Below are positions 1 through 64,000 of a stretch of DNA of 64,000 bases, in pieces. Within the stretch, counting starts at the first letter, position 1, and each line of letters starts with the position of its first letter. The DNA is from Bispira polyomma (taxonomy: Eukaryota). The notes beneath the pieces are model-generated. The model was given only the letters and a program-made list of their open reading frames with translations, was not told the DNA's origin and did no database searches. The position numbers were made by a program, and so were the translations under genes. The DNA lies in assembly GCA_965649765.1 (NCBI GenBank), contig OZ287748.1, positions 67,456,001 to 67,520,000 of the forward strand. The letters run 5' to 3'.

Positions 1-2569
1 TCGTAGAACAGTGATGCCTATAGATAAATTAATTTTACTGAGGACTTTGCCATTAGTTGTAATTATAACCGGGTGCATTTTTGGTTGGGAAACATATTTC
101 TAGTTGCCTATCTCGCTTGGTTATTTTCTTTAATTGTCACAAAACTACTGAACCCATTAAAAGAAAATTTGGTAGCGAAATATGGGCTCAAGAAAAAAAA
201 AAACAGTGTTTTTGGGAGAGGATCCACATAGAAGGTGATCTTTTCTTCACTTTTCATCACTTGGAGGATGTATGCACTCTACAGTCTATATCATACTTCT
301 ATTTAATATTTGACCTTTCTGTGGTTACGGGATTACCGGGTACATGCGATGCATTACTGATAAAGCATGCGCTCCCCCCTTTTTGGCATACATTGATCAA
401 TTTGTATAGCAATTAATCTAATGTGTTTCTTTTGAACATGCAGTACTTAAATATTCATTAGTTAATTATAAAAAGAACGGCTGACAGGTGTCTTCAAAAT
501 TTGACATCTGAATTTGCAGAAATTTGTTGTATTGACTGAAGCGTTTACTATAGGAGACAACCTTTCCCCAAATTTATAGCTGGCATGTGCAGTGCTGTCA
601 TACAATTGGACCTGTAAAAAGTTGATTCACTGGAGAGTCTTGCACTAAGGTGCAGCTGTGTGCCATTATCTAATCATATATACAATTGCACACGCAAATA
701 CCTGATGCAAGTCTTTTGTTGGCACCTGACCCCATTTAAACAGCTGTACAGTAATATATGTATGCAAAATAATCTAAATTTACAAATTTGGGTTGTTGCC
801 TGATTTCAATAATATCTATGTACATGTAGCTGATTCGAAGTTTTAACAACAATCGAAGCATATATTTCATTAATTACACAGGCATTGATAATGTGGGCTT
901 CAACATTAAAACCTGACAACATAGACTTTATAAAGGTGTATCAGAGTAATATGTAGTGCATGGAAGATTAAATCATATATTGAAATATCTACATGTACTA
1001 TAAAATTGAGTGTAAAAAAAAAATATGACACTTCACCCAACAACAATAAATAAAATCTATAATTATCATAATAATAATGTTCCCAAAATGATATAGGGAG
1101 ATTTTTATGATAAAAACCAAGAAAAATGTGCTAATTGAATATCTAGATATGCACTTACGGTTTGTTTCTGGTTTTGAAAAAAAAATTGCAGTTTGCAGAC
1201 CTCTATCTGTATTTCATCCAGATATTCTTATATACCTAAATTATTAAATTGTCCATACTTTTCATATTTTAGGCTTACGATTTTACCTTTTTCACACTTT
1301 GGTATGAATAATAAATAAATACAATAAATTTACTGTAAAAATTTTTCAAAGTTTTTTTTTTTTTGAACCAGTAGAATTTCTTAATTCAAATTGGTGTTAA
1401 TCTTCTGGCTATTGATCTCATTAAGTTTGTGGCCTTTATAAAGGGGTGTATGTTGTCGTTATATGGTCATATCCACTTTTTATCAAAAACAAACACATAT
1501 ACATTTGTCCTTACTAGGGTCAAGTGAAAACATTAATAAGCAAATAGAAAAACAAGAGTTGCTTTACAAAAAAAGACACAGGCGCACAGTAGAAATACAC
1601 TAACTTTGATATGACCACTATATACTCAGGCAAACCTGACACCCTGCAGTTTAAACAAGTCGCTAGCTTCCAACCAATCCATGAAGGTCTTGCATATTAT
1701 TTCTAAGATAAAGGTTCCCTTTTCAATGGCTGCACCCCTTTTCAGAATGACAAAAAAGAAATGCTATTCTACTTCCATTAATAATGACAAACACTCGTAT
1801 ATTTTGAATGAGCATTGGTACATAAGAAGAAACCTAATATATAGAACTACATGTTTACATAGAACATGTTTTACATCTTTTCATCCATTACCATAGTCAG
1901 ACAGTCATTTATAAACAAGGTCAATATCCTTGGTTGGACATTAAACCTATGGATCTTACCTTTGTGCTTCATAGAACCACTGTTTATAAAAGGGGTGTAA
2001 TTATTCTAGGGATTGGCAATAAAGGTTAATAAATAATCAATACACTATTTTTCTTTGGCATTGTACAGACTTTCGCTTGAGTTCCACAGAGCATATTAAT
2101 CTGTTAACTCAGTTCATTTTCTCAGGGATGATGGCGCATTTACAAACAACAGCAAATTGTCTCGTGTCTTAAAAGTAATTGAAGACTTTGGAAAGGTTTT
2201 TCATTTGAGTACTATTAAAAATAAAATTGATAATATGCAACATGAATTGTTTGAATAAAAAGCTATCTTTTGTTAGTCAATACTTTTATTGAACCTCTGT
2301 CCATACTGATTAATGCCACAGTCAGACAGAATGGCTTTCAGTTATCTTTACACTAGACATTTTTTTTATAAATTCTTACAAAGATATGGCATTAATGTCA
2401 TTGTTATTGACAGTAACTTTATATCAGCTACATTCATCCACAAAGAAATGCTTTTTTTCTTGAATTGATTGCTCTATTTTTTACCTTACAAAATAAATTA
2501 CAAAGTTTGATCAGAAATGTTGCTTAATGTTGTGAATCATATTGGTTGGCCGTTAAAAGTTAATAATGA

Positions 2570-2815
2570 TGCCCTTTTATCTATATTAGGACATAGGCCA
2601 CAAATCATACTTCTCCACCTGGTCTCTGTTCTCAGCCAATATCTCCAACTGTTTCCTGTCAATTCCTTGCTCTGCCACCTCTCTTTTTGTTGTATTTCTT
2701 CGGCTGTTCCTTGGTTTTTCCTCCTTTCTTTGTCCTGTGGTAGGGGTTGGTTGGAGGTGGGCTTCCACATAGCCTATCTTGTCATGTTTTGCATTGGATT
2801 TTTTAAGTGCCGTTC
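2570..2815 (-). mobile_element. Decayed 3' fragment of an RTE-like LINE
   Basis: Frameshifted minus-strand peptides (GQRKEEKPRNSRRN..., LAENRD / WRSMICGLCP) resemble the RTE ORF C-terminus GKR.RGRP...LAQDR..WR....LC. Confidence 0.6.
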
Positions 2816-3079
2816 AAACTATAACAGGAAGGAGAGGCGGTTTGGAGATATTATGGAAATTGCTTCGTAGCACTTAGTTTCCACTAAGATGAGCTTCCAT
2901 CCCAAACCCTCTACCCTCGTGCGGTATGGGGAGGGTTTGGTTACTGGTACGAAAGACTTAAGCTAAAATATTGAGAACGCCCCTAGCTGCTTCTGCTTTC
3001 TGTCATAGTGTGACCACTACCTTATGTGTCCATCTCCACCTCCTCATTTTGGGAATTACTTTTCATAGTATATTGCTCT

Positions 3080-3340
3080 GTGGCCACATTAACCCACAAA
3101 ATACTCAAGCTCATCTCAGAGACTCAATTCTCAGCTCTACAGGTATCTCCTTCTCTGATCAGACAGAAGATAATGTAATATATGACTGCATAATTGAATT
3201 CAGCGCTGAAATCTCCATTAAAATGAATGGTCCTAAGTATAGGTTATTTTCATATACAAGAGGTACACAGACAAATAGCCTTTCATTTGAGTTTGAGTCT
3301 AAGTTTTAGCTTGAAGTTTTGTGTGGAGAATACTGGTATT
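3080..3340 (+). mobile_element. MITE family A; homologous copies at 30823-31078 (-) and 58103-58330 (+)
   Basis: Shared core aattcagc...attaaaatgaatggt..aagta.ggttattt and imperfect inverted ends (ggcc..ttctcca / tggagaatac). Confidence 0.65.
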
Positions 3341-3504
3341 TGGCTTGATCTCTGCAGTATGTGCCCTTGTTCTTAGTATAAAGGGAGGCTACATAGCAAA
3401 CAAGATATCCCTGGATTAATTGGGAGGTTACATGTAAAGCAGGGTGGCCCTGAATTGGTTATAGATACATTGAACAAAGGATGGAGCTATCCAAGAATAT
3501 TGGC

Positions 3505-3572
3505 TATAAAAACCAACTGAATTGTTTGGAAGGCAGTCAGTTACTACTGAGGAAAAGACACAAAGTTAACAG
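3505..3572 (+). promoter_or_regulatory. Candidate TATA box, initiator and short non-coding first exon of the orphan gene
   Basis: TATAAAA at 3505, gcagtcagtt Inr-like sequence about 30-34 nt downstream, cag|gtagtt donor at 3572. Confidence 0.45.
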
Positions 3573-4149
3573 GTAGTTAATTGTAAGTAGAGTTTTAATA
3601 TTCATAAAGTATGTGTATCTATGGTAATGACTATTAATTCATCGCAACTAAGTGTACTGGTGAATATGTAAGTAAAATTAATATTGATGAAATATGTATA
3701 TATATCTTTAGAATTATTCATTTATCACAACCAAGTGTACAGGTAACTATATGTAAGTAGAATTATTATTTATAATATATGTAACGGTATGTTCAAAATT
3801 ATTCATTGATTTAATCAATGTTTTATTAACTTAAGTTATTTAATATAAGGAAAAATTTAATCAAAGTTGGGAAGATATTGTGGAAGATTGTTTTGTAAGT
3901 CCATGAATTATGTAAAGTCAGGTGAAAAGAACTTTTAAGGTGACATTTATAAAAACGTACAGCTGTTTAGTTGATCTTATAAGATCTTTCACTAGAATAT
4001 ATTTGTATGTTTACATCTATTTGTGGTCTATTTTGATAAAAATTTAATTACCTCTGTTGTGTATTTTAGAATAATATTGTTCATAAAATAATAATATACT
4101 AAATATTCTTTAATTTTAATACACTCAGGTAAGTTCAACTTTAAATTTA

Positions 4150-4297
4150 TGACCCCGGCAAGAAGATCAAATAAAAAACTGCTAAAAAGTATCAAATATA
4201 GTTGTTATGTGTTTTTCAAAGATGAATAACTTATTGCTCCGAGTTTAATTATCAAAATATTGTTAAATTAAACATATGATCTTCTTGTCATGGGTCA
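4150..4297. mobile_element. PIF/Harbinger-type MITE
   Basis: About 22-bp TIRs tgaccccggcaagaagatca / tgatcttcttgtcatgggtca, flanked by TTA on both sides. Confidence 0.7.
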
Positions 4298-4432
4298 TTA
4301 CCTGCTGTTTTGTTGCTTATCGTGGTCAACATTTAAAAGCAAGCCAGATATCAAAATTGCATTACTGTTAAAATTATTACAATTAATGTCCCTGTTAAAT
4401 TTAGTAACACACTGAAGAATATCCAAAGAAAA

Positions 4433-6105
4433 ATGGCGCCTCCACAACATCATGGGTTACATCATCAGCACGAGGACAGTATGGATCCAGGGAAACAGAG
4501 AATTCTGGAACACATCGACAAGGTGCATGAAGACATCAGGGAGTACTTGATGAAAGTTGCACAGGGACATGGCGAGGAGACGGCTTGGATGAGTGCATCA
4601 AGGTAAGGCTGTGGTGTGAAACAAAAATCATCGGATGAGTTTCTCTTACAACTGATGTAAGAACTAATGTATCAATAACCAATAATGCATCACCATTTAA
4701 CCAATAACTTATTAAAGTTTTAATCAATAATGTATCAGTTTTGAAAAATACAGATTAGATTAAATTATTCATGCATTATTCATAACAACCCACACATAAG
4801 CATGACAACGTCAGAGAACAGTTCACATTATTGTAAGCTGTGTTATACCATTTAATTTATATAGGTCTATGTATTCTAACTAATAAATTCATATATTTAT
4901 TGCAGATTCTTCTATGGAGATTACAACCATGTTTCTGAAGCTAAAGTCCTCACCATCTCCTGTGTGATTCTCCTGATTCTGTTGGCTGTATCTCTGGCAA
5001 CAGTGGTTATTGTAAGTGTACATTATGGTCTGGGGACGTTATGATGTCAGGTTTTTTATTTTGTCTTTTTGCTGGTAATAAAAGATGATCTAGAAAACTA
5101 TGTACATTTGGAAGGAAAGTTAGAATTGTGGTGTGTTCTTTTATTTCACATAGTACTTTTAGCGACCACAAATAGAACATGATTTATTTTGGCTAAATTT
5201 TCTTGAAAAAACAAAGACATATCAGGACATATTTTGATTTATATTAATGTAAAATTTAAAACCTTTCGTAAATACCGGCAACGAGTCTTTTGTATCATTA
5301 TGTTTTATATAAATCTAAAAAAGTACAACCTCATGATTAAGTGTTAAAAATATGACTACTACTTAAAATATATGTTAAGATAGATTATGTTGATAAGATG
5401 GTTATATTATCTATTATGACGATAGTAATCTGTACTATAGGTGTGCATTGTGAAGCGCAGAGGAGGCCATTGTAAAGGTTGCTGCAATGCTTATGATAGA
5501 CAGACAGATGAAAAAGTCCAGCCTGTGGGTATTTACCCTAACGAGGTAATGTGATACAATGCATGGCCTAATAAAATGTGATTAAAATCATGTCTACTAT
5601 ATTTTAACTTCTGAATGATAAACTTCACTTTTTTGTTTGTAATTTAAGCCATATCCTTTAAGAAAGCGATGACAAATTTCCAGAATAGAATAGATTAGGT
5701 AAATAAAAACAAAATTGATACATGTAGTTTGAAATCAAGATTTTATGAAATTTAATTGCTAATGACTAATTATTGGAGAGTAACTGAAACAAGCCTATAC
5801 CGAGGACCATATATGACCAACTTATATTTTCACACTTATGGAATCTTTTGCTTCTTAAGTCAGACATATTTAATCAAAAGACTTGTCACTAATTAAGTTA
5901 CTATTGTACCTGAAGTGTGCTGTTGTTTTATTTACAAAAGCATCCAAAAACAAAGGAAGCACTTGAATCAACCGGAACAGGAAGTAACATCACAGGAAGT
6001 GACACTACAGAGGAAGTCACGCAGTTTGGTGATTTAAGCCTTACCCCTAAAACTCCTCCACCTCTTTACAATGAGAATGTGTCTGTCACCAAATCAGATA
6101 TATAA
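4433..6105 (+). CDS. Uncharacterised 181-aa single-pass membrane protein; exons 4433-4602, 4906-5011, 5441-5545, 5941-6105
   Basis: Four GC-elevated exons with matching phases (2,0,0): AG|gtaagg, ttctaac..tgcag|, |gtaagt, tatag|, GAG|gtaatg, caaaag|. 546 bp without stops. TM segment VLTISCVILLILLAVSLATVVIVCIV followed by KRR. Confidence 0.82.
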
Positions 6106-9101
6106 AAACTACATGACATGATTTATAAATATAATGATGAACATAAGTTATGGACATACCTGCTTTGTAAAAGTTTTCTGACAATATTGGGTGCTTGTTG
6201 TTGGGTTATAAACATAATGTCTTTGACTTCTAAGTCAAGCTGAATCCTTCAATGTCTACTAACGTTTAAGCTTGATTATTTTTTTTATTTTTTTTTTTAC
6301 TTAATTTGGTTTGGAAAACAGGTGAAATAGTTATTGAAAGTTTATTTCTGTATTGAAAGTATAGTCTTCTATATTCAACTTGCCGTGACGTGTAGTTGTG
6401 TCCAGGGTTATTCAGTTTTCTGTGCTGGGAGATAGGTAGGCATATTTCTTGCGATTTTGCCTTTTATTTATTTACAATATCATTACATACAGTGATTACA
6501 TAATACTATTTTGTAAACTGTTTTAATGCAGTTATAGTTTTATTTTTGATAGCTACTTGTGATGTTTACATACCAGTAGTTATTCTGAAGACAATAAATT
6601 ATGTGCTCGTATTTAAATAACATTGCTAGCTTAAAAGATAATGAATTACACTTAAACAAAACCACAAATGCACCAAAGGTCACATTTTAAATATATTATG
6701 TAAAAATATTCTAGATGTTATACTTAACTAATGTTGTAAATGATGGGAAAATTTGTTTAAACATATTATGATAATCAAAATTCAAATTTGATATTATAAT
6801 GATGTTTATGAACCAGTTCAGAGAGTGCTTAACATAAATAAATGGTGTATATTGTGTTGTAAAAATTCTTTTATATATACAACGTATTTTGTTTAATCCT
6901 ATAGCAATTGTGTAAAGAATATTTTAACAAATCATGTCTGTAGACCCATAAGACATCCACAACATATAGTATACAAATAGAGACGTTATAACCGTATACA
7001 ACAGCTATGCTGCTATATATTATAAAAGCATGAGATATGCGAATGTTATATAACTATGTACGACAGCTGTGGGTATTTATTATAACAGCCTGAGTTATAG
7101 GGGGGAGGGGGGGAGGGGCATCGTGCTAAAATAGTGTGATTGTATATACAAATGAATGGAAAAGTGTACTGAAAAATGCTTGTCACTATGACATCAAATG
7201 GTGCATATTTCTAATATGTAAATATATAGTTTAGTTTTACCAAGTAAAATAATTGAACCAATAGCATCTTTTCAGGTTTGAAGTTTTTACCAAGTCTCTT
7301 TTTGGTTTAGTAACAAACTCTCAGATTATGGACATGTGTAATTTATCATAGAGTACTCTTACAAGTAAAATAATAATGTTTTCCACAGGATAAGGATGGA
7401 CAACGTGTTTAATTTATCATACAGTATTCTTATAAGTAACATGATCTTTCTATATATAATAAGTAGATTGATTCCATAACTGTTTAGTATTCACAAAGAT
7501 TGTTATTCTTAAATTTTGTGTTAATCAATATGATTAGTTTTTTACTGAATGTGATCTGCTGAGATCCCCTAAAGATACCTAAGAATTGTACTCTAAGAAT
7601 GTTTGTCAATACATGGATACCCTTGATCTTTGTATGCTTATTCACATAACTAAAACTGTTAAAGTTTTCATTATTGAATGGGAGACTAAAACGGTAGCCA
7701 AGTCTACTATCCAACATGTGTTAGCTAGTTACCATTTTATACAGTACATAAGGAAAATTGTATCAAACTGGAAAGTGATAAGAAGCTAGGGTGATTCACA
7801 AAGTAACAAACATAAAAAATTATAGCTATGCTTGTCCATTTTATTCATTATTTGACTTTTGTAATTCTATTTGTTCTTGTTAAATACTTGTTCATAACTG
7901 GACATACAGATAAATAGATTATGACCATAGGTTTGTACCAGTATAACTCAAACAATTTCAATTGAGGCAAAATATATATTTATCATTCTAAGGTAAGGGG
8001 AAGGGATCAAAACTCTGTGTTAGGTTTACAAATTAGGAGGTTGTGTTTGTTAATGCATTGTAATGTAAGCAGCACACATATACTAATGCACAAAATAAAA
8101 ACATGCTACTTTGATGTTAGAAAACATCTTAGAAAATCTGTGGATGTATCACATCACTACTTTTGTTTTACATGTGCTGTTTTGCAATTTTTCAAATATT
8201 TAACGATAACATTGCTTTTGTATTGTATATATGATTACTTGAACCACAAATAAAATATTAGAGTCATGGTGGTGTACTAACTAAATACATGTGTATATAC
8301 ACTTTCCCTTTATGTATGCTCACAATAAGTTTCTGCCCTCACTTTTCTTTTACAAAGAAGAGTTAATTATATAATTGGATTGTCCATATCCTATTCTCAC
8401 TCATTTGTCAATCAGAAGTTTAAAGAAAGGTAATAGCATTCCAGAAACATCTGTTTCTTCTTTCTGTTTTGCAACATGCAGAAAAAAACATGCTTCAACC
8501 TAATTTCGGCCTACACGTCATTGTAACTGGTTGTTATGGGACATTTAAGAAAACCCAGTTTTTTATGTGGCAAAATCCTTTTACCCAGATTGCATACCCC
8601 CTAAAACACCACACCATACATACTGAGCTGTAATAAATTGTAGCCCTGTAAAAGCCACATCTTTCTTCTGGTAGGTTAATGCCAGAGCTTGCGTTTTGTA
8701 CTTAATCGCTCCAGTTGCCAAGAAGTGATGTAATTTGCTGCCAAAAGAGGTGCAACATAAAATAAATATTCCCCAAGAACCATTTTTTTATCTGTTATGT
8801 TTCTCTGTTTATCTGCCTTACATTACATCACTTGGCAATATGATTTGGTTGTGACACAAGAAAGGCATATAATATTAATACAAGCAAATTCGTGAGATAT
8901 GTTTAGGATTAATTTATATATATTATTCACAGTTATTCATATTCTTTTAGCATTCAGATTCAAATCCGTACTCAGTGTATCACCCTTTTCTCGCCTGGGA
9001 TTTAGAGTGCTAGGTAACATTTTTTTTGCTGTATGCAGTTAAATTTCCTGACTACTAAAGGCTACTTAATCTATGAACTAGCAAAGTATGAGACAAATCC
9101 A

Positions 9102-9341
9102 GGGACCACGTTGGTCTAGTGGTTAGAATCTCCTGCTTGACAATCACTGTCTTCTTACACATGTGGGCTTTTAAATCCTGTTCCCTCATTCACATTATAT
9201 AGGAAACATTATCGGGTACTTGTCTTAAGTCAGTGGTTTACAGTACTGAAACATTGGTTTCTGCCATTATTAAATCTGGCCATTGTGATATGACCTAAGT
9301 TGTTAAAAGTGACGTGAAACCCAACTAAAGTTATCTAAAAT
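9102..9341 (+). mobile_element. Older tRNA-derived SINE
   Basis: A-box tggtctagtgg, tail tgttaaaagtgacgtgaaac, 15-bp TSD tatgagaYaaatcca (9087-9101 and 9342-9356). Confidence 0.75.
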
Positions 9342-9619
9342 TATGAGATAAATCCAAGCATGTTTAGCATGTATGTATATCTCCTTTAGTAAATTACTAG
9401 TATAGCCACCCAACATCAATAACTTATAATTGTCCAGTAGATGTGAGAGGCTTGAGATTGGCTATTTTATATCAATAACGTTCTTTAGGCTCTCCGTGGA
9501 CACAATGGACACAGTGACAAAGAACTGTAATTTTATTTGGTCAAGCAAAGCTAACTAGGAATCTCTGTTAGTACCTAGGATCGAACTAAGGTTCTCTGTG
9601 TTCCAAAGCTAGGGAGTTC

Positions 9620-9852
9620 TCAATGAAACAATGACATATTGTGTATTTGGGTGGTGCAAAAAGGTAACAATGACACATCATGTATTTGGTTAGTGCAAAA
9701 AGGTAACACTGACACATCATGTATTTGGTTAGCACACCATGTATTTGGTTTTGGTCAGTGCAAAAAGGTAACAATGACACTTCAGTTGTTTGATTAGTGC
9801 TAAAAGGTAACAATGACACATCATATATTTGGTTAGTGATAAAAGGTAACAA
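9620..9852 (+). repeat. 39-bp minisatellite, about 6 copies
   Basis: Unit gcaaaaaggtaacaatgacacatcatgtatttggttagt. Confidence 0.9.
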
Positions 9853-12609
9853 CGACCTTTCTGGCGGAGGAAACTAGTATAGAGTGGGTTGGTTGAGACA
9901 CCTGCACTGTATACCACCCGCTTTTACTACCAAGTTTGCCACATACACATGCTGAGTCAGATATTAAAATACACTACTATACAGATGGGAGGCAAAAGTG
10001 TTACCTGTAAACAACAGAGGGCACCTGACATATTATATTGGCACTGTGGGTATAAAGATAGAGAAGTGGTGGTGTGTATATAAATTCTGAAATAAATGTG
10101 CAATTGCCAAAGGTTGCAGACAGACGTCTGGTGGACAATATACAATTATAATTAGCTCTTGCAACTTTCTTATAATGTCCCGGTCCCACCAGGATGTTGT
10201 GTAAGAGATAACTTTGCCTATGGTTTGCATGGTGTTTGTGTGGTTTGACGTATTTTACGTGCCCATACATATCGTGGCATGGGACATGTTACACAGGAAA
10301 TTTCCAATTTTGAACGGTTCAAAATTTGGACACACAAACAATGTAGCGTGGTTCATTTGTGTATTATCCTAACGTAAATCCTGTGGGACCGGTGCATATA
10401 TCAAAATTCAATATCATATGAATATACGTAGTTTGATAAATAATGTGATCAATTTATTCACACTATTTAGATCTATTTCAATACATTTGACACTATACTT
10501 AGAATTAAACTTGCCATATTGGTATTGAATATAACAAACCCAACCCAGAAGACAGTGTGTACGTCAGTGGCCTACTATACCCATATGTCTTTATAGCTCT
10601 GTTCAAGATTTTAAACAAATTCTCAAAAGCAATTAAGGAACATTGGAAAAAAAACAAGCTTTATCAAATTTCACAAATGACGTTATTTGATTTCACAAAT
10701 GACGTTATTTAGAGTGTTTCTTTATTTTGATGACTTCTAGGAAGTACGTATCACAGCATGTTTTAGAAAGAACTCCTAATTGCATCCATATTGACAAAAA
10801 CCTGTATCACCGCTCCTTTGTAATTTCCTAAAGTTTTTTATCGAACAGAACCTCTTGGAAATTTGAAAAAAAAAAATGAGTAGGATTTACGCTCACATAG
10901 TCTCGACACCCATAGTGGCTGCCCATGAGGAAGCGCATTTGAAACGGCCCTGCATTGTATAAGTGTGATATAACAAATATTCTATTTAATTTTTAAATCT
11001 TATTTTATGTACTGTGGAAGGATGCTGTTCCACCAATGAACCTAGCGACATTACCATAAGTTAAAACAGGGACCTTCCAATCTCCAAACCCACTCCATCC
11101 AACCTTGAGTTAAACTAGGGACTTCCTAATCACCACACCAACTCCCTGACCACTTGGGTTAGCACACTTGCTGTTTCAGCATGCACTTGATATCACTTTT
11201 GTTGTGAAATGGCAGGAAGATAAACCAGGGTAACATTTTTTATTGGCCAACAAGCTGTCTCTTAGGTGAAGTTAAATTTTATGTGTCTCATCTCATAAGA
11301 CATGCTCTTCCCAAGAGACGTTTTAGGGCTTATTACAGAATAAATAATTAAATCCCTTTTATGGCATTGTAAAAAAGTTACTGCACAAACTTGACATATT
11401 ATTGCAAAAAGGCCCTCCTATAAACACGTCACAATGGTGTTTATTCCTCAAAGGTCAAGTGGAGTTTAAGTTAAGATTACGATGGCAGGAAATAAGCAAG
11501 CTATTAGTACACTGACTGCTAATTCTTACTTGGTTATGATGGTCAAGGCAGTCTGCTGGTTTTGAGTGTGATCATGTTTGATCTTTTTATCCTTATCGGT
11601 ACTATTTTTTTGCTGTAAAGCTCATATCTAACTTGTTGTGAAAACTCAAATATGTAGCTTGTATTTATATTACCAATTAATATTTGTAACTATATTCATA
11701 CAGTAATAATACACATAACGACAATATAACCTTCAGCACATTATGCCCTAGTTTAAAATAAACCAGTTCACTGCTGTGATGTGAGATACAGTTTTAATCA
11801 AATATTTTTAATCTAAAATTAAATCCTTAGATTTACACTCCTTATAACTATTTACATTTGTAAACTTTTTTTGAAATTAGGCAATGATATATAATGACAA
11901 TTATGGTTTTACAAATAAATATTTTCAAAAGAATGAAATGCACAGACGTAAACTTCAGATACTAAGAGAATTTTCAGTGGATTTTTTTGCCAGATCCCAT
12001 CAGGTCAATCAGTGCAAAACCCTCCAGTTGGGGCTAAAGGTATTTCATTTTACTAATTTGGCCGGCTTTTTATGATTATAAATAGCTGCTCTTAAAAGAC
12101 GTTGATGAGGGATACTGAAGTGTTTTTCTTTGAGATTTCACCATCTGTTGTGCAATTATGGGGAGGCATACACCTTATTAGGGCACTCTTTATCACAAGT
12201 AAAAAGTCACCAGGGTGATTTCTGTCCTGGGAAGATATTAATTGAGCAGTAAGGTTCATACTTGACTCTGTACAATATGTACATAAACCGATATATGTGT
12301 TATTGTATACCATACACATAGCTTAATTCAATGAAAACATTTCTATTGATTTTTTTTTGTGTGTTTAAACTGTAACTATGGAATGTTGTCTACCATAATT
12401 AATATAGTTGTGTATTCAAACAGCACTGGTTTCTGTTACTATGATATAAATGATTTGAAAAACATCACAGATAAAGCACGTCAAAATGGTACTTCGAAAT
12501 GGTTTGCTTGACATCCAACAGTAACCCAATATTTGCACACACTCATACATGTAGTGACACTTGGTCTTGTGACAGCTGCTTTGGAAAAAAACAACCACTC
12601 CAGTTAGTT

Positions 12610-14255
12610 TATACTATCACCACAGTCACGACCAGTCCCTTTACACTATCACCTCACTCACCTTAAACTATCACGATTGCAACAAAAAACTATCACCCCA
12701 GTCACCGTAAACTATCACTTCAATTATCTTACCTATTACCCCAGTTACCTTAAACTGTCACCTCAATCACACCTATACTATCACCTCAGTCACCTTAAAC
12801 AATCACCCCAATCACCTTGAACTATAACCTTAGTTACCATAAACCACACTTAAACTTTCACCTCAATCCCATTAAACTATCACCTCAATCACCTTAAACT
12901 ATTACTTCAATCACCTTCACCCCAATCACCTTAAACTATCACCTCAGTCACCTTAAACCACACTTAAACTATCACCTCAATAACCTTAAATTATCACTTC
13001 AATCAGCTTCACCCCAATCACCTTAAACTATTACCTAAGTCACCTTAAACCACACTTTAACTATCACCTCAATCAATTTAAACTGTAATTTCAATCAGCT
13101 TCACTTCAGTCACCTTAAACTATCACCTCAGTCATCAAAAACTGTCACCTCAGTCACCTTAAACTATCACCTCAGTCATCAAAAACTATCACCTCAGTCA
13201 CCTTAAACTATCACCTCATATCATCTCAACCACCTTAAACTATCACCTCAATTACCTTTAACTATCACCTCAGTCACCTTAAATGGTGGTTCCAAAATGC
13301 CGATTTGGTCCCCGACCTTCCTGATTTTGAGGTCCGGGGCATGTCCGTATAGGTCTGGGGGCAAAAATGGAGTGGTCGCCGTGGTCGGGAAGGCTATACA
13401 ACATGTTTGATTTTTCTAAAAGTACCCTGGCTTACCTCCCCGACCGGCTTCGGTGAATAAGTTTGATCTAATTGTCATTACGTTCTGTCTGATAGGTAGT
13501 ATCTCACTTTAGGCCTGTCCTAACACTGACCTGGTAAAACATATAGGTCAGGGGCGCAGAAGGGCGAAAACGGGACGGTCCGGAAGAATATAAGACTATT
13601 TTGTCAGTTATTTTACCATAACAGTCCCGACTTTGATTTTTAAATGTTTGATCCTAATGGTCGGTGATATGGATCCGCTAGATCCCATTGGCGATACTTT
13701 CGATCCTAGGGCAATACGTCAGTTCCTATCGTCATTAAGTTTGATCCTAGCCTGGGTCAGGGAGGACGGGGCTGTTTTAGTACGGACTTCAAGTTCGATC
13801 GTGGTCAGTGTCTATTAAATAAATAGACATAAACTATTACCTCAGTCACCTAAAAGTATCACTTCAATCACCTTAAACTATCACCTCAATCACATTAAAC
13901 TATCACCTCAACCACCTTAAAGTACCACTTCAATCACTTTAAACTATCACATCGATCACCTTAAATTATCACCTTAATGAACTTGAACTATCACCTTAAA
14001 CTATCACCTTAATCACCTTTAACCTTTACCTCAGTCACTTTAATTAAGCAATCACCTCAAACACCTTAAAGTATCACATCAGTCACCTTAGATTACCACC
14101 TCAGTCACCTTAAACGATCACCTCAATCGCTTTAAAATATCACCTCAACCACCTTAAACTATCACCTCACACACCTCAAAATAACACGTCAGTCCCTTTA
14201 ACTAGCACAGTCACATTAAAGCATTACCTCATACTTTTACAACACTCACCTCAGT
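12610..14255 (+). repeat. About 22-bp minisatellite (cacctcagtcaccttaaactat)n, interrupted by an insert at 13284-13828
   Basis: Units visible at 12610-13283 and 13829-14255. Confidence 0.92.
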
Positions 14256-15033
14256 GTATCTACTTCAATGTAAATAAGTCTAAAATATGTTTTATTTCTT
14301 TCGTATTTTGAGATGTTTAATTAATAATTTTCGGGCAAAGATACAGTATTATTTCTAGCTGGTCAATTCAGAAGCTTAATATAAAATAGAATTATGTGAA
14401 CAAAGCATTAAACCACAGAAATCTCAAATATGAAACTAAACCAGTAAAAACACAACTGGAATGTCAATTTTATGACTGGTAACCAACATAGCGGTATAAA
14501 AATCATTTAACAAGCCCACCCAAAAAGCTATTGTTACTCATACTCCAAATTAAAAGAGATGAAGTCAAATGATGGATTGTTTTGCTGTGAGTATGTTGCT
14601 AGAAGCAACCAAAATAAGTAGGGCAACTAAAAGAAAGCCAGTCCTGATCACAGTTCATAATTTCATCGCTGTGCTAAAACAAGTAATTCACCACTAACCT
14701 TGATATTTCATAGTGGCTGATTTTGTTACTTAAACAATTAGATGAAATGCTTTGTTGAAGTGTTATTGAAACTGAACCAAGGCCAAAATTACCCAATTTG
14801 TCAAAATCTGTTGGATGGGTTAAACTCCATTATGTCGTGTTTTCAACAACAACAAAAAAAAAATAAACAAACAACAAATACTTTTATGTCTAGACAAAAA
14901 CTGTGACTGGAAATATAATATTGTATTAAGACTATATATTGGTTTGTAGATTTTCTATATATACAATACAGGCCATGTGTTCACGTAGGCCACATACAAT
15001 GAAACTTATTTTATCCGAACATGTTGGGGGTAA

Positions 15034-15425
15034 TGGTGCAGTCACACTGAGTACATTTGACTTTTCATTTATTTTGGTTTCATATTTTATAAACGTAAGC
15101 CACGTTCTTAATTGGTTTTAATTGCGTTCCTTACAATTACCTTAAGCCTTTGGTCTCGTTTTAAATACATTATATTAGCTTCACTTACGTCTTATACATT
15201 AAATATGTAAAATTTGTTTACATTTTACCTATCCGTTGAAAGTGGATAAAAAAGTGGATATTGCAAAAACGTAGACAAACGAATCATATTTTCGTGCTGT
15301 TCGAAGTAATATATTTTTTTCTAATGTTTTACTTATGCAAGCATACGTTCAATAAGAAATTTTTTTTACCTTACTTTTGGTAAGTTATGGCGTAATCGAA
15401 ACAGAAGCCCAGTGTGACTGGGCCA
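15034..15425. mobile_element. PIF/Harbinger-type MITE
   Basis: TIRs tggtgcagtcacactga / ccagtgtgactgggcca, flanked by TAA on both sides. Confidence 0.65.
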
Positions 15426-16419
15426 TAAGGTTTTGTTCTGATAATAGAAGGTTCATAAAACAGATAAAGTATTTTAGTACAAACCAGTAGGAAACCTAAT
15501 TTTGTGTGGGAAGTTGAAAATTAGTTTATTAAATTGAATATTCGAACTACAAAAATTTGGAGAATGGCGGTTCTACTGTATTCATATAAGCATATATATT
15601 CGGCCTTTCCAAAGGCGCAAGTTCAGAGTTGGGTGCCATTTTATTCTGTCCACCCAAAAAAATCTTAAACATTATATATATAATTAAGACCACTTTATAC
15701 TGAAAAGAAAGAACACACATCTTCTAATTTAGTAATAAATACTTAAGGTTTTCTAAAGGATGAGGCAAGGCTGCCATTCATTGCCCACAGGCTAAACAAA
15801 GTTATATTAGCTATATTCTGATTAGTAATTTATACGTGGCACCATATTAAAGCCATCAAATTTAGAGCATATTGCAAAATTTATATATAACTGATTACTG
15901 CCCGGTAGGTAAGTGTTCGAAAGCCCCGTCAGTCTGCTTCCTAATATATAATTTACTATACCTATAATATCCTACTGTATATATAAATATGTTGTATATA
16001 GTATACCAACTTCAGGCTATATTGGAAGTCACAAATGAAATATGAATGTGCCATTTAGCAAATCTATTAAATATTCACCCCAAATTTAGAAAGTATTTAG
16101 TCATTTCCTTGTCTAAGGTCAAAAATCATTATTTATAGACATTTTTAGTGGTCAAAATAATGGCCATAAATCTTCCTATTTAATAACAGTGATCATTAAA
16201 CCTCTTTGATGTCATTGATGGTGACACATCAAATATCAGCTAAGATTTATGACATGCTTCTATTACCTCTTGTATGAATGGTCAACAGGTAATATCTGTA
16301 AGAGGGCACATTGACATCAAACCCTGTTATTATGAGTAGAAATATTATACTTTTCAACCTTTTTTTGAAAGTTTTTTGTTAATGTTTAAACTTCTATAGT
16401 ACTATATGTTGAATTTTTA

Positions 16420-16615
16420 ATTTAGGTAGGTCTAATGTCACTTTCAACAGCTTAGGTCATATGTCGATGACCAGATCTAATAGTGGAAGAAACCAGTGCT
16501 GAAGCACTTTAAACCGCTGACCTACGACAAGTGGCTAAAAAACTTTCTTACATGAAGGAACAAATGGGACTCAAGCCCACAAATTGGTGCGAGGGCCATG
16601 GTTATGAAGTTATCG
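16420..16615 (-). mobile_element. Degenerate tRNA-derived SINE
   Basis: taatgtcactttcaacagcttaggtcatat is the reverse complement of the tail at about 9290. Confidence 0.55.
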
Positions 16616-19600
16616 CAGTACAGAAGTTTACACATCAACATCTTTGACGTAGCGTTTAAAATACACTGTTCAGAAGACAACCACTTAAAATGTGTTATAA
16701 GGTCTTATCACCAGTGGCTGGTTGAAAAAAATTTGGGACGTTGATAAATGGTGTCAACCTAAAGCCCCGGCCTTCAGTTAGGGGAATAACAGATACTGTT
16801 GCTTATTGGCTGTATCTGAAAAACATATTACAAATACCAAACAAAAGTAGTTAAATGCGCTGAGTAGAAATTTAAATAGTGTACGAATAATACAATATGA
16901 TACAGCACTACAGGTGATGTATGCGCGCATACCCTGCGACACATATTCAAATCAATTATGGCTAAAAAAGCAAAAAGCCAGAAATCATTGGGTTCAGTAC
17001 ATGTATTTGAAGTAAAAAAATTAGGAGAATAATGTAAATTGTTGTCATTTTATGAGGACATCAAAATAAGATTCAGTAGATTGAGTCACTTTGGTAAAAT
17101 CAAACGACAACATATCTATGCAGGAAAACCAGAAAAAGTAACTAAAAACAGAAAGTTTGTATATCTCTTTGTGGTGCGATAATGAATGATTCAAAACTCT
17201 ATTACAAAGCAATCAGCCATTCTATCATTCTGTCAAAATCAAATGGTCCAAATCAACTGTGAACATAGGCATTGCTTCATTTCTCTTCTTAGTTTGAGGA
17301 ATCAGCCAAATAAGTTAATAGCTCGGAGATTAGCCTATTTCAGATTCTTCCAATCTGGTGAATACCTTGCAATTAAGTACAGAGATTCCTTTCCTTTTTG
17401 TTACACCCGATTTGAGAGTCACTTAAAACCAACACAATGCATTATGGAGTATTTTTTAAAGAGTAAGTAGAAAAAAAAAAAATGAATTAAGGAAGGTTAT
17501 TTAGATATAGTTTTAAAGGCCTGTTAATGTAGGCTAAATAAAACAGTACATTGACTTTACTCACAATCTAGAAATAGTGTGCAGTTTGTGAATAAAGGCA
17601 CATAGTGTTTAATCACTTAGTATACATTTGCATGCGACTATTATGGACAAGTAGTTGTATATGACCACTTGTAGCTTTTTGGTAACGACCTTTTGCTTGC
17701 CCCTGGACCTTCCTTTTTGGATATCAGCGCTGTAGAGGATATTTTCATCAATTTTGGCAATTTGTTTGTGTTTGAGAATTGGAAGCAATTTTATTCACAA
17801 TTGTATTTACAATTCAACAGGTGTACATTTATTCACGAATGGCATAGTTGAATAAATTATTGGAGTAGTGAATGTTATCAGAAAAACAAACAATTATATA
17901 AACTGTGATATTTTTATGTTATCATTTTGTTTATTCTCAGAGGTGCTGTAAATTTATCTTCTAAGGAAAAAATCCTGTTGATTACATAGCAGGTACACTA
18001 AATAATATGTTGATTGACATCAAAAATATAGCTTGCTGCTTGTTTTATTATGACATAAAAGAATCTAGTCATTGGATCTACCTTAATCTCTATAGTTAGT
18101 GTTTTAGTTGTATCCAAATCCTCCTATCCAAACAGCAAGAGGACATTAAAGGGGTGAGATCACTATACAGGAAATGGTACAAGGGTCTGTTGGGTGGGAA
18201 TTTGAGTAGAATTCATGTGTAGAATCCAATCAGGGGGTTTCACGCCTCATAGAACGTCGTAAATGAAATTATTCAAATCCGGTGACAAAAATCAATAGCT
18301 GTTGATATGTGACTGTGCGTCTGTTGTTTATTTTTTACGGTGCCTGGTAATTTGAGACTCCAGGGGTGGTTTCTGTTTTTTCAGTCTTTTTTTGTTTACG
18401 AAAAAAATTGATATGTTTGTTTTAAATCTCATTTGTTTGTGTAACCAGAAAAGTTATAGCTATAACACAGAAACTGTTTGTTACAATATTGGCTACCCAA
18501 TGTTCTTTAGAAACTGGAGGATCTGTGAAAAGAATGATCCATACATACTGTTTAAGTAGGATCGAATTGCAGCTGCCAACAAAACTGGTTCAAACCATAA
18601 TAATGTATTTACTAAAATATATAAAGGTTTGGTCCAGACAAGTATATCAGCCTTTTGGGATGCCATGTGTGTCCTTTCTGTTCGAAGTATTTTACTATAA
18701 AAACTCCTGTGCTGTAACAGGAGCAGTTCCCATGGTAAGCAGATAATCATTGATAGTTCCTTTGTGTCCTAATTTTAGGCTAAAGCCTTTCAAAACTTCT
18801 TGCTATGATGCCACCACCAATATGATAACAAGAATAGCTACACACAGTTTTTAAAGTTCTATTCTCAATCAGAAGTTTTAAGCTACTCTTATTTGCTAAA
18901 TAAAACTGAAAATGCAATCAAGTAACATGGATAATATTTCACAAAAGTCCCTATTCACGGTTCTTGTTTGATCTGGTTTACAATTTCAGACTTGAAAGTT
19001 AAAAACCTTCATCACTACTGTATTTAGAAGAAATTAAAAACAGAGCCAAATGACAAAGAGCGTAAACAAAGCAAAATAAATTTACCAACAAAGCATAGTT
19101 CTTGCCATTTGTCCAAAAACTTTTTTTCTGGAGTTGATATTTGATCTTTCGTTTGTGTCATGTTTAATTATAAAAAGTTAATGTAAATTAACCACCAAAA
19201 ATAAGCTCATTCCTTGCAATTTGTCATATAACTTTTCTTTTGAAGTTGATATTTGATTTTTCTTTTGTGCCATGCTTGATTCTAAACAGTTGTAGCATAT
19301 AAGGGATAATGTCAAATAACAACCAAAAATAAGCCTATTCTTGCAATTTGTCATAGAACTTTCTCTCAAACTGAATTTGATCTATGTGTTCATGTCATGT
19401 TTCATTCTAAACAGTTGTAGAATTAAAGTGCTATTTGCACACATTAATTTACTATTGTAGTATTACTCATCTCCAATCTAGTACACCTATATACCTAGGA
19501 ATTAGTGTTATTTTTTTTGAAAAACAACAACTACCTACCAGTCCAAGTATACAACAGATCCATCACCTTGACATGTCAGTCCTGTTTTGGTTTTCCTTCC

Positions 19601-20014
19601 ATTCTTTTTTTTTTTTCAATCAACATTAATTTTAGCACAGAGAGTGGAAATCTTCAAGGTCAAATCTAAGGGCAGCTGATGGCCCAGACCAATTACACTG
19701 AACTTGAAAATCACAAGCACCGTACTTCGAAAAAACCCTAGACGTGTAGGTCTGTTGTAGTAGTAGCACTAAAGCAATTAACGCTCACCAGTGGAAATAT
19801 TAGCAGCAAATAGTTCTTAACTCAACTTAATTTTAAAATAAGTTCTATTCTATTTCAGATTGTAAAAATATTGACATTTAAAAAATTGAACTCAAAAATT
19901 GTAGAAAAACTTTAAAAAAGATTGCCTATGAAATCAGGCGGATTTTTGGAGTGGAAATTGACGGCAATGAAAATATGTTTTATCTATGCAATGGAAGTTT
20001 AAGAAAAAGAAAGG

Positions 20015-23000
20015 TGGTTTAACGTGTACCAAGATAAGTAGCTTTTTAGATTTACCTTCTTCCAAAACTCTTCTTACAAATTATCATTACACCAACTTTT
20101 TTTAGACTTTGTTCGATTTTTACTGTATTATTTTAGCAGATTTCACCGAATTTTGTTAACCTTTTGTCATTATCGCTCAGCTACCTTGTTCCGCGCATCC
20201 CTTTTTTTGCGAATTTCGCGTCAACTTTTTTGCTGTGCAACTTTGTCCCACATATTTGTGGTTCTTTAAAATTTTTATTATTAGAATTATAAATCTGTAC
20301 ATTCTGTGATTGTTTTGAGAAAACTTTTGTAGAAGTATTGTTTTGTGCTGCTGCCCTGCATGGTTCTGGCATGTGTCAAACTACATGAGTAGAGCTCCTG
20401 CTCACCTACAACCTCACATTTTCCCGACCAATTTGAACTGGGCGATGCGGCTATTGATTTGATCATAGCCCAGGACCTGGATATTGCTGCCACCTCCGAG
20501 ACGTGGCTTAACAGTGGGGATACCACATTTCTCTTGACAGACATAACTCCTCCGAGTTACAAATTTTTTCAGTTTCCTAGGCTTCAAAAATGTAAAGAAG
20601 GAGTAGGCATCTTTATAAAAAAATATTCCTGTGAAATTCTCAAAAACCAGTCCTATTTCTCTATCACATGCAAAATTTCAAATGGCTATCAGTCATTCCT
20701 GGTTTCCTGTTTTTACTGTCCACCCATCCCTTCTCTAGCTACCTTTACTCTGACGGGATTTTGGATCATCTAGCAACCTTTGTCTATTTAAATTTCCCCG
20801 TACCTGCATCACAAAAACCTGGAGTGATTAAATACAGTAATATAAGAAAAATTAATATTGACAAATTCAGAGACGACATTCTGGTATTAAATCTCTTTAA
20901 AGATCTATGCAAAAACACCGATAGCCTCAGCTTACAATACAATCAAAGCCTTTCTACTATCATTGATAAACACGCTTCCTCGGTATCTAAAACCCTTCCC
21001 CCTATTAAATTTTTCTCTTCGGGATGGTTTTTCCCACCTGTTTCAAGACTGCAAATGTAACTTCTTTGATAAAAAAACAAGGGCTTGATAAGGACCAGCT
21101 TAAAAACTACAGACCGGTATCAAACCTCAGCTTTGTCTCTAAGGTTATCGAGAAAGCTGTCGCACAACAAATCTGTGACCACCTCAACAGACATAACATC
21201 GAAAATCGTCACCAATCTGCTTACAGAAAGTTTCACTCTACAGAGTGCCCTACAGAGTGCCCTTTGAGCAATGATATCAATCTTGCACTGGACCGCAACA
21301 AAATAGTGGCCCTCACCCTTTTAGATCTTTCAGCAGCATTCGACACTATTGATTATGGCCTGCTCTGCGACACTCTCAAGCAATGGTCTGGAATAAATGG
21401 CATTGTCCTTAAATGGATCAGATCCTGCCTTACTTTTAGAGCACAAAGAATTAAATTAGATGATTACCTATCATCTTCCATAAACCTTCCATACGGAGTA
21501 CCCCAGGGATCTGTCCTTGGGCTTCTACTTTTACCCTTTGTAGACATCCTCTCAGCATGGTCACCAATAGTCATATTTTAAAACACACATGTATGCCGGT
21601 GACATGCAAGTCTATCTCTCTTTCAAACCTCAAAATGCAAATAGAAACATTGATCTACTCGTTGACTGTTTAACCGCTGTCCAGGCATGGATGAACTTAG
21701 CCAAATTAAAATAAACCCAGACAAAACTAAATTCAATCTCATTAGAAACAAGAAAAACAGTGAATTTTTAAAATTTTTGTTTCCTATTTCCCTTCTGGGA
21801 AAAGACATACTACCTTCCAAAAATGCCAAAAATCTCAGTGTCATTTTTGATTCGGCCTTTTCGTTTGACACTCATAACTCCCACAACTACTGCTCTTATG
21901 AGCCCCACTACAAGTCTCACATACATGTTTAAAAAAGTGTTACTCGTTTTGTGGCTACTCTGATATTTGCAGGATCTGTCCTGATAGAATTTACAGTTGG
22001 CTGTACCTGCCTTTGTGAATGTACTACTTTTACCGGCTCCCCGTGTGGCTGAGTTGTTAAAACTACTGCCAGAGACATGTCTCTGAGCATGGGCCCGCCT
22101 AAGACGATCGAGCTTGTCGACATTGCTCCATTTCAGTTTGTCCATTTCCATGGTCATAAGTGCAACTGCATGACAGGCCTCAGCGGCCTCCCAAGAAAAA
22201 TCCTGAGAGTCCTCTGTGAGTCCTGCCATATAGTTGAGCATAATCTCTTTCGTTTCGGGGGATTTTTCATCCTGAATTATGGGCGTAAATCCACAAACCC
22301 ACTGCCCCATGGTCAAGTCATCGTAACACGGCCTGGCCTTAAAATTTCCCGAAAGCATTTGATTTTTAGGCCACTCAACAACACATTTTATCAGTACATC
22401 ACTTCTCCCATCCATCTGAGATTTAAGCTTACCTTTAACAGGGTTCTCATTAAGGTGTTTCAGCTCGGCTAATCGTGCCTCAACCTGACTTTGAATACAA
22501 GAATTTTGTTTCAAAAACTGGACATTTGGTATAACAGTTTCATTACTATTTACATTGCTTTCTTGAATTTTGACCAGAACCCCTATCAGCAACAGTCTGT
22601 TTGTTGGTAGCATTGGCTGACAGAGCTGTTTCTGTGACCGACACTTGCTTGTCGAGTCGCTCCATCATTTTACCCATTGACTAAAGCTGAGACTATATTG
22701 CCCCGACACCACGGCTACACTGTCAACGTCAACCGAACTATCGTCAACTGTTTCCCCAGCGGATAACACCTCTTCTGTGACCGAATCTTCAGATAGTATA
22801 ACCTGGCATCTACTGCCAACAGGACGAGTGTGCTTAGTACAACACCTGCTACAGCCATAGACTTTAACTTTAGGGATTGCTACGACCGTAAATTCAAAAA
22901 CCGCGAAAACTATGGTAATAATTTAACAATAATTTTAATAAAGTACCACCAACTAGCCTTGGGTCTCATAATTTCGCGAATTTTAACCACCTCTTTATGG

Positions 23001-24010
23001 GCTCATATGTGACATTTACAAACACCGCCCTTGGCAAAAATTCGGGCTGTATTTTAATGCAGAGATGTTAAAATACAACCCTGTAATGTAAATGACCCAA
23101 AACACATTTGTTTTATCAAGAAAAACGTCCAATATAGAATCAACAATCAACATACTACTGTTACAATAAAAAATAATATATAAACATGAACGAGATAACC
23201 AATAATAAAACAGTGTACTAAAATTTGTAAAAGAATGTAAACAATCCTTTATGATTTTGCCGCCCTTTTCTGGTAACCTCTGTCCTTGTTTGTTTTATAT
23301 TGTCAGTCCAGCAGCCGAATTTGAAAAGGTAAAATACTGGAAATACTGAGGCTTTTATAGTACTAGGCAATGAACCGTGACTGAGTTTAGACTGGTCCCC
23401 TAAAACTGATCATAGCATCACTAGGTTGGTGCCCCACGATATGTCGCTCCTGCTATTACCACATATGCGACATCAAAAGAATCGAAATCACCTGTCAATG
23501 GACACTGCGATAACTGTGGCTAACGCCCTTGTGAGCAGCCGCCTGCAACTCTCTTCTGTACGGAGTAAACAAGCCACAGATTAAAAAGCTCCAATCCATT
23601 CAAAACTACTTATACAGGGTGATTTTTAGTCTGGGTGTTTGCACAGATGTCACTCCTTACCTCAAAAAATTACAGTGGCTGCCCATTCACTCTCGAAATT
23701 TGTTCAAAATTCACGTTACCACTTTCAAGGCTGTAGTCACTCAACAGCCCTCCCACCTTGCTTCCCCTCTCTCTTTCAGTAACCATACGAGAGGCAACAG
23801 ACTCTCTGTTTCTTCTGTCAGATCAATCAGTAAGGTGGAATCCAGAGCTTTCTCTAATGCAGCTCCCTTGTTATGGAACAGTCTCCCAGTTGACCTCAGA
23901 TCAGTAGATACACTCACTGGTTTTAGGAAAAAGCTTAAACCCTATCTTTTTAACCTTGCCTACACACCCTAGCTTCCCTCGTGCACGCCCCCACATCTTT
24001 CCTTACAGCC
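20015..24010 (+). mobile_element. Decayed L2/CR1-group LINE, sister of the 32.6-36.5 kb copy, with internal deletions and a nested insert
   Basis: APE (IAATSETWL), RT ([31 protein letters not shown]) and C-terminal (LLWNSLP..LR..F.KKLK) fragments are colinear with the intact copy. Confidence 0.92.
21874..23439 (-). mobile_element. Truncated retrotransposon: terminal repeat/promoter plus gag-like ORF, probably DIRS order (tyrosine-recombinase type)
   Basis: Interrupts the LINE RT. ORF 21810..22613 has WP...SG..K.RP.YD.L...QWV.GF..EDSQDFSW and a C..YQ..C....H knuckle. TATAAAA on the minus strand at 23353-23359. Family recognised from memory only. Confidence 0.6.
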
Positions 24011-25303
24011 TGGCTTTGTCCATACTTGTGTATGGAGTTTTGCTACTCATTTACTTACCCTCGGTCGGGTCTCCCTAACTACTACTCCTCTTGTGGATTA
24101 TTAGTTTTATCCTAATATGTAATTTTAGTGCAGATAGAAGTCATTGAAATTAAAACTGTACAGATGTTCATTCCTTTCAAATGAAACTAGTATTTATGGC
24201 CACCACAGAATGTTTTCATATCAGTTTAATTGAATATAGTTTTATAGTTTTATCATTGTTTCAACTTAAGGCTTTACAAATTTAACATCTTGTGACCTTT
24301 TGATTAAACTGAGGGTCTTTGTATATTATTGATATTGTCATATATTAACAGTTCTCTTGCTTTCTCCCCCTAACCCCTGCAAGAAACAATACCTGTTAAA
24401 CGGTTGCAAACTGTTGGCATTGACACATTCTTACTACAACACTATATGGCCATTGCAACAAGCTGTGACAAAATGTGTACACCTTGCTTATTCTATTGGG
24501 AAATAATGCTTTTCCCTATTTTATGTTTTTGCATTTTGTGCTGTTTTCTTTTCTTTGCTGTAAAACAGCCATTTGTGGTAATGTCTCTTTTAGCTTAAAT
24601 ACTCTGTAACACTGTTCCCCCATCTGTAAATGCAGCAATAAATCTGGTTAGTAAAAAAAGTTTTTTTTTTGTAAAGGAAACCACTTGGTATGCAGGGTAT
24701 GTGCTTGTTTATTAGATGCAATAGCTTCCAGTTGATAATAATTCCACAACAAAATTGCTGCAAGATGGAGCTTTGGGCATGTGTGACATAAATTACATTT
24801 TCACAAGATTAACTATCAAGTTCGATTTCTCAAAAACAATTTCTTTGTTGACCATGTCTTCCTTTTTTATCAATTATTAGTTGCAATTATATTGACTATG
24901 TAAAAAAATACTGTGTTTAAGTGGAACCCTTGGTTGGTATAAACTTTCATAGTTTTAAAATTTCTAAGCCATACAATCGGAATTATTATTTTTCAATGAA
25001 AGATTTATAAAAACTGATACTTCCACTGTGAATTAATTAGGCGAGATAGCTTTAATTGATTGCCAGGGACGATTCAATATGAAACAGTATATGCCCTGGT
25101 TCCCACTATTGTCTTATTCAGGCTGTTTTTGTAACACTCTTTTAAAAAATGATGGACAACACCCATTGTAACGAACATTAAAAGTTTGTGTGTTGTCCTA
25201 TTATACATGGAAATGTAAATTGATAGTTCTGATATCACCCATGATAAGGTTTTCATTCAACTTGACAGTTTCCATCCGCCGCCTGGGTTCTTCTACTTTT
25301 CAG

Positions 25304-25561
25304 TTTGAATTTGAATTTGGATATTTAACGTCCACTCTAGTACTTTTTAGTAGGTTATATTGGGACAGGTAGTTGGAAATGCTGGAGGAAACACTGCATA
25401 CAGTCGGTCAAGGTTCTGCAGTGAAACCAGTGGCCCACAGTAAGAAACTACCACCTTTCCTACATAGGCATCGACGGGATTCGAACTCACGCCGCCCAGA
25501 GGTGAGAGACTAGTGATTGTGAAGCGCAATGCTTGCTAACCACTAGGCCACCGCGGCCCCC
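25304..25561 (-). mobile_element. Young tRNA-derived SINE (family S1, Meta-SINE-like layout)
   Basis: A-box TGGCCTAGTGG, B-box GTTCGAATCC, (aaattc)n tail, 12-bp TSD tctacttKtcag. Confidence 0.92.
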
Positions 25562-26234
25562 TCTACTTGTCAGCCAATGGTTTACTTGCAGCTCTCTAGG
25601 GAACTGCTTACTAGTTATGATGCAACATGCGGTGCAAAGACTAACACCCATTAGCAATCAGGTAACCTGGGTTGAGATTGAGGTGTACATTGTTTCTGTA
25701 AGATTAATCTAAAGGTATGTTCACATGCATCGTAAGACACAACACTAACATGGATGACTAGAACTGATAATATGTACATCACAGTTTGGGTTGCTTATAT
25801 ATATATTTCTTTAGAGCGTTAACATGTATACAGTACCTGTACCATTGCGGATCGTGTATACGTAAAAAATTGCATAGCGGGTGGTTTTGGGGGAGAATTT
25901 TCTAAAATTACATATAGGCTTGTTTGGTGTCAAAAGTTTTGTCCTTTAATGTTATCAAAATACTTTTCAGAAATAAGCAAGTTATGGTTTTAAAACTAAA
26001 ACACTAAATTTTATATTTTACCCACTTGTGATCAGTATAGATATGCCATGTTGATATGATGTAACCATATGTATGTGAACATCACTTTATAGTCTAGATC
26101 TGTAATCTAATGTCATCTAATTTAATGGCCGACACAATTAGGTCATATGTGTTTCCAGGTCAGTGCCATCCTATATTGAATAAATCCTTTATTAAGGGGT
26201 TCAGATATATAATGGCATGTCAATGGTAAGGAGA

Positions 26235-26512
26235 AAAAGACTTTCTGTTTCCTTTCTAAAACCTAACAATAGAGTTGGATCTAGAGCTTTCTCAATTGCG
26301 GCTCCTATGTTATAGAAAAATCTGGTTTCAGAAAAAAACACACACCTAAAACCTATCTTTTCAAACTAGCTTACAACCCTTTATTTCCTCCCTGTACACC
26401 CAACATCCGACCTGGCTATGTTTTTTTGGGACTTCACTATTGGTTAATCAATTCTGTTGTTGCACTTTAGAAGATGACTCGCATGATTAAAAATGCAAAA
26501 CATAATATAATA
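26235..26512 (+). mobile_element. LINE 3'-end fragment (same L2-like family)
   Basis: agagctttctc...aaaacctatcttttcaaactagc...ttctgttgttgcactttagaagatg. Confidence 0.8.
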
Positions 26513-26969
26513 TATGTTTCATTGTACTTGTTTTTATTAATTGCTACAGTTATACAATCTAGTTATCACTTTTATCACAGAGTTTGAAAAAAATAATTTG
26601 ACGTTACATATAATATACATATACCACACTTTGACACAATAATATCTATGTGTAATAACGACATAATTTACTGATACATTCAGAGTTCATTTGTTTCATC
26701 AACTTATATTATATTTGTATAGCAAGATTCATTTAAATTATAGTTACTTGTTTAAGCAATATTAATTGTGACATCTATTATTTGGTTAAATAATGAATTT
26801 GACAGATTTACTCTTGGTTTACACAACTATATATTATATTTCCTCACAGAAAAAAAATAAATTACATCACATGGTTATACTGATATTTGATGAATATTAT
26901 AAATCTCTTGAAATTACCTTGGAATATTCAATGTAAAATTCCCTTTACAAACCTATGGTTCAAGCTTAA

Positions 26970-27380
26970 TTCAGTTTAGTTTGCGTTTAATGTCGCTTTC
27001 AACACTTCGCTTTTCTTGTGTCATATTATGACGAGCAGTTCACTGGTGAAGAAAATCAGAATAGGGTAGTTGGTCAAGGTTTTCTGATTTACAAACTACT
27101 GGTCTTCAGCAAGTACTTATATATCCATCTTTCCCATATATACGTCAGGGTTAAAATTTGAACCCATGGCCATAGAGGTGGAAGGTGAGTGCATTACCAT
27201 CACTCGACGAATGCCCATCCCTATTGTTACTTGCCAATGGTAGCTGGTTGACAGTGGTGAAACTTGACCAACTAGTATACAGTAGTTTCCTCCAGCACTA
27301 AAAGCTGCCCATCGTGATATGATACATATACAATGTGTATCAGTGAAGCAACATTATTAAACCCAAAATCAAAATCAACC
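26970..27380. mobile_element. Two degenerate SINEs head to head (about 26970-27210 minus, about 27225-27380 plus) just past the channel stop codon
   Basis: tttaatgtcgctttcaaca reverse tail; gtttcctccagcac...cgtgatatga...ttaaacccaaaatcaaaatc forward tail. Confidence 0.55.
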
Positions 27381-27386
27381 TATTGT

Positions 27387-27392
27387 TTTATT
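27387..27392 (-). terminator. Candidate AATAAA polyadenylation signal of the channel gene
   Basis: tttatt on plus strand 5 nt past the stop codon; common hexamer in AT-rich DNA. Confidence 0.35.
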
Positions 27393-27397
27393 TAGCA

Positions 27398-27715
27398 TCA
27401 GAAATAATACATGAACCCTGCCCAGTATAAGATATTCAAACAGGTAAAACTAAAAGGGAATATAATCCTCGCCAGTGAGTCTATCTTGCTGACACTTAGG
27501 GAGCCCTTCTTGTTTAACGCCTTGAAGTTTCTATACTTGGCATTGCCTTTGAGGCAGTGCAAGAACATGGTCCAACACCTCTCTTTTGGTAGGGAGGAAG
27601 TGACCTCATTCACGCCTAATAAGGTATGGCCGTTGACGTCAGTGGTGACTGCACGCTGAATGCCTTGTCCGGGTATGGATTGCGCCATCAAGAGCGGTTT
27701 GACCATGTCTATCTC
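27398..27715 (-). CDS. Channel last exon: intracellular loop plus TM4 ([32 protein letters not shown])
   Basis: ttaactcaccag| phase-0 acceptor, in frame with ORF 27398..27706, TGA stop. Confidence 0.93.
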   Translation of the reverse strand, partial: EIDMVKPLLMAQSIPGQGIQRAVTTDVNGHTLLGVNEVTSSLPKERCWTMFLHCLKGNAKYRNFKALNKKGSLSVSKIDSLARIIFPFSFTCLNILYWAGFMYYF

Positions 27716-30700
27716 CTGGTGAGTTAAGAATACATAAAATAGAAAGAAATATATTAGTCAAAAAGCTTTTTATAGCAGGCATCGATATATAGATTAAAAA
27801 ACAAATGGTGCTTTATATATAGGTAAATTGTACAGGGCTGCGGTGGCCTAGTGGTTAGCAAACATTGGGCTTCACAATCACTAGTTTTTCACCTCTTGGC
27901 GGGGTGAGTTTGACTCCTGTCGATGCCTATGTGGGAACGGTGGTAGTTCTTACTGTGGGCCGCTGGTTTCACTGCAGAACCTTGATCAACTGTATGCAGT
28001 GTTTCCTCCAGCATTTCCAACTACCCGTCCCAAAAAAAACTAAACAGGTACTAGAGTGGACGTTAAATATCCCAATTTAAATTCAAATTCTAACAGGATC
28101 ATGACTGTATCCGCGATTCTGATTAGCCAAAAGTCTTCGTAAGTTTCTGTATATATAGTCCTAGGCTATTCCATCAATACCAAATGCAAACATAAGTAAG
28201 CTTGTGCATGTGTGCATTTATGACTGAAACAGGTGATTATTTTATAAATTTAATTTAAGTTTTATCTTGTTTTATTTATTTTATCATATTAGAATAGGTA
28301 TAGCAAACATCAAAGTGAAACCTTGGTATGCGCAGAATATTACCATTGATTCAAGGTTTATGTCCTCGAAGGCAAAGCCTAGGTGGGTCTTATTCTTGAA
28401 GAATGGTAAAATTCTCTTCGACTTTGTGTGTCTTACTGTTGAATCATGATAAAATTCTGCATATACCAGGGTTGAACGGGAGTTATGCCTATATTCAAAG
28501 CCTTATTATAACCTTTTCTTTTTGACTTCCCCAGTAATATTAACCAGCACCAGTAGCTGTCATTCCCCTAACTCAAGAATAAAATATAGTTTTTTTTTCA
28601 GCATCAGTAGTTAAATGTGCCACAATAAAGCACTCTAGATGTTTCACTAAAACTGACTTTTTTCTTTTCAGAAACAAATCAGAGGAAATTAGCATATAGT
28701 TGCAAAAAGCATCTCCATTAAACCACTTCAGAACCACCTGATATTGGAAAAATTCCATGTTCGCACACTTCCACAATATATCCTGTCAAATGCTAAACAC
28801 ATCCATTATTTCCGCTATTAACAAGTTTTTCCCAGTAAATAATTACTTTAGCCAAAAACAGAAGGTAGTTCTGAAAAACACCGACATGCAAAAACAACTC
28901 CATCATTCCTAAATCAAATAGTAGCACAAGTGATTTGATCCTTCCATTTCCTGTTTTTGTGATCAACTAGTTTACAAAGAGGTATTTCTGGCAAAAGACA
29001 TCAATTTCCTGTGTAGCATGTAAAGCTTATCAGAAAAGTAATTAATTATCACTTTAGAAGTAACCATTTGCTTTTGTGCTCTCCCGACTAAGATGTCATT
29101 TCCTGCCCTTTTTTTGGCTATCATCATCTGTAATTGATTTCTTGGAAAGAAATTGCATAAAAAAGCCCTCTCAAGGTGACATTGTGTCACCTGAGATAGA
29201 AATATTGTGATTGTCATTTACAGATGTGAATATCTGTGTGCTTTTAGATGCAGAGAGAAATATTAGCTTACTTATGAAACTTGTAATAAAGCCAATACTT
29301 TATCTGAACAAAATATACTATGTCTGTAACCTTTGTCTTAATAGTAAAATATGGCATCTATTTTGGGGGTAGCTGTATCCTCTTTTGTTTGTTTCTTTAC
29401 ATGTAATTAGTAAAGTTATACAGGAAACTTATAACAAAATGGAATTTTATATGTAAATACCTTTATTAGGATTAAAAGTAGCCAATAAGGAACCACCCCA
29501 CCACCGAAAATATACTAATATTATCTTTAATAGTTTGGGAATTTGCAAAAATGCTAGAGATAATGTTATTCTTTTAAATTTAAAAAAGCAGGTTGTTTTA
29601 GCAAATGCCAATGATTTTAATTTTCATGATCTTTGAGGCAACATAATCTGTGGTCTTTAATGGGTTACAATGGTTACAATGGTGGATTGCTATCAAAAAA
29701 CAGACGAGAGTTTACCCATTAGACTTTAACTTCCAAATATGACTGGCTATTTGAAGTGAACAAAATGAAACTGACATGTTTTACATAAGCCTTACAGTGT
29801 TAATATATGTTTTCATAAAGGACAAAGCAAAACATAAAAGAGAAAGAAACAACTAAAAATTACATATAGAATTACAAAAACAATCTCCTGTTAAAATTAC
29901 TTGGCAAATTATATTTTTTTTAAAAAATTATTTGGAGAAAAAGTACCATTTCCATTGCTTCAGTAACCATAGACTGCTAGTGCTGATAATTAACACTGCT
30001 AATTATCACGTTGTGGTGACGTATAGACCAATTTAAGAACAAAAGGAGTCCCCACGAAAACCTGATAAAAATCAAAGCTGAAACAAAAAAAATATCTGCT
30101 TTGTGCACGGGAGTCCGTCAAATAGAACTGGATATAGCTGTACGTAATTTTTAGTAAACTCAGGCAGTGGTTTTTTTTTCGAAGATGTCAACCTTGGATA
30201 TTTTATCTGGATAAAGACTTAAGTTAAAAATTGGCCACTGAAATCAAACACAAAATAAAAAGGTTCTGGTGAACTAGTGCAAATACAGTAAGATTGGCAG
30301 CATCTGACAATCCTAAAATAAAATTACAGGTCAATATACCTAATATTTAAAAAAACCCTTGCACATGACCTTATTACTAAAATATTTACCTATTTTTCTT
30401 GCATGAATAACAATTTTATATGTCTGCTTGGTTAAAAAAGTCTAGGGACTACAGGGTGCTTTTATTGATAATTATTTTTTTTGGATGGGAATTATACCCC
30501 ATGTTAGGGGGGTAGGGATGAGTGGTAGATGAATAAAGTTGCTGTTCTCTTAAAGTGCTGTAAATCTTATTAAACAGCTTTACATCTACTTATAGTGGAG
30601 GTTTTATGGTTGGATTATATGCATTTTTCATTGTCAGTAAGTGCCTGTTACATTATTAATGGTTGTCTATGTTTTTTTATGTTCAGACCTTGTATGAGTA

Positions 30701-33700
30701 GCTTTTCATATTAACAATAATTTAGTGCCTGGGCGGTAATAAGGCATTTTTAATCACAGAGACCATGGCATTTCACGATAGTCAACAAGAAACAGTGAGG
30801 ATCTGGAGAACCATAGGGTTTGGCCAGTCCTCGTATTATTCTCTAAACAAACTCAGGCCTCAATCACTGAGGCTCAACTCAAGTAAATGCTATGTGTGTA
30901 ACCCCTGTATACAGCTGTAAAATACACTTGTCACCATTCATTTTAATACAGCTTTCAACAGTGAATTCAAATATGAAGTCATGTTTGATGTACCTTCCCT
31001 CTCGTCAGAGATAGAGAGACATTTAGGATTTGAACTTGAGTCTGAGTTGAGCATTGGATATTTGCAGAATACGGCTCCAGGTTCACTAGACAGCGCCACA
31101 AGCCCTTTTTCCTAAATCTGGTATTATCGCCCATGGGAGCATAGAGTTTTTTATTTCATTCAACCCTGTTGGAAGTAAGTGGGCCATAGTTACATTAATC
31201 TGTAAAAAGAGGGGCTGAGACTAAAATTGACAAAAATATTATATTCTATAGCTTTTGTTGTAAACAATGGTCTTATACTACATGATTGTCTTTAAATGTA
31301 AACATCCTCTCCACTATAGTCAGACTCATTCCACAACAGGTCTTGACCTATCTCCTTGAGCTATCTTAAAAAGATCAACAGTCTCTGGACAAGGCCATCA
31401 GAGATTTGGTAAACTAGCACCCCATTAGGGGATAAGGAGGAGGTCTCCTTTTTATTACAGGTTTTGTCTTCCTCAATGAGATTCATAGATAAAGGTCAAG
31501 AGCTGACTAAGTCAGTTAACACCTCCATTCAAAGGGCCTTTCAACAACATCTCTGTTGGTGTGATTTTCTGTTGTTACTGTTTTTATCAGGCACAGAGTG
31601 GCATTGTTTTTATTCTAAACCGCCGTCTTAGAACATGCATAAGGCCTTCATGGATTGGTTGGAGGCAATCAACTCGGCAAAATTGAGAGGTGTCCGATTT
31701 ATTGTTATCTGTCACGGCCGGCCTGAGTATATAATGGTCATATCAACGTATTTCACACTGTTTGCTATGTCTTTTTAAAAGACAACTCTTGTTTAGCCAA
31801 TGAGCCGAGGAAAAAAAAACAAAAAAACAACAGGAAAAAACGAACAAGACAAAGAGCAATATTAATGCAATTAATCTTCTTTTTATTATGAGTATATTGT
31901 ACTTTTACTTATTTCCAATAATTTCTTTGCACTTTAAATACTGGAGATGCAACTTTATGGTACATAAAGCATGGCTACAATTGGTAGGCAAGTGAATAAA
32001 TTTAGTGGCAACTTGGAAGTTTATTTTATAATGCAGGCACAGTAGCTATGTTTGTACCACACTTTTTTGTCTGTCATGTATAAATATGGTCATCTGAAAC
32101 ATATCCTCAAGTCTCTACATTGGCTTCCAATTCAACAACTTATCGAATATAAGAAATTGCTACTATGTTTCAAGGCCATGCATAGTCTTGCATCTGACCA
32201 CATCACCAGTTTTTTAATCTCATATTTCCCTGATTGTTCCTTGTGCTTAGATTCACATAAACTGCTGTTAGTCCAAAAAACTAAATGTAAACCTCTTGGA
32301 TATCGTGCATTTTGCTTAGCAGTACCACGATTGCGGAACAGTGTGCCAACCTAGTTGAGACATTCTAACATGGCTTAAGAACCAAATACAAACCCTACTT
32401 ATTTAAATCAGTGTACATCTGCTAATATGTCTTAATCCTACCTTCTTATACTTTTTTCAAATTGTAAAACGCTTAGTAATAGGTGCTATTTAAATATGTG
32501 TTATGTCATGTAAGATACACCCAGTATTACCACCCATACCTTATTATAACAGGACCAACTTGTGTCCTCGACTCTGACTGGTTCAACTAATATGGACAAT
32601 CCATGACGGTTTTTTTCTTCCATAATGTTTTTATACCAAACTGGTTAAATAAAGAGCGTTTAGCGTGCACCAGTTAAGTACCATTTTAAAATTTCCGTTT
32701 CGCGATTTGTAAAATTCTTACTGGTACTTCGAGTTATGGCGAAAAACATTACATATTTTCATTAGTTACAGTTCTTTTTATCATATTTACTTTGTCTGTC
32801 TTATAGGGCTTTTCTTGCCATTTATCACCTAGCTGTTTAACCTTCTGTTATTATCGCCCACATTTCCCGTTTTACGCATTCGTTTTTCTTCTGCTATTTT
32901 CGCATTTCCTTTTCTTCTATGTGACTTAGTTCACATATTTTTATACTACAAGTGTTTTTACATAGAATAGACTACATCTTTTATTTTATTCTGTCTAGCT
33001 GTGTTTTATATTTGGTTCTTTTTCTTGCTACTGCTCCTTCACCTCTGAGATGTGGAAGTTCTGTTTAACACTTCTCCCGTGTATGATTCTGGCCGGTGTC
33101 AGATTACATAAATGGAGCGCCTGCTCTCCATCCAATACACCTTTTTTCGACCAATTTGCACTTGGTCCATCTCTACTAGCCTCTCTGGATAAGGTGAACA
33201 CTTCTTTTTTAGCCTTTCAAATTCACATTACCCGCCGTCCAAACCCCAGGGTTAACAGTATTTGGATCCCTCTGTTGACTGCGCTCTGCGAGGACGTCAG
33301 CATTAATCCGGGCCCCCCAGCATCCTTGCTTAAGATCGGTGCATTTAATGCCCGTTCCCTGCGGAATAAGGTACCTGCGGCTATCGACTTAGTCATAGCC
33401 CAGGACCTGGATGTTGCTGCCGTCTCCGAGACGTGGCTCAGCAGTAGGGATACGACATCCTTTTTATCGGATATTACTCCTCCGGGCTACAAATTTCATC
33501 AGTTCCCCATGTTGCACAAACGCGGGGGAGGAGTTGGCATTTTTGTGAAAAATACCCTTTCCTGTGAAATTCTAAAAAACCAGTCCTACTCGTCTTTCGA
33601 ACACATTTCATGCAAAATTTCAAACGGTTATCATTCATTCCTAGTTTCCTCCTTTTACAGACCACCCATCCCTTCTTTAACTAGTTTTACTCAAGAGTTT

Positions 33701-36700
33701 TCTGAATTCCTTGAGACCCTTAACCTTCTCCCATTTGAAGCTATCATCCTTGGTGATTTCAACATCAAGCTCGACATAGAAAATACTACGACAAAAGATT
33801 TCAACACCCTCCTCGACACTTTTGGGTTCTCACAGTTTATCTCTACTTCAACCCACATCCACAATCACATACTCGATCTGGTAATCGCAAGACCAAATTC
33901 AAATCTCATCAGAGAATCATGGGTAACTGATGGGATTTCAGATCACCTAGCAACCTTCGCCTATTTAAATTTACCAATACCTGCCTCACATAAACCTCGT
34001 GTCATAAAGTATAGAAACATCAGAAAAATTAATATAAACAAATTCAGAGACGATATCCTGGAAACTAATCTCATCAAACATCCATGCAAAAATGCTGAAA
34101 GCCTTAGCTTACAATACAATCACTGCCATTCTACTGTCCTTGATAAACATGCGCCATGGGTATCAAAAACCCTTCCCCCAACTAACAACCATGAATGGAC
34201 CAATGCCGCCATTACAGAAGCCAAAAGACGCAAACGCCAACTTGAGCGTCAATGGCGACGCACAAAATCCTTCTTAGACAGAAGCCGTTACCGTATTGCC
34301 TCAAATAATTACAACAGGCTAATAACTGATGCCAAAAAGCAACACTACGACTCCATCATCATCGAAAATCAGGATAATCCCAAAAGGTTATGGGCCTCCA
34401 TAAACAAAATTCTACATCGAACATCAGAGAAGGTTCTCCCCATAAACCACTGTCTTACTTTTTTAGCAGAAAAATTTGGAAATGCACAAAATCCTCCTTA
34501 GACAGAAGCCGTTACCGTATCGCCTCAAATAATTACAACAGGCTAATAACTGATGCCAAAAAGCAACACTACGACTCCATCATCATCGAAAATCAGGATA
34601 ATCCCAAAAGGTTATGGGCCTCCATAAACAAAATTCTACATCGAACATCAGAGAAGGTTCTCCCCATAAACCACTGTCTTACTTTTTTAGCAGAAAAATT
34701 TGGAAAATTTTTTATAGAAAAAATCAGCAACATTCGTGACGCCTTCCCAACGATACATCACTTCAATCCTCCAGCCCCAGGATATAAGGTTTGTAACCTG
34801 TTTCATTTTAGTACACTGTCAGAGCTTGAAGTTCTGAAACTCATCAAATTCTCTACTATTAAATCTTGTGACTTAGATCCCATCCCAGCAGTTATTCTGA
34901 GTCAATGTCTTGACATTCTTGTCACACCCATAACAAATATATTAAATTTTTCTCTTCGGGATGGTGTCTTTCCCACCTGTTTCAAGACGGCAAATGTAAC
35001 TCCCTTGATTAAAAAACAAAGGCTTGATAAAAACCATCTCAAAAACTACAGACCGGTGTCACACCTTAGCTTCGTCTCAAAAGTCATCGAGAAAGCTGTG
35101 GCTAAACAAATTTCTGACCACCTTAATAGACAAAACATTGAAAATCGCCACCAGTCTGCTTATAGAAAATTTCACTCTACAGAAAGTGCCCTTTTTTCCA
35201 TCAGCAATGATGTCAATCTTGCACTGGGCCGCAACGACACAGTGGCCCTCACCCTTCTGGATCTCTCAGCTGCATTCGACACTATTGATCATGTCCTGCT
35301 CTGCGACACTCTCAAGCAGTGGTTCGGTATAAATGGCAGTGTCCTTAAATGGATCAGATCCTACCTTACTCTTAGGGCACAAAGAATTAAACTAGATAAT
35401 CACCTATCATCTTCCATAAAACTTCCATATGGAGTACCCCAGGGATCCGTCCTTGGTCCTCTACTTTTCACCCTTTATACACATCCTCTCAGCACTGTCA
35501 TCAATAAACACAATATAAAACACCACATGTATGCAGGCGACACTCAAGTCTATTTCTCCCTCAATCCACAAAACGCAGATACTAACATAGACCTACTTGC
35601 AGACTGTCTGTCTGATGTCCAGGCGTGGATGAACTACTCCAAACTAAAGCTTAACCCTGACAAAACAGAATTCATCCTCATAGGAAACAAGAAAAACAGT
35701 GAACTCCTAAAATCTTTGTTTCCCATCTCCCTGCTGGGAAAAGACATACTACCTTCCGAAAATGCTAAAAACCTGGGTGTCACTTTTGATTCAGCTTTTT
35801 CGTTCGATACTTATGTTGCCAACATCTGTCGCTCCTGCTATTACCACATACGCGACATCAAAAGAATCAGAAACCACTTGTCCATGGACACAGCGATAAT
35901 TGTGGCAAATGCCCTTGTAAGTAGCCGCCTCGACTATTGCAATTCTCTCTTGTACGAAGCAAATAAGTCAAACATTAAAAAGCTCCAGTCCATCCAAAAC
36001 TACCTATGTAGGGTCATTTTTCGCCTGGGTTGTCGCACAGACGTTACTCCTTACCTAAAAAAATTACACTGGTTGCCCATTAAATCTCGAATTTTGTTTA
36101 AAATTCACGTTACCACTTTTAAGGCTGTAATCACTCAACAGCCACCCTACTTTGCCTCCCTTCTTTCCTTTAGTAACTGGAAGAGAGGTAACAGACTCTC
36201 TGTTACTTCGGTCAGACCAATCAGAAAGGCGGGTTTCAGAGCGTTCTCCACCGCAGCTCCACGGTTATGGAACAGTCTCCCAGTTGACCTCAGATCAGTT
36301 GACACACTTATCGGTTTTAGGAAAAAGCTTAAAACCTATCTTTTTAATCTTGCCTACCCACCTTAGCTTTCCTCGTGCACGCTCCCACTTCCTTCCTTAC
36401 AACTCTGCAATTTCCATGGACTTAATGATTGGACTAATGATTCTGCTGTTGCGCTTTAGAAGATGCCTAGCATCAATAAAGCGCGTTAAAAATCTATAAT
36501 AATAATAATAATAGTTTGTTCATAAATATGATTTAATTTAAAATACAGCAGAAATTTTGTAATTATTTTAACATGTCATGTTAGAATCAGAATTTTCCAC
36601 AGAAAACCATGAATTATACTAGAAAGTTTTATGACTTTTGTACAATTAACTGTACATATCCGGTGGTTTGAAATGGCGGTCCTATCCCGAGTGACACGCT

Positions 36701-38944
36701 GAAGATCCTTGGGGATGTTGATAAATGATCATTCTCAAGCTTCTCTCTTCAGTTACCGGAATGACAGCAACTTATACAATTGATTGTTACAGTCAGGAAA
36801 TGGTTAATTAGCACTCTGAATACCAGATGAAGGTAGATATATGTACGGAGTATAAATAAGAATTTGAATACGACAAGATCATAATATTTCAAGCCACAAC
36901 TGTAGAGATGAGAAGCAAGTGCCACATTGGGCCACCCAGCCCTTATATATAAATATATATATATACCTCATCAGACTCTGTCTCAGGTGGTGGCCCTTCT
37001 TTCTGAGTGGCTTTAGTGAAGTAATTCACCCCTGCATATTCTACCAGGGCTGCAAACACAAAACTGAAGCAGAGCAGCAGGAAAATATCCAGTGCAGTGG
37101 AGTAGGACACCTTGGGGATTCCCTCTCTTCCGGTGATGGCTATAGTACAGGTGGTCAAGAGTGTGGTTATACCTAAAAATAGACATACTTGTGTGGTTAT
37201 AACTCTGGTTATATAACAACATGTGGTTATAACAACTGTTATTGTGAAATAAATGAGGTTTGATGTATGATTTAGCCAAAAAACTATGCATCACCTTGAA
37301 ATAAATTGTTTGTACCATGTTTAAATATTCCTCTTCAATCAACCTTACTGATCCAGTATAATGTACAAAGTTTGGTTTGGCTGTTGCATCAATTACCATT
37401 TTAAGCAAGTACTAAAGTATGGTATTAAATGGTGTGTTTTGATACTATCTTACCTAATATTTTTATGCTTTTAATAAATATGATTGTCAGCTAATATAAT
37501 TTATTAAATATAATAATAGTGATATTTTAAGCCGGACAGGGTACCAGTTTTGCATATTGTTTACATTGGGGATTGATTGATGGAACAGCCCAGAGGGTTT
37601 GTTTTGGTCTGTGTCTTTTGGATTGTTTTGCATTACACAAAAAATATAACACCAAGTTAAAAGAAATTTACTGAAGAGATAGGACATGGGCCAAGAAAGA
37701 ATCCTTTAAATTTTGGAGCAGATTTGCATTCAACGGTGCACACAGGAAGTTTATCTTTTACTTTTCGAAATTCACTGTACTGCGGACCCTTCTAGCTTAG
37801 TTGATGGTTTGCAGTACTTCAGCATTCCTTTCTAACAGCATTAAATCTGGACCTCGTGACATGAACTAGTAAGCTGTTGAAAGCGACGTAAAACACACCT
37901 TAATTCGAATATTAACTAAAAGAGTAAAACAATAAACCAGCCATATAGATAGACAGTTAAAGGGGCTATTTGGTTTTCAGTCTGAATTAAACTGCAAAAA
38001 AATGTCCATTTTGAGAAAAGCTGAGTATATAATTGGTTCTATTAACGTGGACGACTCCCAAAAGAATGTTGCTGTAATTTAAGCCTTTTCTCTCCTTCCT
38101 CATTTATTTCTGCTTATCATAGATCCAAGGTTTTTATCCTCAAATACTTAAATTTAGTTACTCATACGAGGTCCCTATTCCTTTGATATACATGTAATTA
38201 GTGTATACATATACCAACAATGATGATTCTTGGAAAATTTTTTGGAGATATAGTAGAAAATACTAAGATAAATACATAATTTTGAATGCAATTTTTTTCT
38301 GATGTTGCAAAAATAATTCCAAAGAAAGTAGAGACTTATTTTTCTTTTCTATGAGATCACTTGGGTGGACTACTGACCAGGGAGTAAAGGAACCACTCCC
38401 TCCCAGCATCCTGTCAACCCCCCCCCCCCCCCACACACACACACACAAAAGATAGAGATATGGCCAAACATTCAGTGTGTTAAGAATATGATGAACTTAC
38501 TCAAAGGGGGCTGTAGGATGGGAGGAACACAGCCTTTTACAGCCATTTGGGCTTGGTAGAGAGACAAGTCGTGGAAAAGCCAATTTAGTCTGATGGGGTC
38601 TCTTTATCCCCTGGGCAACATCCCTATCCTTAACCCTCAAATGTCTTAGAGATAAGAAAAAATACTAAATTAGAAAAAAAATGGTGGGACACTTTAGGGG
38701 CACCATAAATGATAAATTTCATTTTTAAAAACATATTTAATTTGATGCTATGGTAGAGGCTTTCAACATTTCACTTAATTTGCACTGCTTTCGAGATTTT
38801 GACTATATGTTTAGCATATAAATTAATGTTTAGACAAAAGTAATCTCCATTTTGTGGAAGATATTGTATGAAAAGGTACTATTTTTAATGTGGCCTTCTA
38901 GTATAATGTAACATGGTACACACTCTAATAACTCTTGTCTGCCA

Positions 38945-38976
<32 letters not shown>

Positions 38977-41900
38977 AAAAAAAAAAATAAAAAAAAATAA
39001 TGGAAGGGGAGTGTTTAAAGTATGGGTAAATGGAGGGTCCTAGGTGACACTGCAAAACTAATTCCGGACTGATCGGCTGTATTTCACTCGTTTATTGGTT
39101 TGCTCGGCGAGAAGTGATACATTACAGCATTTTGGTTTAAGGCAGCAAAATCAGGGAGAATGGGGTGGAAAATCGAGAGGGGGGGGGGGTGTTTTTAGGT
39201 AGGGGAGAAGAAGGGGGGTATTTTTTATAGGGACAAGAACTTATTTGATACATCGAGGATACATAGTTTGTAAGGGAGAGGGATGGAAAAGTATGTTTTA
39301 AATGAGAATGTACTAAATCAGTAGAGCAATACAAAGGTTAATAGTCAATATTACTAAAGGGAGAAGTCAAGCTTATTTGATAATTATATATGTATATACT
39401 ATATAAAGTACAGTTAATTGGAATTGAAAGAAACGTTCGAAAATTTATTTCTAGGGTGGACTGAGGTGCCAGGGATTTTTTAGCGTGACTATCATATTTT
39501 GTGTGAGTGGCTGTTGATATTATGTCATTAATTACAAGGCAGAGGTTATAACTTATGTTAAATGATAAAGAATGTAGATAAGGTAAACTTTGAAGCTCAG
39601 ATAACAAGGGTAATTTAAACAGAGAATTCAATCACCTATGCTCTGGTATTGTGGTCTCCTGTGGCATGGTGGTTAGGGAGGTGGTCTGGTGATTAAAAGA
39701 CCCCTGCTTCGACTGCCGGTTGAGTTCACCGCTAGGTTCACCGGTAAGATAACATCCTTGGGCATGATGTGAACACTCTATTGCCTACTGATCACAACCC
39801 ACTTGGTTTGTTGACTGGATGTTGCGCTTTAGAAAATACTTTGCATCAACAAAGTACATTAAATCTATGCATTGCAATTGTTAAAATAGGCTTACAATTA
39901 ATTCTGATTAAACTGTAAAGTTTTGAAAATTATTAATAGGTAATAATATACAGTTGAAAGGAATTATACAATTATAACAAAATATATTTAGGTTTTATAT
40001 ATTAAAACTATCTTTGCTTGCAGATGCAATCTTCCCCCAATATCATCTTGCTCCTTCCCAAAATCCATAATAGGACGGAATTAACAGTTTCTGGTAAGAA
40101 CCGGAAGTCCTCTATGTCTTTAGCCAATCAGCAGTTTCCTAGCCACTTCCAGGTGACGGAAATCCATCTCTGAAATAAGGGGTATAGTCTGGGCATATTA
40201 CCAGCCACTTAGACCCCTAATGAATCCCTTCGTAATTTGTCTGACCGACAATGGGATTAAAAGTCTTCCGATTTTTCCATACCTAATTTCCATTCCATAA
40301 GGTTTATTTAAACCAGATATGTGTCTTTTTTGGCTGAAAATGCTTTTTATTATAATTATTTATATAACAACTTTATTGGATGAAAATCTGTGCATCAAAA
40401 TATATTATCATTGGTATTCAATGTGTCTGTCCACTCTTTCTTTTCGCTGCTTGTAGATCAGTAAGTGTGTGGATAAACTGAATGAGCTATTATATGCAAG
40501 GGGCTAACATGTAACAGATGCAAACATAAATGACTGACATGGTACAAAACAAAACATTGTCACCGACGTATATATATATATAGCTACATACATATTCCTT
40601 TTTTTTCAATATTTTAAGGCACTTTTGTAAGCCAATTTCTGTAAATAAATGCAATATTCATATTAATAGAGCTAACGTGTAATAAGTAAATTGATGAATT
40701 ACTAAAACCTTGTACAAAACAACGGATTGAAGCCTACATTTCTGTATACACGTATCTGTCCTTTTGAATCTTATAATGCCATTTTAGTTGGCCCCTGGCA
40801 AGAACACAGCCTTGAGTCTACAGTAATTGCTGTTGTCTCAGTGAGGTAATGACTGCCCCCTTTTTGTCACTAACTGGACAGACGAAAGCTGTAAACACTA
40901 ATGCGTTGTGACGTGGCATTTTACCCCCCTCTTAGGAGCTTCAATCTTGCTAGTCTTCAGTTTTTTTGTCCAGGAGCTATTTATCAAATAAGGGTCTTAC
41001 GAATATTTGACAAAAAGCTAAACTGACACCACTGTTTAAGAGGATAAAGTATCATGTCAAGTTTAATTTGAGTTTAACTATTACCAGTTCAGAAAGGAAC
41101 TAGAGCTAGAATCATTGTATCTAAGATATGCTGAACAGCTTTGAAAATGAAACTAGACATCCTTCTAAAAACTGTATAGTGGAATTTTTGATCAACCAAA
41201 CTGTTGGTGAAGTCGGGCTTGTATTGTAGCTAGTCTCTGGTGACCATTGAGCTATATGTATCACTTTTGCCATATTCAAAAGCTATAAACAATATGTGGT
41301 AATATATACATCACTATAACTATCCAAAGTGTTCAATATAAAGAGGGTGTTTACTTTTCAGAGGTACTGTGCAATACATTGGTGGCATACAGGATCAGGG
41401 AAAGTGTTCATTCTATAAAGGTTTTCACTATCAGAGGTTTTATGGTATAGTCAAATTCCAATGATTAATAAATTAACAACTGTTAAGGGCAATGAATTAT
41501 TCCTTCCAGCGCAGTTTAAAGACCTATCTGTTCAATGATGCATTTCCTCCTTAATCTCTTTCCTGTTCTTGGTTGACGCATTGATGACGACTTCCTTCTG
41601 TCAATGATTTTTGGTTCTGGCTGTGGTTTTTTGCTCCTTAGAATTCGTTACAACAAAAATAAGCGCTAAAAAAGTCTGATATGTTATTAACTGGGAGTTT
41701 ATTAATTTAAGTTTTCGACTTATATCCTATGTACAGTTGCTTATTAAAAAATGAATTTCCATTGATTTCCAGTAAGATGACTATCACCAAACAAAAATGC
41801 ATGAATATAATTTTATTGTTCAGTCATATTTGCATAATCACACTTATTATCGCTTACCTAGTGTAACTCTCGCGGGAGTTGCCTCTCTGTTGATCCAGAA

Positions 41901-44900
41901 CGAGACCCATGAGATGATGACGATAAGGTAGCAGGGTAAATAAATCTGTAGCAGGTAGAAGCCTATCTCCCTCTGTAGGTGGAACTCGACATACAGTATG
42001 GACCTTTCACCTGGTAAGAAAACAACAAATACCGCAGATAAATACACATGGACAAGTAAAAAAAGAAGACAAGTTTGGCATTATGAATTTTGATCTTGGT
42101 TCAAATTAGATCCAAGATTCAAAGGTTTCATCAGTAAGATTCCAGTGAGGTATTGAGTATTACTTTGAGTATATGTCTTTCTTAGGGAAACTACGTATAC
42201 AAGGCCCGTATACAAGTCTTACAAAATTACTATGTCAACATTAAAAAGACAGGCCAATTAATAGTAAGATAGGGACAGTATAATTTTGGATAATTATTAT
42301 TACTGTGCATTTTTAATGCACTTTATTGATGCAAGTCATATTCTAAAGTGCAACAACAGAATCAGTTAACCCGTCGTGTCGTTCATAAACATAGCCAGGT
42401 CGTAAAGAGGTATGTGGGGATGTACAGGAGGGAAACAAGGGGGATAAGAATTTGAATTTGGATATTTAACGTCCACTCTAGTACCTTTTAGTAGGTTATA
42501 TTGGGACGGGTAGTTGGTAACACTGGAGGAAACACTGCATACAGTCGGTCAAGGTTCTGCAGAGAAACCAGCGGCCCACAGTAAGGAACTACCACCTTTC
42601 CCACATAGGCATCGACGGGATTCGAACTCATGCCGCCTAGAGGTGAGAGACCAGTGATTGTGAAGCGCAATGGATAAGCGAGCTTGAAAATATAGGTGTA
42701 TGTTTATTCCTAAAAGCAATAAGTGTTTCTAGTGATCTAAGCTAAACTAGGAGACTGTTCCATAACATGGGGCTGCTATGGAGAAAGCTCTGGATCCAGC
42801 CTTCTAGGCTGGTTTAAGAAAGGAAACAGAAAGTTTGTCACCTCTTTTCAGATTACTGAACGAATGGAGAGAAGTGAGGTAGGAAGGATGTTGAGTGACA
42901 ACAGTCTTGAAATACTCAAAATAATTAGTGCTGATTCATATATTATTTATTGTAATGATATTTAATGATCAATGCCACCAAAACATTGTAATAGAAAATA
43001 TTTTCAAGATTGTCAAATATATGAAGTCACAGGCACACTTTTTTGAACAAGTGTGTTGAATTCAACCCCAAAAAATCTCATATTATCATCGTAGAAAGTT
43101 ATCACCAATCACAAAACAGTAATAATTTGATTTTACTATTCTCCATCTCTCTTTCACATTTTTTGAAAACAGCCCTCCATAAATTTGATTTCCTACCTTT
43201 TGGAATCCCTTTCACAAACCGTGTACCTAAAAATAGTCCTGTTCTTTAGTAAATAGTTTGCTTGTTAGGCCATGCTGAATGTATCACTTAGTGGCAAGGC
43301 CATTTTGAAGAATGTCTTGTCAAACACTCCGTCATTTGACAATGTCAAATTATTCTTTTTAAGCCGAGCATTTATATGGCTAAGCCGGGAGAGATTGACC
43401 TTATTACCCAATTTTCTAAGGAATAAACCTTTCTACCAACTCCATTTAGGTCAAACATAGCCAGCTTTCTATCTTTTTCTGTACTTAATTTAGAATAATT
43501 TCTATAAAATATAACCAAATGGTTTGAGACAGTATTTTTGGGCTTAATTTTCTTAAAATATAACCACACGGTTTGAGACAGTATTTTTTGGCTTAATTCT
43601 AAAAATTTATGACACATGATATTACTGGCAAGTAATATACCGCCTCCTTACATAATATATTAGGCCATACCCTGCAAACTTATTTGTTTTTATCTCAACC
43701 TAATATATATACCTGACTTAAAGTCAGTAAGCAGCTTACACAATTATGCATTGAAGTAAAGATTCATACTTGTTACTTTAGTTTCTGGAAACGTTTGGCA
43801 ATATTTAATCCAAGTAATTCTACGTCGACTTTAACCTAACCTCAGGTGTAAAAGTTTCAGCAAATATAGGTCAAGAAATCACAAGAAACCTAAAAGGTAT
43901 AAACTGCCTGTCTATAACAGGGTTAGGCTCAAGGCTTATTCTGACTGATTAAATTCTGATGGTCACTTAGACTGAAATTGCAGCCAATACCAACTGATAA
44001 ATAGTGCTGAGAGAGAAGTGTTTAATGCATTACGTGTTGTACAATAGTTAAAATATAAAGCAACAACATCTGCTCAAGTATCAACATCTAAACTTACTTT
44101 ATTATAAATTAAATGAGGTGTATCAATTAGCTGTTTCAGATAATATTTTAGCCGAAAACACCAGTAGAAATTGTGTGCATTTTATGGATATATGAGACCA
44201 AAGGATATTCAGTATGGGACCATTTTTATTGCCATAAATATCTCTTTAAGCATTTGCATCCTACCAGGTGGTCAGATCTTCGTGTTGGCTAGTTAACCTC
44301 TTTATTACATAAGCATATCAATTAAGCTTTATATTTTCATAGCTATAGCATTCTCTGATACTATATGTCACAAGCTGGCCACAAGGGTAAACATTTCTTT
44401 GAAGTGTAATACAAAAGTTTGGTATTTTGTTATATATATTGTTGTGTTGTAGTTGAATTGACAATTCTGTCGAAATTAGCAGGTTATGTTGTTATCTGTG
44501 TTAGATTTGTTTGTTTGTTTTACTATGTCACCAAGATTACACTAAAATCACTGAAATAATTTTACATGAAATTTTGTGTAAAAAGGGATGGGGCATGGTC
44601 TAAATAATAATGCTTTAAATTATCGAGTGGATCCTGGTAGAAAATCAAATCCAGTACCAATCTAGTTGGTAATTTATTTATTGTTCTTGTATACACGCCA
44701 CCTAGATCAGTCACATGTTACACACGTGGACTGGGGGATCAGCTACTATAATGATGTAATCCATTGTCACAGGCTGCATGGATTAATTAATGTGAAGTGT
44801 TTTTTTGCACCACTAACAATATATTTCATCATATTTCATCACATTTACAATGATGGAGGAAACTAATACTATTGGTATTGGAAAACACTGACCTATGGCA

Positions 44901-47900
44901 ATTACCTGACAAACTCTTCCTCCATGACAGAAGCAGTAAGAGCTAGTGATATAAAAGCAGATGCTTACCGGGACACCGTGGCCCCTATCGGTTGCATAAA
45001 ACTATTGTACATTCTATTGTACCGTATATTTTTTAATGCAGCTGATTGATACATGGCATCTTCTAAAACACAACAACCAAAACCATAACAACCAATCATG
45101 TGTCCTATAACATAGCCTTGGCCATCAGCACTATGATCATGTCTTGGGCAAAGTATGTTATCCCACCAAGGAAGCTAGCGATATCAGCAGGAGTTGAACC
45201 AGGGTCTTTTCGATCACCAGACAAAGTCCCCAAATTAGGAGTCAAACTGGGTACATTCTGATCACCAGACAAACTTCATGGGATGAAGAATGTTTGGTTT
45301 TTTCTTACTGGAGTATCAAAGATATAGAAATTTCAGAGACATTTGTACAAATACTTATACTCGACTGTTTTTTTTGGTTACCATGGTTTTCCTTTGATGT
45401 CTGTGTATCTATCGAAATGTGGGTCAATGAGAACTGTGCCATGGTGATGTCCTCGTGTTCTCTGACCGGTTTGGTACTGTTACTTGGTTGCCATATCAGC
45501 CTCACATCATTGTCTGTGTACCCATCTAAAAACAGAGACAGGGGGTAAGATGACAAGACGGTTCTGAACTAAGAAAACAATGCATACTAGTGTAAAATGG
45601 CAGAACAAAGGAGGTGTGGTCTGAATTACCCATGTAAATTGAAAGATGAAAATATAAGTGGTAAAACATAATGCTTTTGGTCTTCATAGATCGAGAAACA
45701 GTTAAGACCATATCACTCGATAAAGTTTTTGATGCAGAGTTATGTAGTTACTCGAATAATAGTATTCAATTGTTAATATTGTGAAAGATTTAGACACTAA
45801 TTTTGATATGTCATATTAGAACCATAATGACGTATTCCAAACCAGGGATATACGGGGAAATGTTACCACTGTTACGTTTGAAGAAACACTGATACTTTGT
45901 CTTTGCATTACTAAGCCCCCCCCCCTCCCCCCCAATCATTCTTCAATTCCCTATACATCCCTATGTTGTCTTGGGTTATTTCTTGAGTAAAGAAAAAATA
46001 CTTACAACTTCCTATAAGTAGAGGACACATCTGACTGTCTAGTGGGTACTTCTTGAGATGCATCATACAAGCAGACTTTACTGTTAACCTGTATTAATAC
46101 AAAACTGGAACAGAATAAAACCAAGAAATCAAGCAAGCAAACAGGTTCATCCTGACATTGTAAGCTAAAGCAATACTAGGGCGTATTACAAAGGTGTTTC
46201 TTCTCACAAATGTTAGCTAACTGTATACAGGACTCCTCCCATGTCATTGGGCAAGGTTATGGTAAATGCATAGTAAAGATACAGTATATGTAAAGTCAAA
46301 GTTTAGGGTTTTACGTCCCATTCAACAGCTAGGGTTATATTGGGACAGGCCCACAGCATTTGTCACTTGTGGGAGGTGAACCCACACAGAGGTGACAGCC
46401 TGTGATTAGATGCCAAACTTTCTAACCGCTTGGCCACTGAGGACCTACAGTATGTGTAAAATTTTGCACATGCCTATCAATTGTTAAATTACAACAGTGG
46501 ATTTTCCCATTGATAGAATGAACTATATTTTTACAGTGTACACTTCATCATGTCATTAAAAAGAAGCACAAAAGAACCTCGCCACAAGGGCTCTATTTTC
46601 AAAGGATAAACTATAACAAGGACACTAATAACCAATAGATGTAAAATTGCCTATCTTTTGTCTTAGTTTTCATGTTTATAAAGTAAACCAAATAACCACA
46701 AGCAAAAAAAGTTTATAATTGCTATCATGCTGAAAATAACATTTATGTTAAAAAAATCAGGTGTCAACACTGTAGAATTTTTTTTTCATCAGTAATGTTA
46801 AGTTCCTTTGTAAGGGGATTTTTTAGTGTGAATACAATTTACCAATGCAGTGGATATCACTTTGTATTTCAAAAATTTGATAAACATGCTGTATACATAT
46901 ATGTAGGTCATCCAGGGGTCCCCTTTAAATACGGACCCCATGGCAATACCCTCCCTCTCTGGCAAACACAGTGGAGGAAGTTGAAGGAGAATGATTGGCA
47001 GGCATTTTGATACTGATGACACTGCTTTGTAGTTATAGAGGAGAAAGAATGGCCAGAAAGTCTTAGCCCCAATAAATAAACATTATATTTAGGCTGATCT
47101 TAAGATGATAGACATCACTTCACAGTAGTAGCTGCCCCGCTTCTCCTGACAATAAGCAGTTTGTATATATTTAAATACTTACTAAAAATTCGTTACTTAA
47201 ATAAATATTAAATAAATCTATTTTGGTAAAACAATGACAAACAATTAACTGGTTTGAGTTTAAGGGTGGTAATTTTTGTTCATAGAACTTTATAGAGTCC
47301 TATTTCTCTATTGGCATCAGACCTCATTTTAGATGGATTGTGCCTCTATACCGATCTTCCCTTAATCATTGCTATTTGCTTTAATTAGTAACAATCTATG
47401 CCAGTCATCCCTATTCATGTATGGGCACTGAATTAGTTAACTAAAGCTTTTTACCATATTGTGCCATACATATTTTTTGTGGCTTCTTCTTTACAGGATT
47501 CACCCAATTTAAACCATATTAACGCCCAAAACTATTTAAGCTCTACAACAGAAGATTTAGGCAAGGGATTTTTATTCTATTTTATATTAATGTATATATA
47601 TGTGTGTAAGTTATTGGTACAGCTGGGTCGTATATGTCTATATATGCACTAGTATACTAAATAATAGGAGCCAAAAAATCACTCAGTATAGCACATTAGG
47701 TGACGTATTTGATATATGTGCTCTTTGGCTACAGATCTAGACCTCTAAAAGTGGACTAGCTGATATAGCATATAGCAAAATCGATAAAATAACTTATTTG
47801 ACCAAAGGTATAAGGTGAAATACCCATTAAAAGTACACAGCAAATACTTTATTTGGACCTGCACCAAAAGTAAATAGTACATATGCCCTACACAAGATGT

Positions 47901-50900
47901 GGTTCAAATTCAGCGTTGTAGGTTTTTCGCAATCCTGCCAACAAACAAACCAATAAAGATAGAGGCGCAAAAACATAACATCTCTGTGGAGCCAACAATG
48001 TGAGGAATACCAGTAGTGACAGTCGTGTGACTGACAGAGGGTTATTTATTCATGTTAAGCAGAAATTTTGGGAAATGTTGGGAGACATTTTATTTTACAG
48101 AGGACAGTCAATACAATTTAATATCCATAGGTGTAGATGGTTTGTCTCTGTCATTGCTGTCTAAGGAGTAATCTGATTTGTATCTAGACATATGTAGATG
48201 ACCTAGCTGACAAATGGCATAAGCGAGTGTGCTTCCACCCTATATAATAGGGTGTTCTGTTATGGAACCTACTCTTGGGGGGTACATAGTATATTGTGTG
48301 AAGATATATCTCATATTCTTTACCAATTGCTTTCCAGTGAAATTATTATTCGCTGAACAGTGTCTAAGATGGTTTAATTACTTCATTTATTGTGTTTTCG
48401 CCCCGGTCATTTTGGTTTGCTGATTCGTTTTGTTTGTTAATAGGATTACAGAAACTCTAAAAGAGTAATCTGTTTGAAAGTCTCTCATTGGATTTGGATA
48501 AAAAAAGAATAAAAAGCAGATTTGGTTTGATTAAAAAATTTTTGGCAGGTTATGGGATGTCCCAATAAAAGCTGAATTCTGGTCATAACAAAACTACGTC
48601 AATATACAAAAGGCACCATTTTTTGGCAGTTTACGGTATGTAGCAATAAAAACCTGATTTCTGGTCATAACAAAATGTGCATGCGTAGATACACATGGCG
48701 GCAATTTTAGGCAGTTTACAGTATGTCCCAATAAAACCCGATTTCTGGTCATAACAAAACGTGCATGCCAATATACACATGGCGCCAATTTTGGGCAGTT
48801 TACGGTATGTCCCAAAAAAACCCTGATTTCTGATCATAAAAAAACGTGCATGCGTAGATACACATTGCGCCAATTTTGGGCAGTTTACAGTATGTCCCAA
48901 TAAAGCCTGATTTCTGGTCTAACAAAACGTGCATGCTTATATACATATGGTGCCAATTTTAGGCAGTTTACAGTATGTCCCAATAAAACCTGATTTCTGA
49001 TCATAACAAAACGTGCATGACAAGATACACATGGCGCCAATTTTGGGCAGTTTACAGTATGTCCCAATAAAACCCGATTTCTGGTCATAACAAAACGTGC
49101 ATGCCAAGATACACATGGCGACAATTTTAGGCAGTTTACAGTATGTCCTAAATAAAAACTGATTTCTGGTCATAACAAAATGTGCATGCCAATCTACACA
49201 TGGCGCCAATTTTGGGCACTTTACGGTATGTCCCAATAAAACCTGATTCCTGGTCATAACAAACTTCGGTAATCTAGTCAAATTGACGTAACACACATGG
49301 GGAAGTAAGCGGGAGTATAGTGTGTGACAGCAATGTGTAATAATTTTGGATTATTACCATGAAGAAATCACCAAAAAGGGGAAGGGATCAAATGAAACAA
49401 TTCTTGGTGCTCCCATTTCCAGTGCTGCTGCATTCTAAGGATTGTTTCATCAATGTTTGTAACATTTAATCCCTCATAAAGCTCATATTTTCCGGACGTT
49501 TATGGGCTGTTGGGAAATTGGAGATTTCCTCTAGAACACTCTAGCTGGCAAGGCGATGCTGGGTAAAGCTCAAAGTAAATACCAAGGGAAAGGTGCCTTT
49601 AAAAGAGGCAGTTGTGAGCAAGGAAACGGAGGCAGGGAGGGGGCGGCGTTTTTATCAGCCATATCCTGATATTGTTTTAACCCTAAAAAGTGTGCGGCCA
49701 TGTTGGAAATAATATGTAAGGCCTTCATGGAATGGTTGGAAGCAATCAACCCTGGCCAAACTGAGGGGTGTCAGTCACACTGTGCGCCGATTAAAATAAA
49801 AAGAGAACTGTTGTTGAGTGTGGCAATTCCCCACGGTTATTACCTCAGCCAGAGAGGTTATGTTTTTGCTCTTTGTCAGTTGGTTTGTTCGATAAAAGGC
49901 TTATATAATAAATATATAATTATAAACATATAATATAATAACACCCCACACTGATTTTAACCAAACTTTACAAAGGGCAAAGGCCAAGGAGAAACATCCA
50001 TTAAGTTGTAAGCTAAAGTAAGTACTAAGTACTTACTGTATACTTTAATAAGTATTTACCTAATATCTAAAAAACAATACGATTTTGTCTGTACCATATG
50101 GCGGAGATTTGCACTCTCATGAGCGTTTGTGTGAGATAGGAACGGTGTTATGAGTGTATAATACTTTTTTCGTACATTATAAAGAAGACAAAGTTTTTTT
50201 TTATTTAACATCCACTCTAGTAAATTTTAGTAGGTTATATTGGGATGGGTAGTTGGAAATGCTGGAGGAAACACTGCATACAGTCGGTCAAGGCTCTGCA
50301 CTGAAACCAGCGGCCCACAGTAAGGAACTACCACCTTTCCCACATAGGCATCAACGGGATTCGAACTCACGTCACCCAGAGGCGAGAGACCAGTGATTGT
50401 GAAGCGCAATGCTTGCTAACCACTAGGCCACCGCGGTCCCAATTTTTGGAGTGATAATGTATTTGGGTGTATGTTTTCTATTGAAAGATAAACAACAGGG
50501 GATACATCCTCTGTCTCTCTACACACATATATCCCATAGAATACATTTGTTAATCCATATCACAATAGCTGGGAAACCTGTACAGATAAAATTTTCACCT
50601 AAAATGACAAATGTCACAAAGACATCTGTTAAATAAAATTACAATTTGCATACAGATAAATTATCACCTAAAATGGTATATCTTACAGAAGACATTTGTT
50701 AATTGATATCACAATGACTGACAACTTGTTAAAGATAAATTATCATCTAAAACAATGGTAATTAACGTATGTGTATGTCATAGAGTAACACCCCAAAAGT
50801 TGAAAATATGAGGGGTGGAACAGTAGTAAACAAAATTAGCAGGTTTGTAAGTGATGGATCAACATCATTCAGAGACAATAGGTGATAAACTCAACCCTTT

Positions 50901-53900
50901 TTTACCACACGAGGTATAATAAAAGTATTCCCACTTTGATAACCTCCATTTACGGATGACGCAATACAATATGTTTTGCAATGACCTTATGACAACCGGT
51001 GTATTACAATGATTTTAGAGTAAGGTTAATATAAATTACTAATACCAGTAGTATTACTATTTTTTGCAACAAATCTTTTATAACAACCCAAACCAACCAA
51101 GATCACATAAAATCCCAATAAATTAAAATATATACTTTGGTAAATACATTTTACTTCCAACCTTTAAGAAAAGTATTGCCTGAGACTATTTATGACATGA
51201 TAGATTTTTTATCATGCCTAACTGATGCATGCAAGCCCCTTCTAAAGCACAACGTCATTGACAAATTTGTTAAAATTGTAGTGATTGAAGGTTGGCGTGG
51301 AAGAAAAATAATGGGTCTTAAGGTTACTTCTGAAGCCAGGGAAAGTTTCCTGGGATCTTATATTGGTAAGTAAATTATTCCATAGGGTAGGTGCTGCAAC
51401 AGAGAAGGCATAGGATCCAATCCATTTACTAGTCCTGGTATTAGAGACTGAAATTCTGTTTCCCCTGGTAAACCTGCTGAAAGACAACAGTGAGGTAAGA
51501 TATTGGAGGTGACATAGGTTTACAACCTTGTATGTAGTAGTCTTGAAAATGATGTGGCACATGACAAAATAAAAATCTATTTATAAGTTTGGCAGATTTC
51601 TTTATCATTCTTAGTCACAGCAAATCTTAAGAAAAAAAGCAACAATAGATGCTAATCTGGGTGTGATTTTCATGTGATTGATTCCTCTTGGCTACAACCA
51701 ATCTATTGTCTAAAATGTTAGTTATGATAAACACACACAGCAGCTTGTGTTTATATTTATCTGGGAGGACAACGAAATGTACTGTGTGTGTGTAGTTTGT
51801 GTGTGAAAAATTAACAGAAATAATAAAAAAAAAACAATTGTAGAAAACACAAAAACTGTAAATGCTAAAAAAGAAAACAAAAGAATCTTAGACAGCCTGA
51901 TGAGTTATTGTTTACATCTACCACTTCTACAACTACTATTTGTTGTTCTGACTTTTTCTGATAGACTTTGAATAGACATTGGGATTGTTTGGGCCTTCTT
52001 ATTAGCAGTATAGAACAAAAACTGTGATGGACGTGTGTGGGGTCTGTGAGGTGTTTTTTTGTTCACATCCAGCTAATTACAAAACAAGTATGTATTATCA
52101 CAAGTGCAATGCACTATTGTTATACCCAAGAAAGAAGAAAAAATATGCTTTTGTAATTTTTTTAATGTAGCACACACATTCAGGAATTCTAAATGAGTTT
52201 TGTTTTTTCGGGGTATTGTAATGTTAAGAGACAGATTTTTTCTCTTCTAACCTTTTGCTATACAGATTTAGATTAACTTATGTGTTGAAGGTGCAAAAGC
52301 AAAAAAAATATTCAAAAATAAATTGTCAGGTAAAAGCATAGCTAATGAAGGTGTATTTGAGCTGAATTGATCAGAATTACAGTAGTCAGTGTAACCGAAA
52401 TGCTTCATTTGGATTTTTATGTCACCCTGTATACTACATAGTAACGGTTTTCAAAAGCACAATACAGATTAGTATCAGACCAATGTCGTCTAAGAGGCAT
52501 CTTCAAAATGATAAATATGGCAACTAAAGAATTAAATGTTTTCTTATTAATAGTGTGTTAATCATTGAAAACTACTATGTCTTGATCTCTTTTCTACCAT
52601 GCAACTAAATTCAACATAGACATAGACATAGGATTTTATACCAGCTAGTGGACCTAGTTCTTGATGGCTGAGTTGCAACACATCTATCCTGTCATTTCAT
52701 TTGATCAAATGACAAAACATTCAACAATTTTTCACTCATAGCATATATCGTTACATTTCTAGATTTTTACAGAATATTAAGAGTGGTCTGTTAGTGTACC
52801 TAATTAGCACCAGCAGATAATACCTTACAATATAGATATCATGCACTTATATATTATAGCATATTGACAGTATAAACGAAATCAAACACTTTTAAATGGA
52901 ATGAAGAAGCTATGACAATATTGTCTATCTAGTCTCACTTATATTAGATATACTATGTGTTCTCCCGTGATTGCCTAATGGTTGGGGATTTGGTATAGTG
53001 ACCAGATAGTCCCGGATAGTGCCATAATGGTTACTAGGTGGATGACATGCTAAAGCAAGATGTGGACATTTCCAGATTATAACCACCAATGCTAATTTGT
53101 AGAACTATCCCTTCTCAAAGAACAGGCATTATACAGGATTAAATATCAATTGAGTACTATATAAATGCTTTAAAATGAAACTAAAATTTATCAGCTAATA
53201 AGATTGAATTTGGACAGCTTATTCCTTCAGTATATGTTGTTACCAACACTAGACATTAAGAAAACCCAACCAAAAAGATAAAGGTAATATTAAGTTGTTG
53301 CAAATATTTTGCAACAAAAAATGACATAATCCATACCAATATGGCAGGGCTTGAACATATGTTGGAGAACATTTTCTGCATTAAACATCACTGTTGTTTT
53401 TTTGTGTACTTATTGCACTCTTGGTTTTATATATGCCAAAGTGATATTCATGTCTGAATATTATATAACCACAGTTTGCAATACATGCAGTATGTTCATA
53501 AATACCAACTAAAAAAGTATAATGGAAAAACATTTGTGTGGTCTTGCATAAAATGATAATCAAAAGATAGAATGCCAGCTTAGCACAATCACATCTCTTT
53601 AACTCATAATCCAGTTAGAAGCAACAACAATGTAATTTAAAATTCCTATTTACAATTGTAATATTATATAGTTGAATTCAAGAAAAAAATAACCCAATGT
53701 CAGTTAATGCTTACCCCTTCACTAAGGTGTGTATTTTTAGCTTCTCAAGCACTGTCTGCTATAAGACTACACACACCGAGTTCTATCATTCCTGCAGACT
53801 TGCTGCTCATAATTACAGTTATATAGCTGAGGTTATTGAGGAACACTGGGAGAGTTATTACATCAGGGTCACATCACTTCACCCCAGGGTTACACATGCA

Positions 53901-56900
53901 GTATCAGTCATTTTCTGGTTGGTATTTGAATAAAGGTTGGCTGTCCTCTTTTATATGAGATTCTATCTCTTTCGTTTTGTATTTGGCTTCAAGCAAAGAA
54001 AAACACACCTAATAACATTGTAACGAACAAGAGTTCCAGAATGGTCTTTTAATTTACACGTCACATGATTGATGTCATTGAAAAAGTCAAAGATATTTAA
54101 ACTGAAATTAAAATGTGCTTTTCAGCACATGCAATATTAGTTTCAAGTGTAAGAGGAACAGGCTTATACAATCCGGTTTGTATTTTAAATGGAGTTGCAA
54201 AAGAAGCTAGTATATTACTAAGTTTAATAAGCTATAGTGTCAGATAGTGACCTAATATGGCCCATTATGTGTTAATGAGATGTGTAATTACTATAATATT
54301 ACTTAACTGATTAATCGACTGATTAATTGCAAGAGGTCAAATATGAGACTGTAATAATCAAAACGTTAATAATGTTAATTATCTACAAAACGAATGCTGT
54401 TACTTTACTAATTAATACACATAATTTTAGGAGTGAAAGTGGTTCAAATATAGACTCTAATAATGGGAATTAAAAATATGAATTAAAAACTGTAATCTCT
54501 TCGTTCATTCTATTCAATTAAATCCGGAGATTACTTATTTAAGTAAAAGAAAATTGGTTTCCCCTGAAAATCATTAGGGCTCACACACACAATCTAGAAT
54601 TACCAGAGTTTAGAAGCCTGAACTGATTTGTGGAAGGGATTGAATTACAAGACAAAAAAACCACAACCTTATGTTAGCAACTGTGTTAACCTAACCTTAC
54701 ATCCTGATAATACAAGGTAGGGTTTTAAATTTTTAAGTTTTAGATTTATTTAAATATAATAAGTATATACATGTTTGTTTCATATTGGACACCTAGGGGC
54801 AAACTTGTTAAACTAACCTTAGACATTTTGATAATATAAGGAAGAGATTCAAATGATTTATAATTTAAAATACATTTTATAAAATGTTTTAATTTCTACA
54901 TAACTAGCATGGTGTTATTTAAATATGGCAAGTTACACAGTTTCGAACTTCATATTATAGACATCCATTGTAAGACTTGTGTTAAACTAACTGTATACAT
55001 TCTGGTAACTAGGGTTTTAAATTTAAAAATGTTGAAATACATATTCTGAAATATTTTTTTTTCACAAAGAACTGGCATAATATTACTTATTATATAGTAA
55101 CTAATAGGCATGTTTTTTTTTATAATACTAGACACACCCAGTGTGTAAAGTCAGACAATACCACGGTTTCTTCAATCTGACTTTTAGCAAAAATGTTGAA
55201 ATTGTTAAAATATCAGTTAACAATGAGCAGATCTGGGTTGAGGTTGGTGGTGGATTAAAGCACTAATTATTGATGTAACAGATGTGCTGGAAAAGGTTGT
55301 GGGAGTGTGAAAGGTAACACCCTGCTCTTACAACTAGAACTAGCACAGACGTGATAGAACTGAAATAACATTCTACACCAAATGGGCTTTTGTGTTATAG
55401 ATTATATATCTGTGGTCACCTTAAAGTCTAAAATATATATTTCTATCGTGATACAGGGCTTTTAAGATGCTGCGTTCCACGTCTGATCATGATATCTACT
55501 GTTGAAAGTTTGACTGGGAATAATATTCCCGGGGAAATATTTGAACTTGTATCTATTTATTAACTTCAAGAAAAGTCAATAGTGAAAATTAATTCCCGTT
55601 ATCTCTCTAAAACGTACACTGGAATTTTACCGGTTATATAGTAAATCTCACCAGTCAAACAATGAATATATATAAAATAAGTTCAAGTAATGTAACTTAC
55701 AAGACGATTATATACTACTAATTTGTTTTATAAGCTAAAACAGACTATATGATATATTTTAGCTCTGGAATTGAACACAATCACATCTGTTTCTCACTTA
55801 AGACTGGTGGTACTGTTATATAGAGTATTTGACGCCTAGACATATATTTGGAATCTTATTTCTAGCTCAGTTTTTGTAGTCTGCAAAATATTATGTATGT
55901 TTCAAGGTTACTCCATAGTTACATAGTAAGTTAAATGTTTGTAGAAGCAGCCACAAAGTAGCTTTGTAACGTCTGTTGATACCATTTTTTGTGCTCCATC
56001 CTGAGAAAATATATTATCAGAGATATTTAAGCATAAATAAACAATTCCCAATATAGCTAGTAGAATGTTTTTGTCCAATAGTTAGGTCATCTTTGTGAAA
56101 ATTATGTATGTTTCAAGGGTACTCCATAGTTACATAGTAAGTTAAATGTTTGTAGAACCAACCACAAAGTGGCTTTGTAACATCTGTTGATACTATTTTG
56201 TGTGCTCCATCCTGAGAAAATATATTATCAGAGATATTTAAGCATAAATAAACAATTCCCAATATAGCTAGTAGAATGTTTTTGTCCAATAGTTAGGTCA
56301 TTTTTGTGAATTTTTTTGTTTTGTTTGTTGTATCAATTTTAGACATTTATAAGAGAAGATAGTGGTTTGCTTTAGTTTAATAAAAGGGGGATATACACTA
56401 CCAATCCATGTTAAGAGACGTTGATAAATGGTGTCATCCTCAAGCCTCTCTGCCTTGAGTAAGGGAAATGACAGTTACTAGTGCTGGTTGGCTGATGGCT
56501 TTAAGGTTTAATTTTATAGGGATGCACCCCGGTTTCAAATCCGTGCCGGGGCTGAAAGTGGAAAAGTTATGTGCCGATGGTCATGTGGACACATTCTGAA
56601 CACTGACAATTAAAATGGCTTGGTGATTTATTTAAAAAAACTATCAGGGTTTTGTTTTGTCACACAAAACTCAAACTTCTCTGTTCATGCAGAGTAATTA
56701 AATCTTATTTAATGCCACTGATGTGACAGTTTGAGGTAGTATCATTGCCCATATAATATCAAAGGAAAATACTTCAGACCCTAGCTATTTTTTTGTGTTC
56801 TCCAAAATTCTCTCTCCTCTCTCAGCAGAGATAAAAATAGCACATATCTCCCCTTGCCCAGCTTATTGGTCCCTTGTGTTGCCCATTTTTAGAGCAGGCA

Positions 56901-59900
56901 CAGCTTATAATGAACTATTGTGTTTGTCACAAAAAGCTTCTGTTTTGTCCCTAAGATGAAAAGGTTGTGTTGCTCTGTAGCAATGGTGGTTATACTTGGT
57001 TATATTTGGGAAATAGGGCCAATATGTAGTTGGTATTCTGTTGGCTGAAGTAATGTTACCTCTAAACCTTGGTTCTGTTTAGTGTTTACTTTTACAGATT
57101 AAAAACTTGTAGTTCTTTACAATGGTTATTTATACTGAAGTAAAAGCTGTAAGTAAAACTAAGTTGAACTGAAAAAAAAGGATAAAAATGTAGCTGTGTT
57201 ATGGTGAATAAAATCAGGCTGTCTTCAAGTAGTTCTATTTTCTCCCTTTTAGATTAAAAGCTTGAAACTCTCTTTTGTAACGGTGTTTATACAGAAATAA
57301 TGTGGTCTCTGTGGCCTAGTGGTTAGAGCGTCGGACTTTGAATTAAAAGGGATCTAAGGGTCTAGGTTTGATCCTTGCTGCTGTCCTGGTGAGTTTACCC
57401 TTGGACATGGTACTTTACACAATGTCGTCCCTTTCTATCTAGGTGTATCAATGGGTACCTGGCTGCTAATGGTGTTTGAGTATTTGAGCGCTGTATGTGT
57501 GGCAGCACAAGAAGTTTATTATTGAGTCAACATTCTGAATTTTCCAAGACATATGGCCATTAATACTGTACTTATGGCATTGAAGCACTTTGGTGGAGGT
57601 TATGCCCTACTGCGTGCCATGCAAACAATGTGATCCCCCTTTTTTTCTCCCAAAATTATATTTAAGCAACATGCAAACAAACAAGTCATAAAGATACTGA
57701 ACATCTCTAGCTATTAGAATAACTTATTTCCTGTTTGTAGCAAAAAATTACTTTCAACTGTATCATAGCTAAAACAAAAATAAACAGACAAAATTTGAAG
57801 GCTTCATTGAAATTACTGTTTAATAGTCTTTACCCTTTGTACATAGCAGAAAATTATTATTATTAAAACAAATGCCTGTAAGAATAGTCTTATTTTCAGC
57901 CAGTCCTTAGTTTTCAAAAAAACAAACCCCCAACAAAACATGTCTTAAGCTGCACACAAATGATGTATTCCTTCCTATCTGACAGTAGCAATAGACTGCA
58001 GTTCAAATCAGGGGTACTATGGGTGAGTTTCTCACTCTATCAATAGCAGATAAAGAGGCACTAACCCTCCATGTAGAGCTTTTGCTCACCTGTGTGAAAC
58101 TGTGGCCCTGTTCTCCACGAACCAATTTTTAAGCTCAATCCACATTCTTAAGCTCTCCCTATTTCTGTACTGTAGGGTGATACATAAAATCTGAGTGCAT
58201 ATTTCAATTCAGCACCGAAAGCTCGATTAAAATGAATGGTCACAAGTATTGGTTATTTCTTAAATATAAAAGAATAATACACTATATGCCATCAATTTAG
58301 TTGAGCCTGAGTCTCATTGGAGAACGATACAAGCTGTGGTGGATGTGTTGAGATTTGATAGCAAAAGAGTAACAAATTGATAGAAAAGGCAGATAAAAAA
58401 TATGGAACTATCCCTCTCTCTGTCTATGTAAATATTTACTGAAGGTCACTTTAAGCTGTAACTTAAAACAAGAATTATAATTTAATAATATTACTATTTT
58501 TCCTATGTATACTAATTTCAGACAATAAAAGTAATAAAAAATTATATTATAAGCATTATTATATATAAGTATACCCCATATAAAATTCCCCTCATATATG
58601 GAATTCCAAAGAATTAAAGTTTTAAAGCCATTATATCATTCACTTAAGTTCAGTACTCTGTCTAACATTGCTTAGCCACAAGTTTGTTTACTGAACAAGG
58701 GAAGTAACACGCTGATCCATTAAGGATCATATACATTCGGACTGAAGTGGTGTTACACCCAAGTGATTTCACCCCCTATCAGGACAGCTAGGGGAATCCA
58801 GACGATAAATCCACCTTCCGTTTATCGGGATTTGATATAAATGTCAGTAATATACCTTTGTTTACTCCAACTTGGCCACTACAACTCGTGTTCTTTCACA
58901 CTTGTTTTTAAAGAATTCATTAGCAAATACTACAGATAACCTCACGAAGGCCTAACACACTGAATTTTTTGGGTTGAAGCTTTGGGAATTTTGTTTGTGT
59001 TACTTAAGAATTTAAAAGAGAAATGTTTATTGAAAGAAAGAATATTCCAAGTTGTACTCCGCGCAATAATCTACCTTTATCTGACTTTAAAAGCTCTAAC
59101 TAATAATTTGAATTTTAATATTTAACGATCACTCTAGTACCTGTTTATGTTATATTGGGACGGGTAGTTGGAAACGCGGGAGGAAACACTGCATACAGTT
59201 GATCAAGGTTCTGCACTGAAACCAGCGGCCCACAGTAAGGAACTACCACCTTTCCCACATAGAAATAGACAGAATTCGAACTCATGCCGCCCAGAGCTGA
59301 GAGACCAGTGATTGTGAAGCGCAATGCTTGCTAACCACTAGGCCACCGCGGCCCCCTCTAACTAATAAACTTTCCCCTAACTGATGACAGGGGCTTAGGA
59401 TGACCACTGATCAACATCCCTAAGGTACTTCAGCCTGTCACTAGGAATAGGAACTATTGACAGTGGACCGCCATGCAAGCCACTATGTATCTGCTTATGT
59501 ATCTGGTTGCCCAATTCTAGAATCAAACCCTGGTGCTCAGTGTTCATAAGTTAGTATCTTGCCCACTTGGTCACAGTGGTATATTACCATTCACAATTCT
59601 TTTTATGAGTTTCAACCTAACATACAATTATCCACATATATGTACACAACTGTATAGAAAGACATATTAAACTGGAACACTCAACAGTGCTAAACAATAA
59701 AAATCATTGATGCAGGGATTTTTTTAAGGAGGGCATGTATATAATTCATGAAGTTGCATCACAGACAGGTAGTCCATAACACAATATCTGACTGTATGCT
59801 CAAAGAGTGTCTAACATCGGCAAGTAGTCTTAAATAATTATAGAACCATTCCACAAACAAATTATGTATATAACTGACTAAAAGAGATGTATTGTTATTG

Positions 59901-61465
59901 GTTATTTACACCCACACATTTTTCCTTACGACCTTACTGTGTCCATGGACTACACGATTGGCCTACTGATTCTGTTGTTGCGCTTTGGAAGATGGCTAGC
60001 ATCAATAAAGAGTGTTAAAATGTAAAATACTATTATATATAGGTGACACTTTAATATCACAAATAGCCAAAGTGACGTCATAAGGAAACAAAATCAATGG
60101 TTGACTCCTTTTTGGGGTATATTAAATATACTTTATTTTGGAGGGAGTTAATTGACACTGAGTTGACAAAATGATACGCAACATATTAAATTCGATCACT
60201 TTGTAATCATAATAACAATAAGTCTCCTCAAAATGAAGAGTGGCAATATTTGTAATACACCATCCTTTCTATTATGCAATATCACATATAAAGACACTAT
60301 TTCATATTTCACTACCATAAGTAAATGAAGGTACCAACAATAAATATATGCAGGTACCTATATTTACAACCGAATGCCATTGTTACAAGGCTTCCTTTGT
60401 GGAATAGCTTGCCTTACCGTGTACTACTAGTGCATTACGGTCATTTGGTCCATTTAATAATGCTTCTCCTTTACAGTTTTCATTTTTGTCTCAGTTTTTT
60501 CCTCTCCTGATGTTGACCCTTTTTTATGATTATGCTTTCTGGTATATATCACAATAACAATACCTTAGAATTTTACTTTAGTGTGACAATTAAGCACTAT
60601 AAGTATTATTCAGTGAAGACATATTAACACATTACCTTTGAGAGAAGTAGATACTTCCATCACTTTGGATTCTTAGAAACCTGTTGCTATAAGTGATCTT
60701 GTGCAGATAGGAACTCAAGCCATTCAGGAAGAACGTATCTGTTTGATTTAAATATAAAACAAACAAACCAATTGGATAACTTTAAATTTTGAGGTCAAGG
60801 TTACTTCAGGCATTTTGAATATATTAAATAAAATGTGTGTCATTATCATAGGGTGTTTACAAATAAGCCTTTGAAATATCTCTCTTGTAAAATGCCTACC
60901 CGGTGTTTATTTGAAACTGAATAGCAAGATTAACATCACGTTTTAATACAAGTACAGTGTAAAATAAGAGGTTAGGTCAAACATTTGTGAGTACATGCAT
61001 ACCTCATGCATATTATGGTGGTGTAGTGGTAACACACTCAGCCCCCAAGTCTGAGGTTGTTGGTTCGACCCTAGTGAGTATGTGGGAAAGTTGGCAGTTG
61101 TTGGCAGTCGTGACCAGCTACACTATTTTGAATTTTTCTAATGCTGAACTGGCAATCGTGATATGACACATATGTGTTGAAAGCGACGTTAACCTAAAAC
61201 TAAACTAAAGACAGCTTTATTATTATAAAAATAATTAGTGCGACAATAAATTTGTTGTTAATACATTAAATACATAATGAAAATACATCAAACATATTTA
61301 GATTTAGCAACAGTTGCCCATAGTTAATTGGTCAATCTTACCTGGCTTCCAGATCTCCTCCAACATCTTAATACTTGGCCTAAGCTGGGTTATGTTGTTG
61401 GTGACATTGAACTGTAATCTGTCATCTGTCCAGGCCTGTCTGAAGTAACAGTCCATGGAGAAAGT
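27398..61465 (-). CDS. Cys-loop ligand-gated chloride channel subunit, GABA-A receptor alpha/GRD-like; 5'-partial, 7 coding exons in window
   Basis: Exons 61342-61465, 60636-60738, 46006-46088, 45382-45525, 41858-42010, 36967-37172 and 27398-27715 have GT-AG ends and join in frame. Motifs: DCYFRQ.W, IWKPDTFF.NG, Cys-loop C-x13-[38 protein letters not shown]. Confidence 0.95.
27835..28090 (+). mobile_element. SINE S1 copy
   Basis: gggctgcggtggcctagtggttagcaa...gtggacgttaaatatcc.aattt. Confidence 0.9.
30823..31078 (-). mobile_element. MITE family A copy
   Basis: Contains accattcattttaat (reverse complement of the core); ends in gcagaatacggc. Confidence 0.6.
31580..31770 (+). repeat. Unclassified interspersed repeat; also at 1580-1712 (-) and 49645-49790 (+)
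   Basis: Shared core taaggccttcatgga.tggttgga.gcaatcaac. Confidence 0.7.
32085..32490 (+). mobile_element. 3' fragment of a different L2-like LINE subfamily
   Basis: [16 protein letters not shown]...[15 protein letters not shown]. Confidence 0.75.
32650..36513 (+). mobile_element. Near full-length single-ORF L2/CR1-group LINE (APE plus RT), antisense in the last intron of the channel gene
   Basis: About 400-bp 5' UTR homologous to about 20015 onward; APE motifs (FNARSL, SETWL, GGGV, ILGDFN, HILDL, ISDH); RT motifs; 3' stem-loop and (TAA)n tail. Confidence 0.96.
33050..36366 (+). pseudogene. LINE endonuclease-reverse transcriptase ORF split by a 224-bp tandem duplication (1030 aa if removed)
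   Basis: ORFs 33050..34501 and 34390..36366 fall into one frame after removing 224 bp; catalytic motif reads YAGD. Confidence 0.9.
36967..37172 (-). CDS. Channel TM2-TM3 exon: [54 protein letters not shown]...ESDE
   Basis: 206 bp, tttag| acceptor, GAG|gtatat donor, phase 1 to 0. Confidence 0.93.
38946..38999. repeat. Poly-C run (about 21) abutting a poly-A run
   Basis: Directly visible. Confidence 0.9.
39655..39870 (+). mobile_element. tRNA-derived SINE (family S2) with a LINE-derived 3' tail
   Basis: A-box tggcatggtgg, B-box-like cttcgactgcc, atccttgggca core, tail gttgcgctttagaa...gcatcaacaaag. Confidence 0.65.
41858..42010 (-). CDS. Channel TM1 and start of TM2: [51 protein letters not shown]
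   Basis: 153 bp, ccag| acceptor, G|gtaag donor, PAR anion-selectivity motif. Confidence 0.95.
42290..42912 (-). mobile_element. LINE 3' fragment (L2-like) interrupted by SINE S1
   Basis: Reverse-complement match to about 36115-36513, including the stem-loop tail. Confidence 0.8.
42449..42671 (-). mobile_element. 5'-truncated SINE S1 copy nested in a LINE 3' fragment
   Basis: Lacks the A-box; 7-bp TSD ggataag (42442-42448 and 42672-42678). Confidence 0.9.
45025..45232 (-). mobile_element. SINE S2 copy
   Basis: Reverse complement reads tctggtgatcgaaaagaccctggttcaactcc...gataacatactt...gttttagaagatgcc.tgtatcaat. Confidence 0.6.
45382..45525 (-). CDS. Channel exon (loops B/F/C): [48 protein letters not shown]
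   Basis: tttag| acceptor, G|gtaac donor, 144 bp, phase 1 to 1. Confidence 0.9.
46006..46088 (-). CDS. Channel Cys-loop exon: [27 protein letters not shown]
   Basis: 83 bp, tacag| acceptor and |gtaag donor, C-x13-C with YPLD. Confidence 0.95.
46295..46445 (-). mobile_element. Short 151-bp tRNA-derived SINE
   Basis: A-box tggccaagcgg, tail ctgtcccaatataacc..gacgtaaa, 15-bp TSD tacagtatRtgtaaa. Confidence 0.8.
48555..49265. repeat. 84-bp tandem repeat, about 8.5 copies
   Basis: Period 84 (48973 to 49057); unit tatgtcccaataaaacctgatttctggtcataacaaaacgtgcatgccaagatacacatggcgccaattttgggcagtttacag. Confidence 0.95.
49837..50128 (+). mobile_element. Helentron-associated non-autonomous element (DINE/HINE-like); related remnants near 70-290, 37590-37770, 44460-44650, 47650-47995 (-) and 48390-48550
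   Basis: 5' ttattacctcagcc..gaggttatgtttt, 3' ggcggaga inverted repeat plus gcactctcatgagcg stem-loop. Confidence 0.55.
50200..50440 (-). mobile_element. SINE S1 copy
   Basis: Near-identical to the 25304 copy. Confidence 0.9.
51290..51560 (-). mobile_element. LINE 3' ORF fragment
   Basis: TRGNRISVS...[24 protein letters not shown]. Confidence 0.8.
55890..56310. repeat. 211-bp tandem duplication (2 copies)
   Basis: attatgtatgtttcaagg at 55890 and 56101, few mismatches. Confidence 0.92.
57303..57500 (+). mobile_element. tRNA-derived SINE with a CORE-like central domain
   Basis: tggcctagtggttagagcgtcggact head, ggtttgatcc B-box, cccttggacatggtactttac..aggtgtatcaatgggtacctgg. Confidence 0.6.
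58103..58330 (+). mobile_element. MITE family A copy
   Basis: ggccctgttctcca...attaaaatgaatggtcacaagtattggttattt...tggagaac. Confidence 0.6.
59107..59355 (-). mobile_element. SINE S1 copy
   Basis: Perfect 13-bp TSD ctctaactaataa (59094-59106 and 59356-59368). Confidence 0.92.
59915..60038 (+). mobile_element. LINE 3' UTR fragment
   Basis: tgattctgttgttgcgctttggaagatggctagcatcaataaag. Confidence 0.8.
60636..60738 (-). CDS. Channel exon (loops A/E): [35 protein letters not shown]
   Basis: aacag| acceptor, AG|gtaat donor, 103 bp, phase 1 to 2; absent from the ORF track. Confidence 0.93.
61012..61210 (+). mobile_element. Older tRNA-derived SINE
   Basis: tggtgtagtgg A-box, ggttcgaccc B-box, gtgggaaagttggcagtt, tail tgttgaaagcgacgttaa. 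Confidence 0.7.
61342..61465 (-). CDS. Channel exon (loop D to loop A): [41 protein letters not shown]
   Basis: tacag| acceptor, G|gtaag donor, 124 bp. Confidence 0.93.
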
Positions 61466-64000
61466 CTGTAAAGACAACATGTAAACATGTAATACCACAC
61501 TGAGATGATATAACACAGCCTAATTTATATTTATTATTCTAGTGATGGGAGGGAACAGAACAAAGGCTTCCATTCTAAATCCTGCTGATAAAGATATACT
61601 GTATTTTAGTGACTAAACTTTATGCAGGGTATTTGGCTATGTCATGACCAAAAAAATCCCATTAAACAGTGGTTTGAGTCTCGATGAAGTTTTAATAAGC
61701 TTTATAGTTATACCTTATACCTAACATGAATGGGTATTATGGTTAAATGTGTTTAGTATCTACATTTTTGTTATGCTATCATATGGCTGACTTTTAGAGG
61801 TCCATGTCTGTTGCTAAAACACAAACCCTATGGCAAGATCAAATAAATCATTAAACATTGGTTTTGGGTTTGAATAAAGCGTTAATGAATATTTATCCTG
61901 TGCTTCATACCTAAAATACCCAAAAAATGGGTGTTTTGAATAAATATGTATCATATGGTTGACTTTTAGAAGTCCATGTCTGTTGCTAAAACACTAACCC
62001 TTTCATTTCTACTCAGTGCTCTGGTAGCATTTAGTAAACCGATGATGACACTATTATGAATATTTGTCTTACAAACCAGTCTCATAATTGCTATTGTCAA
62101 TATGTCCAATGAAAGATCCAGCAGCAGTTTTTTGGTTCACCATTAATGCAATCTTGAGCTAAGAGGAAATGAGATAGCTTAGTCCTTTAGTTTTAGGAAG
62201 ACACACATGTTTTTGTTGTCCTCAGCAGGCTTTGCTAGCCACCTTTAGGGATCAATCAGATGATTGGTAAATTAGCTTGAATCTATTTCTATCTAACTGT
62301 TTGTAAAAGATCTGACGTTTGCTCAAAGCAACAAAACCAGTTTTTGTTGTACTTAACAGGCTTTCCTAGCCTCCTTTAGGGCTGAATCAGATTATTAGTA
62401 ATTAGCTAAAATTTCTCTTCTATTTAAAACTGTTTGTAAAAGGTGTTTGATTTTTGATCAAACTCATATGCTCTTATTTAGTCCAAACCCACAATAGGTT
62501 GTTTTTTGGTATAATGGTTGTGATAGATTATCAAAGTCAGTATACCTGAAAGGCTCTTCCTGTTTTGGGTTCCTGAAACAATGTTAATTACACAGTGACT
62601 TTTTTAAAGCCGGAGGATTAATCAGTTAAATGTACACTAATTTTGCTAATTAACAAGATCTCTATAAACACATAGTGCCTGCTTCGAAAAAGCTTCAATC
62701 TAGTAACCCAAGGGTGAAACCAAGAGCTAAACAAGCATTACTAGAATGTAAAGATAGTCAGCCATGATCCAGGGTCAGGGTCACAGTATACAACAGCTTC
62801 AATCAAATAGGATAATAGGTGTATCCCAAGGGTTAAAGCCAGAAACATCATATAAATAAGTTAAAGTGTACATCACTTTTTTTATTAATTAATAATATCT
62901 CTAACCCATTTAAAGTAAACCAGCCAGAGGGTGGAATTATAAAAGAGCTTCCATTTATCTAACCACACATTAAACTAATTAAACAGTTGCTCATATTTAC
63001 ATTGTTCATGCATCATTGCAATTTGTATTATCAATTAGGAAGCCTTTGAGGTATCATTTAGGTAATGGGTAAATCACCAAAAGGCTACCAAACATGTGTG
63101 TTGTACTAAAAGTGTGTATTTTGTAGTTTAAACATTTCATCAAAGATAAAGAGCCTTAAAACCAAATGGAAAATCTCCATTGAAAAATAAAGTTTGTAGG
63201 TAATTAGTCAATTTGTTGTACTAAGTATCAGAAGCGATTTCCCTGTAGTAGCGTATTCTTCAAATAATGTTATGGAATAAAACATTTAGCCTTTGGCAGA
63301 GAAGTTTGTAAGTCATCATTTCTAAGCTCTGACAAACGTTTAAGGGGGTTGTGTTTTCAACTACTGAACCAATTCGAACGATATGTGATGCAGATATGGG
63401 CAAAGGGAAAACTATTTAAATAAACTAATAAAATGGCCAAGACAAATTGATTAAATGAATGATTAAAAACAAATTGTTGAAATATTAGATCTGACACAGG
63501 AGTCACTTTTGGGCACTCTACTGGGTGCTTTTGGGCACTCTACTGGGTGCTTTTCTAGTCTTGGTGTTGCATTTCTATGTAGGAAAATTAGCAGTAGACT
63601 TGCTGAATGCTGGTTGATGATTGTGAACTGCCCACCGTGATATAGGAACCAATGTATTTAATGTAGGCAACTTTCAACCCAAAACTAAACCTTAAACTAG
63701 TTATGTAATGAGTTTAAATATTGGTGTGTCAGATACAAGTCTTAAAAATAATTTGTGATCACTGTTAAGATTTATAGTTTTTGAATGACAGTCTTTGGAA
63801 CATCACAGTAAACCAGATTCCAGTTGTTATTTTGTTTACTTTTATAGTTATCCTTGCTACAAATCAACAACATGTTATTGTATACAAGATACTTGTCAGG
63901 GTCATTATCTCAGCCATTATGTGTGACTAATTATTGCAAACAACAAAAAATAAGCCTTGTCTTTTTAAAGGTGGATCCTGATGAGATAAACGACAGATAA

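Follow-up and report, generated by a model that had tools for sequence, protein, structure and literature searches.

We find that a gene of 181 codons at positions 4433 to 6105 (+) of the window, that is, the whole stretch of 64,000 nucleotides of Bispira polyomma DNA that was analyzed, belongs to an unnamed small family of predicted membrane proteins that is of a known design but has an unusual ectodomain, the new part being the histidine-rich region on the outer side of the membrane. The family has at least four members, referred to here as genes A (the gene in the window), B, C, and D, all on one chromosome. We propose that its members are inserted N-out/C-in and act as PY-motif adaptors for a Nedd4-type ubiquitin ligase, their His-rich outer part perhaps binding metal ions or protons, a role to which we give an even chance of being correct.

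Gene A and its paralogs

The gene structure proposed in the initial annotation was confirmed at the sequence level. The four exons (4433-4602, 4906-5011, 5441-5545, and 5941-6105, all on the plus strand) are separated by introns of 303, 429, and 395 nt that all follow the GT-AG rule, and joining them gives 546 nt, that is, the 181 codons claimed plus a stop. The GC content of the exons is 0.50, 0.42, 0.47, and 0.41, and that of the introns is 0.28, 0.27, and 0.28. The donors (AAG/GTAAGG, ATT/GTAAGT, and GAG/GTAATG) share 8, 7, and 6 of 9 letters with the consensus in a window where only 171 of 3666 GT sites score 7 or more, and the start codon is preceded by A at -3 and followed by G at +4. 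Exon 1, which probably starts at 4405, encodes residues 1 to 57 with the His-rich tip and an amphipathic helix and ends in a phase-2 donor. Exon 2 (residues 57 to 92) holds a G-D-x-x-H-x-x-E-A-K juxtamembrane motif and most of the transmembrane (TM) helix and, as in paralog B, is 106 nt long and runs from phase 2 to phase 0. The end of the TM helix, Cys94, a KRR stop-transfer sequence, and Cys103, Cys106, and Cys107 follow in exon 3 (residues 93 to 127), and exon 4 (residues 128 to 181 and the stop) opens with HPKxKEA, again as in paralog B. Gene A is almost certainly a real gene.

The donor at 4129 (CAG/GTAAGT) is a perfect match to all 9 consensus letters, which only 2 of the 3666 GTs in the window reach, and together with an acceptor at 4404 it suggests a further, noncoding 5' exon for gene A. 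This probable exon is predicted at 4070-4128 (+), where its start is uncertain, with an acceptor-like AG at 4068-4069 and an in-frame stop just 5' of the donor. In each of the four family genes, an acceptor-like AG precedes the ATG by 4 to 28 nt, in differing phases. The first AATAAA past the stop of gene A, at 6593-6598 (+), is a candidate polyadenylation signal, and the next lies at 6837. Contigs of two samples are identical over the 4 kb from 3500 to 7500 of the window and may come from one individual or represent collapsed alleles. The contigs of three runs of a single study, which are of DNA type and may be the source of the assembly, span the stretch and show neither differences nor splice joints, which says nothing for or against expression.

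Gene A had been described as an orphan, a description that no longer holds, since it has three paralogs and one homologue in another genome. Paralog B (181 amino acids; G000:C1:67448956-67453449, +), which came to light in the 40 kb read ahead of the window, has its stop 7 kb upstream of the ATG of gene A on the same strand, shares its intron phases (2, 0, and 0) as well as the 106-nt exon 2, and lines up with it at both borders of intron 3. The two proteins are 28% identical over 173 columns (blastp E of 2.5e-15, unfiltered), and their alignment score of 141 compares with shuffle maxima of 68 (2000 global shuffles) and 103 (2000 local shuffles in 12-residue blocks). A genome search with the last exon of B led, through a weak second match (E of 0.175), to paralog C (201 amino acids; C1:33798830-33796225, -), and paralog D (207 amino acids; C1:33781381-33777940, -) lies in tandem with it about 15 kb beyond. 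Both have the same layout and intron phases 2, 0, and 0; they are 49% identical to each other and 26 to 27% identical to B. Gene A is the most divergent member, with unfiltered E values of 1.5e-5 against C and 0.018 against D, and with low-complexity filters the values become 7e-4 for A-B, 0.09 for A-C, and 0.47 for A-D. A profile of B, C, and D gives gene A 20.4 bits, a score that 29 of 3000 locally shuffled decoys equal. Since the match of gene A to C, D, and the profile is weak, its membership rests on its similarity to B, the common exon phases, and the motifs at equal exon positions.

The paralogs evolve under purifying selection, as the substitution counts show. Between C and D, from the TM helix to the end, dN is 0.22, dS is 0.61, and pN/pS is 0.46 (bootstrap range, 0.31 to 0.69); between A and B, pN/pS is 0.67 (0.53 to 0.80), with dS saturated. 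That the frames are still open at such divergence marks them as coding.

A scan of 344 kb on both strands for a TM exon, a basic exon, and a last exon with PPxY returned exactly the four family genes and found nothing in four reversed or complemented sets or in 443 shuffles; its criteria were fixed after the genes were known, so it shows the rarity of the arrangement and is not an independent discovery. Exon profiles found no fifth member across the 344 kb around both gene pairs, and the other single-exon searches of the genome gave just the known members or weak unrelated matches. The DNA pattern for [S/T]PPPxYxE matched 72 times, against 64 in the control, and no member turned up among the 51 profile-scanned of the 68 matches besides the family genes. 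The two best of these matches, L061 (C6:24.02 Mb) and L067 (C7:26.44 Mb), were rejected as members and belong to a separate family: they are related to each other, their hydrophobic exons are accompanied by one rich in Gln, Pro, and Val and by a terminal exon that ends in PPPGYEEN, and we take them to be MS4A-like. Two more genes with a TM segment and PPxY, L055 and L056 on C4, have a different exon layout.

Predicted membrane topology, cytosolic tail, and neighboring genes

Each of the four proteins (181 to 207 amino acids) has one TM helix, with a best 21-residue hydropathy mean of 3.0 to 3.4; that of gene A spans approximately residues 71 to 96 (Kyte-Doolittle mean of 3.3). A CTR1-type copper transporter is ruled out by the single TM helix. 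The claimed lack of a signal peptide extends to the whole family, in which the best 8-residue hydropathy at the N terminus is at most 0.36 and no hydrophobic leader is present. An upstream exon encoding a signal peptide was considered and judged unlikely: the in-frame hydrophobic candidates are few and unshared between the genes, and the acceptor phases differ. The net charge is -1 before and +3 after the TM helix in gene A and -1 to -3 before and +5 to +8 after it in paralogs B, C, and D. The positive-inside rule is well established, and from this charge distribution and the absence of a signal peptide we infer type III (N-out/C-in) insertion, in agreement with the topology first suggested. 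The juxtamembrane cysteines noted earlier for gene A also recur, as one of the three residues that open exon 3 is a Cys in all four genes, and in B, C, and D this exon begins with V-x(0-1)-C and a stretch of basic residues. Palmitoylation of cysteines so placed is established knowledge. Between C and D, conservation takes in the TM helix and the juxtamembrane part.

The PPxY motif reported for gene A turned out to be the best-kept feature of the family. In gene A, the [S/T]PPPxYxE motif is encoded at 6052-6075 (+), with PPLY at residues 167 to 170, and all four genes have their PY core (PPLY, PPAY, PPVY, and PPAY) on the positive, predicted inner side of the membrane. PPPxYxE is invariant and accounts for 5 of the 8 invariant columns in the four-gene alignment of exon 4, while the rest of the tails is 25 to 67% identical to the first row of the alignment. 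The tails are 77 to 105 residues long, contain 7 to 13 Lys, and carry the motif 7 to 16 residues before their end; when they are shuffled, a PPxY falls within the last 20 residues in 0.3 to 1.5% of cases. Group I WW domains generally bind PPxY, and WBP1-type proteins are likewise single-pass proteins with PY motifs in the tail. Judged by this motif, the tail quite probably binds a WW domain. The other interaction motif proposed, a class I PDZ-like C terminus, is present in gene A, which ends in KSDI (S-D-I at 6094-6102, +), but is not a family feature, as the paralogs end in VEMK, PKAE, and AKAD. A shuffled tail of gene A yields a PDZ-type end 3% of the time, so gene A is at best a candidate PDZ ligand.

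A link with the convergent chloride channel gene had also been raised, but 21 kb separate gene A from the last exon of that gene, and the 74 of 110 frames scanned near C and D gave no match to such a channel family. The channel gene (27117-61519 of the window, -; PF02932 and PF02931) is a Cys-loop channel gene of the GABA/glycine type, has its best PDB matches among glycine and GABA-A receptors, and encodes Pro-Ala-Arg (PAR) at the start of M2, which we take to be an anion-selective signature. A near full-length LINE (32999-36366, +) sits inside one of its introns, and pieces of retroelements lie between the stop of gene A and the last exon of the channel gene. Broken LINE pieces (+) at 20393-23972 are interrupted by an opposite-strand frame at 21810-22664 that resembles a YR-retrotransposon gag, and 48594-49350 is an array of tandem repeats in which both strands have open frames. 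A minus-strand frame at 2537-2773 was rejected as a head-to-head partner gene, because it reads, by its motif, as the 3' fragment of a LINE. Upstream of A and B, on the same strand, lies a KIBRA/WWC gene (L097:5347-5568, +; PF25802, E of 3.9e-13) with probable later exons in L010 and L009. This WW-domain gene probably stands beside PPxY genes by chance, and neither it nor the channel gene is tied to the family.

The histidine-rich ectodomain and the search for relatives

The His-rich character first seen in gene A is kept in all four genes and in exon 1 of the homologue from another genome. The N-terminal parts of the four proteins comprise 75 to 83 residues with 6 to 16 His and 12 to 34 Asp/Glu, that is, 7 to 20% His and 16 to 43% Asp/Glu. 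The homologue, P0001, was the only match of a phmmer search with exon 1 of gene A against 1.84 billion representatives (94 amino acids, 61% identity, E of 1.7e-11), and it comes from a 1.48-Mb contig and forms a single-member cluster. The similarity runs from the Met of gene A to the residue cut by intron 1, which fits a gene call in P0001 that overruns into the same intron. Seven of the 8 His of gene A exon 1 are kept in P0001, versus 27 of the 48 other residues, but these are too few positions, in one pair only, to prove selection on His.

In gene A, the ectodomain is predicted to form a helix at residues 19 to 46 (4487-4570, +) with a heptad face of K21, L25, I28, H32, I35, L39, V42, and H46, and AlphaFold2 gives a helix at residues 19 to 45 with a pLDDT of 96 over residues 21 to 40. 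The a and d positions, in a register picked by eye, are identical in P0001 at 8 of 8 sites, two of them His, versus 7 of 18 others, and the hydrophobic moments of the gene A and P0001 helices were equaled by 28 and 4 of 5000 shuffles, respectively. The ectodomains of B, C, and D are low-complexity sequences without this helix: exon 1 of B is a 27-nt tandem repeat of 4.4 copies that encodes a His/Gly/Ser/Glu tract, and those of C and D consist of His/Asp tracts. Predictions of a complex of four exon-1 helices with Zn stayed, at 0.07 and 0.02, below the mark of 0.32, which is neither support nor counterevidence.

No Pfam family scored above the cutoff on any of the 16 family exons, scanned singly, or on P0001. 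Word-based protein searches with exon 1, with an exon-1 alignment (95 candidates), and with an exon-4 alignment (5205 candidates) gave no full-length relatives, which is a weak test with such short and divergent queries, and two metagenome scans gave 66 and 36 pattern matches, of which none was confirmed. A PDB sequence search with exon 4 of gene A returned KASH5 alone (E of 1.3), and a Foldseek search with the exon-1 helix gave no matches. Among the papers listed in our literature survey, judged in part by title and the opening of the abstract, none gave an account of such a His-rich PPxY membrane protein in annelids or mollusks; subscription journals and the supplements of genome papers lay outside the survey and may contain gene models.

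Proposed role and alternative explanations

Several known groups of PY-motif membrane proteins invite comparison, as the family fits in layout the loose class of small adaptors that includes Comm, PRRG, Rcr1, and PYT-1. Comm, PRRG1, and PRRG3 have no signal sequence, Cys residues stand at the cytoplasmic end of the TM helix in Comm and PRRG3/4, and acidic and hydrophobic residues follow the PY core (PMC5578492); the PY motifs of Comm drive Nedd4-dependent ubiquitination and lysosomal decay of Robo1 (PMC12101832); and Rcr1/2 are placed in the same class of small PY adaptors (PMC7401822). The report on PYT-1 states that lineage-restricted adaptors have little sequence in common beyond PY motifs and that PYT-1 functions independently of the two WW ligases tested (10.1101/2025.08.13.670147). 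Like the present proteins, Commissureless is short, has a single TM helix, lacks a signal sequence, carries Cys at the cytoplasmic end of the helix, has acidic and hydrophobic residues after the PY motif, and belongs to a small paralog group that is poorly conserved outside the motifs. It has an LPSY (GLPSYDEAL) and a PPCY motif, whereas our family has one PPPxYxE near the C terminus, with the Glu at +2 in common, and an ectodomain rich in His and Asp. Exon-by-exon scans gave no match to the Comm family of Pfam.

PRRG1-4 are also short single-pass PY proteins, PRRG1 and PRRG3 without a signal sequence (PMC5578492). Their ectodomain, which is small, acidic, and binds ions, offers a parallel in function to that of our family, which in contrast has neither a Gla domain nor LPxY and has His/Asp tracts in place of gamma-carboxyglutamate. 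No Gla domain match was found on exons 1 and 2 of any of the four genes, and ExxxExC, which we take to be the Gla pattern, is absent from the family. PYT-1 of Caenorhabditis elegans and Rcr1/Rcr2 of yeast are likewise lineage-restricted small membrane PY adaptors that clear chosen surface proteins, but they have two or three PY motifs, and no His-rich ectodomain is described for them in the text consulted. Shisa/CYYR1 proteins are single-pass proteins with PY motifs in the tail that have a Cys-rich extracellular domain (C*C*CC*CC; PMC5578492), whereas the Cys cluster of our family is cytosolic, with no Cys before residue 76 in gene A and at most 2 in the ectodomains of the paralogs. By those features that can be tested on the predicted proteins, the family is not a member of the Comm, PRRG, or Shisa groups.

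The open frame, the exon structure and motifs common to four genes, and the purifying selection lay the basis for the adaptor role that we propose. From established motif knowledge, the juxtamembrane Cys would be palmitoylated and the PPxY would dock on WW domains. If the proteins work as Comm, PRRG4, Rcr1, and PYT-1 do, the ligase would then ubiquitinate both the lysine-rich tail of the adaptor and a membrane client bound via the adaptor's TM helix and juxtamembrane part, and both proteins would be carried to late endosomes and lysosomes; whether gene A acts in this way, as a ligase adaptor for other proteins, is evenly poised. It is speculative that clustering or the capture of clients is tuned by Zn, Cu, or other metals bound to His and Asp or by protonation in acidic compartments, and we consider it doubtful that the His-rich part gates the adaptor by metal or pH. 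In the modeled helix of gene A, His32 and His46 lie on the core face and could bundle around Zn or Cu; the ectodomain might sense the extracellular or endosomal ion and cause Nedd4 to clear a metal transporter or receptor, making sensor and adaptor one 181-residue chain, which is just as doubtful.

Known adaptors usually have at least two PY motifs and the family proteins have one, so they may be mere ligase substrates or partners of other WW proteins. The single motif would suit a metal-scavenging cargo receptor. In the extracellular space or a granule lumen, its His/Asp ectodomain would trap metal ions or particles loaded with metal, and its PPxY would serve only for its own ubiquitination and internalization, with the metal delivered to lysosome-type granules. 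What B, C, and D preserve in their ectodomains is a His/Asp/Glu composition and not a sequence, and the tandem repeat of B suits a bulk chelator rather than a client-binding fold, but the gene A ectodomain is an ordered predicted helix with position-specific conservation, and C and D have a conserved TM and juxtamembrane part, as would suit partner binding. We regard such a receptor as rather unlikely.

More unlikely still is an anchor for nonligase WW proteins (KIBRA/WWC, Yorkie/YAP, or MAGI) that acts in signaling or polarity and not in degradation, with the PDZ end of gene A adding a scaffold contact. The general affinity of PPxY for group I WW domains, the WWC1/KIBRA gene upstream of A and B, and the S-x-I end of gene A would all agree with such an anchor; however, neighborhood alone makes no functional link, the 74 of 110 frames scanned near C and D contain no WWC match, and only one of the four genes has the PDZ end.

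His-rich matrices hardened by metals are known in annelids and mollusks, and the genome has annelid-type erythrocruorin linker domains, above the cutoff at three places. These domains mark the host as probably an annelid, and a search for the mollusk hemocyanin domain, which was not of a kind to prove absence, gave no match. A membrane protein with a structural role in secretory granules or in the hardened matrix of a cuticle, chaeta, or jaw, in which His/Asp tracts cross-link via metals and PPxY only controls turnover, is nevertheless very unlikely, as the known matrix proteins of that kind are secreted, whereas this family lacks a signal peptide and has a cytosolic motif as its most conserved part. 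That gene A is a silent or decaying duplicate, or that its exon chain is mis-assembled, is scarcely credible, for although the pyrimidine tract of the acceptor at 5940 is weak and an alternative donor within exon 3 fits too, the four-exon frame is intact despite saturated synonymous divergence from B, exon 1 has a 61% identical counterpart in another genome, and intron 3 matches that of paralog B at both borders.

Which receptors and transporters remain at the cell surface is determined by small PY adaptors, which are difficult to find, as they have little in common but the motif; among the papers listed in our survey, none described one from annelids. A defined family of four genes with a conserved gene structure makes the proposed adaptor role amenable to peptide and cell culture tests. 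If the ectodomain gates nothing, the family would be an ordinary lineage-restricted member of a known design. If the His-rich ectodomain does gate the adaptor, extracellular metal or acidity would be coupled directly to the destruction of membrane proteins.
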